A DNA stretch of 64,000 nt from a virus. Its lineage: Duplodnaviria; Caudoviricetes. The stretch covers positions 32,001 through 96,000 of IMG/VR virus record IMGVR_UViG_3300021256_000057. One strand, given 5' to 3'. Shown here piece by piece: positions 1 to 64,000 of this stretch; within the stretch, counting starts at the first letter, position 1, and the number at the start of each line of letters is the position of its first letter. The notes under the pieces were generated by a model that was not told the DNA's origin, did no database searches, and saw only the letters and a list, made by a program, of their open reading frames with translations. The position numbers and the translations under genes were made by a program.

Positions 1-1
1 A

Positions 2-274
2 GATTGTAGAAATGGTGTAGAGTATGAAGAATTGAATGGTACGATGCAAGCAAAGCCTAATGGCGGAATTAGTTATAACACAAATAACGTTGTTCATGTT
101 CGAGATATCGTCCGTAGACTTACTCCTACAGAAGCAGAGCGACTACAAGGATTTCCAGATGAATGGACTGCAGGGGAATCTGATTCAGCTCGATACAAGG
201 CTATCGGCAACTCCGTGGCTCTTCCATGTGTAAGCTATGTCATGTCTGGCATCGTAGATGCTCTGGATCAATAA
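2..274 (+). CDS. C5 DNA cytosine methyltransferase, C-terminal part (runs off the left edge)
   Basis: RRLTPTEAERLQGFPD...RYKAIGNSV match motifs IX/X of Dcm-type MTases; frame open from position 2. Confidence 0.85.
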   Translation, partial: DCRNGVEYEELNGTMQAKPNGGISYNTNNVVHVRDIVRRLTPTEAERLQGFPDEWTAGESDSARYKAIGNSVALPCVSYVMSGIVDALDQ

Positions 275-284
275 CAAAAAGAGG

Positions 285-320
285 TAGGCTCACCGTGTTT
301 TTGATATACGGTGAGCCTAT
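285..320 (+). terminator. Intrinsic terminator-like hairpin
   Basis: taggctcaccgt...acggtgagccta inverted repeat right after the MTase stop. Confidence 0.7.
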
Positions 321-415
321 CTGTTTGATCATTATGCCATTATCCGGAATTTTCTCTATATGACTGCATTATTATTTATCGCACAGAATCGTTGTATATA
401 GTGGAGGTGGTAGTC

Positions 416-640
416 TTGAAGAAGCCAAAAAGAATCCCTATATACAAGTCCATATGGTGCAAGATACGGTATTGGCAGATGATGTATGATATGTCAGATG
501 AAGAGCTTGCATTGATACTTGGTATATGTGATAGAACTATCAGAGAGTATGATAAATGTGCTGACAACTTGACACTATGCAGAGTAGACAAGTTTTTAGT
601 TGCTACTGGCATGACACTAGATGAACTCTTGTGCAATTAG
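416..640 (+). CDS. Small XRE-like helix-turn-helix protein (repressor or recombination directionality factor candidate)
   Basis: SDEELALILGICDRTIREYD HTH; GGAGG RBS before TTG at 416; adjacent to the integrase. Confidence 0.6.
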   Translation: MKKPKRIPIYKSIWCKIRYWQMMYDMSDEELALILGICDRTIREYDKCADNLTLCRVDKFLVATGMTLDELLCN

Positions 641-654
641 GATATAACTAACCA

Positions 655-683
655 TTGACAAGACAATATGGATGTGGTATAAT
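655..683 (+). promoter_or_regulatory. Host sigma-A type promoter of the integrase
   Basis: TTGACA-17 nt-TATAAT with extended -10 TG. Confidence 0.8.
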
Positions 684-728
684 ATAAGTATAACCATCAT
701 TCATATTCTTACAGGAAAGGAATATGAT

Positions 729-1778
729 ATGACTTTACCAAAGGCAAAACAGCTCCCATCTGGTAGATGGAGAACACAACTGATACTTGGAAAGGATGAT
801 GCAGGAAAACGTATTGTAAAATCATTCACAGCAGATACTGAAACGGAGGCGATAAGGTTAGCTCTTAATTTCAAAGAGGAACATGCCATCGGATATGTTC
901 CTAGTTCGATGACCGTGGCTCAGGCTTTTGACGTTTATATTGAATCCAGAAGAAACGTATTATCCCCATCAACCATCTATGGTTATGAAGCAATCAGAAA
1001 ATCAAGGCTGCAATCTATCATGCACAAGAACATAAAAAAACTAACGATCAATGAGGTACAGTTGGCGATTAGCCTTGATGCAAGGCGTCTCAGTTATAAA
1101 TCGATCAAATCAGCAGTATCGCTTCTTAAAAGCGTACTCTTAGCACAAGATGTCGATTTGAACACAGCAAGACTTAAATTACCACCAAGACATAAAAATA
1201 GAATAGAATTACCAGAATGTGACAAGGTGTTGGCCGCAATCGTAGGGACTGAGATCGAACTTCCGTGCCTATTAGCCATGTGGTGTTCTATGAGAATGAG
1301 TGAGGTTCGTGGACTTCAATTTAGGGATATATCAGCGGATGGTTCTACAATAACTGTACAGAGGACTAAGTTGTTTGTAAATGGAGAAGATGTTGTAAGA
1401 GATTACACAAAGACCTATGAAAGTGAACGTGTTATCTATTTACCAAGATATATCTTAGACCTCATTAAAAAAGTCCCTCATGATAGCGACACAGATTTCA
1501 TAGTGCAAAGGACATACCCATCTATTAAACGTAGGTATATGACAATTGCAAAGAATAATGATCTTCACATTACATTTCACCAATTAAGACATGAGTTTGC
1601 TACCACACTTAACGATCTAGGAGTTCCGAGCCATTATATCCAGAAGATCGGTGGTTGGTCATCCGATAACATTATGAAGACTGTGTACACCCACACCAGA
1701 ACGCCTAAAGAGCTTGAATATGCTGATACAGTAGAAAGCTACTTTATGGGAATATTAAATCGCATAGAAACAGAGTAA
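729..1778 (+). CDS. int: Tyrosine recombinase (phage integrase)
   Basis: N-terminal arm-binding region (GRWR...KRIVKSFTA); catalytic R (SMRMSE), K (TKT), HxxR (FHQLRH), GW and Y (VYTH). Confidence 0.95.
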   Translation: MTLPKAKQLPSGRWRTQLILGKDDAGKRIVKSFTADTETEAIRLALNFKEEHAIGYVPSSMTVAQAFDVYIESRRNVLSPSTIYGYEAIRKSRLQSIMHKNIKKLTINEVQLAISLDARRLSYKSIKSAVSLLKSVLLAQDVDLNTARLKLPPRHKNRIELPECDKVLAAIVGTEIELPCLLAMWCSMRMSEVRGLQFRDISADGSTITVQRTKLFVNGEDVVRDYTKTYESERVIYLPRYILDLIKKVPHDSDTDFIVQRTYPSIKRRYMTIAKNNDLHITFHQLRHEFATTLNDLGVPSHYIQKIGGWSSDNIMKTVYTHTRTPKELEYADTVESYFMGILNRIETE

Positions 1779-1781
1779 ATG

Positions 1782-2027
1782 GTCACACAAGTCACGATCA
1801 CGTCACACGGCAGATGAGAAATGCCGATATTTAGTGATATTTTGTCGAATATTAGTGGGTTCAAGCCCCACATATCTCATTTTCTAAGAAACGCCTATAT
1901 TTCTGGAAAATGCAGAAATATAGGCGTTTTTCATACATGATGTTTGGAGCTTTAAGTGCAGATATGGAGTTATATTTCCATATTTGCAGTCAAAAATCAC
2001 ACGCGAGTCACACGCGAGTCACACGCG
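1782..2027 (+). other. attP site with arm-type repeats flanking a tRNA 3'-half core
   Basis: GTCACAC-like repeats at 1782-1808 and TCACACGCG(AG) x3 at 1997-2027 flank GTGGGTTCAAGCCCCAC-ATATCTCA (T-arm plus acceptor strand, 1855-1879). Confidence 0.75.
1888..1932 (+). terminator. Terminator hairpin after the att core
   Basis: aacgcctatatttctg...cagaaatataggcgtt followed by a T run. Confidence 0.75.
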
Positions 2028-2170
2028 CACTTAGAAACAAGCACAGTTTTTGTAAAGTAAATTAACAAATTGAATATGGATGAATGGTTATGATACACCC
2101 TCAGCTCCGCCAAGCTGGGGGTGTTTTTTTTGTAACTCATACTCGTTATATAAGGTAGGAGGTGTTTGAG

Positions 2171-2344
2171 ATGTCAGACCTAGTTTGCCAATTTTGTAAC
2201 AAAGAGGCTGATGAACTATACCCATGCTTGGACAGGATGATCTGCATCCACTGTCTTATGGATGTGTTCTATCAGAATCTGTATCAAAACCATATTGAGG
2301 AGGATAAAAAGAATGACCAGCAGTCAGACGATGGTGATCATTGA
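2171..2344 (+). CDS. Small zinc-finger-like protein
   Basis: CxxC...CxxC; GGAGG RBS. Confidence 0.5.
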   Translation: MSDLVCQFCNKEADELYPCLDRMICIHCLMDVFYQNLYQNHIEEDKKNDQQSDDGDH

Positions 2345-2415
2345 TGGCTACCCTGCTACAGTCGTAGTCATTAAGGATGTTCCGGATCATATCAAGTACC
2401 AGGTGATGTAATATT

Positions 2416-2700
2416 ATACACAATAACATCAAATAATAGGACATTGTCCATTTGATGTTCCGCAGACATCTGCGGTGTATGATCAGACTCAGCTTGTGTG
2501 AAAGCAAGCTACGTTACGGAGGAATGGCTAGAAGTAGCCAAATAGTTACCTTGTGAGTGTACTTCCAGCTCCAAGCTCTAAGGTCAGTGGTCAAACAGTT
2601 CTGAATTGTAGGAACAGCGCTGCTGGCGGCAAAACCCTCTGATAACATTGTCGTGGGAGAATTTACTCCGAGAGGAGATGCACTTTAATTCTAGTGCGTA
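2416..2700 (+). ncRNA. HEARO/IscB omegaRNA-like structured RNA with no iscB ORF
   Basis: Ordered hallmark motifs CAATAAC, AGACTCAGC, CTACGTTA, CCAGCT..GCTCTAAGG, AAACAGTTCT..GGAACAG, AAAACC, AACATTGTCG, plus several nested hairpins. Confidence 0.8.
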
Positions 2701-2767
2701 AAACTACATGAAAGGAGAAGTAGTTAAAATCTGAATATAATTATACGATTTTAATGAAATAGTTTAT

Positions 2768-3541
2768 ATGAGAGTACAGTTAATAGCGCATACACCACTA
2801 CCAGAGCATATCGTAGCCGCTGCGGCGAAGCTGTGCTACTCGGATGTTGGTGCTACAGAACTTATGGATGGCCTAACTGATGATAAGGCAGAACACTTTG
2901 TTGAGATGCTATCTGAGATTGGTCACGAGAGCCCTATCGAGCACGCAAGTTTTACTTTTGCTATCGAGGGTGTAAGTAGATCCTTGTTAGCCCAGATAAC
3001 AAGACATCGACTTGCTAGTTTCTCTGTGCAGAGCCAGAGATATGTCAAGATAAACGATTTTCATTTTGTGACCCCGCCTGAGATCGAATCCGACGAACAG
3101 GCTCGTGAGACATTCATGAAGGCAATTGATACAGCTATCGCTGCATACAATGACCTCTCTATCATCCTTGGTGAGAAGCACTATAAGGAACTGGTAGACC
3201 GCGGAGTATCTGAAAAAGAAGCAAAGCGTCGTGCGGAGAAGATGGCTATCGAGGATGCAAGGTTCGTTCTTCCAAATGCATCGGAGACAAAGATGGTCGT
3301 GACCATGAACGCAAGGGAGCTATTGCACTTCTTCCGTCTGCGGTGTTGCGGACGAGCTCAGTGGGAGATCAGAAATCTTGCAAGAGCTATGTGGGAGGAA
3401 GTCTACAAGGTGTCCCCTGCCCTGTTCAAGTATGCTGGCCCCGCATGTGTACATGGTAAATGCCCGGAGGGTAAAATGTCGTGTGGTAAGATGAATGAGA
3501 TGAGGGATGTCTATGGAAGAGAACGAGAAGAAAATCCTTGA
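2768..3541 (+). CDS. thyX: FAD-dependent thymidylate synthase
   Basis: GHESPIEH, RHRLASFSVQSQRY signature, EDARFVLPN, RAQWEIR. Confidence 0.97.
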   Translation: MRVQLIAHTPLPEHIVAAAAKLCYSDVGATELMDGLTDDKAEHFVEMLSEIGHESPIEHASFTFAIEGVSRSLLAQITRHRLASFSVQSQRYVKINDFHFVTPPEIESDEQARETFMKAIDTAIAAYNDLSIILGEKHYKELVDRGVSEKEAKRRAEKMAIEDARFVLPNASETKMVVTMNARELLHFFRLRCCGRAQWEIRNLARAMWEEVYKVSPALFKYAGPACVHGKCPEGKMSCGKMNEMRDVYGREREENP

Positions 3542-4142
3542 TGTAGACCGTTTCATCCTTGAATCCTATGTGATACTATGTGACAATTATTGTATCATTA
3601 ACTCTGGCATCAATGGTAAGTATGTTGAGGATGAGAACACAAAGAAGTATCTTCAAAACATGCTTGATCTCATTGATGATTTAATAGAATGTATTGAAGT
3701 CGTATATAGAGAAATTATTGTATCCTTCAATGAGCATGATAATCTCAGAGAGATGATAGATCAGCCAATTTATTACACATTGAAGGGACTCTTCAATTGG
3801 ATATCATTTGTTTCAACAACATACAGACCAGATGCCAATACATCAAAAGACAAACTTCTAGGTGATCTCCAAAGTATCATTTCAAAAGTAGACAGAATCC
3901 AATCGGTAAGCAAAACGGTTTCTGATGTTATCCATGATAGCGAAAAAGGCGTTTACAAATACTACGAGAATCATGCACTTGATAATATCGAACCAGCCAA
4001 ATTAGCCTATATTGTAGCGAAAAATATCAGCACATCATGGTCTGAATACGATAATGGCATATCCCCATATTCAACGGTTTGTGTAAGGTCAATTGACATA
4101 ATGAAATTGTATCAGTGGATGTTTCCACAAAAGGAGTGGTAA
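3507..4142 (+). CDS. Hypothetical protein
   Basis: 211-aa ORF in the thyX operon. Confidence 0.6.
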   Translation: MSMEENEKKILDVDRFILESYVILCDNYCIINSGINGKYVEDENTKKYLQNMLDLIDDLIECIEVVYREIIVSFNEHDNLREMIDQPIYYTLKGLFNWISFVSTTYRPDANTSKDKLLGDLQSIISKVDRIQSVSKTVSDVIHDSEKGVYKYYENHALDNIEPAKLAYIVAKNISTSWSEYDNGISPYSTVCVRSIDIMKLYQWMFPQKEW

Positions 4143-4144
4143 TC

Positions 4145-4468
4145 ATGAAACTTACAGCAATTTACGGTTCTCCATATGATGTGCAAGCTGTGACAAACGT
4201 AATTCTCAGTTATGAAGTATCATTTCATGTAGATCCAGGTAGCATCGATGACTTCAGGCCATTTCAGATCGAATTTGATCTTTGGTCTATTGACGCTTGC
4301 AAGCTAAATGAAGTCGTAAGAGAGCTTCAGCACCTTGTTGAAGATAATGTCACAGAGCATTTTTATATTACTGTCGAGCACGAAAGTATTAAAAAGCGAT
4401 TTGAAATCGCGTGTTTTGACATCTACATCGAGGAAGATAGCTTTGCTTCTAAGGAGCAGATACGATGA
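4145..4468 (+). CDS. Hypothetical protein
   Basis: AAGGAG RBS before ATG 4145; overlaps the next gene. Confidence 0.6.
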   Translation: MKLTAIYGSPYDVQAVTNVILSYEVSFHVDPGSIDDFRPFQIEFDLWSIDACKLNEVVRELQHLVEDNVTEHFYITVEHESIKKRFEIACFDIYIEEDSFASKEQIR

Positions 4469-5502
4469 ATTTAGATGACGCGAATTATTTTGAACCATTT
4501 GCTGCAAGGCTATATGGTAAAAAGGAACTAAAAGAGAACACCAAACTGAAGCGGAAGTTCCTATATATAGAGGGAATCATTCGATTCTTGAATCTGTATT
4601 GCCAGAATGAACTTGGCTCCGGTAAAGTAGACATACAGAAAGTCTGCCTCTGGGTCAACTCCCCATGGTTCGAGAATCATATGCTCTGGAGTCTGCGAAA
4701 CATCCATGATGTATATAGGTATCTGGAGCAGGATATCCTTAACAATGTTCCACTATACAGGTTACTGGACATCTCAGACCATCTCAGAGGTCTTCTGGAA
4801 CGAGATCACATTGAGGCATTACAACAGGAAATGATGCAGGAGGCGGAAAAGTATCCATGTCTAAAGTGCATTTGGTACAATAATCAGATGATATCTCTCG
4901 GTGCGCTTTCCTCATGTGACCGTCCGACTTCAAGAGGAGAGTTCTATTCGCATCGTAGTGGATATCTGGAGATTCATCGTGTTCATTCTTGTCGGTATTG
5001 TACTACAATCGACGCCGTTCCTGAGAAAATCGAAAAGATGCAACTGTCAAGCAGATCACAGAGGCGCGATGATGATATTGAGGAACGAATATCAGCGTGC
5101 AGAGAACGCTGGCAGAAAAAGTACGATGCTCTTGACAACTCTGTTATACCATCTTCCTTTGAGACGATGGATCTTGCAACACTGAAGAAACAGATAGAAG
5201 AGAACCCTTTTTCCGATTTTGCACGAGTATGCAATTACAAGCAGTCGTATACGGATATTTACAGGAATCTACAGGAAGCAATGGTTCTGGAAGCAATGAT
5301 AGAGTTTGTAGAGATATATGCCAAAACAGAGCTCGGTTATAGCTACATCGCAGACATAGCAAAAATCGCAGAGTACATTTACAAAAATCGGTCGAGTAAC
5401 AAACTAAACTTTGCTACAAAAGACGATATCTACAAATGGCTTGAAGATATGATCTTAGCAGGAGAAGACATAACAAGTTTCTGCAAATATTCTGATGAAT
5501 GA
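4465..5502 (+). CDS. Hypothetical protein with Cys cluster (CLKC...C...CRYC)
   Basis: 345-aa ORF followed by a terminator hairpin at 5511-5540. Confidence 0.65.
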   Translation: MNLDDANYFEPFAARLYGKKELKENTKLKRKFLYIEGIIRFLNLYCQNELGSGKVDIQKVCLWVNSPWFENHMLWSLRNIHDVYRYLEQDILNNVPLYRLLDISDHLRGLLERDHIEALQQEMMQEAEKYPCLKCIWYNNQMISLGALSSCDRPTSRGEFYSHRSGYLEIHRVHSCRYCTTIDAVPEKIEKMQLSSRSQRRDDDIEERISACRERWQKKYDALDNSVIPSSFETMDLATLKKQIEENPFSDFARVCNYKQSYTDIYRNLQEAMVLEAMIEFVEIYAKTELGYSYIADIAKIAEYIYKNRSSNKLNFATKDDIYKWLEDMILAGEDITSFCKYSDE

Positions 5503-5589
5503 TCAATAGTAGAGGCGAATCACATTTTGGTTCGCCTCTGTTGTTGACCTTATATATAATTAAATACCTTTACTAGGAGCTGATGGTAT

Positions 5590-5817
5590 ATGAATGATAT
5601 GGAGCTTGCGATTCCTAATGCTGGTATCACTATAAAGCCTGGTGATACAATTAGATTGGGTCGATTTGACCGAAAGGAATGGCTCGTTGGATTTGGATGG
5701 TACGGATATGGTGGAAATCGACCTGTTTGCGGATGGTATCTTACAGACAAGATGTCAAAAGAAGTGAAGCCGATTCAATTGCCAGATCTTGATGATATAT
5801 ACCTTGTGGAATCATAA
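5590..5817 (+). CDS. Small hypothetical protein, late operon
   Basis: Preceded by the late-type motif GACCTTATATA and an AGGAG RBS. Confidence 0.6.
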   Translation: MNDMELAIPNAGITIKPGDTIRLGRFDRKEWLVGFGWYGYGGNRPVCGWYLTDKMSKEVKPIQLPDLDDIYLVES

Positions 5818-5832
5818 GGAGCGTGATTATAG

Positions 5833-7986
5833 TTGAGACAGTTATACAATGAGGGTAGAGTTGTAGGTATGTCTGCATATGAGTTATATGTGAGAAACGC
5901 TAAACATGCGGATCCTAATACTCCTCCTGCATCTGAAAAAGAGTGGCTTGCTTCTACACTTGCTATGGGGTCATCGTTGCTACTTCGTGTAGGCGCAGGT
6001 GTTGGAACAAACTGGCCATCATATATAGATATTGCCCTACCAAATAACAGCAGACTTACCGCTGCAAATACGATCATGGCATCATTCTTTTATGGGGATG
6101 CTGCAGTGGATGCTATATCTGATACTGGAACTGGGTGGGCTACAAAAGTAACAGACTATGGTCCGCTTATCAGTAATACGGAGGATAGTCATCCAGATAC
6201 AGGATTGACCCCGCCGTCTAAAGTTAATGAGCTAGATATCAGTGAAGATGTTATCGAGCAGATGAAGGAGTATTGCAAGATCTTCGATGGTATTGCATAC
6301 CAGCAAGGAACTTGGAAACAAAATCCAAATGACCCACCATATATGGACTTTTCTGCGGATATGACAGGACGTGCATATATTCGTCTTTTGATAAAAGAGG
6401 AAATAAAGAAACCGTTCTTTGTTCTGTTCACAGGTTTTACGAATAAGATCGTAGATATGGGTGAATCTGGATTTGATAGCTCTGTCAACAGTCCAGCTCC
6501 GCAGGATGGTGACTTCTTGGGACCATGGCAATTCCCATGGTCGTCAAAGATCATGTTCTCAATTAGTCCACTGATTTTGGAGTATATCGAACAATGTAGT
6601 GAGCAGACAGTAGATATTACAGCATTGCAGATATATAATACACCGTATATTTATATGTATCGTATGAAAGATGGTGGCGGAGTACCGGAGCCGGCTGATC
6701 TTAAAGATGTACATCATTATATTATGATGCAGAAGATATATGGGTACATGTCTCAGGCGTTTATCGACACATACTGTATGTCCGCATCATATATCGCTGA
6801 TACAATGTACACTGGCGGAACTGCTGATTGGTTTGGGGCAAGTGAATTGCTTCTGACAATGTTTATACAGACAGAACTATCAAATGGTGCATGGAGGTAT
6901 GGGGAGAAAGGTATAAACTCACCATATGCATATTTCCTAATGGGCGGAAACCCATCATACGATGCACCAGGTGTAAATTTCATGTTAGTCCCTGTAGATA
7001 AAAGAACTGGTATGATATCAATAGCACAACCAACTCCAAAACATAACATCATGATGGATAGCAATACCTATGCTAGTTTTGATTTCAGCAATAATCTTGA
7101 CTATCTTGGAAGTTGGTGGAATGGTACTGTAAGTCAATCAGATAATGGCCTTGCCACATGGGGTCCGTATATAGATCATCCTGTCCATCGTGTCGCGATA
7201 CCTGATGTTACAGCATACTTTTATCCAAATGCGTTAGTACCAAAGCCAGATGGATCGGAATATGGATATGATTATTATTCTTGGCTAAATGACACCCCAG
7301 CTTATGGTAACATGATACCTGAGAAATATTGGGTCCCGGATCCGGATGATGAATCCTTTATTCCTATTCATGATGATTACAAGAAACTCTCCTGCATAGA
7401 GTTCATGATAAAAGCATCACAGCATTATCTGTCTATGCCATATACATCTCTATCGTCTCGTCAGTCTGATATTACTCAGTCATTCCACCAGTATATCTTC
7501 GAGAAGTCTTCTGTAGAAGCAACAATAAGTGCTGGGATAAATACTTCAACAAATAAGTTCAATACAATACTGTCTGCATTGATCTCTATGGAAGCTACAC
7601 TGGACATAGCTAACTACTTCTCCCCTGCTGATATATCTATTGTAAGCACCGAGGATGGTACTGATTATACTGAACAGTATCGGTCAGATGATCACAAGAT
7701 ATGGTGTGCTGTAAGCACAGCGAAAGATGGGACGAATAAGGCTATATCCCTGATAGATGGCTCTGGGGCACAGTTGTCTCTGCAAGGGTCATCTTCAAAA
7801 CTGCCAGTAGATCAGATAAGATGGATAGATCTCCTTGATGCACTCAATACCAATAAGTCCATAGATGTGCTCGGTAGTGACCTAACTGCTATCAAGAGTG
7901 CCTTTAATGAAGCGGCTACTGATACTGTATATGGACTCAAGAAAAATGCGGATGGATCTATATCATTGGTGCAAATAGGAGAATGA
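5833..7986 (+). CDS. Putative virion structural (tail-associated) protein
   Basis: N-terminal GMSAYE...SEKEWLAS motif typical of Firmicutes phage tail proteins; late-type promoter. Confidence 0.55.
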   Translation: MRQLYNEGRVVGMSAYELYVRNAKHADPNTPPASEKEWLASTLAMGSSLLLRVGAGVGTNWPSYIDIALPNNSRLTAANTIMASFFYGDAAVDAISDTGTGWATKVTDYGPLISNTEDSHPDTGLTPPSKVNELDISEDVIEQMKEYCKIFDGIAYQQGTWKQNPNDPPYMDFSADMTGRAYIRLLIKEEIKKPFFVLFTGFTNKIVDMGESGFDSSVNSPAPQDGDFLGPWQFPWSSKIMFSISPLILEYIEQCSEQTVDITALQIYNTPYIYMYRMKDGGGVPEPADLKDVHHYIMMQKIYGYMSQAFIDTYCMSASYIADTMYTGGTADWFGASELLLTMFIQTELSNGAWRYGEKGINSPYAYFLMGGNPSYDAPGVNFMLVPVDKRTGMISIAQPTPKHNIMMDSNTYASFDFSNNLDYLGSWWNGTVSQSDNGLATWGPYIDHPVHRVAIPDVTAYFYPNALVPKPDGSEYGYDYYSWLNDTPAYGNMIPEKYWVPDPDDESFIPIHDDYKKLSCIEFMIKASQHYLSMPYTSLSSRQSDITQSFHQYIFEKSSVEATISAGINTSTNKFNTILSALISMEATLDIANYFSPADISIVSTEDGTDYTEQYRSDDHKIWCAVSTAKDGTNKAISLIDGSGAQLSLQGSSSKLPVDQIRWIDLLDALNTNKSIDVLGSDLTAIKSAFNEAATDTVYGLKKNADGSISLVQIGE

Positions 7987-7990
7987 AACA

Positions 7991-8377
7991 ATGAGGATAA
8001 TTGCAAGTTCTATTCCAGCAAGTAAGCAGGTAGGTAGAATCGGAAAATACATTTACAAGCACACAGAGGGTGCGTTCAAAACTGCTGCATCGGCGAACAC
8101 ATATGATGTGTATATCACACTGTTGTATCAATTGAAGCCTGAGTATGGTGGTGTAGTCAATGATGTGCAGGAGATGACGATCAATGTCAGCATTACGACA
8201 TATCAGAACAAGATCCGTGTTAATACGATAGAGGTTGACCCAAAGTCGAGAACACTTGGATTTGATCTATTCAAGCCAGAATTGATGGATGATCTTGTGC
8301 TTGGATCTCAAATCGTGCTGGACAAAGTAAGAAAGCGGATTCAAAAAGCATACGCACAGTATGATATTCTGTTCTAA
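7991..8377 (+). CDS. Hypothetical protein with MRIIASS N-terminus
   Basis: 128-aa ORF; IIA-S matches the putative maturation motif. Confidence 0.6.
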   Translation: MRIIASSIPASKQVGRIGKYIYKHTEGAFKTAASANTYDVYITLLYQLKPEYGGVVNDVQEMTINVSITTYQNKIRVNTIEVDPKSRTLGFDLFKPELMDDLVLGSQIVLDKVRKRIQKAYAQYDILF

Positions 8378-8391
8378 GTGGGTGGTGTATT

Positions 8392-10341
8392 ATGCTATTA
8401 GGTGATTCTAATGCTATTTATATAGGAGATACATCTATAGATGCTGTATATATTGGTTCTGATCTTGTTTGGTCGGCTAGTCCAAGTCCATATACTCAAT
8501 TAACCTACATCCAAAGCACAAATTGTCAGACTATCAACACAGGCTATATCCCAAATGAGAACTCGCGTATCGAAGCTGAGTTTATGCTGTATACCAGTGT
8601 GCATAATGAATTTGGCCAAGCTCTATTTGGCAATGGTACATGGCATATGTTATATAATCGAAATCGGACACTGCAAACAGAATATCAGTTTGGTTCTGGT
8701 AATATAACGACTACGTCATCCGTACTCCCGTATCACAAACGGTTCAAACTTGTGTGTGATAAAAATGGTGCATCATGGTATGATACAGAAGATGTACAAA
8801 TAGGAAGTGTATCTGTGACCGGAACTTCCCCAGGAGCTTCTCCACTGTACATTGGGTCTACCAGTAATACATATTATAGTGAATATCGTATATATTCGTT
8901 CAAAATATATGAGAATGATACTTTAGTTATGAATCTCATTCCAGTACAAAGAAACGAAGATGGTGTTTGCGGATTGCTTGACACAATATCTGAGAATTTC
9001 TTTGTGGATGTTGGTGTACAGCAAGCTGGATATTATTCGGATAAATTTGAAGATAGTTATACGCAGCTCGATGCTGTAGATACAGATGGAAATCTATATG
9101 TAAACACTGATTATGTGCATAAGACTAACACTAAAATTGTGATTGACAGTATACCAGATACTGCCGATAGTATAAATACGTCCAGATACATTTTCGGTAC
9201 ACTAGCATCTGGATGGCGTCACGATGATTGGTTTTTGTGCGTATATGAGTATAATTCTGGTCGCTCATACGGGCAAAGGAATCAACGCGAATGTGGAGAC
9301 TTCGATGCAGACATATTTAAGAACAGATGTACCGTAACTGCATACGGACCTGATTTCACGGTAATGCAGTTAGATGGTACTACTGCCACTAAAACGGTGT
9401 CATCAACCATTACAAACGGAATTAACACTATGTATCTATTCTATATAAACATGGATCCATGGGGTAATTCACAACCAAGTTTCACTAGATTCTACAATGC
9501 TAAAATCATTGAGACAACGAACGATATAGATACTATTATTACTAATCTAGTTCCAGTTAAAAGAAAATTCGACAATACAATCGTACTTTATGACACTATA
9601 TCAAATTCTGAGTATCCTCCAGTTGGCGGGGCGTTTACAGAATCTACCATGCCCATTATGGACGGAATTACTAACTATTACGATTGTAAAAGAGATGTTA
9701 CTATCGGTGGCTACTGGAAATCACAGGTTAAGTTTTATGAAAAATCATATGACATGCCACTTGGGGGAAATATAAGTATTGCAGATGATGGGGCTATTAC
9801 GATGACCGGTGATTCTTCAGGATATGCTTGGTTCTATAGTGCCACCGCAGACTACACTACACGGTCGGCATATGTAATCGCTAAGGCCGATGCGTCAACA
9901 ATCCATTCGCAAAATCCTGTTCTTTTAGGTGTTTCTTCTGCTGGTGGAGACAAAAACACAGTCAGCATATCTACTCAAAGAAATACGAGTGTACTTGATC
10001 TGGATTTGTGGGGAGCAAATGTCGAATCTGTAGTTAATAGTTCTGATTATCATGTGTGTGTATGGACACGAAATGGAAGCATAAATTCTTTTTATGTTGA
10101 TGGAGTGTTAATTGGTGCTTTAGATGTGTCAAACAAATACTATGTAACTTATTCTACATATCAAGGATGTGAAGAGCAACTATGGGGGGTCGCGTGTCTG
10201 TTTAGAGGCAATTCATATAATTCATGGGGAGATAAAGTACAAAAATACTTTAAGTTCATCGCTATTGCAGACACTGCTCATACTTCTGAACAGATCGCTG
10301 AAAACACAGCATGGCTTAAAAAATATTATAATCTTGATTGA
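8392..10341 (+). CDS. Putative receptor-binding or tail protein with ConA/LamG-like domains
   Basis: Two repeats of YTQL..I.S/T...NT.Y....N..I...NL(I/V)PV.R..D and a C-terminal HVCVWTRNG...FYVDG LamG-like domain. Confidence 0.6.
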   Translation: MLLGDSNAIYIGDTSIDAVYIGSDLVWSASPSPYTQLTYIQSTNCQTINTGYIPNENSRIEAEFMLYTSVHNEFGQALFGNGTWHMLYNRNRTLQTEYQFGSGNITTTSSVLPYHKRFKLVCDKNGASWYDTEDVQIGSVSVTGTSPGASPLYIGSTSNTYYSEYRIYSFKIYENDTLVMNLIPVQRNEDGVCGLLDTISENFFVDVGVQQAGYYSDKFEDSYTQLDAVDTDGNLYVNTDYVHKTNTKIVIDSIPDTADSINTSRYIFGTLASGWRHDDWFLCVYEYNSGRSYGQRNQRECGDFDADIFKNRCTVTAYGPDFTVMQLDGTTATKTVSSTITNGINTMYLFYINMDPWGNSQPSFTRFYNAKIIETTNDIDTIITNLVPVKRKFDNTIVLYDTISNSEYPPVGGAFTESTMPIMDGITNYYDCKRDVTIGGYWKSQVKFYEKSYDMPLGGNISIADDGAITMTGDSSGYAWFYSATADYTTRSAYVIAKADASTIHSQNPVLLGVSSAGGDKNTVSISTQRNTSVLDLDLWGANVESVVNSSDYHVCVWTRNGSINSFYVDGVLIGALDVSNKYYVTYSTYQGCEEQLWGVACLFRGNSYNSWGDKVQKYFKFIAIADTAHTSEQIAENTAWLKKYYNLD

Positions 10342-10462
10342 ATGATTGGTATTCAGTCCTACACACTCGTTATAGTATGTGTAGGACTCTTTTTGTAGTC
10401 ATACGGTAAAGTGTGAAACTAACATTATATGTAATTACCACTACTTGAAGGAGCGATCTATT

Positions 10463-10831
10463 ATGATGGATGCATATGAATATCAGGAGCTTGCGATGAG
10501 GACGAACGATCGTAAGCACACAGAACGACTAAGGAAGATATTCGATGACGGCATGACTGCTCAGCTCTTAAATGGCTGTCTAGGACTATCTGGTGAAGTC
10601 GGTGAGTTTAACGACATGATCAAAAAGGTAGTATTCCACGAAGCAACAGCCGATGTTGACCATCTCGAAAAAGAGCTTGGTGACATCATGTGGTACATCG
10701 CGCTTATCTGCGATGCTTTTGGATTTGACCTTGACCATGTAATGCGGCTCAATATTGAAAAACTCAAAGCAAGATACCCAGATGGCTTTGATGTTGACAA
10801 GTCTGCTAACCGTGCGGAGGGCGATGTATGA
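10463..10831 (+). CDS. MazG-like nucleotide pyrophosphohydrolase
   Basis: LGLSGEVGEF...KELGDIMWY...NIEKLKARYPDGF. Confidence 0.9.
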   Translation: MMDAYEYQELAMRTNDRKHTERLRKIFDDGMTAQLLNGCLGLSGEVGEFNDMIKKVVFHEATADVDHLEKELGDIMWYIALICDAFGFDLDHVMRLNIEKLKARYPDGFDVDKSANRAEGDV

Positions 10832-11394
10832 ATTACCATAATATCACTACGGCAGATATGAAGAATGGGGATGGTCTTCGTGTTGTTCTATGGGTGGCTG
10901 GGTGTGCTCACAGATGTGATGGATGTCAAAACCCAGTAACCTGGGATCCATTCGATGGTCTTCCTTTTTCTGATGTGATCCTTCAAGAAGAGATATTCAA
11001 GGAGCTTGACAAGGACTATATATCTGGTATCACCTTTTCTGGTGGAGATCCGCTGCATCCTGCAAACAGACAGGAGATAGCGCGTATCGCAGAGATCGTG
11101 AAAGACAGATATCCAAATAAGACTATCTGGATGTACACTGGTTATACATGGGAGGAGATCATGCAGTATCCTATCCTTGTAGCTTCAGTGTCACAAGTAG
11201 ATGTTCTCGTTGATGGTCGCTTCAAGAAAGACCTATTGGATGTAAACTATCCTTGGGCTGGGAGCACAAATCAGCGTGTAATAGATGTTCAAAGGTCACT
11301 AAACGAAGGAGCTGTTGTTTTACATGAATGTGATCAAGAAAGACGGTACGCTGGAACGATACGACCCGAACAAAATTGTGGCTGCTGTAAGTAA
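10828..11394 (+). CDS. nrdG: Anaerobic RNR activating protein
   Basis: NGDGLRVVLWVAGCAHRCDGCQN radical-SAM motif; GSTNQRVID. Confidence 0.95.
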   Translation: MNYHNITTADMKNGDGLRVVLWVAGCAHRCDGCQNPVTWDPFDGLPFSDVILQEEIFKELDKDYISGITFSGGDPLHPANRQEIARIAEIVKDRYPNKTIWMYTGYTWEEIMQYPILVASVSQVDVLVDGRFKKDLLDVNYPWAGSTNQRVIDVQRSLNEGAVVLHECDQERRYAGTIRPEQNCGCCK

Positions 11395-13870
11395 GTCGGC
11401 ATCCAGAGTTATGGTAGATCTGTCGGACGAAGACAAGAAAGCCATTGTAGCATTCGTATCGAACGAGCTGGCAAAGACAGATTTGACTGATATCCCTATC
11501 AAGACAATGCATAATCTCGTAGAACGTGCTCTTGATACATATAACTCAGAAGTAGCTAAATCATATCGAGATTACAGAAACTATAAAGAGGAGTTCATTC
11601 ATATCCTGGACGAAGTATATGTTGCATCGCAGGCTATTCGGTATATTGGGGATAAGGAGAACGCGAACACTGACAGTGCGCTAGTTGCAACAAAGAGAAG
11701 TCTTATCTACAAGGAATTGAACAAACGGCTGTATCGTAATTTCTTCATGACAAAAGATGAAGTAGAAGCATGTCGTGATGGTTACATCTATATCCATGAT
11801 CAGTCAGATAGACTTGATACAATGAACTGTTTTAGCCGGGACACCAAGTTCGTCACAGTAGACGGTGTGAGGTCGTTCAACGAGTTCAATGATGGTGACA
11901 CAGTAAAAGTGATCTCTCATACTGGCGCTGTAAGAGATGCAGTTGTTCACTCATATGGAATCCAAAATCTCCAAGAAGTTACATTTGCAAATGATGTCGA
12001 TGTTGTAACTGTGCTTGTTACAGAAAATCATCGCTGGATCTTGCACGATGGCTCTGAAACAACTTCTTTGGAGGTAGGTGACATCCTTGTAGATTCACCG
12101 CTAGAGCATGATTCAGACACTGTACCGTGGACTGTAGTTGACATCAACAGCACATATCGTGTAGAGGAAGTATGGTGTCTTGAAGTTGAAGTAGACCATA
12201 GTTTTCTGCTCGAATGGGGCATCCCTACAGGAAATTGCTGTTTGTTCGACATTGAAAAGGTCATGACTGGTGGGTTTGAAATGGGCAATATTTGGTACAA
12301 TGAACCAAAGACCCTTGATACCGCATTCGATGTTATCGGAGATATTATCCTGTCTACAGCTTCTCAGCAATATGGTGGGTTTACTGTACCAGAGGTAGAC
12401 AAGATCCTGTCTCCATACGCAGCTAAGTCATATAAGAAGTACCTTGCTGAATATGATGAAACAATGGCAGATGCAGGGATCATCGCGATCAATTCCGAAA
12501 AGCGTGAAGCATATGCAATGAAAAAGGTACAGCGCGATATGGAACAGGGCTTCCAGGGCATTGAAATGAAACTCAATACAGTGGGCTCTTCCAGAGGCGA
12601 TTACCCATTTATCACAATGACCTTTGGACTCTCTACCGATGTATTCGGTAAGATGGTAAGCAAGACATTCCTCACAGTCCATATGAATGGACAGGGCAAG
12701 GCAGGGAATAAAAAGCCCGTGCTATTCCCTAAGCTCGTTTACCTCTATGATGAAGAGCTCAACAAACCCGGCGGAGTAAATGAGGATGTATTTGAAGTAG
12801 CTATCAAGTGCAGCTCCAAAACGATGTATCCAGACTGGCTATCTCTCACTGGAGATGGTTATGTACCAGAGATGTACAAGAAGTATGGCAGAGTTATTTC
12901 GCCCATGGGATGCAGGGCTTTTCTATCTCCTTGGTACGAACGTGGTGGCATGTCACCTGCGGATGAAAATGACAAACCTGTATTTGTAGGCCGTTTCAAT
13001 ATTGGAGCAGTTTCGCTCCATTTGCCTATGATTCTGGCAAAAGCTCGTCAAGAGAGTAGAGACTTCTATGAAGTCCTCGACTACTATCTTGAAATGATCC
13101 GTAACATTCATAAGAGAACATATGAGTATGTTGGTGAACTAAAAGCCAGTGTAAACCCTGTAGCATACTGTGAGGGTGGCTTCTATGGTGGACATCTAAA
13201 GCCTAATGAGAAGATAAAGCCTCTTCTGAAGCCTATGACAGCATCATTTGGCATTACAGCATTGAATGAATTGCAGGAGCTGTACAATGGTAAATCCCTT
13301 GTAGAAGATGGTGAGTTTGCCCTTGAGGTATTGAAGTACATCAATGATAAGGTCGCACAGTTCAAGGCAGAGGACGGTTATCTGTATGCTATTTATGGAA
13401 CACCTGGCGAAAGTCTATGCTCCAAGCAGATCGAGCAGTTCCGCAAAAAGTATGGTATCGTAGATAAGGTATCTGATAGACCGTATGTAAGCAATTCGTT
13501 CCATTGCCATGTAACTGAGGATATCACACCGATCGAGAAGCAGGATCTTGAAGGCCGCTTCTGGAATTACTCAAACGGTGGTAAGATACAGTATGTAAGA
13601 TACCCTGTAAGCTATAATATCGAAGCTGTAAAGACCCTTGTTCGCAGGGCGATGAAACTTGGATACTATGAGGGAGTAAATCTATCTCTTGCATACTGCG
13701 ATAATTGCGGACATCAAGAGCTTGAGATGGATGTATGCCCTGTATGTGGCAGCACAGACCTTACTAAGATCGATCGCATGAACGGATATCTTGCATATAG
13801 CAGAGTGCATGGAGATACACGACTTAACGCTGGTAAGATGGCTGAGATCGCAGAGAGGAAGTCGATGTGA
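11324..13870 (+). CDS. nrdD: Class III anaerobic ribonucleoside-triphosphate reductase with intein
   Basis: ATP cone (VIKKDG), YIHD, SPMGCR, C-terminal CxxC..CxxC and RMNGYL glycyl-radical loop. Confidence 0.96.
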   Translation: MNVIKKDGTLERYDPNKIVAAVSKSASRVMVDLSDEDKKAIVAFVSNELAKTDLTDIPIKTMHNLVERALDTYNSEVAKSYRDYRNYKEEFIHILDEVYVASQAIRYIGDKENANTDSALVATKRSLIYKELNKRLYRNFFMTKDEVEACRDGYIYIHDQSDRLDTMNCFSRDTKFVTVDGVRSFNEFNDGDTVKVISHTGAVRDAVVHSYGIQNLQEVTFANDVDVVTVLVTENHRWILHDGSETTSLEVGDILVDSPLEHDSDTVPWTVVDINSTYRVEEVWCLEVEVDHSFLLEWGIPTGNCCLFDIEKVMTGGFEMGNIWYNEPKTLDTAFDVIGDIILSTASQQYGGFTVPEVDKILSPYAAKSYKKYLAEYDETMADAGIIAINSEKREAYAMKKVQRDMEQGFQGIEMKLNTVGSSRGDYPFITMTFGLSTDVFGKMVSKTFLTVHMNGQGKAGNKKPVLFPKLVYLYDEELNKPGGVNEDVFEVAIKCSSKTMYPDWLSLTGDGYVPEMYKKYGRVISPMGCRAFLSPWYERGGMSPADENDKPVFVGRFNIGAVSLHLPMILAKARQESRDFYEVLDYYLEMIRNIHKRTYEYVGELKASVNPVAYCEGGFYGGHLKPNEKIKPLLKPMTASFGITALNELQELYNGKSLVEDGEFALEVLKYINDKVAQFKAEDGYLYAIYGTPGESLCSKQIEQFRKKYGIVDKVSDRPYVSNSFHCHVTEDITPIEKQDLEGRFWNYSNGGKIQYVRYPVSYNIEAVKTLVRRAMKLGYYEGVNLSLAYCDNCGHQELEMDVCPVCGSTDLTKIDRMNGYLAYSRVHGDTRLNAGKMAEIAERKSM
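11828..12235 (+). mobile_element. Mini-intein (136 aa) in NrdD
   Basis: Starts CFSRDT, block B VTENHRW, ends VWCLEVEVDHSFLLEWGIPTGN followed by +1 Cys; removal restores TMN-CCLFD. Confidence 0.9.
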
Positions 13871-13871
13871 C

Positions 13872-14285
13872 ATGACTGAGCTAGTTAGAAAAGTCCGTAC
13901 AGCGCATAAGCCACATCAATGTGATTATTGCAACTGCGAGATACAAACTGGTGAACAGTACGACTATCAGAAGTATACAGAGGATGGCAAGTTCTGGGAG
14001 TGGAAATCACACTTGAAGTGTCTTGAGCTTGCAGAATACCTTTGGAGCTACATTGACCCAATGTATGATGAAATGACATCAAGGATGTTTCAAGAGGGTG
14101 TAGCAGACTTCTGCGATGAATATGTATGCCCTGTGTGTAATGACCCAAATAAAGAAGAGGATCATTGCATCTACGATGTACCTACAAGTATCGCTAAAGC
14201 ATACGAGTTCATCCAAGATCACAAGCTCGTGAGACTTGATACGCCCGATGCAGATGGCCGTCTTTGGTCTTGCGTAGAGAAGTAA
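13872..14285 (+). CDS. Zinc-ribbon protein
   Basis: RTAHKPHQCDYC...H.KC motif. Confidence 0.65.
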   Translation: MTELVRKVRTAHKPHQCDYCNCEIQTGEQYDYQKYTEDGKFWEWKSHLKCLELAEYLWSYIDPMYDEMTSRMFQEGVADFCDEYVCPVCNDPNKEEDHCIYDVPTSIAKAYEFIQDHKLVRLDTPDADGRLWSCVEK

Positions 14286-14364
14286 AACAGCGTAAAACAG
14301 GCTCGGTTTGATACTGAGCCTGTTTTTCTAACCTTGTATATCAATAGAGTTGGAGGTGCCTGCC

Positions 14365-15159
14365 TTGAATGTAAAATATGTAGATGGTCTAAAAGTTTAT
14401 GAGATATCGGCGAATTACAGTATTATCAAAACAGATAGATACTATGTCCGTGCCAAGCAGGATGCAGAGTGGAAGTACATTGTCGATGCTGATAATCTGT
14501 ATGGTTTCTCATCATTAGATGCAGCAGTCGAATACATCGGAAGAAAAGATGATAATATCGACTACATGCAAGCATCAGCCCATGTTAGCGAAGATGCTGT
14601 GCTTGCTATGTCTTTGATAGGAGCATACCAGTCTGGGCTTAATTCGTATAGGATCAAGAATACCAATGTCACGGCGAGCATTGTGTTTGATGATGGAAGT
14701 ATTGCTATTGAGGCAACGGCAAACGGCAAGAAGTCAATGCGTCATTATCTCAATACTGAGGACGGTCTTGATAATGCTATTCGATATATCGAAGCCGCAT
14801 ATAGATCAGTAAATGTTGATGTATCCTCTGAGGTCACTAGCACGATCACATCTGCTATCAATACAAGAGATCTTGCATCGCACATCGGTCAGGTAAAATC
14901 ATCGAACATCTGGGGATATTACTATTACAAGCCAGATAGAAAGTCGAGAGATGGATACCTTTTGGTTCAATTCAAGGACAAGAACGGTGGCAAGGGGGAT
15001 GTATACATCTATTATGATGTTCCATTTACAGTATATCGGAAACTAGAGACGACCAATTCAAAGGGACACTATTTCTGGGTGTACATTCGTAACTATTACA
15101 AGTATTCTAAGCTGACAGGTAATAAGCGTGGTGTTCTACCTAACGCTATCAATAACTAA
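14365..15159 (+). CDS. Protein with C-terminal KTSC-like domain
   Basis: VKSSNI...LLVQFK...YIYYDVP...SKGHYFWVYIR; GGAGG RBS before TTG 14365. Confidence 0.7.
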   Translation: MNVKYVDGLKVYEISANYSIIKTDRYYVRAKQDAEWKYIVDADNLYGFSSLDAAVEYIGRKDDNIDYMQASAHVSEDAVLAMSLIGAYQSGLNSYRIKNTNVTASIVFDDGSIAIEATANGKKSMRHYLNTEDGLDNAIRYIEAAYRSVNVDVSSEVTSTITSAINTRDLASHIGQVKSSNIWGYYYYKPDRKSRDGYLLVQFKDKNGGKGDVYIYYDVPFTVYRKLETTNSKGHYFWVYIRNYYKYSKLTGNKRGVLPNAINN

Positions 15160-15169
15160 GGAGGCTCAT

Positions 15170-15634
15170 ATGAAGATCTCAAAGTCTACTATCACCGCTG
15201 CAATAAAGCCCGCTAAGTCAAAAGGCACTACATTCTATAAGGCTACAGTAGATGATATTATCAAGGCATACTCAGATAAGAACACTAACGTATGGATCAA
15301 AGCACTCTTTGAGGATATTGGATTTGATGCGATCAACTTTGAAAAAGGACTTTATGGCAGTAAAGTGATAGATGATGCTCTGTATATCTGTGAGACAGAT
15401 GGGCACATGGTAGATGTCGATAATTATAAATATGACCCAGAGGAAATGCTGGAAGATATCTCTTTGACAGATATTGAAGATATGATACAAGATGCTACAC
15501 CAGAGATCATCCGTAGGCATATCACTGAATATGAAGTATATATGCCGGACTTTGATAAACTAGCTGTTTCCCTGCTAGAGGATGGGGAGAGCTTTTCAGA
15601 GCTTGTTAGATACTACCAGGAGTTTGAAAAGTGA
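15170..15634 (+). CDS. Acidic hypothetical protein with basic leader (MKISKSTITAA)
   Basis: AAGGAGG RBS; leader ends in ITA-A. Confidence 0.65.
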   Translation: MKISKSTITAAIKPAKSKGTTFYKATVDDIIKAYSDKNTNVWIKALFEDIGFDAINFEKGLYGSKVIDDALYICETDGHMVDVDNYKYDPEEMLEDISLTDIEDMIQDATPEIIRRHITEYEVYMPDFDKLAVSLLEDGESFSELVRYYQEFEK

Positions 15635-15663
15635 AAAAGCCCATGAAAAGATCATGGGCTCTG

Positions 15664-16389
15664 TCACTCGTCAAGATTAGCTTTTAGTCGATTATAGAGC
15701 ATCTCCATCGCAAGAGGTAGTTTTCTTTGCAGCTCCTCATAAGGGATGCAGTACATATTTGCCATATCATATAGCTTCTTATCGGTAAGTCTGCTCTCGG
15801 TCTCTATCATCTCTTGAATAAGTAGTTCTTCTATAGTGTCATACATGCAAGTGTGATACTTTTCAATACCTGGAGCTGCACTTGGGGCTTCTAGGAACAG
15901 TTCGTGATCCGCGAGGTCTGCTGGATAGCTTGCACCAAGAACGGCCTTTATCGCTATCATATCATCCACTGGAAGAGTGACCTTGGATAGATCATCATAG
16001 TTCACTTCGCTCCACTTTTTATTGAGCTGCTTTGCTACCTTCATACATAGTGTGCGTCTTGTTGTATAGCTAACAGTGCTAAGACGTCGTTTGACTTCTT
16101 CTGCAATACGCAGTTTGAAGAATGATGTGAACGCCAGGTCAGCTCGATACTTGCCCCATTTGTATTTCCACCACATACCCATAAATGATAGTATGGCAGT
16201 TTGAAGTTTATCCTCATATGGTGTGTTTTCTACAAATGTTGTCGAGGCAACGTATCCGAAAAAACTGTAATTGAGATCAATGATCTCATTTCGCTCTTTG
16301 AAGCATCGTTTCCTCTGTTCCAATTCTGTAGGGAGACTATCATATATCTCCTGTGTCCGCTGTTTTATGTATTCCTTCGTATAACCCAT
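15664..16389 (-). CDS. Putative phage sigma-factor-like protein
   Basis: ERNEIIDLNY, EDKLQTA, FTSFFKLRI resemble sigma70 region 2; helical C-terminal HTH-like part. Confidence 0.6.
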   Translation of the reverse strand: MGYTKEYIKQRTQEIYDSLPTELEQRKRCFKERNEIIDLNYSFFGYVASTTFVENTPYEDKLQTAILSFMGMWWKYKWGKYRADLAFTSFFKLRIAEEVKRRLSTVSYTTRRTLCMKVAKQLNKKWSEVNYDDLSKVTLPVDDMIAIKAVLGASYPADLADHELFLEAPSAAPGIEKYHTCMYDTIEELLIQEMIETESRLTDKKLYDMANMYCIPYEELQRKLPLAMEMLYNRLKANLDE

Positions 16390-16492
16390 ATCGATCACTC
16401 CTAGAACTAAGAGAGGGACAAAGTTTTCAACAATAATTAAGGTTAGTTAGTACGATCAGCCCACATGCATATAGAATGTGAGCTGATCTTTT

Positions 16493-16891
16493 TTAATTAA
16501 GTTTTTCATACTCTCCTAGGTCGTTTCGATATGCTGTAAAGGTCTGTCCTATTTCATATTCTACTTTTTCTTTTTCATCACAAGTGATTCTTAGTAGGTT
16601 TGTTTCATCTTCTACAAGATATACTTGGTACTCCTGTTTCGATATGGCATCTTGATTTGTCTCGGTCGTACATGTTATCTTGTATACATCATATGTATGA
16701 GCTATATTATCAGAATGTTCTGAGCGGATACATACTCCGATTAAAAATACCAACATCACCGCTGATAAGCACCCAAGCAAACAATTCCCGATGTCATCAT
16801 CTTTGAGTGAAAGGTGTATATAGACTATCGATAAAATACTACCGAGCGTACAGAGGCATAGAATTAGCCAAAAGACAAAAGTATTAAGCAA
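16493..16891 (-). CDS. Membrane protein with two TM segments
   Basis: Two hydrophobic N-terminal helices. Confidence 0.6.
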   Translation of the reverse strand: MLNTFVFWLILCLCTLGSILSIVYIHLSLKDDDIGNCLLGCLSAVMLVFLIGVCIRSEHSDNIAHTYDVYKITCTTETNQDAISKQEYQVYLVEDETNLLRITCDEKEKVEYEIGQTFTAYRNDLGEYEKLN

Positions 16892-16892
16892 T

Positions 16893-17936
16893 TTACATCA
16901 CCGCCAATTGTTCTATTTGTTTGTCTCTTGCAAGGACCTGTTCGTTAGCTCGCATCATGAAGGCTTCGATACGCTTCATATCAGGTTTATCCGGCAGTAC
17001 CGAATGGTCCTTTGCGTAGTCCATGCGGTTCTCATAATCATGGACGATATCATAAAACGCAGCAGTCGGCTTTCCGTCTTCCCCAAGGAACTCTCCGTTT
17101 CGGATGCTCATCAAGAGGTCATGCTCTTTCTCTCGGAACGTATTGATCTCGCCGTACAGGAGCATGTCTTCGCACATCATATAGAGGCGGAGAAGATGCA
17201 TGGAATGCTTAGCGATCTTACCGTGTGCCAGAGCTTTTTCATTGCGGGAGCTGTTCTTGTGATAGTCCCTGAGTGTATTGTTCAAGGCACCAAGGACGCC
17301 TGCGAGGTTTTCTGCAGGATAATCGTCTACATGGAGGCTCATGACGATCTGTCCGTCCTTCAGTTTCGCCTCAACGTCATACATGCCATGCTGTTCCTCC
17401 AGCATCTGTCGCATCCCATTAAGGGTTTTGACGATATGTGCATTGAGCTGCTCTTGGGGCATCGCTGCCAAGGACTTCTGCTGCAACCGATACATCTGCT
17501 GGTTCGCATAGCCCATGAAAGACCTAATGCAACGATTAGACAGGAACATGTCTTTATTATCCAGCAAAGACTGTCCCAGATTGGACACATACAGATAATG
17601 CTCTGGTTTCAGCCCCAGAATCTCTACGGTATTCGGGTTGCAGTTTACCAGAAGCGAAATGACCTTCTTCAAAGAGTAGATAGTTGTATCAGTGACCTCA
17701 TTGATGACTTGTTCAAAGCCCTGTCCAAGCAGGATGTCTTTCTTGCTGTGCATGGCTATTCCCCGGATATCCATATCCGAGGCCGGTGTGTTTGTTCCAT
17801 AGGCGTGAGAGCCACCCAGTCCGATAAGGACAGGTGTATGCAGCTCTGGTGTCTTATCCAGAAACGCATACGCTGTAGCATCGATAGGTTTCCCGATTTT
17901 TTCGAGCTTGTCTGCAAGATAGACAGATAGTTTCAT
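16893..17936 (-). CDS. RlaP-like DNA-pol-beta superfamily nucleotidyltransferase
   Basis: GGSHAYGTNTPASDMDIRG, NPNTVEIL, KHSMHLLRL, SVLPDKPD. Confidence 0.85.
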   Translation of the reverse strand: MKLSVYLADKLEKIGKPIDATAYAFLDKTPELHTPVLIGLGGSHAYGTNTPASDMDIRGIAMHSKKDILLGQGFEQVINEVTDTTIYSLKKVISLLVNCNPNTVEILGLKPEHYLYVSNLGQSLLDNKDMFLSNRCIRSFMGYANQQMYRLQQKSLAAMPQEQLNAHIVKTLNGMRQMLEEQHGMYDVEAKLKDGQIVMSLHVDDYPAENLAGVLGALNNTLRDYHKNSSRNEKALAHGKIAKHSMHLLRLYMMCEDMLLYGEINTFREKEHDLLMSIRNGEFLGEDGKPTAAFYDIVHDYENRMDYAKDHSVLPDKPDMKRIEAFMMRANEQVLARDKQIEQLAVM

Positions 17937-18156
17937 GTGATCTCTCCTTTCTTATTTCACGACATATCTATGGCATTAGTATATACTAATTGTGTAAACC
18001 GACAATTATGGTACAAAAGATGCAAAACAATAGGCGAAGAAGCCAGCTAGCGAGCTCCGTTTTGTCATCTTCCTCCAAGGATATTTCAATATTGATCCCA
18101 CACATTGCTGCAGACAGAACCAATATGACTAAACAAGCAATATACATTGGCTGTAA

Positions 18157-20405
<2,249 letters not shown>

Positions 20406-20518
20406 AGTATCATCTCCTAATCTACAAATGGATTCATACATATATTATAACGAGTGTGGATAATAAAAAAGCCCATTGCACCAAAACGATGCAATGGACT
20501 TTGTAATATGATAAATTG

Positions 20519-20902
20519 TCACTGAGCTTTCTGTTGTATGATATAAGATTCAATGTACCTAGTAACAAGAGCTTGCATGTCGATACGCTGATCTTCTATC
20601 AATTGCTTTGTCTGCATAGTAACACTATCCATGACCTGCTTCACGGCAGCATCAAGAACTTTTTGCTGTGTTTCTTTATTCCAGTTACCATCATTCTTGT
20701 ACTGTGCGACCATAGTCTGCTCTAGGCAATTTACAGTTGTAGCTACTGTCATTGTAATGTCTTGTACATATGACTGCATCCGCTCATTCTGTATTTTAGA
20801 CTGTATCCATGTGGATATTGCCGGGAGAAGTACAGACGTGATAATGGAAGAGATGATAGTGATAGCACCAGCTATGAGGTACTTTAGTATGATCTCACTC
20901 AT
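20519..20902 (-). CDS. Putative holin (LL-H-like)
   Basis: One N-terminal TM followed by V..(L)EQT.V...K..G and IES motifs. Confidence 0.6.
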   Translation of the reverse strand: MSEIILKYLIAGAITIISSIITSVLLPAISTWIQSKIQNERMQSYVQDITMTVATTVNCLEQTMVAQYKNDGNWNKETQQKVLDAAVKQVMDSVTMQTKQLIEDQRIDMQALVTRYIESYIIQQKAQ

Positions 20903-20918
20903 TTATAATCGACCACCA

Positions 20919-21233
20919 TTACAATTTTGCTACAAGAGCATCACTAGCATTGCCAACGTAAAGTTCACCAGTATCTACATCTTCGATCAAGATACCAGAT
21001 CTGTAACCGTTTGTCTCATTCCATGACATACCGATGATATCATAGTTCATAGACATAGGATCAAAAGTTCCTGCCATATCATCTGCAATGCCAGACTGCA
21101 CCATATCACGAAGCTCTTTCTTTGTGAACAGATACTCGCCAGGGAATCGCTTTGTTTGCTTACCGTACTTCTTGCCATTTGGAGCTGTCCACGCAGATGC
21201 GAGGATGCTTGATGATTTAATATATCTTACCAT
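20919..21233 (-). CDS. Leader-bearing small protein (MVRYIKSS)
   Basis: Conserved leader; GAGGTG RBS. Confidence 0.75.
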   Translation of the reverse strand: MVRYIKSSSILASAWTAPNGKKYGKQTKRFPGEYLFTKKELRDMVQSGIADDMAGTFDPMSMNYDIIGMSWNETNGYRSGILIEDVDTGELYVGNASDALVAKL

Positions 21234-21244
21234 GTTATATCACC

Positions 21245-21457
21245 TCATGAAATAATATCAGATATCCGATTCAAGGAGTCTTGAATACCTTCAGATGCAA
21301 GATATACCTGACTCGTAGCTGCGTCATTGTCATTTATTTCAGACATAATGCGCTTTGCCTCAGCAATGATAATTCTGCACTCCTTCAATATAGATTGCTT
21401 GCCTGATGTATCAAGATCCATTGAATTGTAATATGCAGATTTAATATATTTCTTCAT
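21245..21457 (-). CDS. Leader-bearing small protein (MKKYIKSA)
   Basis: Conserved leader; GAGGTG RBS. Confidence 0.7.
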   Translation of the reverse strand: MKKYIKSAYYNSMDLDTSGKQSILKECRIIIAEAKRIMSEINDNDAATSQVYLASEGIQDSLNRISDIIS

Positions 21458-21468
21458 TTTATATCACC

Positions 21469-21909
21469 TCATGTAGGATCGTACTCAGAAAAATACATAT
21501 TCATCAATTCATGCGCTAAAGACGGGTCATCCTCCCCTGCTCTAGCAAGAGTATCATTGAAGTAGATCTTACCCTGAGAATTGAATCCACATAGATAATA
21601 CTCCCTAAACAGGATGATAAGCTGCTTCAGTTCTTCTGAATAATCTGTATCCCCTTTGTCGATAGCTGTATTGATGCGTTTGCATTTTTCAAGTATTTGT
21701 GTTTGTAATGCAGTGCGCTGCGCTGACTGCATCCGTGTCATTTGTTCTGACAGATCACTGACGACCTTTGATTGATCTGTAACAGACTTTAGTATCTCCT
21801 TTGTATATCTCTTACCTGGATTGATCTTCTCCCAGTTATTAAGCACTGCAACGAGTACGGCAGATACAACAGGAGCTAAAACTGGAGCCAACTCTTTTAT
21901 AAATTCCAT
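21469..21909 (-). CDS. Membrane-anchored holin-associated-like protein
   Basis: N-terminal TM, coiled coil, Y..CG.N..G motif. Confidence 0.45.
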   Translation of the reverse strand: MEFIKELAPVLAPVVSAVLVAVLNNWEKINPGKRYTKEILKSVTDQSKVVSDLSEQMTRMQSAQRTALQTQILEKCKRINTAIDKGDTDYSEELKQLIILFREYYLCGFNSQGKIYFNDTLARAGEDDPSLAHELMNMYFSEYDPT

Positions 21910-21924
21910 TATGATCAGCTCCGA

Positions 21925-22266
21925 TCAATATTCAACGTCTTTAATGACCCATTTAAGGTATTGATCTGTCTCCTTGTCGCATAGAGGGCATACACCAGAG
22001 ATCTTCTCTACCTTTTGATCGGATTCTACAAGAGCGGATATGAATAGACCGTGACATCTATCGCACTCTGCAAGGAAGTGATTTGCCACGTTGTTATCTA
22101 CTTCAATATCGACCTCATCTTCATCAATATCCTCTATGGTATCTTGGATGTCATCTACACTGTCAGAAATGTCATCGATTCTGTCTGCTAGTCCAAAGTC
22201 CTGCATATCATCCGCATAGATCTTCGATGCAGCAGTTACATTTTTCTTTTTCTTTGATATCTTCAT
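21925..22266 (-). CDS. Leader-bearing acidic protein with C-terminal zinc ribbon
   Basis: MKISKKKKNVTAAS; CDRC...CPLC. Confidence 0.7.
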   Translation of the reverse strand: MKISKKKKNVTAASKIYADDMQDFGLADRIDDISDSVDDIQDTIEDIDEDEVDIEVDNNVANHFLAECDRCHGLFISALVESDQKVEKISGVCPLCDKETDQYLKWVIKDVEY

Positions 22267-22339
22267 CGCTGTTCACCATCCATGTACGTCCGTCCCATTT
22301 GTGCATGAGACGGACGATGATATTCAAAAAGATGTATTA

Positions 22340-22801
22340 TCACTCAACGGAATTGAGCATCTCGGTCAGACGGTCAACAGTTTCGCTATCACCGCGCATA
22401 TCGGCCAGCTCGATTAGATACTCGATGTCCTCAGACTCCCAGGATTCATCGACCTCATCTACAAGATCCTCGTATACGCCCTCATATCCAGAATATGGAG
22501 TATTATACCACGTCTCAAGATGACCGTCTGCTACGATACAAGACTGATAGTCACTATTTGTCAGGAACACAAAACCACTATTCTTGTTGAACGCAGGACG
22601 AACCTCGTCATCATAGAAATCATCCGGCAGACCAGAACTCAGCCAAGCATCAAGAAGATCTCTCAGCTCTTCGATCTCACGCATGCCGAACTCAGACAGA
22701 TCATATGTAACGGGATCACTTGAAGATGCCATAACACGTCTGTTGCGCTTGATATTCTTGTTTGCCTTTACAGTATATCTCTTCTTGCTATTCTTTCTCA
22801 T
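22340..22801 (-). CDS. Leader-bearing acidic protein
   Basis: Basic leader ...RYTVKAN...RRVMASS followed by a highly acidic domain. Confidence 0.75.
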   Translation of the reverse strand: MRKNSKKRYTVKANKNIKRNRRVMASSSDPVTYDLSEFGMREIEELRDLLDAWLSSGLPDDFYDDEVRPAFNKNSGFVFLTNSDYQSCIVADGHLETWYNTPYSGYEGVYEDLVDEVDESWESEDIEYLIELADMRGDSETVDRLTEMLNSVE

Positions 22802-22806
22802 GATTA

Positions 22807-23172
22807 TTAATCCTCCTCAGAATCTTCATCGAATGGCTCATCGGACCATTCAGCAGTTTCTACATCATAATAAAGACCAACGGCCTCTGCAACATACTCC
22901 GGCTCAAACCAGAGAAGGTCATTCAGCTCCGTCTCATCGATAACGCCCTCACCGATAGCCTCATTATAGTAAACCTCGTCAATGAAGTTTGCAAGTGCAT
23001 CCCACTTGTCATATCGGTCAAGAGCCGCTGCGGTATCCTTTGCGCCAGACCATGGTGTATAGCCGTCGAATGCATCAGAAATGAGTTTAGCAGCCTTGAT
23101 AGGCTTACGACGTCTTGAAACTCTTGCGGATGCTGTTACATCACGTCTGCGGCCTCTAGCAGTATACTTCAT
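22807..23172 (-). CDS. Leader-bearing acidic protein
   Basis: Basic leader ...DVTAS...PIKAA followed by a WSGA...TELNDLLWF domain. Confidence 0.75.
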   Translation of the reverse strand: MKYTARGRRRDVTASARVSRRRKPIKAAKLISDAFDGYTPWSGAKDTAAALDRYDKWDALANFIDEVYYNEAIGEGVIDETELNDLLWFEPEYVAEAVGLYYDVETAEWSDEPFDEDSEED

Positions 23173-23237
23173 ATGTAAATTCCTCCTATATAATAATCGG
23201 TAGACCTATTGTCAGATCTACCGATATATAAGGTTAG

Positions 23238-23825
23238 TTATCTGACACCCTTTTTGAAATGACAGCCTTCATACTCCTCATTATTGATAATAGCATGGAT
23301 AAGCCTAGCAGGATCTAGCGATTTCTCAATGCATATATCAAGTATATCAGAATAGGTTTCCCCCTCTTCAATGCAGAATACTGGATATGGAGTGCTCGAA
23401 GTCGATTCTTCTGCGGTACTCCATATGATATTGTTCACATAATTATTGAAGTGACAACCATCTTTGTGTACTGGATATGTGTATAGAAGCGGCTTCTCAA
23501 CAAATGTAATTGCCACTAAATATGCTGCACTGTGTACACTCTTTACACCGCCTACTTCTACCATATAGGTTATCTGGTCATGGGTACGTTCATATAGCGC
23601 ACAGATCTTGCCTGGTGTGATGTAGATATGCTCCTCTGTCACCCTTGACAAAACAGGAGTAAGCCGCAGACGACCATAATTTGATACCTCATATCGGCAA
23701 TTGTGCGGAAACTCTTTCCAGATCTCATGGGCCATTGATAACTCATCCAGTTTAGAGGCCATGATCTGAAGCTCTGCATCAATATTTGGATAAGAAGCAG
23801 GCTTTGGAAACTTTTTGCTACCCAT
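23238..23825 (-). CDS. NUMOD4/HNH homing-endonuclease-like protein (possibly degenerate)
   Basis: EIWKEF...YEVSNYGRLR (NUMOD4); LVAITFV...VHKDG..NN.VNNI.W. Confidence 0.75.
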   Translation of the reverse strand: MGSKKFPKPASYPNIDAELQIMASKLDELSMAHEIWKEFPHNCRYEVSNYGRLRLTPVLSRVTEEHIYITPGKICALYERTHDQITYMVEVGGVKSVHSAAYLVAITFVEKPLLYTYPVHKDGCHFNNYVNNIIWSTAEESTSSTPYPVFCIEEGETYSDILDICIEKSLDPARLIHAIINNEEYEGCHFKKGVR

Positions 23826-23836
23826 TCTCCCACCCA

Positions 23837-24691
23837 TTAGAGATCATCTCGAATAATGGACATCTGGTCTGCCAACTGAAGAAGTCTCACCGTGAGGTAG
23901 TTTTCAGATGCATCCATGAGATCGTAGCTCTCATTCTGACACATATTGAACGCAGACATATGCCATCTGATAGCAAGCGCCTGCTCTACACTGAGATTAA
24001 AGAACTTCATTGCCATATACATTGATGTTACTCCGTGTCCAAGAGGAATCTTAGAAGAGTTACACTTGTATGCTCTCTCCTTATGCCACACACCATCATC
24101 ATCCTTGACATTTCTGAAATACTGCTCATACAGATTGATCTTACACCAATCGTGGACCAATGCGGTCAGAAGTGCCGGAGCTGCATCTGTTACGCTTGTA
24201 AATGTGATAGTATTGAGCAACTCCACCATCTTAGAGTACACCATCAGATGATGCTGATACAGACCGCATGGATAGGATTCATGATACTTCGTGGATGCCG
24301 GAGCTGTATAGAAGTCTGTCGTTGAAAGCCAATCAAGACAGCGCTTTGAAGCTGCTTCGGCTTTATCATCATTCTTTAGCATAATGTAGTAGATACCACG
24401 GATGAGATCTTCATAATAATGCACATCATGTACTGTATCTTCATTGATATTGCGGATCTTACCTCTGTCGATGTAGTCTCCAACGATGAACTCTGGCCGC
24501 TTCTGAAATTCAGACCAGTCTCCCATAACAGAATAATAGTCAGGAATCTCCTCCATGTTCTTTGTTGGCTCGTCCCTATGGAGAATACAAATATAGCTTC
24601 CTGTAGAAGTATCGAACACCTCATACAGGCTAGATGCTCCAAGGCGGACGAACCAATGCTTGAAATCTTCTCTCTTCTTAAAGTCTGTCAT
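23837..24691 (-). CDS. HD-domain hydrolase
   Basis: TDFYTAPASTKYH, HH, LVHDWCK, GHG, AIRWHM, LAD. Confidence 0.9.
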   Translation of the reverse strand: MTDFKKREDFKHWFVRLGASSLYEVFDTSTGSYICILHRDEPTKNMEEIPDYYSVMGDWSEFQKRPEFIVGDYIDRGKIRNINEDTVHDVHYYEDLIRGIYYIMLKNDDKAEAASKRCLDWLSTTDFYTAPASTKYHESYPCGLYQHHLMVYSKMVELLNTITFTSVTDAAPALLTALVHDWCKINLYEQYFRNVKDDDGVWHKERAYKCNSSKIPLGHGVTSMYMAMKFFNLSVEQALAIRWHMSAFNMCQNESYDLMDASENYLTVRLLQLADQMSIIRDDL

Positions 24692-24692
24692 A

Positions 24693-25256
24693 TCAATGAC
24701 CTCCGTTCAATGCAGATTTTGGCATATATTTGCCATCCTTTTTAATATGCTTCATGATAAATCTCTTGTCTGGATATATCGTTTTGAGTTTCCATGTAAC
24801 AGATGTATAATAATAACTATCATCTCTCAGCATATCGGATAGGTAGAACACGAAGTATTTCCCGTCAATGTACTCTATGTTTGTAATGATGATATCCAGT
24901 TTTAGAGAATTAGCGTAATCCTGTGCTTGTCGATGCATCAATTGTAAAACCGCATCATTGGACTGCCGCTCGGATCTGCGCTGTTTCTTTGATCGTTTAC
25001 GTTCATTTGCTTTTGCCTGCTCTTTATAATGATGCTGCCAAAACGCTGTTGACTTGAACCGTTCCAGATACATGCAATTTTTCTCGATACACTTTTGCTG
25101 TACAAGCAACTTCTTCGTAAGATACCCAGGATGGATATTGTAATGGCAGAAACCTACTATCTGCTTTGTTTTAACACATTTAGGCTTGCCATTGATAAGC
25201 CGAACCCTCTGAGTTTCAGCGTCTTTTATCAGCATATCATACTTGTTGTTTGTCAT
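24693..25256 (-). CDS. Hypothetical protein with Cys/His motif
   Basis: GFCHYNIHPGYL...C..KNC. Confidence 0.6.
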   Translation of the reverse strand: MTNNKYDMLIKDAETQRVRLINGKPKCVKTKQIVGFCHYNIHPGYLTKKLLVQQKCIEKNCMYLERFKSTAFWQHHYKEQAKANERKRSKKQRRSERQSNDAVLQLMHRQAQDYANSLKLDIIITNIEYIDGKYFVFYLSDMLRDDSYYYTSVTWKLKTIYPDKRFIMKHIKKDGKYMPKSALNGGH

Positions 25257-25446
25257 TTTCGGTCACTTCTCTTTCATCATCACTCCCGTCTATGACTTTT
25301 TGTGTGTCAAATACACAATCTGGATACTCAAGGCTCATGATCGTGATTTGCCGTAGTGCGGCTTCTTTTGTAGAACAACAGATACCGGCATAGCTCCAGT
25401 TCTTCTTTTTACCAGTCTTCTTTGACTTTACGACCTTCCATAGCAT
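25237..25446 (-). CDS. Hypothetical protein
   Basis: AAGGAG RBS; follows a CTCGTTATA motif. Confidence 0.55.
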   Translation of the reverse strand: MLWKVVKSKKTGKKKNWSYAGICCSTKEAALRQITIMSLEYPDCVFDTQKVIDGSDDEREVTENDKQQV

Positions 25447-25554
25447 ATAGCATCATCTCCTTTCAAGTTGGTCTCCTATTCTATATAACGAGTTATGCAA
25501 AATAAAAAGCCCATGCAGTATCAAAACTGCATGGTAAATCGTGTACTGTATTAG

Positions 25555-26034
25555 TCAGGCTCCTCGCTCCTTTATTTCTCCAGCATAATCAAGTAGTTCT
25601 TTCCTACTAGGTATCGTTTCTATCTCTTGATATGTGACAGGCCACTTATCTATCTTCTTGATATTCAAAGAGTGTTTATCTTCATCTTCAAGTCGTTTGA
25701 TCTCTGTGATATCTATGATGAATGCTCTTTGATATGAAGCGAATAATACGATAACGACCCCTCGTACATGTGCTATCTTAGATTTACGCAAAAGGCCATC
25801 ATGCTGTGTCTCTGTAAGCATAGAGAAGTCGAAACGATCCTTCCAAGTTGCTTTTGATTCTATATAATAGAGTGTTTTTCCGTTGAAGAATGTGAAGTCG
25901 CATATATTCTTCGATCCATACTTACCCGTCATTTGGTCTGGTATTCTATCAAAGCTCCAATCAAGATCAGGTCTATCGAGCCATTGCTGTATCTTATCTT
26001 CAGCTTTTTTGCCTAGTAGAGAATCATCTATCAT
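25555..26034 (-). CDS. RecU-like Holliday junction resolvase
   Basis: GKKAE, CDF, IESKAT, HQ-like QH: PD-(D/E)xK fold. Confidence 0.75.
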   Translation of the reverse strand: MIDDSLLGKKAEDKIQQWLDRPDLDWSFDRIPDQMTGKYGSKNICDFTFFNGKTLYYIESKATWKDRFDFSMLTETQHDGLLRKSKIAHVRGVVIVLFASYQRAFIIDITEIKRLEDEDKHSLNIKKIDKWPVTYQEIETIPSRKELLDYAGEIKERGA

Positions 26035-26102
26035 TGTATATCACCACTGATTTGTAATACATGCAGCAAAGCCGTTGACCTTGCTGCATGTTATTGCGGA
26101 TA

Positions 26103-27833
26103 TTAGAAGCCAGGGATAGCGTTAAGGTAGACAACCTGATATAGCTCGTCAATATCATCTTGAAGGTCATCCCAGTCAGGAATGATATCCTTACCAGACT
26201 GAATCCAATAGATATTATTATCACCATCTAGGAACGTGATAGCTTCTGGTGTTACCTCTGCTCTGATATTATATACATCGCCATCATTTAGATGTTTATC
26301 AAGCAGAGCTACTACACCATCTGCAAGCGCCTGATAATACTCTACATTAGATTCTACAGGGGTCTTGTTAGTGCCAGGATTTGTATAAACGGATGCATTT
26401 ACGCAGTCGCAAGCCTCTACCAACTCTGGGTAGGCCTCATCTAGAATAGAGTATACGATATCGGCAAGTTCACTAGAAGAACGCTCGTAATCATGTGCAT
26501 ATGCATAGCACTCATCTACGATATTTGGATCGAGTTTAGTAGGTGTTCTGCTCTGGTACTCATCAAGGATCTCGGTCACAAGGGCAACTGACTTGTTCTC
26601 TTCATAGCCCATACCCTCTGGATCTTGTGAGAACTCATCCGGCTCGTATGTATTATCAAAATTGTCTACATCGATTCGAGATGCTGTAACAGAGTTATCA
26701 CAGGATGTGACATCTTCCTTACCGTTCCAGTAGCTCTGGAAATCACCGAGCTCCTCAACTTCTCCAGTTTCATTGTCAGTAATTCTAACAGCTCCACCGC
26801 GACCATGAAGTGAATCCGCCCACTTGACCGCCTTGTTGTAATCATCAAAGAACTTTACAGCAAGCGGTTCATTCTCACCCTGATCAAGAGCGACTTCATA
26901 TCTATGAGAATCGGTGGATGCTGTAACAGAGTTATCACAGGCCTCTACCCGCTGAAACTCCCACTGATCAGCGGTCTCATCCGCACCGAACTTCTGTACA
27001 TAATGTCTGAATGTCTCAGCTTCATTCTTCGCAGTGAACTCTGTCAAATAAGTGTTATAAGCATACCCACCGTTTTCGAGACCAACTACAACGGCATAGT
27101 CACCACGATACGGTTGTACGTTTACCTTATTTGGACCAGGGTTCTTTAGAGTACGATTGTACTTCTTCTCAATAGAAGTAGATGACTTAACATCACTCGT
27201 TCCGGAAGTGTCGTTTGATGTTTGCTGATACTCTGGATTAGGAACTCGTCTATGAATGATCCTATGAGCATATTGCGGTTCGTTCTCATCATACTCTTTC
27301 TTCGCCTTTTTGATCTCTGAATAGGTAGCACCTTTTTCAAATTCAAAAAGATCATCCCATCCGTATCCATAGTTACCTTGCAAAATAGCAACTTCAATGG
27401 TCTTGGGAGTTCTTGCGGCCTTTACAGTGTACTTCTTCTTGGTAGATGCATTTGTTCTTCCAGTTTTCGTGGAGCTCAAGATCCCATCTTTGTCATAGGA
27501 GTCATCAAATATTGATAGAACCTTTCCAGCAGTATATCCATTAGGTCTGCCATCTGGAACCCATTCATATTCTACATCGTATCTGCGATTACCTTTTTCG
27601 TAAATAGCGTAACCAGTTCCCGCTGAAGTGTCACCATATTCGGTCTGTACAAATCCTTGTTTTGACAGTGCATCATTTACAATACGGAAGTCCTTACCAA
27701 CCATACTTGTAATGGTATTTGCTGCGATCCTTGCAGAGGACTTAATGGACTTTTTCTTCTTCAACCTAGACATGCCACGTTTGGCCAGTGTCGATGATGC
27801 GACCATCCGCTTTTTATTTGTAGTGATCTTCAT
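26103..27833 (-). CDS. Leader-bearing multi-domain polyprotein
   Basis: Basic leader and internal [VI]-x-[AS]-[SC] linkers separating about six small domains. Confidence 0.8.
   Translation of the reverse strand: MKITTNKKRMVASSTLAKRGMSRLKKKKSIKSSARIAANTITSMVGKDFRIVNDALSKQGFVQTEYGDTSAGTGYAIYEKGNRRYDVEYEWVPDGRPNGYTAGKVLSIFDDSYDKDGILSSTKTGRTNASTKKKYTVKAARTPKTIEVAILQGNYGYGWDDLFEFEKGATYSEIKKAKKEYDENEPQYAHRIIHRRVPNPEYQQTSNDTSGTSDVKSSTSIEKKYNRTLKNPGPNKVNVQPYRGDYAVVVGLENGGYAYNTYLTEFTAKNEAETFRHYVQKFGADETADQWEFQRVEACDNSVTASTDSHRYEVALDQGENEPLAVKFFDDYNKAVKWADSLHGRGGAVRITDNETGEVEELGDFQSYWNGKEDVTSCDNSVTASRIDVDNFDNTYEPDEFSQDPEGMGYEENKSVALVTEILDEYQSRTPTKLDPNIVDECYAYAHDYERSSSELADIVYSILDEAYPELVEACDCVNASVYTNPGTNKTPVESNVEYYQALADGVVALLDKHLNDGDVYNIRAEVTPEAITFLDGDNNIYWIQSGKDIIPDWDDLQDDIDELYQVVYLNAIPGF
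26680..26941. repeat. 25-bp exact direct repeat encoding the linker CDNSVTAS
   Basis: gatgctgtaacagagttatcacagg at 26680-26704 and 26917-26941. Confidence 0.9.
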
Positions 27834-27849
27834 AGATTTATCTCACACC

Positions 27850-28212
27850 TCACTCAGAATACATGTCATTGAACTTCTGGATATTGATCTTTGTTCTCTT
27901 GAAGCCATCGGCAACCTTGGCAGCATCCATCCACTTGTCGACAACATACTCACAGTAATCAGTAGCACCATCATCCTCTGTATTGATGGGGAAGAAGTTC
28001 ACAACTGCCTCAAAGGTAACATTACCATTGTTGTTGAACGTCTCCACATCAATATTTGGGAGATAATCCTGCTTTGGAGTAAGAGTGACCTTCAAATCCT
28101 TCTTGGACAAATCAAGATCATAGTAGTCGTCTGTGATGTCGAGCAGAGTATCATAAATACTCTCAAAAGCGAGATCAGAAATGTTTGTAGCGGCCTTTAC
28201 ATACTTTTTCAT
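27850..28212 (-). CDS. Leader-bearing protein (MKKYVKAA)
   Basis: AGGAGG RBS before ATG 28212. Confidence 0.75.
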   Translation of the reverse strand: MKKYVKAATNISDLAFESIYDTLLDITDDYYDLDLSKKDLKVTLTPKQDYLPNIDVETFNNNGNVTFEAVVNFFPINTEDDGATDYCEYVVDKWMDAAKVADGFKRTKINIQKFNDMYSE

Positions 28213-28242
28213 AATATTATTCCTCCTATAGATCATTTGTTG

Positions 28243-28566
28243 TTATCTTCTGCGGATGGTAATGGGCTCTTTGTTTAGCAGTGTAACGTAGACGCCGCTA
28301 TCATCTGGGTAATATTTATTACCAGCGATCTCAGATTCAGATACTTTGTCCATGTAGTCAAACGCCTTATTAGTCCATGCCTCATTTGCAACGCTATCTC
28401 TAGTAGGCTTGCTCTGTATCCGTTGAAAGCCGTTTTCTGCTTTTCGTTTTGTGTCATAGACAAGCACCTGAATCTTTGAAGATGCTTCGTCCAGCAGAAG
28501 GATGCCAAACATACCAGAATAGTCTTGTGGTTCTTTGTAAAGAGATGATCTAATGTAGTAGTACAT
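28243..28566 (-). CDS. Leader-bearing protein (MYYYIRSS)
   Basis: Leader variant; AGGAG RBS. Confidence 0.7.
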   Translation of the reverse strand: MYYYIRSSLYKEPQDYSGMFGILLLDEASSKIQVLVYDTKRKAENGFQRIQSKPTRDSVANEAWTNKAFDYMDKVSESEIAGNKYYPDDSGVYVTLLNKEPITIRRR

Positions 28567-28580
28567 TTAGTTATCTCCTG

Positions 28581-29060
28581 TCAAACGATAGTCACACTTT
28601 GCACGATCTTACGAACTGCTGGCTCTGCGATCTTTTTGACATAGGCTTCAATAGCATCAGTATCATATTGCGAGAGATCAATATCAGAATAGATAATGTC
28701 AACAGCATAGATCTCATTATTGGCAACACCAACGTACATCTCGATCTCGCCCACATTTTTGCTATTTCTGTAATCGTATAGATACCTTGCATCAGGTCGA
28801 GCATACTTCATCACATCGATATCATCAGTCGTAATCGTGAAATTGATATCAAATGATACCATAGAACCGTAGTTTGTAATAGATGCATAGTAATCAAACG
28901 TATCTTCGTTGATAGTGCAGTTTCTGTCGATCTTCGCAAGCTCTGTAGTAGGAAGAACCTCATACTCAGCAATACGGTACAGCTCCTCTACAGTAGACTC
29001 ATCGATTTCTTCGCCGTTTTCATCATATCCGTAGAAATTACCCTTGATATATCGTACCAT
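28581..29060 (-). CDS. Leader-bearing acidic protein (MVRYIKGN)
   Basis: Leader; preceded by both phage promoter motifs. Confidence 0.75.
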   Translation of the reverse strand: MVRYIKGNFYGYDENGEEIDESTVEELYRIAEYEVLPTTELAKIDRNCTINEDTFDYYASITNYGSMVSFDINFTITTDDIDVMKYARPDARYLYDYRNSKNVGEIEMYVGVANNEIYAVDIIYSDIDLSQYDTDAIEAYVKKIAEPAVRKIVQSVTIV

Positions 29061-29203
29061 AATAACCCTCCTATTATTAGTAAAAATGTAGCCTATATGC
29101 TACGATTATATATAAGGTTAGATTTCTTATACTATATAACGAATGCTGATTAAAAAAATGACAATCCACTATCACAGTGGATTGCCACATAATATATTCA
29201 AAA

Positions 29204-29788
29204 TTATCGTCGTTTCATGACGTCTATCCATTCAGATATCTGCTCATCTATGTCTACAAACGCAGCTTCATACGAATCATATGTTTGATCGTTTACTACA
29301 ATTTCTTTTATATAAGGTCTTGGGTCTTTTGAAATGTCCTTTGTCAGTTCTTTGTATTTTTCTGTCATGGTCTCTTCTTTTTTATGTGCCTGAGAAGCAG
29401 GTGATCTATGAGTAGGATGATTCGATATTCTAAGTCTTAGCCTAAACTTAAAATAGATTCTTCCGCTTTCCTTGTCTTTTGCTAAAAAAGAATAATAATG
29501 AGAGTAATACTCGGATTTTCCCTCATAGAACAACTCTAGTCCATAATACTCTGTGAGAAGATCCTCCAAAGATTCTATGAACGCATTGTAGTCTACTTCT
29601 ATTTTGTCAGTTATAATGGCATCTTTTATTCCTGGTATGACGTCCCCATCTGGTATTGTAATGCCCTTATGCATTGCCGCAGCGATTTCTCCATCACTGT
29701 ATTTAGGCACTATAATAACATCAATATCATACTCCATAGGTGTGCTGCTATGTCCAACAGAATCAGATGATCTAATGTATCTCTTCAT
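29204..29788 (-). CDS. Leader-bearing protein (MKRYIRSS), RIS[ND]HP family, paralog of 43689-44237
   Basis: Shared GEIAA, DY..FI, S.YY.F..KD..SG, RIS.HP, Y..Y..A motifs. Confidence 0.8.
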   Translation of the reverse strand: MKRYIRSSDSVGHSSTPMEYDIDVIIVPKYSDGEIAAAMHKGITIPDGDVIPGIKDAIITDKIEVDYNAFIESLEDLLTEYYGLELFYEGKSEYYSHYYSFLAKDKESGRIYFKFRLRLRISNHPTHRSPASQAHKKEETMTEKYKELTKDISKDPRPYIKEIVVNDQTYDSYEAAFVDIDEQISEWIDVMKRR

Positions 29789-29832
29789 AATATCACCTCT
29801 TTAGGATATGCAAATCCTACTTTTCTGTTTAT

Positions 29833-29861
29833 ATTATACCACACTCCAACCAATTTGTCAA
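29833..29861 (-). promoter_or_regulatory. Sigma-A type promoter with overlapping inverted repeat
   Basis: TTGACA-17-TATAAT on the minus strand; ccacactcca/tggagtgtgg IR (29839-29876) spans the -35. Confidence 0.75.
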
Positions 29862-29973
29862 TAGGCTGGAGTGTGGTGGATGCTAATACAAGATATACTT
29901 TTAGTCCCCAAAAAGTTAAACTTGATTTGAATCAGCAACGATTAACTATGGGGCATTTAGTTCAAGATATACT

Positions 29974-30699
29974 TTACCGAATGATTCCGATCTCCTCTAG
30001 TAGATCTTGAAGACTGCTATAGTCAGTTCTGTCTCCATAAGCATCTATGATATACCCATTGTAATTGTCAATGTCAATGTATGCGGTCTCTCCACCATCA
30101 GAGTATTCATATACATTCGTGTCTATCTTATTTGCTCCTTTTAGGGGAAGTCCAGCCGCTAGAAGATCATCTAGGCCATACTCATCCCATGCATAAAGCT
30201 CATCACATAGGCCCTTTGCATCCTGTACAGTCTTAACAGGATACGCATATGGAAGCTCTACCATGTTTCCATCTGGATTCCACCAAACATATGCATCGTT
30301 TAGATCAGCATCGTAGGTACATCCAAATCCTAGCCACATGTATTTATCCCACCACGGCTCGTCAATACCGGCACTCTCAAAGCCATTTGCTTCTAAAACA
30401 TCAATGATGCCTGGATTAGTAGTAGATGCTTTGATAGAACGTGATCTTCTGCTTACTTTTGTAGATTCATCAATCGGAACATATGTGTTAGTATAATAAT
30501 CAATAAGTAGCTCGATAGCTCTTGCATCAAGGTTAATACCCTTTGTGCTACCAGATTTCAAAATAGCATGTGACCAGTTAGGATTATTGTCATAGTCGAT
30601 GTCTTTTAGCATCTGACGGAGCTGCCCTACTTTATAATCATCGCCTACACATGTGATTTTTCTTACATTATTTTTAGCACAAACTTTTGATTTTCTCAT
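29974..30699 (-). CDS. Leader-bearing two-domain polyprotein
   Basis: MRKSKVCAK..ITC; internal linker IDESTKVSRRSRSIKAST. Confidence 0.75.
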   Translation of the reverse strand: MRKSKVCAKNNVRKITCVGDDYKVGQLRQMLKDIDYDNNPNWSHAILKSGSTKGINLDARAIELLIDYYTNTYVPIDESTKVSRRSRSIKASTTNPGIIDVLEANGFESAGIDEPWWDKYMWLGFGCTYDADLNDAYVWWNPDGNMVELPYAYPVKTVQDAKGLCDELYAWDEYGLDDLLAAGLPLKGANKIDTNVYEYSDGGETAYIDIDNYNGYIIDAYGDRTDYSSLQDLLEEIGIIR

Positions 30700-30718
30700 A
30701 ATAATCCCCCACCTATAA

Positions 30719-31819
30719 TTACTCTGGAATCCCTACTTGTTCATCTGCATAGAAGATCTCGAAGTCAAGACCTTTCTGACCGCTTGCATAGAATGTATGA
30801 TCAGGATCCCCATCATAGTAATCCATTTCATCTTCAATGAGAGCTACAAAAACAGCAGCGGTGTCTCTTGGAGTACCGTCAAAATCAAAAGGATCACCAT
30901 ATTCATTACACCATTCCTGGAACTTCTCAAGAATTACCGGATCCTCACACAGTCTCTCGATAGTATCGGTAAGCTCATACACACTACCAGTAAACACCTT
31001 TTTGCCATTGAAGTACATTACAATGTCATCTGCATCATAAGAGCATGTGATCTTCTTAGCAGAGCTTACATAGTTCACATCATCAACAGAAAGACCAAGA
31101 TCATTTGCATACTCCATGTATTCATCTACTGCATAGTCCCATGTATGGATGATAAGGGTATTTGCATTAAATCTTGTGATCGTGTCTCCTGCGCTGAGTG
31201 CAGCGTTCTTTAGATCCATGATAGCACTTTGTTCTCCGATGAATGTAAGATCTACCTCTGCATCATCTACGGATGCAGTAACTCTACGCACATTGGAAGA
31301 TGAATAAATGCTCTTACCAAATTCATAGTTCTCATCAGTAACACCGCTGTACCATACAAGCTCTCCGTGTTTGTCTTGCATGTTACCAAGTTTTTCGATG
31401 CACTCTGCTTCACTGTCGCCACCGACCTCGCAGGTATATCCATCGGCAAACTCACCCTCTACTAGAAATGGGAAGATGAGCTGCCTTCCAGATGCCTTGA
31501 TAGCTCTACGAGATCTAACCTTAGTAGCACTATTGATATCCTCATCTACATATACGTTAGTTACCTTTCCGGCATGAGCATCGCCCTTACGCTTACCAGC
31601 TACCCAACGATACTGAAGCTCTACTTCCTTATTACCTTTTCGGTATACAGCGTAACCAGTGTTATCATCCTTATCGCCATATTCGTGTTCATGGTATCCA
31701 TCCATTGTAAGGATATCTCTTGCCTTGGTAAAGTCTGTGCCTTTAAGGGTAGCATAGTCCTTTGATGCTCGAATAGCACGTCTATGCTTATTAGCAAAAA
31801 CAGTATAGCGCTTCTTCAT
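30719..31819 (-). CDS. Leader-bearing four-domain polyprotein
   Basis: Linkers RRAIRAS, INSATKVRSRRAIKAS, IYSSSNVRRVTAS, VSSAKKITCS. Confidence 0.8.
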   Translation of the reverse strand: MKKRYTVFANKHRRAIRASKDYATLKGTDFTKARDILTMDGYHEHEYGDKDDNTGYAVYRKGNKEVELQYRWVAGKRKGDAHAGKVTNVYVDEDINSATKVRSRRAIKASGRQLIFPFLVEGEFADGYTCEVGGDSEAECIEKLGNMQDKHGELVWYSGVTDENYEFGKSIYSSSNVRRVTASVDDAEVDLTFIGEQSAIMDLKNAALSAGDTITRFNANTLIIHTWDYAVDEYMEYANDLGLSVDDVNYVSSAKKITCSYDADDIVMYFNGKKVFTGSVYELTDTIERLCEDPVILEKFQEWCNEYGDPFDFDGTPRDTAAVFVALIEDEMDYYDGDPDHTFYASGQKGLDFEIFYADEQVGIPE

Positions 31820-31825
31820 AACTTG

Positions 31826-32047
31826 TTATTCCTCCTCTGATAGCATCTGCGATACAAGATCAATGTATCCGTCTAGTGTTTGTCGAATATCATCAATAAG
31901 ATTCATAGCATCTTCGCTATGCCCCTTACGATCAATAGTTTCAAGCGCGACCTGGATGTAGTCCACATCCTCGGACAGCTCCTTGAGCATATCATTGACT
32001 GTGATTTCTTCCTGTACATCTGCCGCTTTAATATATCTCTTCATCAA
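31826..32047 (-). CDS. Leader-bearing small acidic protein (MKRYIKAA)
   Basis: Conserved leader. Confidence 0.7.
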   Translation of the reverse strand: MMKRYIKAADVQEEITVNDMLKELSEDVDYIQVALETIDRKGHSEDAMNLIDDIRQTLDGYIDLVSQMLSEEE

Positions 32048-32289
32048 GCATCATCCTCGGTTTCTACCCAGAATCTATGACTTCTGTCCATTGAATACTG
32101 ACGACGTACTGGACTACCATCATCAGTATACTCTATTTCCTTATCGACACGTTCATATGATGTGATTCTTCGACCGTTTGAAGTCCAGTAGCCAGTAGGA
32201 CGCATCAAGCATCTTTCTCCAGTATTTCCAATTCTTCCTGAAACAGCCCCAGGTTCACGAACTGCCTTTGAGATAATGTATCGTTTCAT
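32044..32289 (-). CDS. Leader-bearing small protein (MKRYIISK)
   Basis: Leader variant. Confidence 0.65.
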   Translation of the reverse strand: MKRYIISKAVREPGAVSGRIGNTGERCLMRPTGYWTSNGRRITSYERVDKEIEYTDDGSPVRRQYSMDRSHRFWVETEDDA

Positions 32290-32294
32290 TGAAA

Positions 32295-32732
32295 TCACCG
32301 TTCGTCTTCGATATAGTTCTCCAAGAACAGATGATTGTCAAACACAGAAGTCCAAGTCTTTCTTGACTTTGCGTTCTTCTTTGTTATCTCGATCATCTGC
32401 CCATTCAAAAACTGCAAGAATACTGTGCTTGCTCTGTTCGTAGAGTAAAATGCTTGCTCACCATCTGGAAACTCAATGGCGTACCATGTGTCGTTATAGT
32501 TCACCTTGTCAGCCATATAATTGATAAGCTGAAATCTGAGGTCAAGAGGATCTGCAAGTCCAGCTTGAAGGTCTATCGGCACTTGAATAAAATCAATGCT
32601 ATCAAGCATCTCCTTGATCTCTTGCTTCAGCTCTGTATCTGATTTACGCTTAGAATTATAGTCGAACTCGACACTCTCATCCGGCTCAAGGTCAGAAGCA
32701 CTGTATTCAGTTGATCGAATATATCTCTTCAT
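32295..32732 (-). CDS. Leader-bearing protein (MKRYIRST)
   Basis: Conserved leader; GGGGTG RBS. Confidence 0.75.
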   Translation of the reverse strand: MKRYIRSTEYSASDLEPDESVEFDYNSKRKSDTELKQEIKEMLDSIDFIQVPIDLQAGLADPLDLRFQLINYMADKVNYNDTWYAIEFPDGEQAFYSTNRASTVFLQFLNGQMIEITKKNAKSRKTWTSVFDNHLFLENYIEDER

Positions 32733-32749
32733 TCATATCACCCCATGGA

Positions 32750-33595
32750 TTATATCTGCTTCAAACCCATCTCTGCAAGCGTAAGATTGCCACCTTGTCT
32801 TTCTGGTGCATTACCGCCAAGGATTCTTTCTACATCATAATCATCCAATAGCTTTGTGACACGGATAGCTCCGGTGATTACCCACGGAACTGTGTCAGGG
32901 TTTGGATTTGTACGATACTTGTAATAACCATTCTTAGGTAGTTTTGGAAGTCCTGCTAAAGAGTGCTGATACTTATCAGAGCGATATGTTGAACCATCTG
33001 GGTTTGTTCTCATGTACCCCTGTTCATCCGCCTCCGCCTGATAGTCAACATCCATCACATACTCGCATTCTGCCCAGATAAAGTCATAAGGGAAATATGG
33101 TGCATTATCATTTACGACCTGCACATACTCATTAAGGTCTTTAATATAAAAGACTTTTCCAATGTTTGCCGTCTTTGCATAGCTCTTAATGAATGTGTTA
33201 TAAGTACCAACCTCTTTTGCGATCTCGGTGCTATCATCAACCTCTACAAAGTCCCAACCAAATGACCGATCAAACTGTTTCGCCCTTGGAACATCACCCA
33301 AATGCCAGCCAGGTCTATAAGCAAGATCACCGCCACCAGTAGATTTTACTTTCTTACGCCCTGTCTTCGATAGACCTGCAAACTCTCCCTCTTCTGCATC
33401 AAGCCAAACGCCAACTGGAGTATCCTGACCACCAGGATTTGCAACCATAGGTGGATACAGTTTCCCATTCTTCACACGAAATACTTTATATGCAGTACCC
33501 TTTATGGAATTTGAATAGTCGTTTTCTGACACTTTAGAGAAGATATCATCAGATGCAAACAAACTCCGATATCTTGGTCTAATAAAACGTACCAT
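32750..33595 (-). CDS. Leader-bearing protein with AYKVF/LAYRPGWH/WAECE domain
   Basis: MVRFIRPRYRSLFAS leader; conserved-looking enzymatic motifs. Confidence 0.75.
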   Translation of the reverse strand: MVRFIRPRYRSLFASDDIFSKVSENDYSNSIKGTAYKVFRVKNGKLYPPMVANPGGQDTPVGVWLDAEEGEFAGLSKTGRKKVKSTGGGDLAYRPGWHLGDVPRAKQFDRSFGWDFVEVDDSTEIAKEVGTYNTFIKSYAKTANIGKVFYIKDLNEYVQVVNDNAPYFPYDFIWAECEYVMDVDYQAEADEQGYMRTNPDGSTYRSDKYQHSLAGLPKLPKNGYYKYRTNPNPDTVPWVITGAIRVTKLLDDYDVERILGGNAPERQGGNLTLAEMGLKQI

Positions 33596-33744
33596 AGAAT
33601 GTCACCTCAAATATAAAAGTGTTAGCTACAATGCGCTACACCCATATATAAGGTTAGAGTATCTACGATATATAACGATTTTAGGTATCAAAGAAAAGCA
33701 GCAAGCCCACAATAGAGCTTGCTACTAATGCCAATGAGAAATCA

Positions 33745-35559
33745 TCAACCACCTATCAGAAAATCAAACAGTTCTGGATGCTTCTTAATATCCAGAGAAT
33801 CATCTACCATGTAATCGGAGATTGCCTGCTTATCTGTCAGTATCTTGTAAACTGCTTCATCGATCGTGTCTTTTGTGATAAGCGTATACACGTTCACAGG
33901 TTTACTCTGTCCGATGCGGACAAGTCTATCCTCTGCTTGGATACGAGCTGCATTTTGCCATGGGATGTCATATAGAACACAGTTATTTGCAACAGTAAGT
34001 GTATGATTTACGCCAAGAGCGCCGATAGTACCGAGCATGACCTTGTACTCTGGGTTATTGATGAACACCCTCTTATGCTTCTGGCGCTCTTCCTCTGTCA
34101 TTGTACCAGTATAGCAAGCAGTCTTGTGCCTTTTGGATACATACTTGTATACTGTTCTAAGTGGCTCGACCCAGTTGGAGAACACAACTATCTTCTCGCC
34201 ACGTTCAACTGCATCGTCAATGATCTCTAGGAGTCTTGTAAGTTTTGCGTTCATGGATAAATAGTGCGGGTCATCGACTTTTATCTTGTCGTTGACCAGC
34301 TCCGGGCTACCATTGACCTGCCGGAGACGGAGCATCTGGGCTAGAGGATTCATTGAAGATAGAATCTTTGACTTATCTACCATGATACCTTGCTTGACCT
34401 TCTGGTATAGATCCATCTGCACAGGGGTATTCTCAACATACTCTGTATAATAGATCTTTGGAGGTAGATCCTTGAGGACATCAGTCTTTAGTCTACGGAG
34501 CATATGGTCATGAAGAAGCTCCTTGAGATATGGAATGTTTTTATATCCTACTACTTCATGATCGTCATATCCGCCAAACATACAGAACGACTGGCACCAT
34601 GCCCAATAGCTCTTTACAGAGTGTCCATCTACCAGTTTTAATGGTGTATATACATCGGTAGGCCGATTGACGATAGGTGTTCCTGTCATCGGGATCCACT
34701 CTGCATTTTTGTTCGTTCGCTTCTTGATATCCAAAATGATTTTACCCTGCGTGGATTTTGGGGATGCATTTTTATGGATCTCATCTATTGCTATCATACT
34801 GATCTCACCAGAGTTTATCATCTCAACGATCCTATCGGCGAGAACATATTTTCTACCTGACTTTGTGCGGAGTGCTTCAATATTTGTAATGATAAAATAC
34901 GGCAGTTCCGGCTCGTTTATATTACCATACATGTGGCAGGTTACAAGGTCTTGAAGTTTCTTATCGCCACTTGTGCTATAGTTGTATCCGCCGGTTCTTC
35001 TTGGTCTTGACCCTAAAATATATGCGATCTCGGTCCCGTTTGTGTGGGTCTCAATATCCTCTTTCCAAGAAAATTTTGCAGAGTTGACACAGCAGATGAT
35101 GAGACAATGCTTGCACCCATTCACTTTACGCCGATAAAGCGCGTAGTTCATGACTTCAAGCGTCTTGCCACACCCCATGTCATCTGCAAGGATGAAGCCC
35201 TTACCAAGTTTAGATTTGCTGTATTTAAGGAAATCAAGCTGATGCGGATATAGTGCAGCTCCATCTTTTACATACTGATCCATATCAGAGATATCAATGT
35301 CTGGGATAGCATCTAGTTTCGTAGCACCTAAAGTAGAGTTCTCATTCAACCTCTCACCAGAGTTTATCTGCACCTGGGTCTCATATGGTGTATCTTTTAT
35401 CGTATTAAGGAACCAACCAAGATGCTCCTTTGGGATAGTCCATATCTTTTTATCGACATTCCATTGTCTGCCGGGAACGTCTCGAAGCATATTGATCAAG
35501 GCTCTATCATATTTGAACCTGATCTCATAAACAGGACCATTTTCAATTACACTTATCAT
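33745..35559 (-). CDS. SNF2-family helicase
   Basis: LADDMGCGKT, IDEIH, MTGTPIVN, QAEDRLVRIGQ; N-terminal HARP-like domain. Confidence 0.92.
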   Translation of the reverse strand: MISVIENGPVYEIRFKYDRALINMLRDVPGRQWNVDKKIWTIPKEHLGWFLNTIKDTPYETQVQINSGERLNENSTLGATKLDAIPDIDISDMDQYVKDGAALYPHQLDFLKYSKSKLGKGFILADDMGCGKTLEVMNYALYRRKVNGCKHCLIICCVNSAKFSWKEDIETHTNGTEIAYILGSRPRRTGGYNYSTSGDKKLQDLVTCHMYGNINEPELPYFIITNIEALRTKSGRKYVLADRIVEMINSGEISMIAIDEIHKNASPKSTQGKIILDIKKRTNKNAEWIPMTGTPIVNRPTDVYTPLKLVDGHSVKSYWAWCQSFCMFGGYDDHEVVGYKNIPYLKELLHDHMLRRLKTDVLKDLPPKIYYTEYVENTPVQMDLYQKVKQGIMVDKSKILSSMNPLAQMLRLRQVNGSPELVNDKIKVDDPHYLSMNAKLTRLLEIIDDAVERGEKIVVFSNWVEPLRTVYKYVSKRHKTACYTGTMTEEERQKHKRVFINNPEYKVMLGTIGALGVNHTLTVANNCVLYDIPWQNAARIQAEDRLVRIGQSKPVNVYTLITKDTIDEAVYKILTDKQAISDYMVDDSLDIKKHPELFDFLIGG

Positions 35560-35573
35560 AAAATCACCACCTA

Positions 35574-35795
35574 TCAAAACAACTGATTTCTTTTGTTTTT
35601 AGTTTTTGGAGCTGGCCTTTTACCATCCACGATAGATGATACCTCAGACTTACTTGCTTTAACAGACTTGCCATCGACCTTGAGCTTATGTCCAGTCTCT
35701 TCAAGATACTTCAAATCATTTGTACTAGGGATACACTCTTTGTACTCTGTGTGGAACACAATGCGACCATCCCGATCAAAAACTTCAAATTTCAC
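35574..35795 (-). CDS. Small hypothetical protein
   Basis: GAGGTG RBS before GTG 35795. Confidence 0.6.
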   Translation of the reverse strand: MKFEVFDRDGRIVFHTEYKECIPSTNDLKYLEETGHKLKVDGKSVKASKSEVSSIVDGKRPAPKTKNKRNQLF

Positions 35796-35882
35796 ATAGA
35801 TCACCTCTATCATATATAACGAATTTGAACACAAAAGAAACTGCCCATCCTATGTGGACGGGCAGTCTATGGATGTGATAGG

Positions 35883-37025
35883 TTACTTCAAAAGTTTGTT
35901 TACATAGCTCTGTACCGCGGTATAACTATACCCAGCCGCTTCTAGTTTCTTCTTTCTAGCTGTGCCAGACCCCCACTTACCAGCGATAACTTCCTTTGCA
36001 ATCTGTTCAACAGTCTTTTTGTATAGGGATAGACCTGGCACAGACTTTCCTGCAAGAATTGCATTGACAGCAAGCTGTACGTTCTGTGCATTATAGCCAG
36101 CTTGTGTCAACCTCTGTACTCGTGTAGCTCCGACACCGTACTTACCAGTAATGACATCCCTAGCAACACTTTCAAGAGTATCTGCCTTTGGTGTCTCCAC
36201 ATTGGGAGCTGTCAATGCAAGAGATGGGACAGGTTTGCCTGCAAGGAGTGCATTTACAGCAGATTGCACATTTGCTACATTGTAACCAGCACTCTTAAGT
36301 GCTGTAGTCCGTGCAGCTCCATTGCCGTACTTACCAGCGATAACATCCTTAGCCACGCTCTCAAGAGTAGGCGTAGTGCTGATAGGCTTTTCCTCAATAG
36401 GTTCTGTCGATGTATTAACAGGCACAGCTACTGTGCTATAGTCCTTATAGCAGTAATTACAGTCAACATCTCCTGTGATGCCATCTATCTTGCCTTTCCA
36501 TGAATATTGCCAAATCGCGTATGGCTTCTTATATGATGTCTTTTTTACATTAACATGTGCAAGCCATACATCATAATTTGTAAGAAGGTCATCTGTAAAG
36601 CAAGTATTGAGTGCTGACAGCATACTATAGATACCTACCTTGAACCCAGCAGCCTCTAGTTCATCAAGAAATGCCTTTGTGATCGCAGATACCTTTGTCT
36701 TACCGAGTGCAAGTACGCTCTTCTCTTCCACATCATAGAACACAGGATAATCAATGTCAAGACCCTTCAAGATCTTGATACATACCTTAGCCTCTGCTCT
36801 CGCACCATCTACTGTCTTGGCATAGTTATAATAATAGATACCGACTGGAATGTTATTAGCTTTGCATCCCTTGTAGTTTGCATCAAACTTTGTATCCTTC
36901 TGAGAGATAGCACTGCCATAACCAGCTCGAAGCATTGCAAAGTCTACTTTCTTTGCAACTTTCGTCCAATTGATATTTCCCTGCCATTTTGATACATCAA
37001 TGCCGAATTTAATCTGTGTAGCCAT
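35883..37025 (-). CDS. Endolysin: GH25 muramidase with three CW_7 repeats
   Basis: GIDVSKWQG, YDVE, WQYS..G..VD; three VA.DVI.GKYG.G..R...L..AGY....VQ..VN repeats. Confidence 0.93.
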   Translation of the reverse strand: MATQIKFGIDVSKWQGNINWTKVAKKVDFAMLRAGYGSAISQKDTKFDANYKGCKANNIPVGIYYYNYAKTVDGARAEAKVCIKILKGLDIDYPVFYDVEEKSVLALGKTKVSAITKAFLDELEAAGFKVGIYSMLSALNTCFTDDLLTNYDVWLAHVNVKKTSYKKPYAIWQYSWKGKIDGITGDVDCNYCYKDYSTVAVPVNTSTEPIEEKPISTTPTLESVAKDVIAGKYGNGAARTTALKSAGYNVANVQSAVNALLAGKPVPSLALTAPNVETPKADTLESVARDVITGKYGVGATRVQRLTQAGYNAQNVQLAVNAILAGKSVPGLSLYKKTVEQIAKEVIAGKWGSGTARKKKLEAAGYSYTAVQSYVNKLLK

Positions 37026-37176
37026 ACCAATCCTTCAGCTCCTTTACTTTCTCTTCACTATCATCAATTAGAGCCTGCACATCCTCTTCCGAAACATCCT
37101 CGTTTTGTGAGATAGCACGAATTGAATAGCCGAATACATATGCTTTCAGTATCTCATTTTTCTTCTCGTCTGTCAT
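37009..37176 (-). CDS. Small protein upstream of the endolysin (55 aa)
   Basis: MTDEKKNEILKAYVFG... translated manually; AGGAG RBS. Confidence 0.6.
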   Translation of the reverse strand: MTDEKKNEILKAYVFGYSIRAISQNEDVSEEDVQALIDDSEEKVKELKDWYGYTD

Positions 37177-37291
37177 TGTAGGTCAGCTCCTATCTACTTT
37201 ATTCGTAACCATATGTATTATGGTCATTATTATATAAGGTTAAAAAAAATATGCCGCACCGGTGTTGCCCGGTGCGGTCAATAATTCATAA

Positions 37292-37528
37292 TTATACGTT
37301 GTTATCGTTACCGATCAATGTATATACAAATATATTACAATCATGGTTCACTTCATCCAGTATTCTTAGTATTTCATCTATTGTCGCTCCAGATGTATTG
37401 ATGTCATCAACTACTAGGATGTTTGATCCCTGCATCTTGGAAAACCGCTCGATGTCCTTGTCTGACAAGTGGAGGAAGTTCTTAATATATTTCCTATACT
37501 TTGGCTTTACATTGTGCGCTAGTGAAAA
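37292..37528 (-). pseudogene. C-terminal fragment of a phosphoribosyltransferase disrupted by the IS
   Basis: Manual translation FSLAHNVK...NILVVDDINTSGATIDE...V* contains the PRPP-binding motif; begins exactly at the IS right end. Confidence 0.8.
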
Positions 37529-37700
37529 TTGGCACTCCCCATTCCTAAAGGCAGGGGATTCTTGCTACCTGCGGTTACATAGCAACTGAACAGTCCATTT
37601 CTGGTAGTTCGTAGTGCAAGATACGGCTGTGCCATCAGCCTTCCTGAGACAGGACATATAGTCTCTCAGGCAGTATGTCTGATATCGCTATCTCCAACAT
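37529..37700 (-). ncRNA. TnpB reRNA/omegaRNA scaffold (guide continues into 37528-37509)
   Basis: Region between the tnpB 3' end and the right-end hairpin; known IS605 architecture. Confidence 0.65.
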
Positions 37701-38808
37701 ACTTAGTGGAATTACAAATATTCCACGCTCCTAATATGTCTCTATGTGTATGGAATCCACACTTACAAGAATAACTTCTGTCTTTAGCATGATGTATATC
37801 TCCACAGACAGGGCACGTTTGACTTGTATAGGCAGGATCAACATAGAGCACTTCAATACCTGCAAGTTTGGCTTTGTACTCAATAAATTTTGCGAGACGA
37901 TAAAAACTCCAGCTATGAAGTGAACGATTGTTTTTACGACTTGTTCTTGTCGTAGAGCGAATGTTAGACAACTGCTCTAATTTTATAGTTTTAACGTTAT
38001 GGGCTACAGCAGTATCAATGATACAACGACTTAATTTATGGTCGATGTCTTTCATGATACGCTGTTCTTTGTTGTTGATATGCTTTACTGCACTCAGATG
38101 TTTGGCTTTCTGCAAGGATTTACGCTTTACAGCAAAATGTCTCCGCATAGCTTTGTTCTTACGACCGTTGCCGTAAAACTTAACGCTTCCATCTGAGCAC
38201 TTGCTTACAGCAGGGCATTTAATACCGAGGTCAACACCCATATCATTTCCTTTTTCTGGAGATAGAGGCTCTTCAGCTTCATAAACAATCTGTGCAACAA
38301 TATGATTGTTTTTCAGAATGATTCGCATTGTTCCAAGTTTATGTGACGATAATAGAGCCTTCTGATTATCTGTCATTCTTGTGTGAATAGAAAGTCTTTT
38401 AGATTTACTGTTTACCATAATAGGAAACTCGATGTTTGTACCATTTATCCTGTAGTTCTGGTTGTTTACATAACAACACGGCTTTTTCAGAACAGGAAGA
38501 GTTGCGACGGCATCAGCTTTCTTGCCTTGTTTGATAAGAAATGCATTCTTACGTCCAGCTTTACGACAATCCTTATTGTACTTCCTGAAAACAGACTTTG
38601 CATCACGAATGCACTGGTTTGTGAGAGCAGACGGCAAATTGGCGTTGATACTCTTTGTTGTGAGTTTTGCAATAGACGCACCGTTTACAGCATCGGAAAC
38701 AATACCATTAACTGTAGAAATATACACATCCATAGTATCTCTGACAAGCGCATATTCGGTTTTAGTCATATACAGCTTAACTGTTTCTGATAATTGCATA
38801 AAGCTCAC
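37666..38808 (-). CDS. tnpB: RNA-guided nuclease TnpB
   Basis: RuvC D (GVDLG), E (KLEQL), D (HRDILGA) all present; zinc finger CPVC..CKCG. Confidence 0.93.
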   Translation of the reverse strand: MSFMQLSETVKLYMTKTEYALVRDTMDVYISTVNGIVSDAVNGASIAKLTTKSINANLPSALTNQCIRDAKSVFRKYNKDCRKAGRKNAFLIKQGKKADAVATLPVLKKPCCYVNNQNYRINGTNIEFPIMVNSKSKRLSIHTRMTDNQKALLSSHKLGTMRIILKNNHIVAQIVYEAEEPLSPEKGNDMGVDLGIKCPAVSKCSDGSVKFYGNGRKNKAMRRHFAVKRKSLQKAKHLSAVKHINNKEQRIMKDIDHKLSRCIIDTAVAHNVKTIKLEQLSNIRSTTRTSRKNNRSLHSWSFYRLAKFIEYKAKLAGIEVLYVDPAYTSQTCPVCGDIHHAKDRSYSCKCGFHTHRDILGAWNICNSTKYVGDSDIRHTA

Positions 38809-39039
38809 CTACACATTCTTTTGATTCTGAATGTATTGTTTGATTGCCGAAAGCGGAGCACCCCCAACTGTAGAAACAAAATAACTGTTTGTCCATAGAC
38901 TCGGCAACCTCGATTTAAGCCAAGGAAATTCATTCCGCAATATACGGGATGAATAGCCTTTGATTTGTTTGACAGCCTTATGAATTCCAAACTGCGGGTC
39001 CACATCCATCCTAACTCCACCTGTTATTAGTCTTTTCAT
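38809..39039 (-). pseudogene. tnpA: Chimeric ORF: phage leader MKRLITGG fused to the C-terminal half of Y1 TnpA
   Basis: IKGYSSRILR, LWTNSYFVSTVG, YIQNQ present; HUH motif absent. Confidence 0.8.
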
Positions 39040-39055
39040 GAGCTGATCACTCTGA

Positions 39056-39694
39056 TTACAGATCTCCGTAAAGATCTTTGAAATCTCTGATAGCTAGAAC
39101 TCTCCCAGAAGACGAATTTACATCATACCACTTGGTCTCTGTCATCTCTGTAGAAGACAGAACAAAGTCCTTACCGTGGATGTTCGTAAAGTATTCCTCG
39201 GCATCCTGCACAGTTGCATTGTCGAACTTCATATCAACATTTCCATTCTTATCGTAGTATTCACCGATGATATTGATAGGCTTATCGACAAGAGGTTGAC
39301 CATTCTTTGACCTCTCTGGCATAGGTGTAGTGACCAAAACAGCATCCTGCTCGTACTTCTTGCACCAGGATACCATCAGCTTAATGAAGTCCCTAGGTGC
39401 AAATCTATTATTGATCACGCAGAATGTGTCCTCAGAAACTCGGACCTCATCATCAGTATCCTTGTTCTCTATAAAGCCACCAGATGCTTTGATGAACGTT
39501 AGACCAGAAGCCCTAATGTCCGCCTCTAGTTGCTTGTTACGTCTACGTTTCTCGTTCGTACTTAGTTTCTCACCATCGGAGCTGTACTCTCTAAATGCCG
39601 TAATGAAACCACACTGCTCTTTGTTCATATGCGATATTGCACGATTGAAACTCGATGCATAAATTCCCTCTGAAGACTTGATATATCTTTTCAT
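39056..39694 (-). CDS. Leader-bearing DUF3293-like protein (MKRYIKSS)
   Basis: GFITAFR...RN..L..DI...G.F.E...E..F...KKYEQDAVL pattern. Confidence 0.65.
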   Translation of the reverse strand: MKRYIKSSEGIYASSFNRAISHMNKEQCGFITAFREYSSDGEKLSTNEKRRRNKQLEADIRASGLTFIKASGGFIENKDTDDEVRVSEDTFCVINNRFAPRDFIKLMVSWCKKYEQDAVLVTTPMPERSKNGQPLVDKPINIIGEYYDKNGNVDMKFDNATVQDAEEYFTNIHGKDFVLSSTEMTETKWYDVNSSSGRVLAIRDFKDLYGDL

Positions 39695-39734
39695 AGAAGA
39701 TCACTCCTTTGTGGTTACTGGTGTCTACACTATT

Positions 39735-39763
39735 ATTATAGCATATATCAAATGAGTTGTCAA
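39735..39763 (-). promoter_or_regulatory. Sigma-A type promoter with inverted repeat across the -35
   Basis: TTGACA-17-TATAAT (minus); tcaaatga/tcatttga IR at 39748-39776. Confidence 0.75.
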
Positions 39764-39784
39764 TAGTATCATTTGACATTTTAG

Positions 39785-40657
39785 TTATAAATGCATGTAC
39801 GGAACTTCGTATCCATCTGCTTTATGCTTAATGTCTAGCAGTGTTGCAGACAGCTCTACACGCTTTAGCTCTGATGCCAAGTGAATCAGATCGTCAATGT
39901 TATCGCAAATGTATCTAATTGCGTCAGAATTATTATCTTTTGCAGCGTAAACAAGCAGATCTAACACGATCGGTTGTTTTGTTTGAACGAACTCCTCTAT
40001 TATTGTGATGTCTTTAGTTGTCATATAATCGTAGATGTATTCAAAATATGGGGATTTTAATGCAGTCTTTGTCGAGTTCCCGCTAAAGAAAAAAGTAGTT
40101 CCATTGATGGATATTGATCTAAGATTTGTACTTTCTACATCAAATGCATTTTTATGCACGACCGTAGAGGTGCTATCCAGTACGACCTGCTCTACATTAG
40201 AGCAATCACAAAATGCGTTACATCCAACAGCCTCTATTGAACAAGGAATGTGTATATATTTTAGCGAACGACACCCACTAAACGCTCGGTCGTTAATTTC
40301 CTTCAACGATTTTGGAAACTGTATTGATGGCAAAGCACTACACGCATAAAAAGCGTATTCTCCGATAGTTGTGAGATTTTTTGGCAAATTCACGTTTTCT
40401 AGCTTAAACAATTGTGCAAATGCCTGCGTCTCTATTGTTGTGACTGAATCTGGAATACAAACACTCGTAACATTATGATTATACTTAAACGCAGCAGTAC
40501 CGATCGCTTTTACTACGTTCGGTATCTTTACATTTACTGACTGAATGCCTAGGGTTTCTTCAAATCTAGTAAGAATGTCTTTGTATATGTGAAATACGCC
40601 GGTCTCATCTATGATGTCTTTACTATATCTATTGATCTGCCTTTCTTTAATAATCAT
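39785..40657 (-). CDS. BspA-type leucine-rich-repeat (LRR_5) protein
   Basis: Repeats IP.SV..I...AF..C..L. Confidence 0.9.
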   Translation of the reverse strand: MIIKERQINRYSKDIIDETGVFHIYKDILTRFEETLGIQSVNVKIPNVVKAIGTAAFKYNHNVTSVCIPDSVTTIETQAFAQLFKLENVNLPKNLTTIGEYAFYACSALPSIQFPKSLKEINDRAFSGCRSLKYIHIPCSIEAVGCNAFCDCSNVEQVVLDSTSTVVHKNAFDVESTNLRSISINGTTFFFSGNSTKTALKSPYFEYIYDYMTTKDITIIEEFVQTKQPIVLDLLVYAAKDNNSDAIRYICDNIDDLIHLASELKRVELSATLLDIKHKADGYEVPYMHL

Positions 40658-40669
40658 GAGAATCTCCAA

Positions 40670-41545
40670 TCAAAGCCACATAGATCTATTTTGGTACATG
40701 GTGCTACCGCAAGTATTCAAAATCTCTGCGGCAACGTCGGTTCTACCATAATCTGATGCAAATTCAAGTAGCTTATCTGCATTTTGAATGATATCCTGCT
40801 TTACATCATTATCTTTCTTTGAGATTTGTACCACTAGGTCGAGTGCAAAGGAAAATCCATTCTGTAGCAGGAAGAGGATTTGACTGTAGTCGTGACAACA
40901 TAGGAATGCCATACAGCGCTTGATAGCTTCTGTGAATCCAATAGTTCCTTCTGTATACGATACATTTAACGTAATGCTTGGGAATTCTATGACTTTGACA
41001 GAGCTACAACCATCGAATACGCCATGATCCATACTTATGTTGTCAGATTTGAACTCTATTGTTTCTAAGCCAGTACAATTACAAAATGCATGAGAATCAA
41101 TTGTTATTATACCACTTGGCAACACTAGGTTTTTTAGGGACATACACGCAAGAAACGCATATTTACCAATTTTCCAAAGAGTGTCAGGTAACTGCACATT
41201 TACAAGTCTTTCACAACAAGAAAATGCATGTGGTTCTATTCGTTCAAGGTTTTCAGATATCTTAACTTCCTCAAGATTGTGACACCTCTCAAACGCCTCT
41301 TCCTCGATTACACGCACAGTGTTAGGCAATATAATTCCACGAATCTTGCTGCAGTCAAGAAACGCAAACTGATGGATGATCTCAACACCATTTGGGATGG
41401 TGTAAGTGGCAACCTCTTTAGAATAAGAGGCCTCTTCAAAGTATCTCCAAAAAATGTTACCAATGCAATGCCCTGTACCATGGTCGCTGACAAAAGCAAC
41501 CGTAGGACCGTGGTCAGTAATCATAGGACCATGACAAGCAATCAT
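40670..41545 (-). CDS. BspA-type LRR_5 protein
   Basis: LRR_5 repeats; C-terminal domain similar to both neighbours. Confidence 0.9.
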   Translation of the reverse strand: MIACHGPMITDHGPTVAFVSDHGTGHCIGNIFWRYFEEASYSKEVATYTIPNGVEIIHQFAFLDCSKIRGIILPNTVRVIEEEAFERCHNLEEVKISENLERIEPHAFSCCERLVNVQLPDTLWKIGKYAFLACMSLKNLVLPSGIITIDSHAFCNCTGLETIEFKSDNISMDHGVFDGCSSVKVIEFPSITLNVSYTEGTIGFTEAIKRCMAFLCCHDYSQILFLLQNGFSFALDLVVQISKKDNDVKQDIIQNADKLLEFASDYGRTDVAAEILNTCGSTMYQNRSMWL

Positions 41546-41569
41546 GCCATCTCACCCCCGGCAATAGTA

Positions 41570-50726: not shown

Positions 50727-53135
50727 TCACGTTACTACTGTACCTTCAAAGCGATACCAATCACGCCAAACTCCAGAACTTTTAATCCTTGAATATCTAT
50801 ACTGTTGGTATGTGGTGGAAATGGCAACTGCTTCAATTACACAGGTTGTGTTATAAATCTTTACTGTAACCATTGTGTTGGAATTATTTATTGCTGCAGG
50901 TACATCAGTTAGGCTATTATTGTTTGGTATAAGAAATGAATATGTCCCATTGCTAAGAGTATCTACATATGCGGCTAAACTAGAGAAAGCAGTTGTTTTG
51001 AATTGAGACACTTGCATAGAGTTTTCAATGCTTTTTACTTCCTCATACAATCCACTATTACTCGGAGCATAAGGTACATATTCAGAACTAATAGCATAGT
51101 CTTCGGTAGTGCAGATCATGGGCTTGAAGACGAGGTTGTCGGGAATATACCCGGCCCAGATTCTGATGTATACGCTAATGGTAGTGTCTTGGGTGATCGT
51201 AAATGTAAACCCATTACCCAGATCGTATCCGATACCAGCAATTTGAAGTTTGTATGTATTACTATTATTCCCACCTTCAGGACAGCCAGATAGTACATAA
51301 GTCCCCGCTTTGATCGGCATATTTTCAGCGACATATAGATCGGTATTGTTCGTGTTTGCACTCGTGGCGTTTACGACATAAGTGTCGTCATCGTTATGTG
51401 TAAAAGTAAGATTTGTTCGTACTAAATCACCATACGGTGCAGTATTTTTTAGCAAATTCTTTGCCCCATCATTTACTACTTTCTTTGCTAGATTATTTAC
51501 ATCTACACCAGTTTCTGCATTATTAGTATATATTTTTCCATCCCAATCTATCGCAAAAGCATTTGAAGTATCTGACAAACTTGTCCCATTTCCGATAATG
51601 AAAGCTAAATTATCCCCTGATCCAGGTTCATTATACTTCCCTTCTACATGCTGACAATCTCCATATGCAACAGTGCCTCTTCCTTCCGCATGAGAAAAAT
51701 CTCCATTAGTTTGACATTTATATCCCTCTACATGAGAGTAATCTCCTTTTGCTGTATTATATGCGCCTTCCGCATGAGTTCCAGTCCCCTCGGCAACATT
51801 TAGTCCACCTTCTGCATGAGATCCAATTCCTATTGCCGTTGTACCAGAGCCCTCAGCATGTGAATAATCACCAACGGCTATATTTTCAGTTGTCCCTTCA
51901 TACTCATTAAATACTTCTGCACCAGTGCCAGCAGTAATAGTTTCACCATCTATAGTATACTGCTTCCCATCAACAGAAGCTCCGACCAAATTGATTTGAT
52001 CTGTTACCCCTGGATGAGGATCTGTGTCTGAATTGCTGATAGTGCTAGAAAATGTAGTGGATACTTCAAGTTCATTAGAATATGGTGTTTTTGATATTGA
52101 TGTTTTCCAATATTTTTGTAGCATTGCGGCTATTTTTATTTCATTGCTGCTTGTAGTTGATGTTAATGTGATATCATTACCAGCAACGTAAACGTCATTT
52201 TTAGTGTAAAGGCAGATCTTACCATCCTTATACCAATATACAGGATGATTCATGTGCATCTCAATTTGATATGTTGAATATGCATGACCTAGATAAATGT
52301 AGATATTACCATCATCTGTAGTAGGTAGATCCTGGGCAAGTGGTGATGATGCCAATTTTGCGTATCCATCCGATTGTGGGACTGCAACAATATAGACGTC
52401 CTTGTTGCTTGTTAAAGTTTGTCCACAATTAAACGAATACCGTAAATCAAATGCATACTGCTGCCATAACGAAGAAGATGTTTGACTTCCTGCAGATACA
52501 GTGCTAGTTCCAGAATAATATAGTATTTCACCGAATGGATTGAAACTTTCAGTAGTCAATGCTTTTGTTGTTGTGATAGAATTTGAGACCGAGTTCACAG
52601 GAAGCACTTGCGTTGAGGATTTTGATAGCAATAGCATATACCTATATATATTAGCAAATGCTGTATATGTTCCACTGTTATGCCGTAACTGGTATCCGAT
52701 CGAATTTGCATCCGTATTATAGTCTGCGTGTGTCCATCTCGCCGAGGTCGTTGCTGTACCACTGACATTGATCGCACCAGCAGACCAGTATGTGAGAATG
52801 ATCGTTGAGCCAGCAGCATATTGTGTGGTCAATCTTGTCGTTCCAGTTTCATATACATCAATAGCTCCTGTTGTAGTCCCATCAGATAGTGTGAGATTCA
52901 GGGTCGCGTTTGTTCCGGATACCCCCGCATACGGAAGATAATATGCGATCGTCAAACCATCATACAGGCTATCTATATCAATTGCGCCTGAAAACTGTGC
53001 TGTTGCATCCGTCTGTGTACCGATAACAGGATACACAAGTTTATCCGCCATATTACCTATCTTCGTTCTAGCTGTACTATCTTTAATATCATATGTTGAA
53101 TTATTAGGCAATTTAATAGATGAAACATCTGCCAT
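50727..53135 (-). CDS. Tail fibre / receptor-binding protein
   Basis: YadA-head-like SHAEG 14-mer repeats, carbohydrate-binding-like KNLL..FKPM module, knob-like C-terminus (W.DW). Confidence 0.8.
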   Translation of the reverse strand: MADVSSIKLPNNSTYDIKDSTARTKIGNMADKLVYPVIGTQTDATAQFSGAIDIDSLYDGLTIAYYLPYAGVSGTNATLNLTLSDGTTTGAIDVYETGTTRLTTQYAAGSTIILTYWSAGAINVSGTATTSARWTHADYNTDANSIGYQLRHNSGTYTAFANIYRYMLLLSKSSTQVLPVNSVSNSITTTKALTTESFNPFGEILYYSGTSTVSAGSQTSSSLWQQYAFDLRYSFNCGQTLTSNKDVYIVAVPQSDGYAKLASSPLAQDLPTTDDGNIYIYLGHAYSTYQIEMHMNHPVYWYKDGKICLYTKNDVYVAGNDITLTSTTSSNEIKIAAMLQKYWKTSISKTPYSNELEVSTTFSSTISNSDTDPHPGVTDQINLVGASVDGKQYTIDGETITAGTGAEVFNEYEGTTENIAVGDYSHAEGSGTTAIGIGSHAEGGLNVAEGTGTHAEGAYNTAKGDYSHVEGYKCQTNGDFSHAEGRGTVAYGDCQHVEGKYNEPGSGDNLAFIIGNGTSLSDTSNAFAIDWDGKIYTNNAETGVDVNNLAKKVVNDGAKNLLKNTAPYGDLVRTNLTFTHNDDDTYVVNATSANTNNTDLYVAENMPIKAGTYVLSGCPEGGNNSNTYKLQIAGIGYDLGNGFTFTITQDTTISVYIRIWAGYIPDNLVFKPMICTTEDYAISSEYVPYAPSNSGLYEEVKSIENSMQVSQFKTTAFSSLAAYVDTLSNGTYSFLIPNNNSLTDVPAAINNSNTMVTVKIYNTTCVIEAVAISTTYQQYRYSRIKSSGVWRDWYRFEGTVVT

Positions 53136-53205
53136 AATATCACCTCATTCGTTTAGAAGTGTAGGTGAGTGTGTTTGGCACTCACCTACGAAGCGATCAG
53201 TTTTC

Positions 53206-55170
53206 TTAATTCCCCTTAGTTACTTGAACATCAGTTGCGCTAGTCAGTACAGTAACTGCATCCTTGTTATTCCATTGAGTATTTGCGCCGCTTGCGGTAG
53301 CCTTGATGTTTGTCTTAGCAGGAGTAACTGTGATAGTAGATTCTGTGCCGACGACTGTATCAGTAGTAGGAGCAGCATATCCAGTAACAGCGGTAACAGC
53401 GTCCTTACTATTCCAGGTCGTATTAGCTCCACTTGCAGTAGCTTTAACATTAGTAGTAGTTGCACTAACTTCTGTAATAACTGCGACTTTACCAGTGGAT
53501 TCATCGTCTGCCAATGTAGCAGTGATCGTAGGCTGGGTAACAGTAAACGTGGCGCTGTCTCCAATAACGGTATCTGTTGTCGGAGAAGCATATCCAGTAA
53601 CTGCTGCAACATTTTTCTGATCATTCCATGCTACATTCGCACCGCTTGCAGTTCCACCAATGTACTTAGTTGTACCACTTGTATCCGTGGCCACGCTGAT
53701 AACACCCGTCCCAGCAGTAGCTCCTGTTGCAAGGGAAACAGTGGGTTGTGTAATTGTAAATGTAGACGCCGAACCAATAACAGAATCTGTTGTGGGGTCT
53801 CCAAGTCCTGTAAGTGCTGTTGTAGAAGTACCGTTTGTTGCAGAGGTGACAACAGTTGCACCATTTGTATCTGTAGTTGCTACTGCGCCAGTTGCAACTT
53901 GAGTAGCAGATTCCGCAGCAACTGGTACAGTAACATCAGTTGTGGCGCTTACAGAATATGTCGTTTGAGTGTCCATTGTGACAGCACCGATTACAAGTGT
54001 TTCATCGCTTACACTAACACCCTTCAGCCATTCTGTATTAAGATTACTTGCAGTCCCTGTCCCCTTGGAAGTTGTTTGAGATGCACGAGTTACCTTAGAT
54101 GCAGTTGTACTTCCACTTACACCAGTAACTGTAGTAGTGGCCAGTTTTTTTGTAGTTGTGCTAATACTCTTCAAAAAAGTATCGCTTGATGGAGAATATC
54201 CTGTAACAACTGTTTTTTCATCTTTAGATTTCCAAACCGTATTCGCGCCACTGGCAGTCGCCTTTATGTTCGTTTTTGTTGCACTTACTTCTGTAATCAC
54301 ACCGACCTTGCCAGTTGCTGTTGTTGTAGCAAGTGACATCGCAACAGTCGGCTGTGTAACAGAGAACGTAGCATCTTTTCCTACAACATTAGCGGTTGTT
54401 GGTGTGCCCAATCCCGTTAGTGCATTTACTGTATCTTTTGAATTCCAATCCACATTACCATTAGATGCAGTTGCCCCTAAATACTTAGTTGTACCACTTG
54501 CATCTGTGGCGAGGCTTATCACACCAGTGCCAGCAGTTGCACCTGTCTCAAGCGATACAGTTGGCTGTGTGATCTTGAATGTAGAATTTGCGCCGATCGC
54601 GGATTTTGTAGATGGTGTGCCTAGTCCTGTAATTACTGTAACATCATCACCGCTTGCAGATGCACTTGTAATATCAGATACTACACTGACGGATCCAGTT
54701 GAAGAAGTAGATTCAGCGGATAGAGATACGGTAGGCTGCGTGATTGAAAATGTAGCATCTGTGCCAATAGCACTATCTGTTTTCTTATCCAGAGTTACAT
54801 TTGTGACAACATCAGACAAGTCTAGCTTTGTATCTCCAAGTTTCTCCCAGAAATATACTGCTGGGTCCCCGCCCTGTGAAACAGTGACGTATTCATCATA
54901 AATATCTAGTGTCTCGCCGCTTGGTGTGCTAGAAGACTTCACAAGGTAGAACGAACCTACCGTATCCGCAGTAGCTGCAAGAGTTCCAGTATAAACAGTA
55001 TCATTATATGTTACCTTTACCCCGGCTGGGATATCAGCAACTACTGGAGCTGAAGACCCATTCCATGCAATTACAAAACTAACACCGCCAGAGATCATCT
55101 GCCTTGCAACAGCATCCTTAATGTTGTAGGTATTACCACTAGGCAATGTGATCTTTGAAATATCTGCCAT
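53206..55170 (-). CDS. Thr/Ala-rich repetitive fibre-like structural protein
   Basis: Repeats F.(I/V)TQPTVSL...KATASGAN..W..KD.V. Confidence 0.7.
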   Translation of the reverse strand: MADISKITLPSGNTYNIKDAVARQMISGGVSFVIAWNGSSAPVVADIPAGVKVTYNDTVYTGTLAATADTVGSFYLVKSSSTPSGETLDIYDEYVTVSQGGDPAVYFWEKLGDTKLDLSDVVTNVTLDKKTDSAIGTDATFSITQPTVSLSAESTSSTGSVSVVSDITSASASGDDVTVITGLGTPSTKSAIGANSTFKITQPTVSLETGATAGTGVISLATDASGTTKYLGATASNGNVDWNSKDTVNALTGLGTPTTANVVGKDATFSVTQPTVAMSLATTTATGKVGVITEVSATKTNIKATASGANTVWKSKDEKTVVTGYSPSSDTFLKSISTTTKKLATTTVTGVSGSTTASKVTRASQTTSKGTGTASNLNTEWLKGVSVSDETLVIGAVTMDTQTTYSVSATTDVTVPVAAESATQVATGAVATTDTNGATVVTSATNGTSTTALTGLGDPTTDSVIGSASTFTITQPTVSLATGATAGTGVISVATDTSGTTKYIGGTASGANVAWNDQKNVAAVTGYASPTTDTVIGDSATFTVTQPTITATLADDESTGKVAVITEVSATTTNVKATASGANTTWNSKDAVTAVTGYAAPTTDTVVGTESTITVTPAKTNIKATASGANTQWNNKDAVTVLTSATDVQVTKGN

Positions 55171-55187
55171 AATATCACCTCATGTAG

Positions 55188-55589
55188 TTATTTGAAAAGG
55201 ACAAGATTCTCTGTGTTTTCATCAGAGAGCTTACAACTGATTTTATCATTCCATGCTATTCTTTCTTCCTGCGTGACATGAATAGTATTATCAAGGATAT
55301 GCCTATAATACAGTTCATCTGTAAATGGCATATCTATCAAATACGCTTTCCCATCTCCTATCTTAAACCCAGGGACCGTAAGATCTCCATCTACTAGATG
55401 ATCTGTATATACATAAAAGGTTTTATTCTCAGATATAAGTGATGTCTGTTTATTCCAGTTATCAGTTGTATCAAACAATATGGAGCTGTACTTACTAGAT
55501 AGATAGATTTTCAGTTTTTCATAGAAATATGCCAATCCATCTCTGTCGAGCCACTCTTGATTCTCAGTATTGATAGTGATCACCTCCAA
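55188..55589 (-). CDS. Tail-fibre-associated protein
   Basis: GFKIGDG...L..(M)PF and H.....HVTQEER..WNDK motifs; start uncertain. Confidence 0.6.
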   Translation of the reverse strand: MEVITINTENQEWLDRDGLAYFYEKLKIYLSSKYSSILFDTTDNWNKQTSLISENKTFYVYTDHLVDGDLTVPGFKIGDGKAYLIDMPFTDELYYRHILDNTIHVTQEERIAWNDKISCKLSDENTENLVLFK

Positions 55590-55616
55590 ATGATGGATAA
55601 CAGATAGGTTATGGCG

Positions 55617-56135
55617 TCAAGTAAACAGACTATCTATATATGATTTAGGTATCGGCTTGATGATCGGCGTCAAGTTTCCGTTTTTAATATCAGCATCAAA
55701 GTTCTCTGCATCCGTTGGATAGTCAGTACTTGCATCGAAATTCTTTGTTGCCTGATATATCTGACCCTGAGTAAGATATACGATCTGACCAGAGGTGTAT
55801 GTAGCATCTGTAGAATACTTACTTACTCCAGATATACCATCTAGTGAGAAGAGAAATGACCAAGTTTCTCCATTATCATATGACACCTCGACCAATGAAT
55901 CATTTTTTCTCAGTAGAGGCGTTTCTCCGTTCTCACCATTGTAAACTCGAAACGTATCATAAGTTCCATCAGAATAAAGTATTTTATAAGTATCAGTAGC
56001 TCCAGGTAATCCAGATGTCTGACCCTTATCACTTGATAAAAACGTTATTGATACTACTTCACGACCTCCACCACCACCGCCGCCTCCGCCGGATCTAGAA
56101 AGCGCAAGTGCTCTGGCTATAATATCCTTTGCCAT
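55617..56135 (-). CDS. Tail-associated protein with poly-Gly linker
   Basis: G9 tract; DTY.I.YSDG...F.V.NG..G motif. Confidence 0.6.
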   Translation of the reverse strand: MAKDIIARALALSRSGGGGGGGGGREVVSITFLSSDKGQTSGLPGATDTYKILYSDGTYDTFRVYNGENGETPLLRKNDSLVEVSYDNGETWSFLFSLDGISGVSKYSTDATYTSGQIVYLTQGQIYQATKNFDASTDYPTDAENFDADIKNGNLTPIIKPIPKSYIDSLFT

Positions 56136-56323
56136 TATCGCCACTCCCCCTCACTATCTAGCCAGCGGATATCATGAGACCCATCGATGATAGCCATACT
56201 CCCTTGATCCCACCATGGCTTTGCTTCTGGCAGATCTGCTACAGAGTCAACGTGGATAGTCACTTTGTACTTGTGTATACCATCATCATATCGGCTGTAT
56301 TCAAGATCATCTAATACAAACAC
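56135..56323 (-). CDS. Small tail-associated protein
   Basis: DSVADLP...GS.A...LDSEGEW motif; AAGGAG RBS. Confidence 0.55.
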   Translation of the reverse strand: MFVLDDLEYSRYDDGIHKYKVTIHVDSVADLPEAKPWWDQGSMAIIDGSHDIRWLDSEGEWR

Positions 56324-56339
56324 GGTTTATCACACTCCT

Positions 56340-58952
56340 TTAGCTATGGATGCAGTACATTACATTTTGAAGAGGCGGATCTAGCGCATCATACTCAGCT
56401 TGTGTCAAAGATACGATAGGCATCAATTGTAGCCCTGTACTATCTGTGTATCTGCCAGATATTCTAGTATTACCGCTAGTATCTACTGCAAGAGCGTTTG
56501 ACCTATTTGACGTGCTAGTGCCATTTCCTATCTGGAATATATCTGTTGCGTTGGGTGAATTGTACTTTCCAAAAACAGTTGAATTAACGCCTTGTGCAGA
56601 TACATGATCACCATGAGCAAATGAACATATTGCATTTGCGGTACTATAGCTACCGCCAGAGAATGAATGATCTCCAATAGCTTTGGTATAAGACCCCTCT
56701 GAATGTGAGTCAGCTCCCGATGCTACCGTGTTATAGCCTTCCGCATGAGACTGAGATCCATTTGCAATAGTTAGCTCACCTTCAGTATGGGAGGAACTTC
56801 CATTCGCTATTGTTTGTCGTCCCTCAGAATGAGAATACTCCCCATGTGCTCCACTTATACGCGCTACACCATCTGAATCTTCCCATGAACCGCCTCTCCC
56901 TTCGGCATGAGCGGCATATCCTGATGATACAGTTAGATATCCCTCAGCATGAGTGTATGTATAAGATGATTGAGTTTGGCCACCCTCTGCATGAGCACCA
57001 TTGCCTGAAGCTGTTGTTTTGTCTCCCTCTGCATGAGAATAATCCGCATCTGCAACTGTTTCAAATCCCTCTGCATGTGCGCAAAACTCATCTGCTATGC
57101 ACAGATTCCCCTCTACATGAGAGCATCTACCAGATGCGGCACTCGTGTATTGTATATCATTTTTTGTATACTGACCACCAGCGCCTTCAGCATGAGCGCA
57201 ATACCCAGATGCAATAGACATATATCCTTCTGCATGTGCGGCTTTTCCATCATCAGAATGCACTCTTGCTTTGGGATCTACACCTGCAACAGTTGAATCT
57301 CCCTCTGCATGAGAGGCATCCCCAATAGCATGTGTTTCATATCCCTCTGCATGAGAGCCATCCCCGAATGTTGTTTTATCTTCATTGATTCCGCCAGCTA
57401 CTGTTCTGCAGCCTTCTGTATGAGAATACTTGCTGTATGCATGAGACGAAATACCCTCAGCATGGGATTCATAACTGCTCGCAATTGTACGATGGCCTTC
57501 AGAATGTGAGTAATCACCAGATGCCGTTGTATAATAACCCTCAGCATGGGATTGTCCACCAGATGCGACACAACCACTGCCCTCTGAATGAGATTCATCT
57601 CCACTAGATTCACTGCTAAGTCCCTCTGCATGCGCCTGATATCCACTAGCAGTTGTGTATGCACCCTCAGCGTGACTGTCTTGGCCAGATGCATTCGTGT
57701 TGGATCCCTCTGCATGTGATCTTTTACCTAGTGCAGTAGTAGAATATCCCTCAGCATGAGAATATTCGCCTATAGATTTGTTCAGCTTGTAATTGTTGAA
57801 CTGTTCTGATCCTATACCGCCTGTGTACTCTGTATCATCAATAACAAATGTCTGCCCCTCAGTATTTCTACCTACACCAGATGCAGAAGCATCATAGAGC
57901 AGCTCCCACTCTTCCTCTTCATTGTAGAAGTAACTAACACCATCAAATATCGCCTTGTACATATCATATACTTCTGCGGTATTAGGAAGATCCTGCTTTA
58001 CATCTACATATCCCTTAAATTTTAGAAATCCCTTGATATCCTCATATTGTACATAGGATGTAAGTTCTTCTTCTAGTTCAAGATGGGTAACATAGTTTCT
58101 GAGATCTTGCGCGTTGCCGATAAGGTCATAGATAGAACCAATCTGCAATTTCCAGATAACTTGTACTACTTGATTGATACCTACTCTAAGTATACTCTCT
58201 TGAACAAGTTTTCTATTAGCAGGATCTGTCATATCCCATTTTTCAGTATCTGTTGGCATCATACGATAACCAGCAAGAAGACCATTTGAAGTAGAGTTAC
58301 GCCAGTCTGGAGTAGCCCATAGACCTGCTTCTGTGATAAAGATATGGTCAGCATCACCGCGGAACTGTGCAAGAGCACCTGTTGAGATCATAGCACTGTA
58401 AACAATGTCGATCGTCTCAGAACGTTCTGAATCTGTCTCTGGTATGATCTGACGATAGCTGATCTTTGACCTAGGGAATGTTGTAGATATCAGTTCGCAC
58501 TTTACAGGAACACCAGCACCTGCATATACAGCACCGAGACCTAGCTGAGATCTGCCATTATTTTCTGATGGGTCATATCCATCTGCACCGTATCCGGGCT
58601 GCTGTTCCTTGTAATCATTATATCTGCGTTCTTCATAACTCTCATCAGGTTCACCATCACGCTGCTCTGTTTCACCGATACCAGTGGGAAGACCATTCTC
58701 ATCTTCATCTTGATTCAGTAGACCCATCGTACCAAGAGAGATATACTTTGGCACATAATCACTCAGCATGGAGCTGGCCTGATTCAATACACCATCGCCC
58801 TTGAGGTAATGTGCGATACCAAGGAGCATCGTATTGGTAGCCTGGTTATGTCCTGTATGCTCCGATACTATCTGCCCTGTTGTTCTATCGATCACTCGGA
58901 ACGATACATTTTGTGTGACACCCATATTTTTTGAGATGTCTGCTATATTCAT
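56340..58952 (-). CDS. Baseplate-anchored long tail fibre with YadA-like repeats
   Basis: HN.AT and ITEAGL fibre-anchor motifs; more than 20 SHAEG repeats; IGNGT...RSNA neck motif. Confidence 0.8.
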   Translation of the reverse strand: MNIADISKNMGVTQNVSFRVIDRTTGQIVSEHTGHNQATNTMLLGIAHYLKGDGVLNQASSMLSDYVPKYISLGTMGLLNQDEDENGLPTGIGETEQRDGEPDESYEERRYNDYKEQQPGYGADGYDPSENNGRSQLGLGAVYAGAGVPVKCELISTTFPRSKISYRQIIPETDSERSETIDIVYSAMISTGALAQFRGDADHIFITEAGLWATPDWRNSTSNGLLAGYRMMPTDTEKWDMTDPANRKLVQESILRVGINQVVQVIWKLQIGSIYDLIGNAQDLRNYVTHLELEEELTSYVQYEDIKGFLKFKGYVDVKQDLPNTAEVYDMYKAIFDGVSYFYNEEEEWELLYDASASGVGRNTEGQTFVIDDTEYTGGIGSEQFNNYKLNKSIGEYSHAEGYSTTALGKRSHAEGSNTNASGQDSHAEGAYTTASGYQAHAEGLSSESSGDESHSEGSGCVASGGQSHAEGYYTTASGDYSHSEGHRTIASSYESHAEGISSHAYSKYSHTEGCRTVAGGINEDKTTFGDGSHAEGYETHAIGDASHAEGDSTVAGVDPKARVHSDDGKAAHAEGYMSIASGYCAHAEGAGGQYTKNDIQYTSAASGRCSHVEGNLCIADEFCAHAEGFETVADADYSHAEGDKTTASGNGAHAEGGQTQSSYTYTHAEGYLTVSSGYAAHAEGRGGSWEDSDGVARISGAHGEYSHSEGRQTIANGSSSHTEGELTIANGSQSHAEGYNTVASGADSHSEGSYTKAIGDHSFSGGSYSTANAICSFAHGDHVSAQGVNSTVFGKYNSPNATDIFQIGNGTSTSNRSNALAVDTSGNTRISGRYTDSTGLQLMPIVSLTQAEYDALDPPLQNVMYCIHS

Positions 58953-58968
58953 TGTTTTGGTCAGCTCC

Positions 58969-59418
58969 TTATGGTATCTCACATGTCTCAGATTCCTCGT
59001 CGTGAGTTATCTTTGTTAGTGTTCGATATGAATAAAAACCTCTTATTTTTACATCCCATACGTTTTCATATGCTTGTACTACCGGAAGCCAATTTGTATA
59101 TGGCAAGTTATCTAAGATAAATGGCGACCAATTCCAAACAAATCTAACATCATCCATACTGTATTGCGGCACTGAAGCTGTTGTGAAGGGCAATCCATTC
59201 AGTACAGTTTGACTCCACATCCATACGAATCGCATATCCTCATAATTGAATGATGCAGTTGGCTCAGTTACATAGGGCAGTCCGTTAAAAATTGATTCAT
59301 TTGAAGTCCATAAAACCCTTACAGCATCTATACTATATCTATTTGTGGGATATGATGGATATGGAAGCCCATCTAGGACACTGTCATCCTGTGTCCAAGG
59401 ATCACTATACCAGCTCAT
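58969..59418 (-). CDS. Protein with four 29-aa W...GLP[YF] repeats
   Basis: W....S.L.GLPY repeated four times. Confidence 0.6.
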   Translation of the reverse strand: MSWYSDPWTQDDSVLDGLPYPSYPTNRYSIDAVRVLWTSNESIFNGLPYVTEPTASFNYEDMRFVWMWSQTVLNGLPFTTASVPQYSMDDVRFVWNWSPFILDNLPYTNWLPVVQAYENVWDVKIRGFYSYRTLTKITHDEESETCEIP

Positions 59419-60272
59419 GGCAAAAACCCTACAGACATTAGCCACTCTTTGTCCTTCATTTGTTCCATAGTAGCTACAGTCAGACCAGCCTTGGCATCGA
59501 TCTGACTTGGCGGTGTATCACACACGATAAGGCTACTAACACCAAAAGAAGAGTTACCGCATGATTTAATATGGTCAGCTTTATATTCACAATTCAAAAA
59601 GCCAACATAACTGTATCGCTGGGATGGCAATAATGATATATAACGATCTGCATATACAGAGCAATTATCAAAAATAATAGCACTCCTTGTAATAAGCCAT
59701 GAATTAGGACAGTTGATAGGGTCAACATTGCCGCATATATTGCAGTCTCTGACTACTATTGTACTTCGTAACAGTTGTGCGTAGAAAAGTATAGTAGGAT
59801 TCTGTGAATTGACATACTTTACATCTAGTGCGCAATCTGTAAATTTACAGTGACTCATAAATCCATATTCAACGTTGTTACCACCAACGGAATCGTCAAT
59901 TATGACCGATGCTTTGCAACCGTTCATTACCAGTGTGTCTGATGTAGTTGTTGTTAGAGCATAGCCAGCTCCAGTACGTTTAAGGGCGAAATTTTTGAAA
60001 AACACATTGTTTGCGCTAAACACAGCTACTCTGCTTTGCAGCAGCGTCGCTGCGCGAACCGTCACTCCTGATATGGAATGGTCATTACCTAGCAATGATA
60101 TACAACTAAGGTCTATTGGAGATGTTAGTTCACCATTATAATTAGGATCATCCGCCGCATTGATGTCCTGCGTCAGTGCCACATACGCTCCGCTCGTCCC
60201 GGCCGCTGCGATAAACTCAGTCAGTGTCTCTGGGATTAATGGATCCCCCTGTGAGCCTGTACCTGTCATCAT
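59415..60272 (-). CDS. Tail-associated beta-helix-like protein
   Basis: GTGSQGDP...Y..LT.DI...GNDHSI motif. Confidence 0.6.
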   Translation of the reverse strand: MMTGTGSQGDPLIPETLTEFIAAAGTSGAYVALTQDINAADDPNYNGELTSPIDLSCISLLGNDHSISGVTVRAATLLQSRVAVFSANNVFFKNFALKRTGAGYALTTTTSDTLVMNGCKASVIIDDSVGGNNVEYGFMSHCKFTDCALDVKYVNSQNPTILFYAQLLRSTIVVRDCNICGNVDPINCPNSWLITRSAIIFDNCSVYADRYISLLPSQRYSYVGFLNCEYKADHIKSCGNSSFGVSSLIVCDTPPSQIDAKAGLTVATMEQMKDKEWLMSVGFLP

Positions 60273-60283
60273 TAAACACCACC

Positions 60284-61621
60284 TTATCCGATAAAAACAT
60301 TTTGATCATCACCAGAGATGAACCTATGTAGGTTTGGATCTGTATACTGATCAGTTGGAATTGGATCAGCTCCTGCATCATCTGGATCATACACATTATC
60401 TGATATATTAGATAACTGCCAATCTGCAAGTAGATCCTGTATCACATCCTGTGAGCCAAAAACAAGATCACCAGTTAGTCTACTATTATTTATGATAGGA
60501 TATCCGATAGTATCAGAAAATCCATAAACCACTTTATTTCTTGGCCTAAACCCAATTCTAGGCATGAGCGCCATATGATGTACAATATCACTCAGTCGAT
60601 ACATTCTAAAGATAGCTACGGAGTTCGTATCCATGAAATACCACAAGCAGTTTCCATTTATATACCTAGTATTGATTCCAGAGTTCGTCAGAACAGTATA
60701 TGGGATCACTGTATTCATGCCGCCCAGGTAGTATCTACCATCATTTGTGATACATGATCCATCTGATACTATGCCTTGGGTATCCATCAAACTATAGTCT
60801 GACGGATTTGATGTATTACAAGACCCTGTAGAAGATACACAATACGCAGTACCGCTTGTAGTCACTCGAATGATAGGTGAAGCGGATGTTGAATATGCTC
60901 CATATGTCTTATCAGGCATTGCGTCAAAAGTTGGATAAAAGTCATACCCAGATATGAAGTAATGTACATCGACATAATATCGTCTATCTGTTGTATAGCC
61001 AGAGAAAACTGCATACCCATTATGCTCCATGGAATAAAGATTCAAATCCAGTTTTAGTATGCTTGTAGCAACACTTACATCTATTGTAAGGTGTACAAAC
61101 CCAGAGATATAATTATACAGAGTTTCTTCGTTTGATATTTCAAGATGAGTTTCAAACCAAAGTCGTGACCCCATAGACTCTTGACTTGCCCCATATCTAC
61201 CGATAACTTTCAATCGAACAGACTGTGTAGGTTTGAATACCACACCAGAGGACTTCACATCTAGGGCATTGAACAAAGACTGCTCATAGTCACTGGACAA
61301 TGGACTTACCCATTCCCCATTTGTGAAATTATACACATTATAATTTGGAGCGGTTTCATCTATTGTTTCAGTATATCTACCACCGTATGTCATCTGAAAC
61401 ACGGTACTGTCTGTAGCATCCTTAAACCCAACTTCTGTAGATGTATTATAATAGGAGGATAGATGCATAGTAGATGGCAATACATCATAAGATACGCCAG
61501 CAAGCCAATAGCAGGATGCAAATGTATTTGTATCGACTGGGATCTCAGATATCGGCTTTGTCAGTTCAGCTCCTACCTCTGGAAGTTCAATTTCGGAGCT
61601 GTACAATTTGTCTACTACCAT
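60284..61621 (-). CDS. Putative tail/baseplate protein
   Basis: Context and late promoter motif. Confidence 0.55.
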   Translation of the reverse strand: MVVDKLYSSEIELPEVGAELTKPISEIPVDTNTFASCYWLAGVSYDVLPSTMHLSSYYNTSTEVGFKDATDSTVFQMTYGGRYTETIDETAPNYNVYNFTNGEWVSPLSSDYEQSLFNALDVKSSGVVFKPTQSVRLKVIGRYGASQESMGSRLWFETHLEISNEETLYNYISGFVHLTIDVSVATSILKLDLNLYSMEHNGYAVFSGYTTDRRYYVDVHYFISGYDFYPTFDAMPDKTYGAYSTSASPIIRVTTSGTAYCVSSTGSCNTSNPSDYSLMDTQGIVSDGSCITNDGRYYLGGMNTVIPYTVLTNSGINTRYINGNCLWYFMDTNSVAIFRMYRLSDIVHHMALMPRIGFRPRNKVVYGFSDTIGYPIINNSRLTGDLVFGSQDVIQDLLADWQLSNISDNVYDPDDAGADPIPTDQYTDPNLHRFISGDDQNVFIG

Positions 61622-61696
61622 ATGTATCACCACCTAAAAAGAAATATCCGCTGTCACAATTATATAAGGTTAAGGTGACAGCGGATACTATTATAA

Positions 61697-62797
61697 TCAT
61701 GTTTGTTTTGGAAGAGCATCACCCAGTTTGCCCATGATCGGATTGATAGCCGGAGATGTCTCAACAATAGATACAGTCTTGTCCTTATCCAACGTAGAGA
61801 TAACTGGTTCGCCATTCTCATTCTTTGGAGTGATCTTCTCATCGAGTTCAAGGTCATATCTGAGATTGTACTTCCTAGGTTCTTTGTCTGTTTTCAAGTA
61901 ATCATCTGGCACTTCTACAAATACGTTCTGAGGATCATATCCGATACTAAAGATCGGGTCTAGCATAGCACGGATCACGTTTTCTCCATTGGCAAGCTGG
62001 ATAGACGATAGCGCACGGTATCCTGGGTTTATATCCTCGTTTGGATCGCCCTCATACTTGGAGTTCCTACTCCATACACCATGTCGCTTGTCTTCTGTGT
62101 CTAGTGTTGTAGGATTAGTCATCTTTTGCAGACTAGCATAATCAGCTCTTCTGTAATGGCCTACAAATGTGGGACCGAAATCAAGATCGCTGTCTCGTAG
62201 GTCTGTCAGTCTTACATCGATTCCTATCCTTGTTCTCGCATCCATTCTTACGCCAGCATGCTGCGCGATATACATACCGATAGGTCGTACATACTCTATA
62301 CATGCATCCAATGGTGTAGATGTAGCAAAATAAACAACATCAATGTATCCGTCCTCTGGGTGTGGGCCTACAAATACAGAGTTTACAGGGATGGATGGAT
62401 CATCAAGACGCTCCTTTGCTATCTCTGATCCACTATGGACAACACCATATTGGTCAGTATATCCAGATACTGCCTCATTCACTCTAAATGATGCTAGATT
62501 CGTCTCTGCTGCAAGTGTCATGCCTGTTACACTGCCTCTGTAGTTTATCATGGACATGAAGTACATGAGTACGAGCCGATTGAACGCTGGATAAAACCTA
62601 TCGTCATACTTGAAGCCCATCGTGTCTGCTAGTAGCCATAGCAGATCTGTAGGACATCTAAGAGGGTCATATAGGTCGATCAGGTTCTCTGTATCATACT
62701 GCATCTTTTCAAGGCATGTTGTGAATAGGTCTATGAAGAACCGAAAATCCTGACTATCTGTATATACTTCTGGAACTGATATCTTTTTTATATCCAT
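61697..62797 (-). CDS. Baseplate protein (P2 gpI-like domain)
   Basis: DPLRCP..LL.LLADTMG...RGS motif. Confidence 0.7.
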   Translation of the reverse strand: MDIKKISVPEVYTDSQDFRFFIDLFTTCLEKMQYDTENLIDLYDPLRCPTDLLWLLADTMGFKYDDRFYPAFNRLVLMYFMSMINYRGSVTGMTLAAETNLASFRVNEAVSGYTDQYGVVHSGSEIAKERLDDPSIPVNSVFVGPHPEDGYIDVVYFATSTPLDACIEYVRPIGMYIAQHAGVRMDARTRIGIDVRLTDLRDSDLDFGPTFVGHYRRADYASLQKMTNPTTLDTEDKRHGVWSRNSKYEGDPNEDINPGYRALSSIQLANGENVIRAMLDPIFSIGYDPQNVFVEVPDDYLKTDKEPRKYNLRYDLELDEKITPKNENGEPVISTLDKDKTVSIVETSPAINPIMGKLGDALPKQT

Positions 62798-62812
62798 GAA
62801 CGGTCAGCTCCC

Positions 62813-64000
62813 TTACTGAATAAGATAGTCTGGTGCAATGCGGATATTGTTCTCCCCATCACCTACATCTTGATACTTTGCAAAACTGATTGGGTTGAAG
62901 TAGTCAATATCATACTTAACAAGTTTTGACTTACCGCCTACGACTGACCGTTCACCGTAGTTGATAACAGGGGTAGACAGACTTCCGGCATCAAAGTATC
63001 GGATAGATGGGTCAGCTCCCTGTATTACATCAACGACCTCCATGACAGTCGGCTTTTGACCAAACTCCCGGTTTGCAGGGGCAAAATACAAAGCAAGTGC
63101 TTCTTTTACCTTTGCGATCAATACAGCGGCATTATCCGCATTTAGAGGATACTTAGGATATATCTCCCCTACAACATACCATGGGAACACACGAACATAA
63201 CCAAACTGAATTTCTGTCGTCATCGCCTGTAGTGGCCTGAAATCATCATTGATGGCATCCGTAAAAGCCACTGGTGGAAGATATCTCTTATACGCGACCT
63301 GGTCTGTTATTGTTACCGTCACATTACCCGGCTCGGAGCTGTCCGCATATTTTGTTCCCAGGAAGTTATCGCTATCTTTGAAATCGTTGTGTACAACATA
63401 ACACATAGCAGTGTGTGTTGAGAAGCCCACTGTGAATGGATATCCATTTGATGTATCCACACCATCAAGTAGCTCTCTAAAATTTATCTTTGTTGTATCT
63501 GCTATTGGGAAGTCCTGTGGATTGATATACTGCTTTGACTTCTGTGCATCGGTCAATCCTGTATTGTGATAAATAGCAAGATTGATCTCCAATGCCTTCT
63601 GACAATCTATCACAGTAGCTGCATCTACACCAGATTCTCTTTTCAAGAACCGTGTGTAATCCGGCAATGTAATTAGAGAATCCCATGTATTGATGTAGTT
63701 CCTACTATTGAAGTATGCTTCTTTTGCTGTCTCTGGGCTTTTGCCAGTAACAGTATATGTATGTGGCAGCTCTATCGTGTTAGACAGGTTGCTGATCTTT
63801 AGCCCCTCAGCATCGAATACATTATAACGGCTATCATCCGATGCGGGGATGGCCGGTTGGAAGTTTTCAAGCACATCCTTGCTGACAGAGCCGATAACAC
63901 CAGAACATTCGATCCAGTACACAGTCAAGTAGTTGTTATCATAGTTATCCATCTGGTTAAGATAATTTGATACATATATCTGAGCGTTTGAATAATTATC
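62813..64000 (-). CDS. Baseplate wedge protein (T4 gp6/P2 gpJ-like), partial
   Basis: G..PET..EA...LITL.DY and YF...REFG motifs; frame open to the window edge. Confidence 0.7.
   Translation of the reverse strand, partial: DNYSNAQIYVSNYLNQMDNYDNNYLTVYWIECSGVIGSVSKDVLENFQPAIPASDDSRYNVFDAEGLKISNLSNTIELPHTYTVTGKSPETAKEAYFNSRNYINTWDSLITLPDYTRFLKRESGVDAATVIDCQKALEINLAIYHNTGLTDAQKSKQYINPQDFPIADTTKINFRELLDGVDTSNGYPFTVGFSTHTAMCYVVHNDFKDSDNFLGTKYADSSEPGNVTVTITDQVAYKRYLPPVAFTDAINDDFRPLQAMTTEIQFGYVRVFPWYVVGEIYPKYPLNADNAAVLIAKVKEALALYFAPANREFGQKPTVMEVVDVIQGADPSIRYFDAGSLSTPVINYGERSVVGGKSKLVKYDIDYFNPISFAKYQDVGDGENNIRIAPDYLIQ

Follow-up and report, generated by a model that had tools for sequence, protein, structure and literature searches.

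The sequence comes from the 183,567-bp IMG/VR genome of an uncultured phage, for which CheckV gives a completeness of 100%, and we analysed a stretch of 64,000 nucleotides of it, called the window below. An earlier note, made from the letters of the window, had read the ORF at 26103-27833 as a phage polyprotein. The ORF is real; it encodes 576 aa on the minus strand, matched no Pfam family, and shares an operon with a RecU-like resolvase at a location outside the head operon. Its parts, and the other genes needed below, are as follows (the arrow marks a presumed scissile bond).

26103..27833, minus strand: polyprotein ORF, 576 aa

27720..27833, minus strand: basic leader (residues 1-38; pLDDT <50), in which three [VIM]-x-[AS]↓ sites are nested

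27474..27719, minus strand: module M1, residues 39-120, an alpha/beta domain with a paralogue as the first module of 30719-31819

27417..27473, minus strand: linker L1, residues 121-139, S↓STKTGRTNA↓STKKKYTVKA↓A, with pLDDT <50 at 123-139

27216..27416, minus strand: module M2, residues 140-206, the LQGNYGYGWDDL domain (phrog_34889), with >100 homologues

27180..27215, minus strand: linker L2, residues 207-218, ..SDVKS↓S

26946..27179, minus strand: module M3, residues 219-296, travelling as a unit among the related proteins P0005-P0008 and unfolded in the AlphaFold model

26916..26945, minus strand: linker L3, (V)EACDNSVTA↓S

26917..26941, no strand assigned: copy 1 of an exact 25-nt direct repeat

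26709..26915, minus strand: module M4, residues 307-375, the bracketed cassette

26679..26708, minus strand: linker L4, TSCDNSVTA↓S

26680..26704, no strand assigned: copy 2 of the exact 25-nt direct repeat

26421..26678, minus strand: module M5, residues 386-471, helical and acidic, with stand-alone relatives P0070 and P0072

26391..26420, minus strand: linker L5, VEACDCVNA↓S

26106..26390, minus strand: module M6, residues 482-576, with stand-alone relative P0177

30719..31819, minus strand: second polyprotein of the same kind, 366 aa, whose first module is a paralogue of M1

47009..48478, minus strand: gp23-type major capsid protein (MCP; Pfam Gp23, E 5.5e-18) with a basic N-terminal leader

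48497..50002, minus strand: prohead protease (gp21 fold, residues ~10-150) fused to a coiled-coil scaffold, with 11 motif sites that keep their places across 12 orthologues

According to the AlphaFold2 model, built on an alignment of 54 sequences, the chain is beads on a string: five compact domains are predicted (residues 40-120, 141-205, 310-364, 385-475 and 495-575, with block pLDDT of 80-97), separated by stretches with pLDDT <50 (6-36, 123-139, 207-309, 365-384 and 475-494), and each proposed linker falls in a stretch predicted to be disordered. The pTM of the model is 0.32. Of the "about six mini-domains" that had been proposed, five are thus predicted to fold, while M3 is unfolded in the model (pLDDT <30) and is defined by homology only, namely by its movement as a unit in relatives and by a weak PHROG match. 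An exhaustive HMMER search returned 219 matches, in separate groups for residues 38-120, 138-205, 300-390, 384-483 and 492-576; every segment matches different proteins, some of them stand-alone proteins of 49-87 aa, and three segments match three different small PHROGs. M1, M4, M5 and M6 are acidic (pI 4.1-4.6), and M2 (6.1) and M3 (6.5) are near neutral. M6 is the constant last or near-last module in nearly all polyproteins of the family (P0025 and P0028 have modules after it), and the start MKI..K.. is likewise constant across the family.

The best represented module is M2, whose LQGNYGYGWDDL motif occurs 123 times among the proteins collected, in stand-alone proteins of 49-87 aa, in chains as long as 1454 aa, and following tags like MKRYIKS↓ARTPK and MKVYIKS↓ARVGK. 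Its stand-alone forms start M-MRTPKTIEV or M-KTNPKTIEI, with Met at the predicted P1' position of VKA↓ARTPKTIEV. For none of the six modules did Pfam or structure searches point to a function, and none showed a recognisable anti-defence fold; Foldseek found no meaningful match for the whole model in the PDB, and M2 matched only uncharacterised small phage proteins in BFVD and the ESM Atlas. Scanning IMG/VR with the protein and with the 25-mer gave no match, the GenBank phage collection gave one weak match to M2 only, and a homologue was absent from ten related IMG/VR phages (MCP 54-67% identical). A single metagenome scan found one locus, L014, that is 98% identical.

The leader had been described as basic, with the strings MVA-S, IKS-S and IAA-N. 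All three sites are present (KKRMVA↓SS, KSIKS↓SA and ARIAA↓NT), in a peptide that has 13 K+R among its 38 residues, no D or E, and a pI of 12. Every linker listed in the earlier note was also found in its place: the L1 region, residues 117-139, reads GILS↓S..TNA↓S..KKKYTVKA↓A, and it is followed by SDVKS↓S (213-217), VEACDNSVTA↓S (296-305), VTSCDNSVTA↓S (375-384) and VEACDCVNA↓S (472-480). Leader and L1 together hold zero Glu. Two other readings of these sites were dropped, that of signal peptidase acting on an A-x-A-like motif, because the leaders are purely basic and a hydrophobic segment is absent, and that of a Glu-specific protease, because Glu is absent from the leader, from L1 and from the MCP leaders.

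The note had further claimed that an exact 25-bp direct repeat brackets one domain; the repeat is indeed exact, and the bracketed module is M4. It is the longest exact direct repeat within the 24 kb from 21000 to 45000, and by our own arithmetic a 25-mer repeat within 1.7 kb would be expected by chance ~1e-9 times. The repeat encodes CDNSVTAS, and the eight shared codons are identical at all synonymous positions, so that its identity exceeds what the protein requires. The VEACDCVNAS linker encodes a similar peptide but differs from the exact copies at synonymous sites (repeat family D3), which points to a recent common DNA origin of the two exact copies, beyond the shared peptide. Both copies are intact in L014.

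Among near-identical relatives (>90% identity), modules are swapped, lost, replaced and reordered exactly at the joints. We compared proteins that are 81-95% identical to the target over their shared parts, reading the crossovers in P0003-P0008 at the protein level. Two of these (P0004 and P0008) read VEACDNSVTA↓SRID, M4 alone, the module between the two repeats, being missing, and in P0003 a different, longer module stands between the same two linkers that flank M4. M1 or M1-M2 are substituted by other modules in P0005-P0008, at the joints NKSVKA↓SSS, KKRIMA↓SGY and NKYTVKA↓[AS], and P0005 and P0007 have two N-terminal modules in opposite order. M3 is found behind five different upstream partners, the similarity starting 1-3 residues past the site, and M4 also occurs in unrelated chains (P0044, P0014 and P0016), where it ends ..SCDNSVTA↓S as well. 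At the DNA level L014 differs from the target at 56 nucleotides, 20 of them synonymous, clustered in codons 235-295, that is in M3 between its linkers, as expected if this cassette had come from a more distant allele.

Since the joints are conserved and the modules are not, the joints appear to be where recombination adds or removes modules, puts others in their place and changes their order. This agrees with the suggestion that linker DNA serves in cassette exchange, insofar as the repeat-bracketed module is gained, lost or replaced among relatives; the direction that had been read into it, insertion, looks the same as deletion between repeats, so that M4 may be either a gain of the present gene or a loss in the shorter relatives, brought about by recombination of one repeat with the other.

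The peptide at the joints is not peculiar to the polyproteins. Over 85 non-redundant linkers of the family its consensus is K-K-[Y/F/K]-[T/S]-V-K-A↓S, and the leader and linkers of the target carry (K/R)(K/R)(Y/F)(T/S)[VI]-x-[AS]↓[SAN], as do the MCP leader and the protease-scaffold. When the motif [VI][KRTMN][AS][SAN] was counted in every ORF of the genome (~250) and compared with composition-preserving shuffles, the six most enriched ORFs included the target (6 found, 0.54 expected), the protease-scaffold (6 against 0.8), the MCP (5 against 0.82), the second polyprotein at 30719..31819 (4 against 0.25) and a tagged homologue of S-AdoMet lyase (4 against 0.23), the remaining one being an ORF outside the window. 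The motif is directional, and its enrichment is confined to polyproteins, MCP leader and protease-scaffold: when [VI]x[AS][SAN] was counted against the same pattern reversed, the 12 orthologues of the protease-scaffold gave 138 vs 41, the N-terminal 75 residues of the 12 MCPs 27 vs 5 and each polyprotein ~10 vs 3, compared with 35 vs 40 for the MCPs beyond these residues and 245 vs 219 for the other 57 kaa of the proteome. In the 12 related phages, site positions in the scaffold and in the MCP leaders are kept while the surrounding sequence diverges.

The protease-scaffold (501 aa) adjoins the MCP gene, matches the PHROG "head maturation protease" (E 1e-20) and falls just under the threshold of Pfam Peptidase_S77. 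It was the fold search that identified it, phmmer against PDB sequences having given coiled-coil noise only: the best Foldseek match of the protease model is T4 gp21 (5jbl; TM 0.61, probability 1.0, rmsd 3.2 Å, 141 columns), and the next are herpesvirus proteases. His63 and Ser118 are invariant in ten aligned sequences, i.e. nine orthologues and P0113, a protein in which M2 is fused to an S77 protease, and the protease of the target phage is apparently intact. The protease domain is followed by a coiled coil of ~220 residues (224-446). Directly behind the domain, 11 of the 12 orthologues have FTEIAA↓ST (variants FT[EA]IAA↓ST), and the conserved scaffold sites also include ET[VI]TA↓S and K[VI][ET][AS]↓S.

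In the MCP leader the sites are AITA↓G, SITA↓G, RVMA↓N and PVTA↓S, those conserved among orthologues being RRP[IV]TA↓[GS]TSIT[AS]↓G and K[VI]MA↓S[FY], and the MCP leaders have no Glu ahead of the conserved core. The site nearest that core, PVTA↓S, is found in the target phage only, and the exact maturation site of the MCP is ambiguous from sequence; the MCPs of isolated phages did not exceed 27% identity. At its C-terminus the scaffold is acidic (..DDEDDDYY..), whereas the leaders of MCP and cargo are strongly basic, and a step of electrostatic recruitment is conceivable.

A different kind of evidence comes from the residues upstream of M2, where the sequence is otherwise unrelated and [LIMV]-x-E↓[AS]R stands in other lineages at the position of the [VI]-x-A↓AR of the target lineage (34 cases each). 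P0113 is one of the proteins with the Glu-type site. The linkers had been called protease sites beforehand, and the motif they share with MCP leader and scaffold, their predicted disorder, the stand-alone proteins that start at P1' and the Glu-type sites elsewhere all point that way; that they would be sites of the head protease is the most economical reading. From the distribution of the motif we infer cutting after Ala or Ser.

Around the polyprotein genes, ~16 ORFs begin with M[KV]RYI[KR][SA] or have KKRYTVKA near the N-terminus. They all lie on one strand near the head genes, at 53-76 kb and 124 kb of the genome, and the N-terminal tag is also present in related phages. At the putative P1 position the short tags have S, A, G, P, N or T (G or P in two tags of the window, N or T in short tags of related phages, as in MKRYIKN and MKRYIKT), and with P1 so variable the tag may serve for targeting and escape cutting in some cases. 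At the DNA level the tag is A/T-rich and moves with its own ribosome-binding site (repeat family D1). All linkers of the target resemble this tag. It had been proposed that one packaging tag loads several effectors; since each linker is itself tag-like, loading of several modules by one tag is not established.

The tagged gene at 39056-39694 is the S-AdoMet lyase homologue (PF23780, 32.6 bits against a cut-off of 28), and in P0043 M2 is joined to an ArdA domain via KPIKA↓ST. Another tagged gene encodes a BspA-type LRR protein. LPD11 or ArdA occur only in distant M2-containing proteins. To call the modules effectors is therefore a guess, for which the support is the S-AdoMet lyase or ArdA of tagged neighbours and relatives.

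T4 offers the closest analogy for such tags. In the accounts given by PMC3012670 and PMC12373910 (Repoila et al. 1994 as cited there), T4 IPI, IPII, IPIII and Alt carry a capsid targeting sequence and are processed by gp21. The T4 internal proteins have only their targeting leader in common, and they inhibit restriction enzymes (PMC3012670, PMC12373910). In both systems a short conserved N-terminal tag stands on otherwise unrelated small proteins, the same genome encodes a gp23-type MCP and a gp21-type prohead protease, hypervariable loci are involved, anti-restriction functions occur or would occur among the cargo, and the end of the tag would be a presumed protease site; the context of S-AdoMet lyase, ArdA and LRR protein fits this precedent by analogy. 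In contrast to T4, the target chains several modules in one ORF and reuses the tag-like peptide as a joint, its tag has seven residues (MKRYIKS), and its presumed scissile bond, as read from the sequence, is [VI]-x-[AS]↓[SAN] as against [LI]-x-E↓. The Glu rule [LI]-x-E↓ does not describe the target, whose motif ends in Ala or Ser.

We consider it rather probable, if far from certain, that the chain is a head-cargo polyprotein resembling the T4 internal proteins and cut in the herpesvirus manner, at V-x-A↓S, by the phage's own protease of gp21 fold. Because the joint peptide is that of the capsid leader and the scaffold, the chain would probably be loaded into the head and cut by the maturation protease. 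The precursor would enter the assembling prohead along with the scaffold core, where the protease of gp21/assemblin fold would cleave past a small residue at each linker, and the released modules of 7-11 kDa would remain in the head and reach the host with the DNA, as T4 internal proteins do. M6 or the constant MKI..K.. start could serve in incorporation. Head targeting and cutting, for which the support is good but indirect, are, like injection and any anti-defence role, steps that we infer from these patterns.

The strongest competitor of the cleaved-cargo reading, although we think it fairly improbable, is an uncut multi-domain "polyvalent" protein that would act, and perhaps be injected, as a single piece; the joint would then bind to or target scaffold, DNA or portal, or be a mere relic of the fusion of adjacent tagged genes. 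Polyvalent proteins combine 2 to 15 unrelated domains per polypeptide of a phage or plasmid (Iyer et al. 2017, PMC5512222); they are well documented in phages, and some are delivered intact (PMC5512222). There too, unrelated domains are combined combinatorially and are thought to be delivered with the DNA, relatives have LPD11 and ArdA, with M2 relatives occurring in LPD11-bearing proteins, and the variable putative P1 of the N-terminal tags would suit an element that is not cut. The target, however, has no catalogued domain of this class (LPDs, MPTase or ArdC-N) and no embedded MPTase peptidase; its processing would fall to the head protease, acting in trans on standardised linkers, and its modules are very small (67-95 aa). 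It also speaks against an uncut chain that the scaffold and the MCP leader, parts that are removed in gp23/gp21-type heads, are full of this directional motif, that stand-alone homologues start at P1', and that other lineages show the T4 cleavage rule at the same junction.

One may also accept cutting and doubt the destination, the products being head-internal structural or assembly proteins (of the core, the inner body or for DNA condensation) instead of effectors directed at the host. An assembly role would account for the constant leader and for an M6 that is constant in last or near-last place, M2 is fused to the protease-scaffold itself in one phage, and no module has a recognisable anti-defence fold. 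Rapid changes of presence, absence and order among near-identical phages are nevertheless atypical of structural parts, and ArdA and S-AdoMet lyase are found in related chains and tagged neighbours; we regard this alternative as improbable.

Slightly less probable again is cutting of the linkers by an enzyme other than the S77 prohead protease, either a host enzyme of the Prp type or another phage protease. Prp trims ribosomal protein L27 and, in staphylococcal phage 80alpha, capsid and scaffold proteins before Ser, and its motif is ..FFA↓S. The A↓S scissile pair resembles that of other small-residue proteases, but the Prp motif is unlike KKYTVKA↓S, and the protease of this phage has the assemblin/gp21 fold. 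A preference for Glu in the known enzymes of gp21 type would favour another enzyme, those characterised (T4, phiKZ and SPN3US) cutting after Glu (PMC10052503); yet FTEIAA↓ST lies exactly between protease domain and scaffold, like the herpesvirus R-site (PMC4498786). In herpesvirus pUL26 the protease is freed from the scaffold at the R-site and the scaffold is trimmed at the M-site, the sequences in PrV being YLQA-T and VQA-S (PMC4498786). Here as there, a protease of the same fold is fused to its own scaffold, one site lies directly behind the protease domain, and the presumed cuts would fall after Ala, before Ser or Thr, with a hydrophobic P3; the differences are that the target belongs to a bacteriophage, that there are many more sites, in scaffold and cargo chains, and that the specificity was read from sequence. 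Several cuts per substrate are also known from giant phages with gp21-type proteases, phiKZ gp175 and SPN3US gp245 processing many head and ejection proteins in this way (PMC10052503), but there N-terminal propeptides are removed after Glu to leave one mature fragment, whereas the target would yield a string of folded modules.

That the chain has no link with the virion at all, the MKRYIK words being translation-start or recombination sequences and the polyprotein a neutral fusion of adjacent small genes, is very improbable, for although the A/T-rich tag and its ribosome-binding site move together as DNA, the joint peptide is kept at the protein level while its codons vary, is directional and is common to the MCP leader and scaffold.

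The cleaved-cargo reading can be carried further, if more tentatively. The cargo may be of a standardised, plug-and-play kind, in which a joint of 7-9 residues matched to the resident head protease makes cargo of a small protein and chains are rebuilt at the joints; the evidence leaves this a possibility that we would currently bet against. With similar reserve one may suppose that M2 moves between lineages of different protease rules, having V-K-A↓A or L-x-E↓A at the same junction, and that the target lineage is at the same time a bacterial-virus example of the herpesvirus V-x-A↓S rule on a protease of gp21 fold. The literature on tag strings and on phage polyproteins with head-protease linkers yielded no description of such chains.

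Proteins that are injected with phage DNA act ahead of phage gene expression, and as a source of counter-defence they are largely unexplored. Should the reading hold, the tag or joint peptide together with a matching protease would provide a sequence rule by which head cargo could be read from metagenomic phage genomes, and the near-isogenic variants in which a module is present, absent or replaced are ready material for testing the role of a single module. It would also show, as a natural design, how a single gene can bring several foreign proteins into a capsid. Polyprotein processing is familiar from RNA viruses; tailed phages would here use it to deliver sets of small proteins, and phage proteases of the gp21 type would be linked to the cleavage rule of the herpesviruses.

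P0113, a 644-aa relative from another phage lineage that was found in the homologue search with the target protein (26103-27833, minus strand, the putative head-cargo polyprotein), is a protease-cargo fusion. Its single chain has an S77 prohead protease domain and, after it, several further domains, among them a copy of M2, the second module of the target, with LIE|R just before it (here and below, the bar marks the presumed cut by the prohead protease). In the target (26391-26948) and its relatives, cysteines are common exactly at the joints between modules; examples of such joints are VEACDNSVTAS and VEACDCVNAS in the former and KSIKCS, STVCAS, SVCAS and KACDNITA in the latter.

Among the genes that carry the short N-terminal tag, we observed two with family matches:

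39056-39694, minus strand, MKRYIKS tag, S-AdoMet lyase family (PF23780; its score of 32.6 bits reaches the Pfam cut-off, set at 28), with four joint-type motifs close to the N-terminus
41570-42427, minus strand, MVRYIRA tag and BspA-type LRR_5 repeats (PF13306, 1e-55)

The latter is the first of three tandem ORFs (39785-42427, minus strand), and the PF13306 match comes from the scan of this one ORF among the three. At the DNA level, the tag and its own ribosome-binding site move together, and a 36-nt repeat (21214-21249 vs 21438-21473, 86% identity) spans GAGGTGATATAAC-ATG-GTA-AGA-TAT-ATT-AAA. Two further ORFs lie outside the window, both distant from the main cluster of tagged genes (coordinates of the whole genome record, G000):

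124070-124672, a further tagged ORF, ..RYRKYVRA|SEE
138306-139406, a 366-aa ORF enriched in the joint motif (3 found vs 0.2 expected)

Upstream of minus-strand operons, an intergenic word, TCGTTATATA[GT], is repeated, and we consider it a candidate phage-specific promoter:

25481-25491, minus strand, intergenic copy
29132-29142, minus strand, intergenic copy
33668-33678, minus strand, intergenic copy
35812-35822, minus strand, intergenic copy

Two copies are followed, after about 12 nt, by TCTAACCTTATATAT and a short hairpin, and the copy at 29132 has a terminator (29188-29158) on one side and the target-gene operon on the other.

A small ORF lies between the head-tail adaptor gene (45824-46534), directly upstream of it, and a 363-aa ORF (44310-45401) on its downstream side:

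45470-45805, minus strand, 111 aa, basic leader with RRVMA|E at its end

Two additional motif sites, KAVKA|S and RPVRA|G, are found close to its C-terminus, and it may encode a small core protein, processed in the manner of T4 gp67/gp68. As for the protease-scaffold protein (48497-50002, minus strand), its C-terminus (48497-48560) forms an acidic tail, DDEDDDYY, whereas the leaders of the major capsid protein (48350-48478) and of the cargo (27720-27833) are purely basic, which suggests a possible charge-based recruitment.
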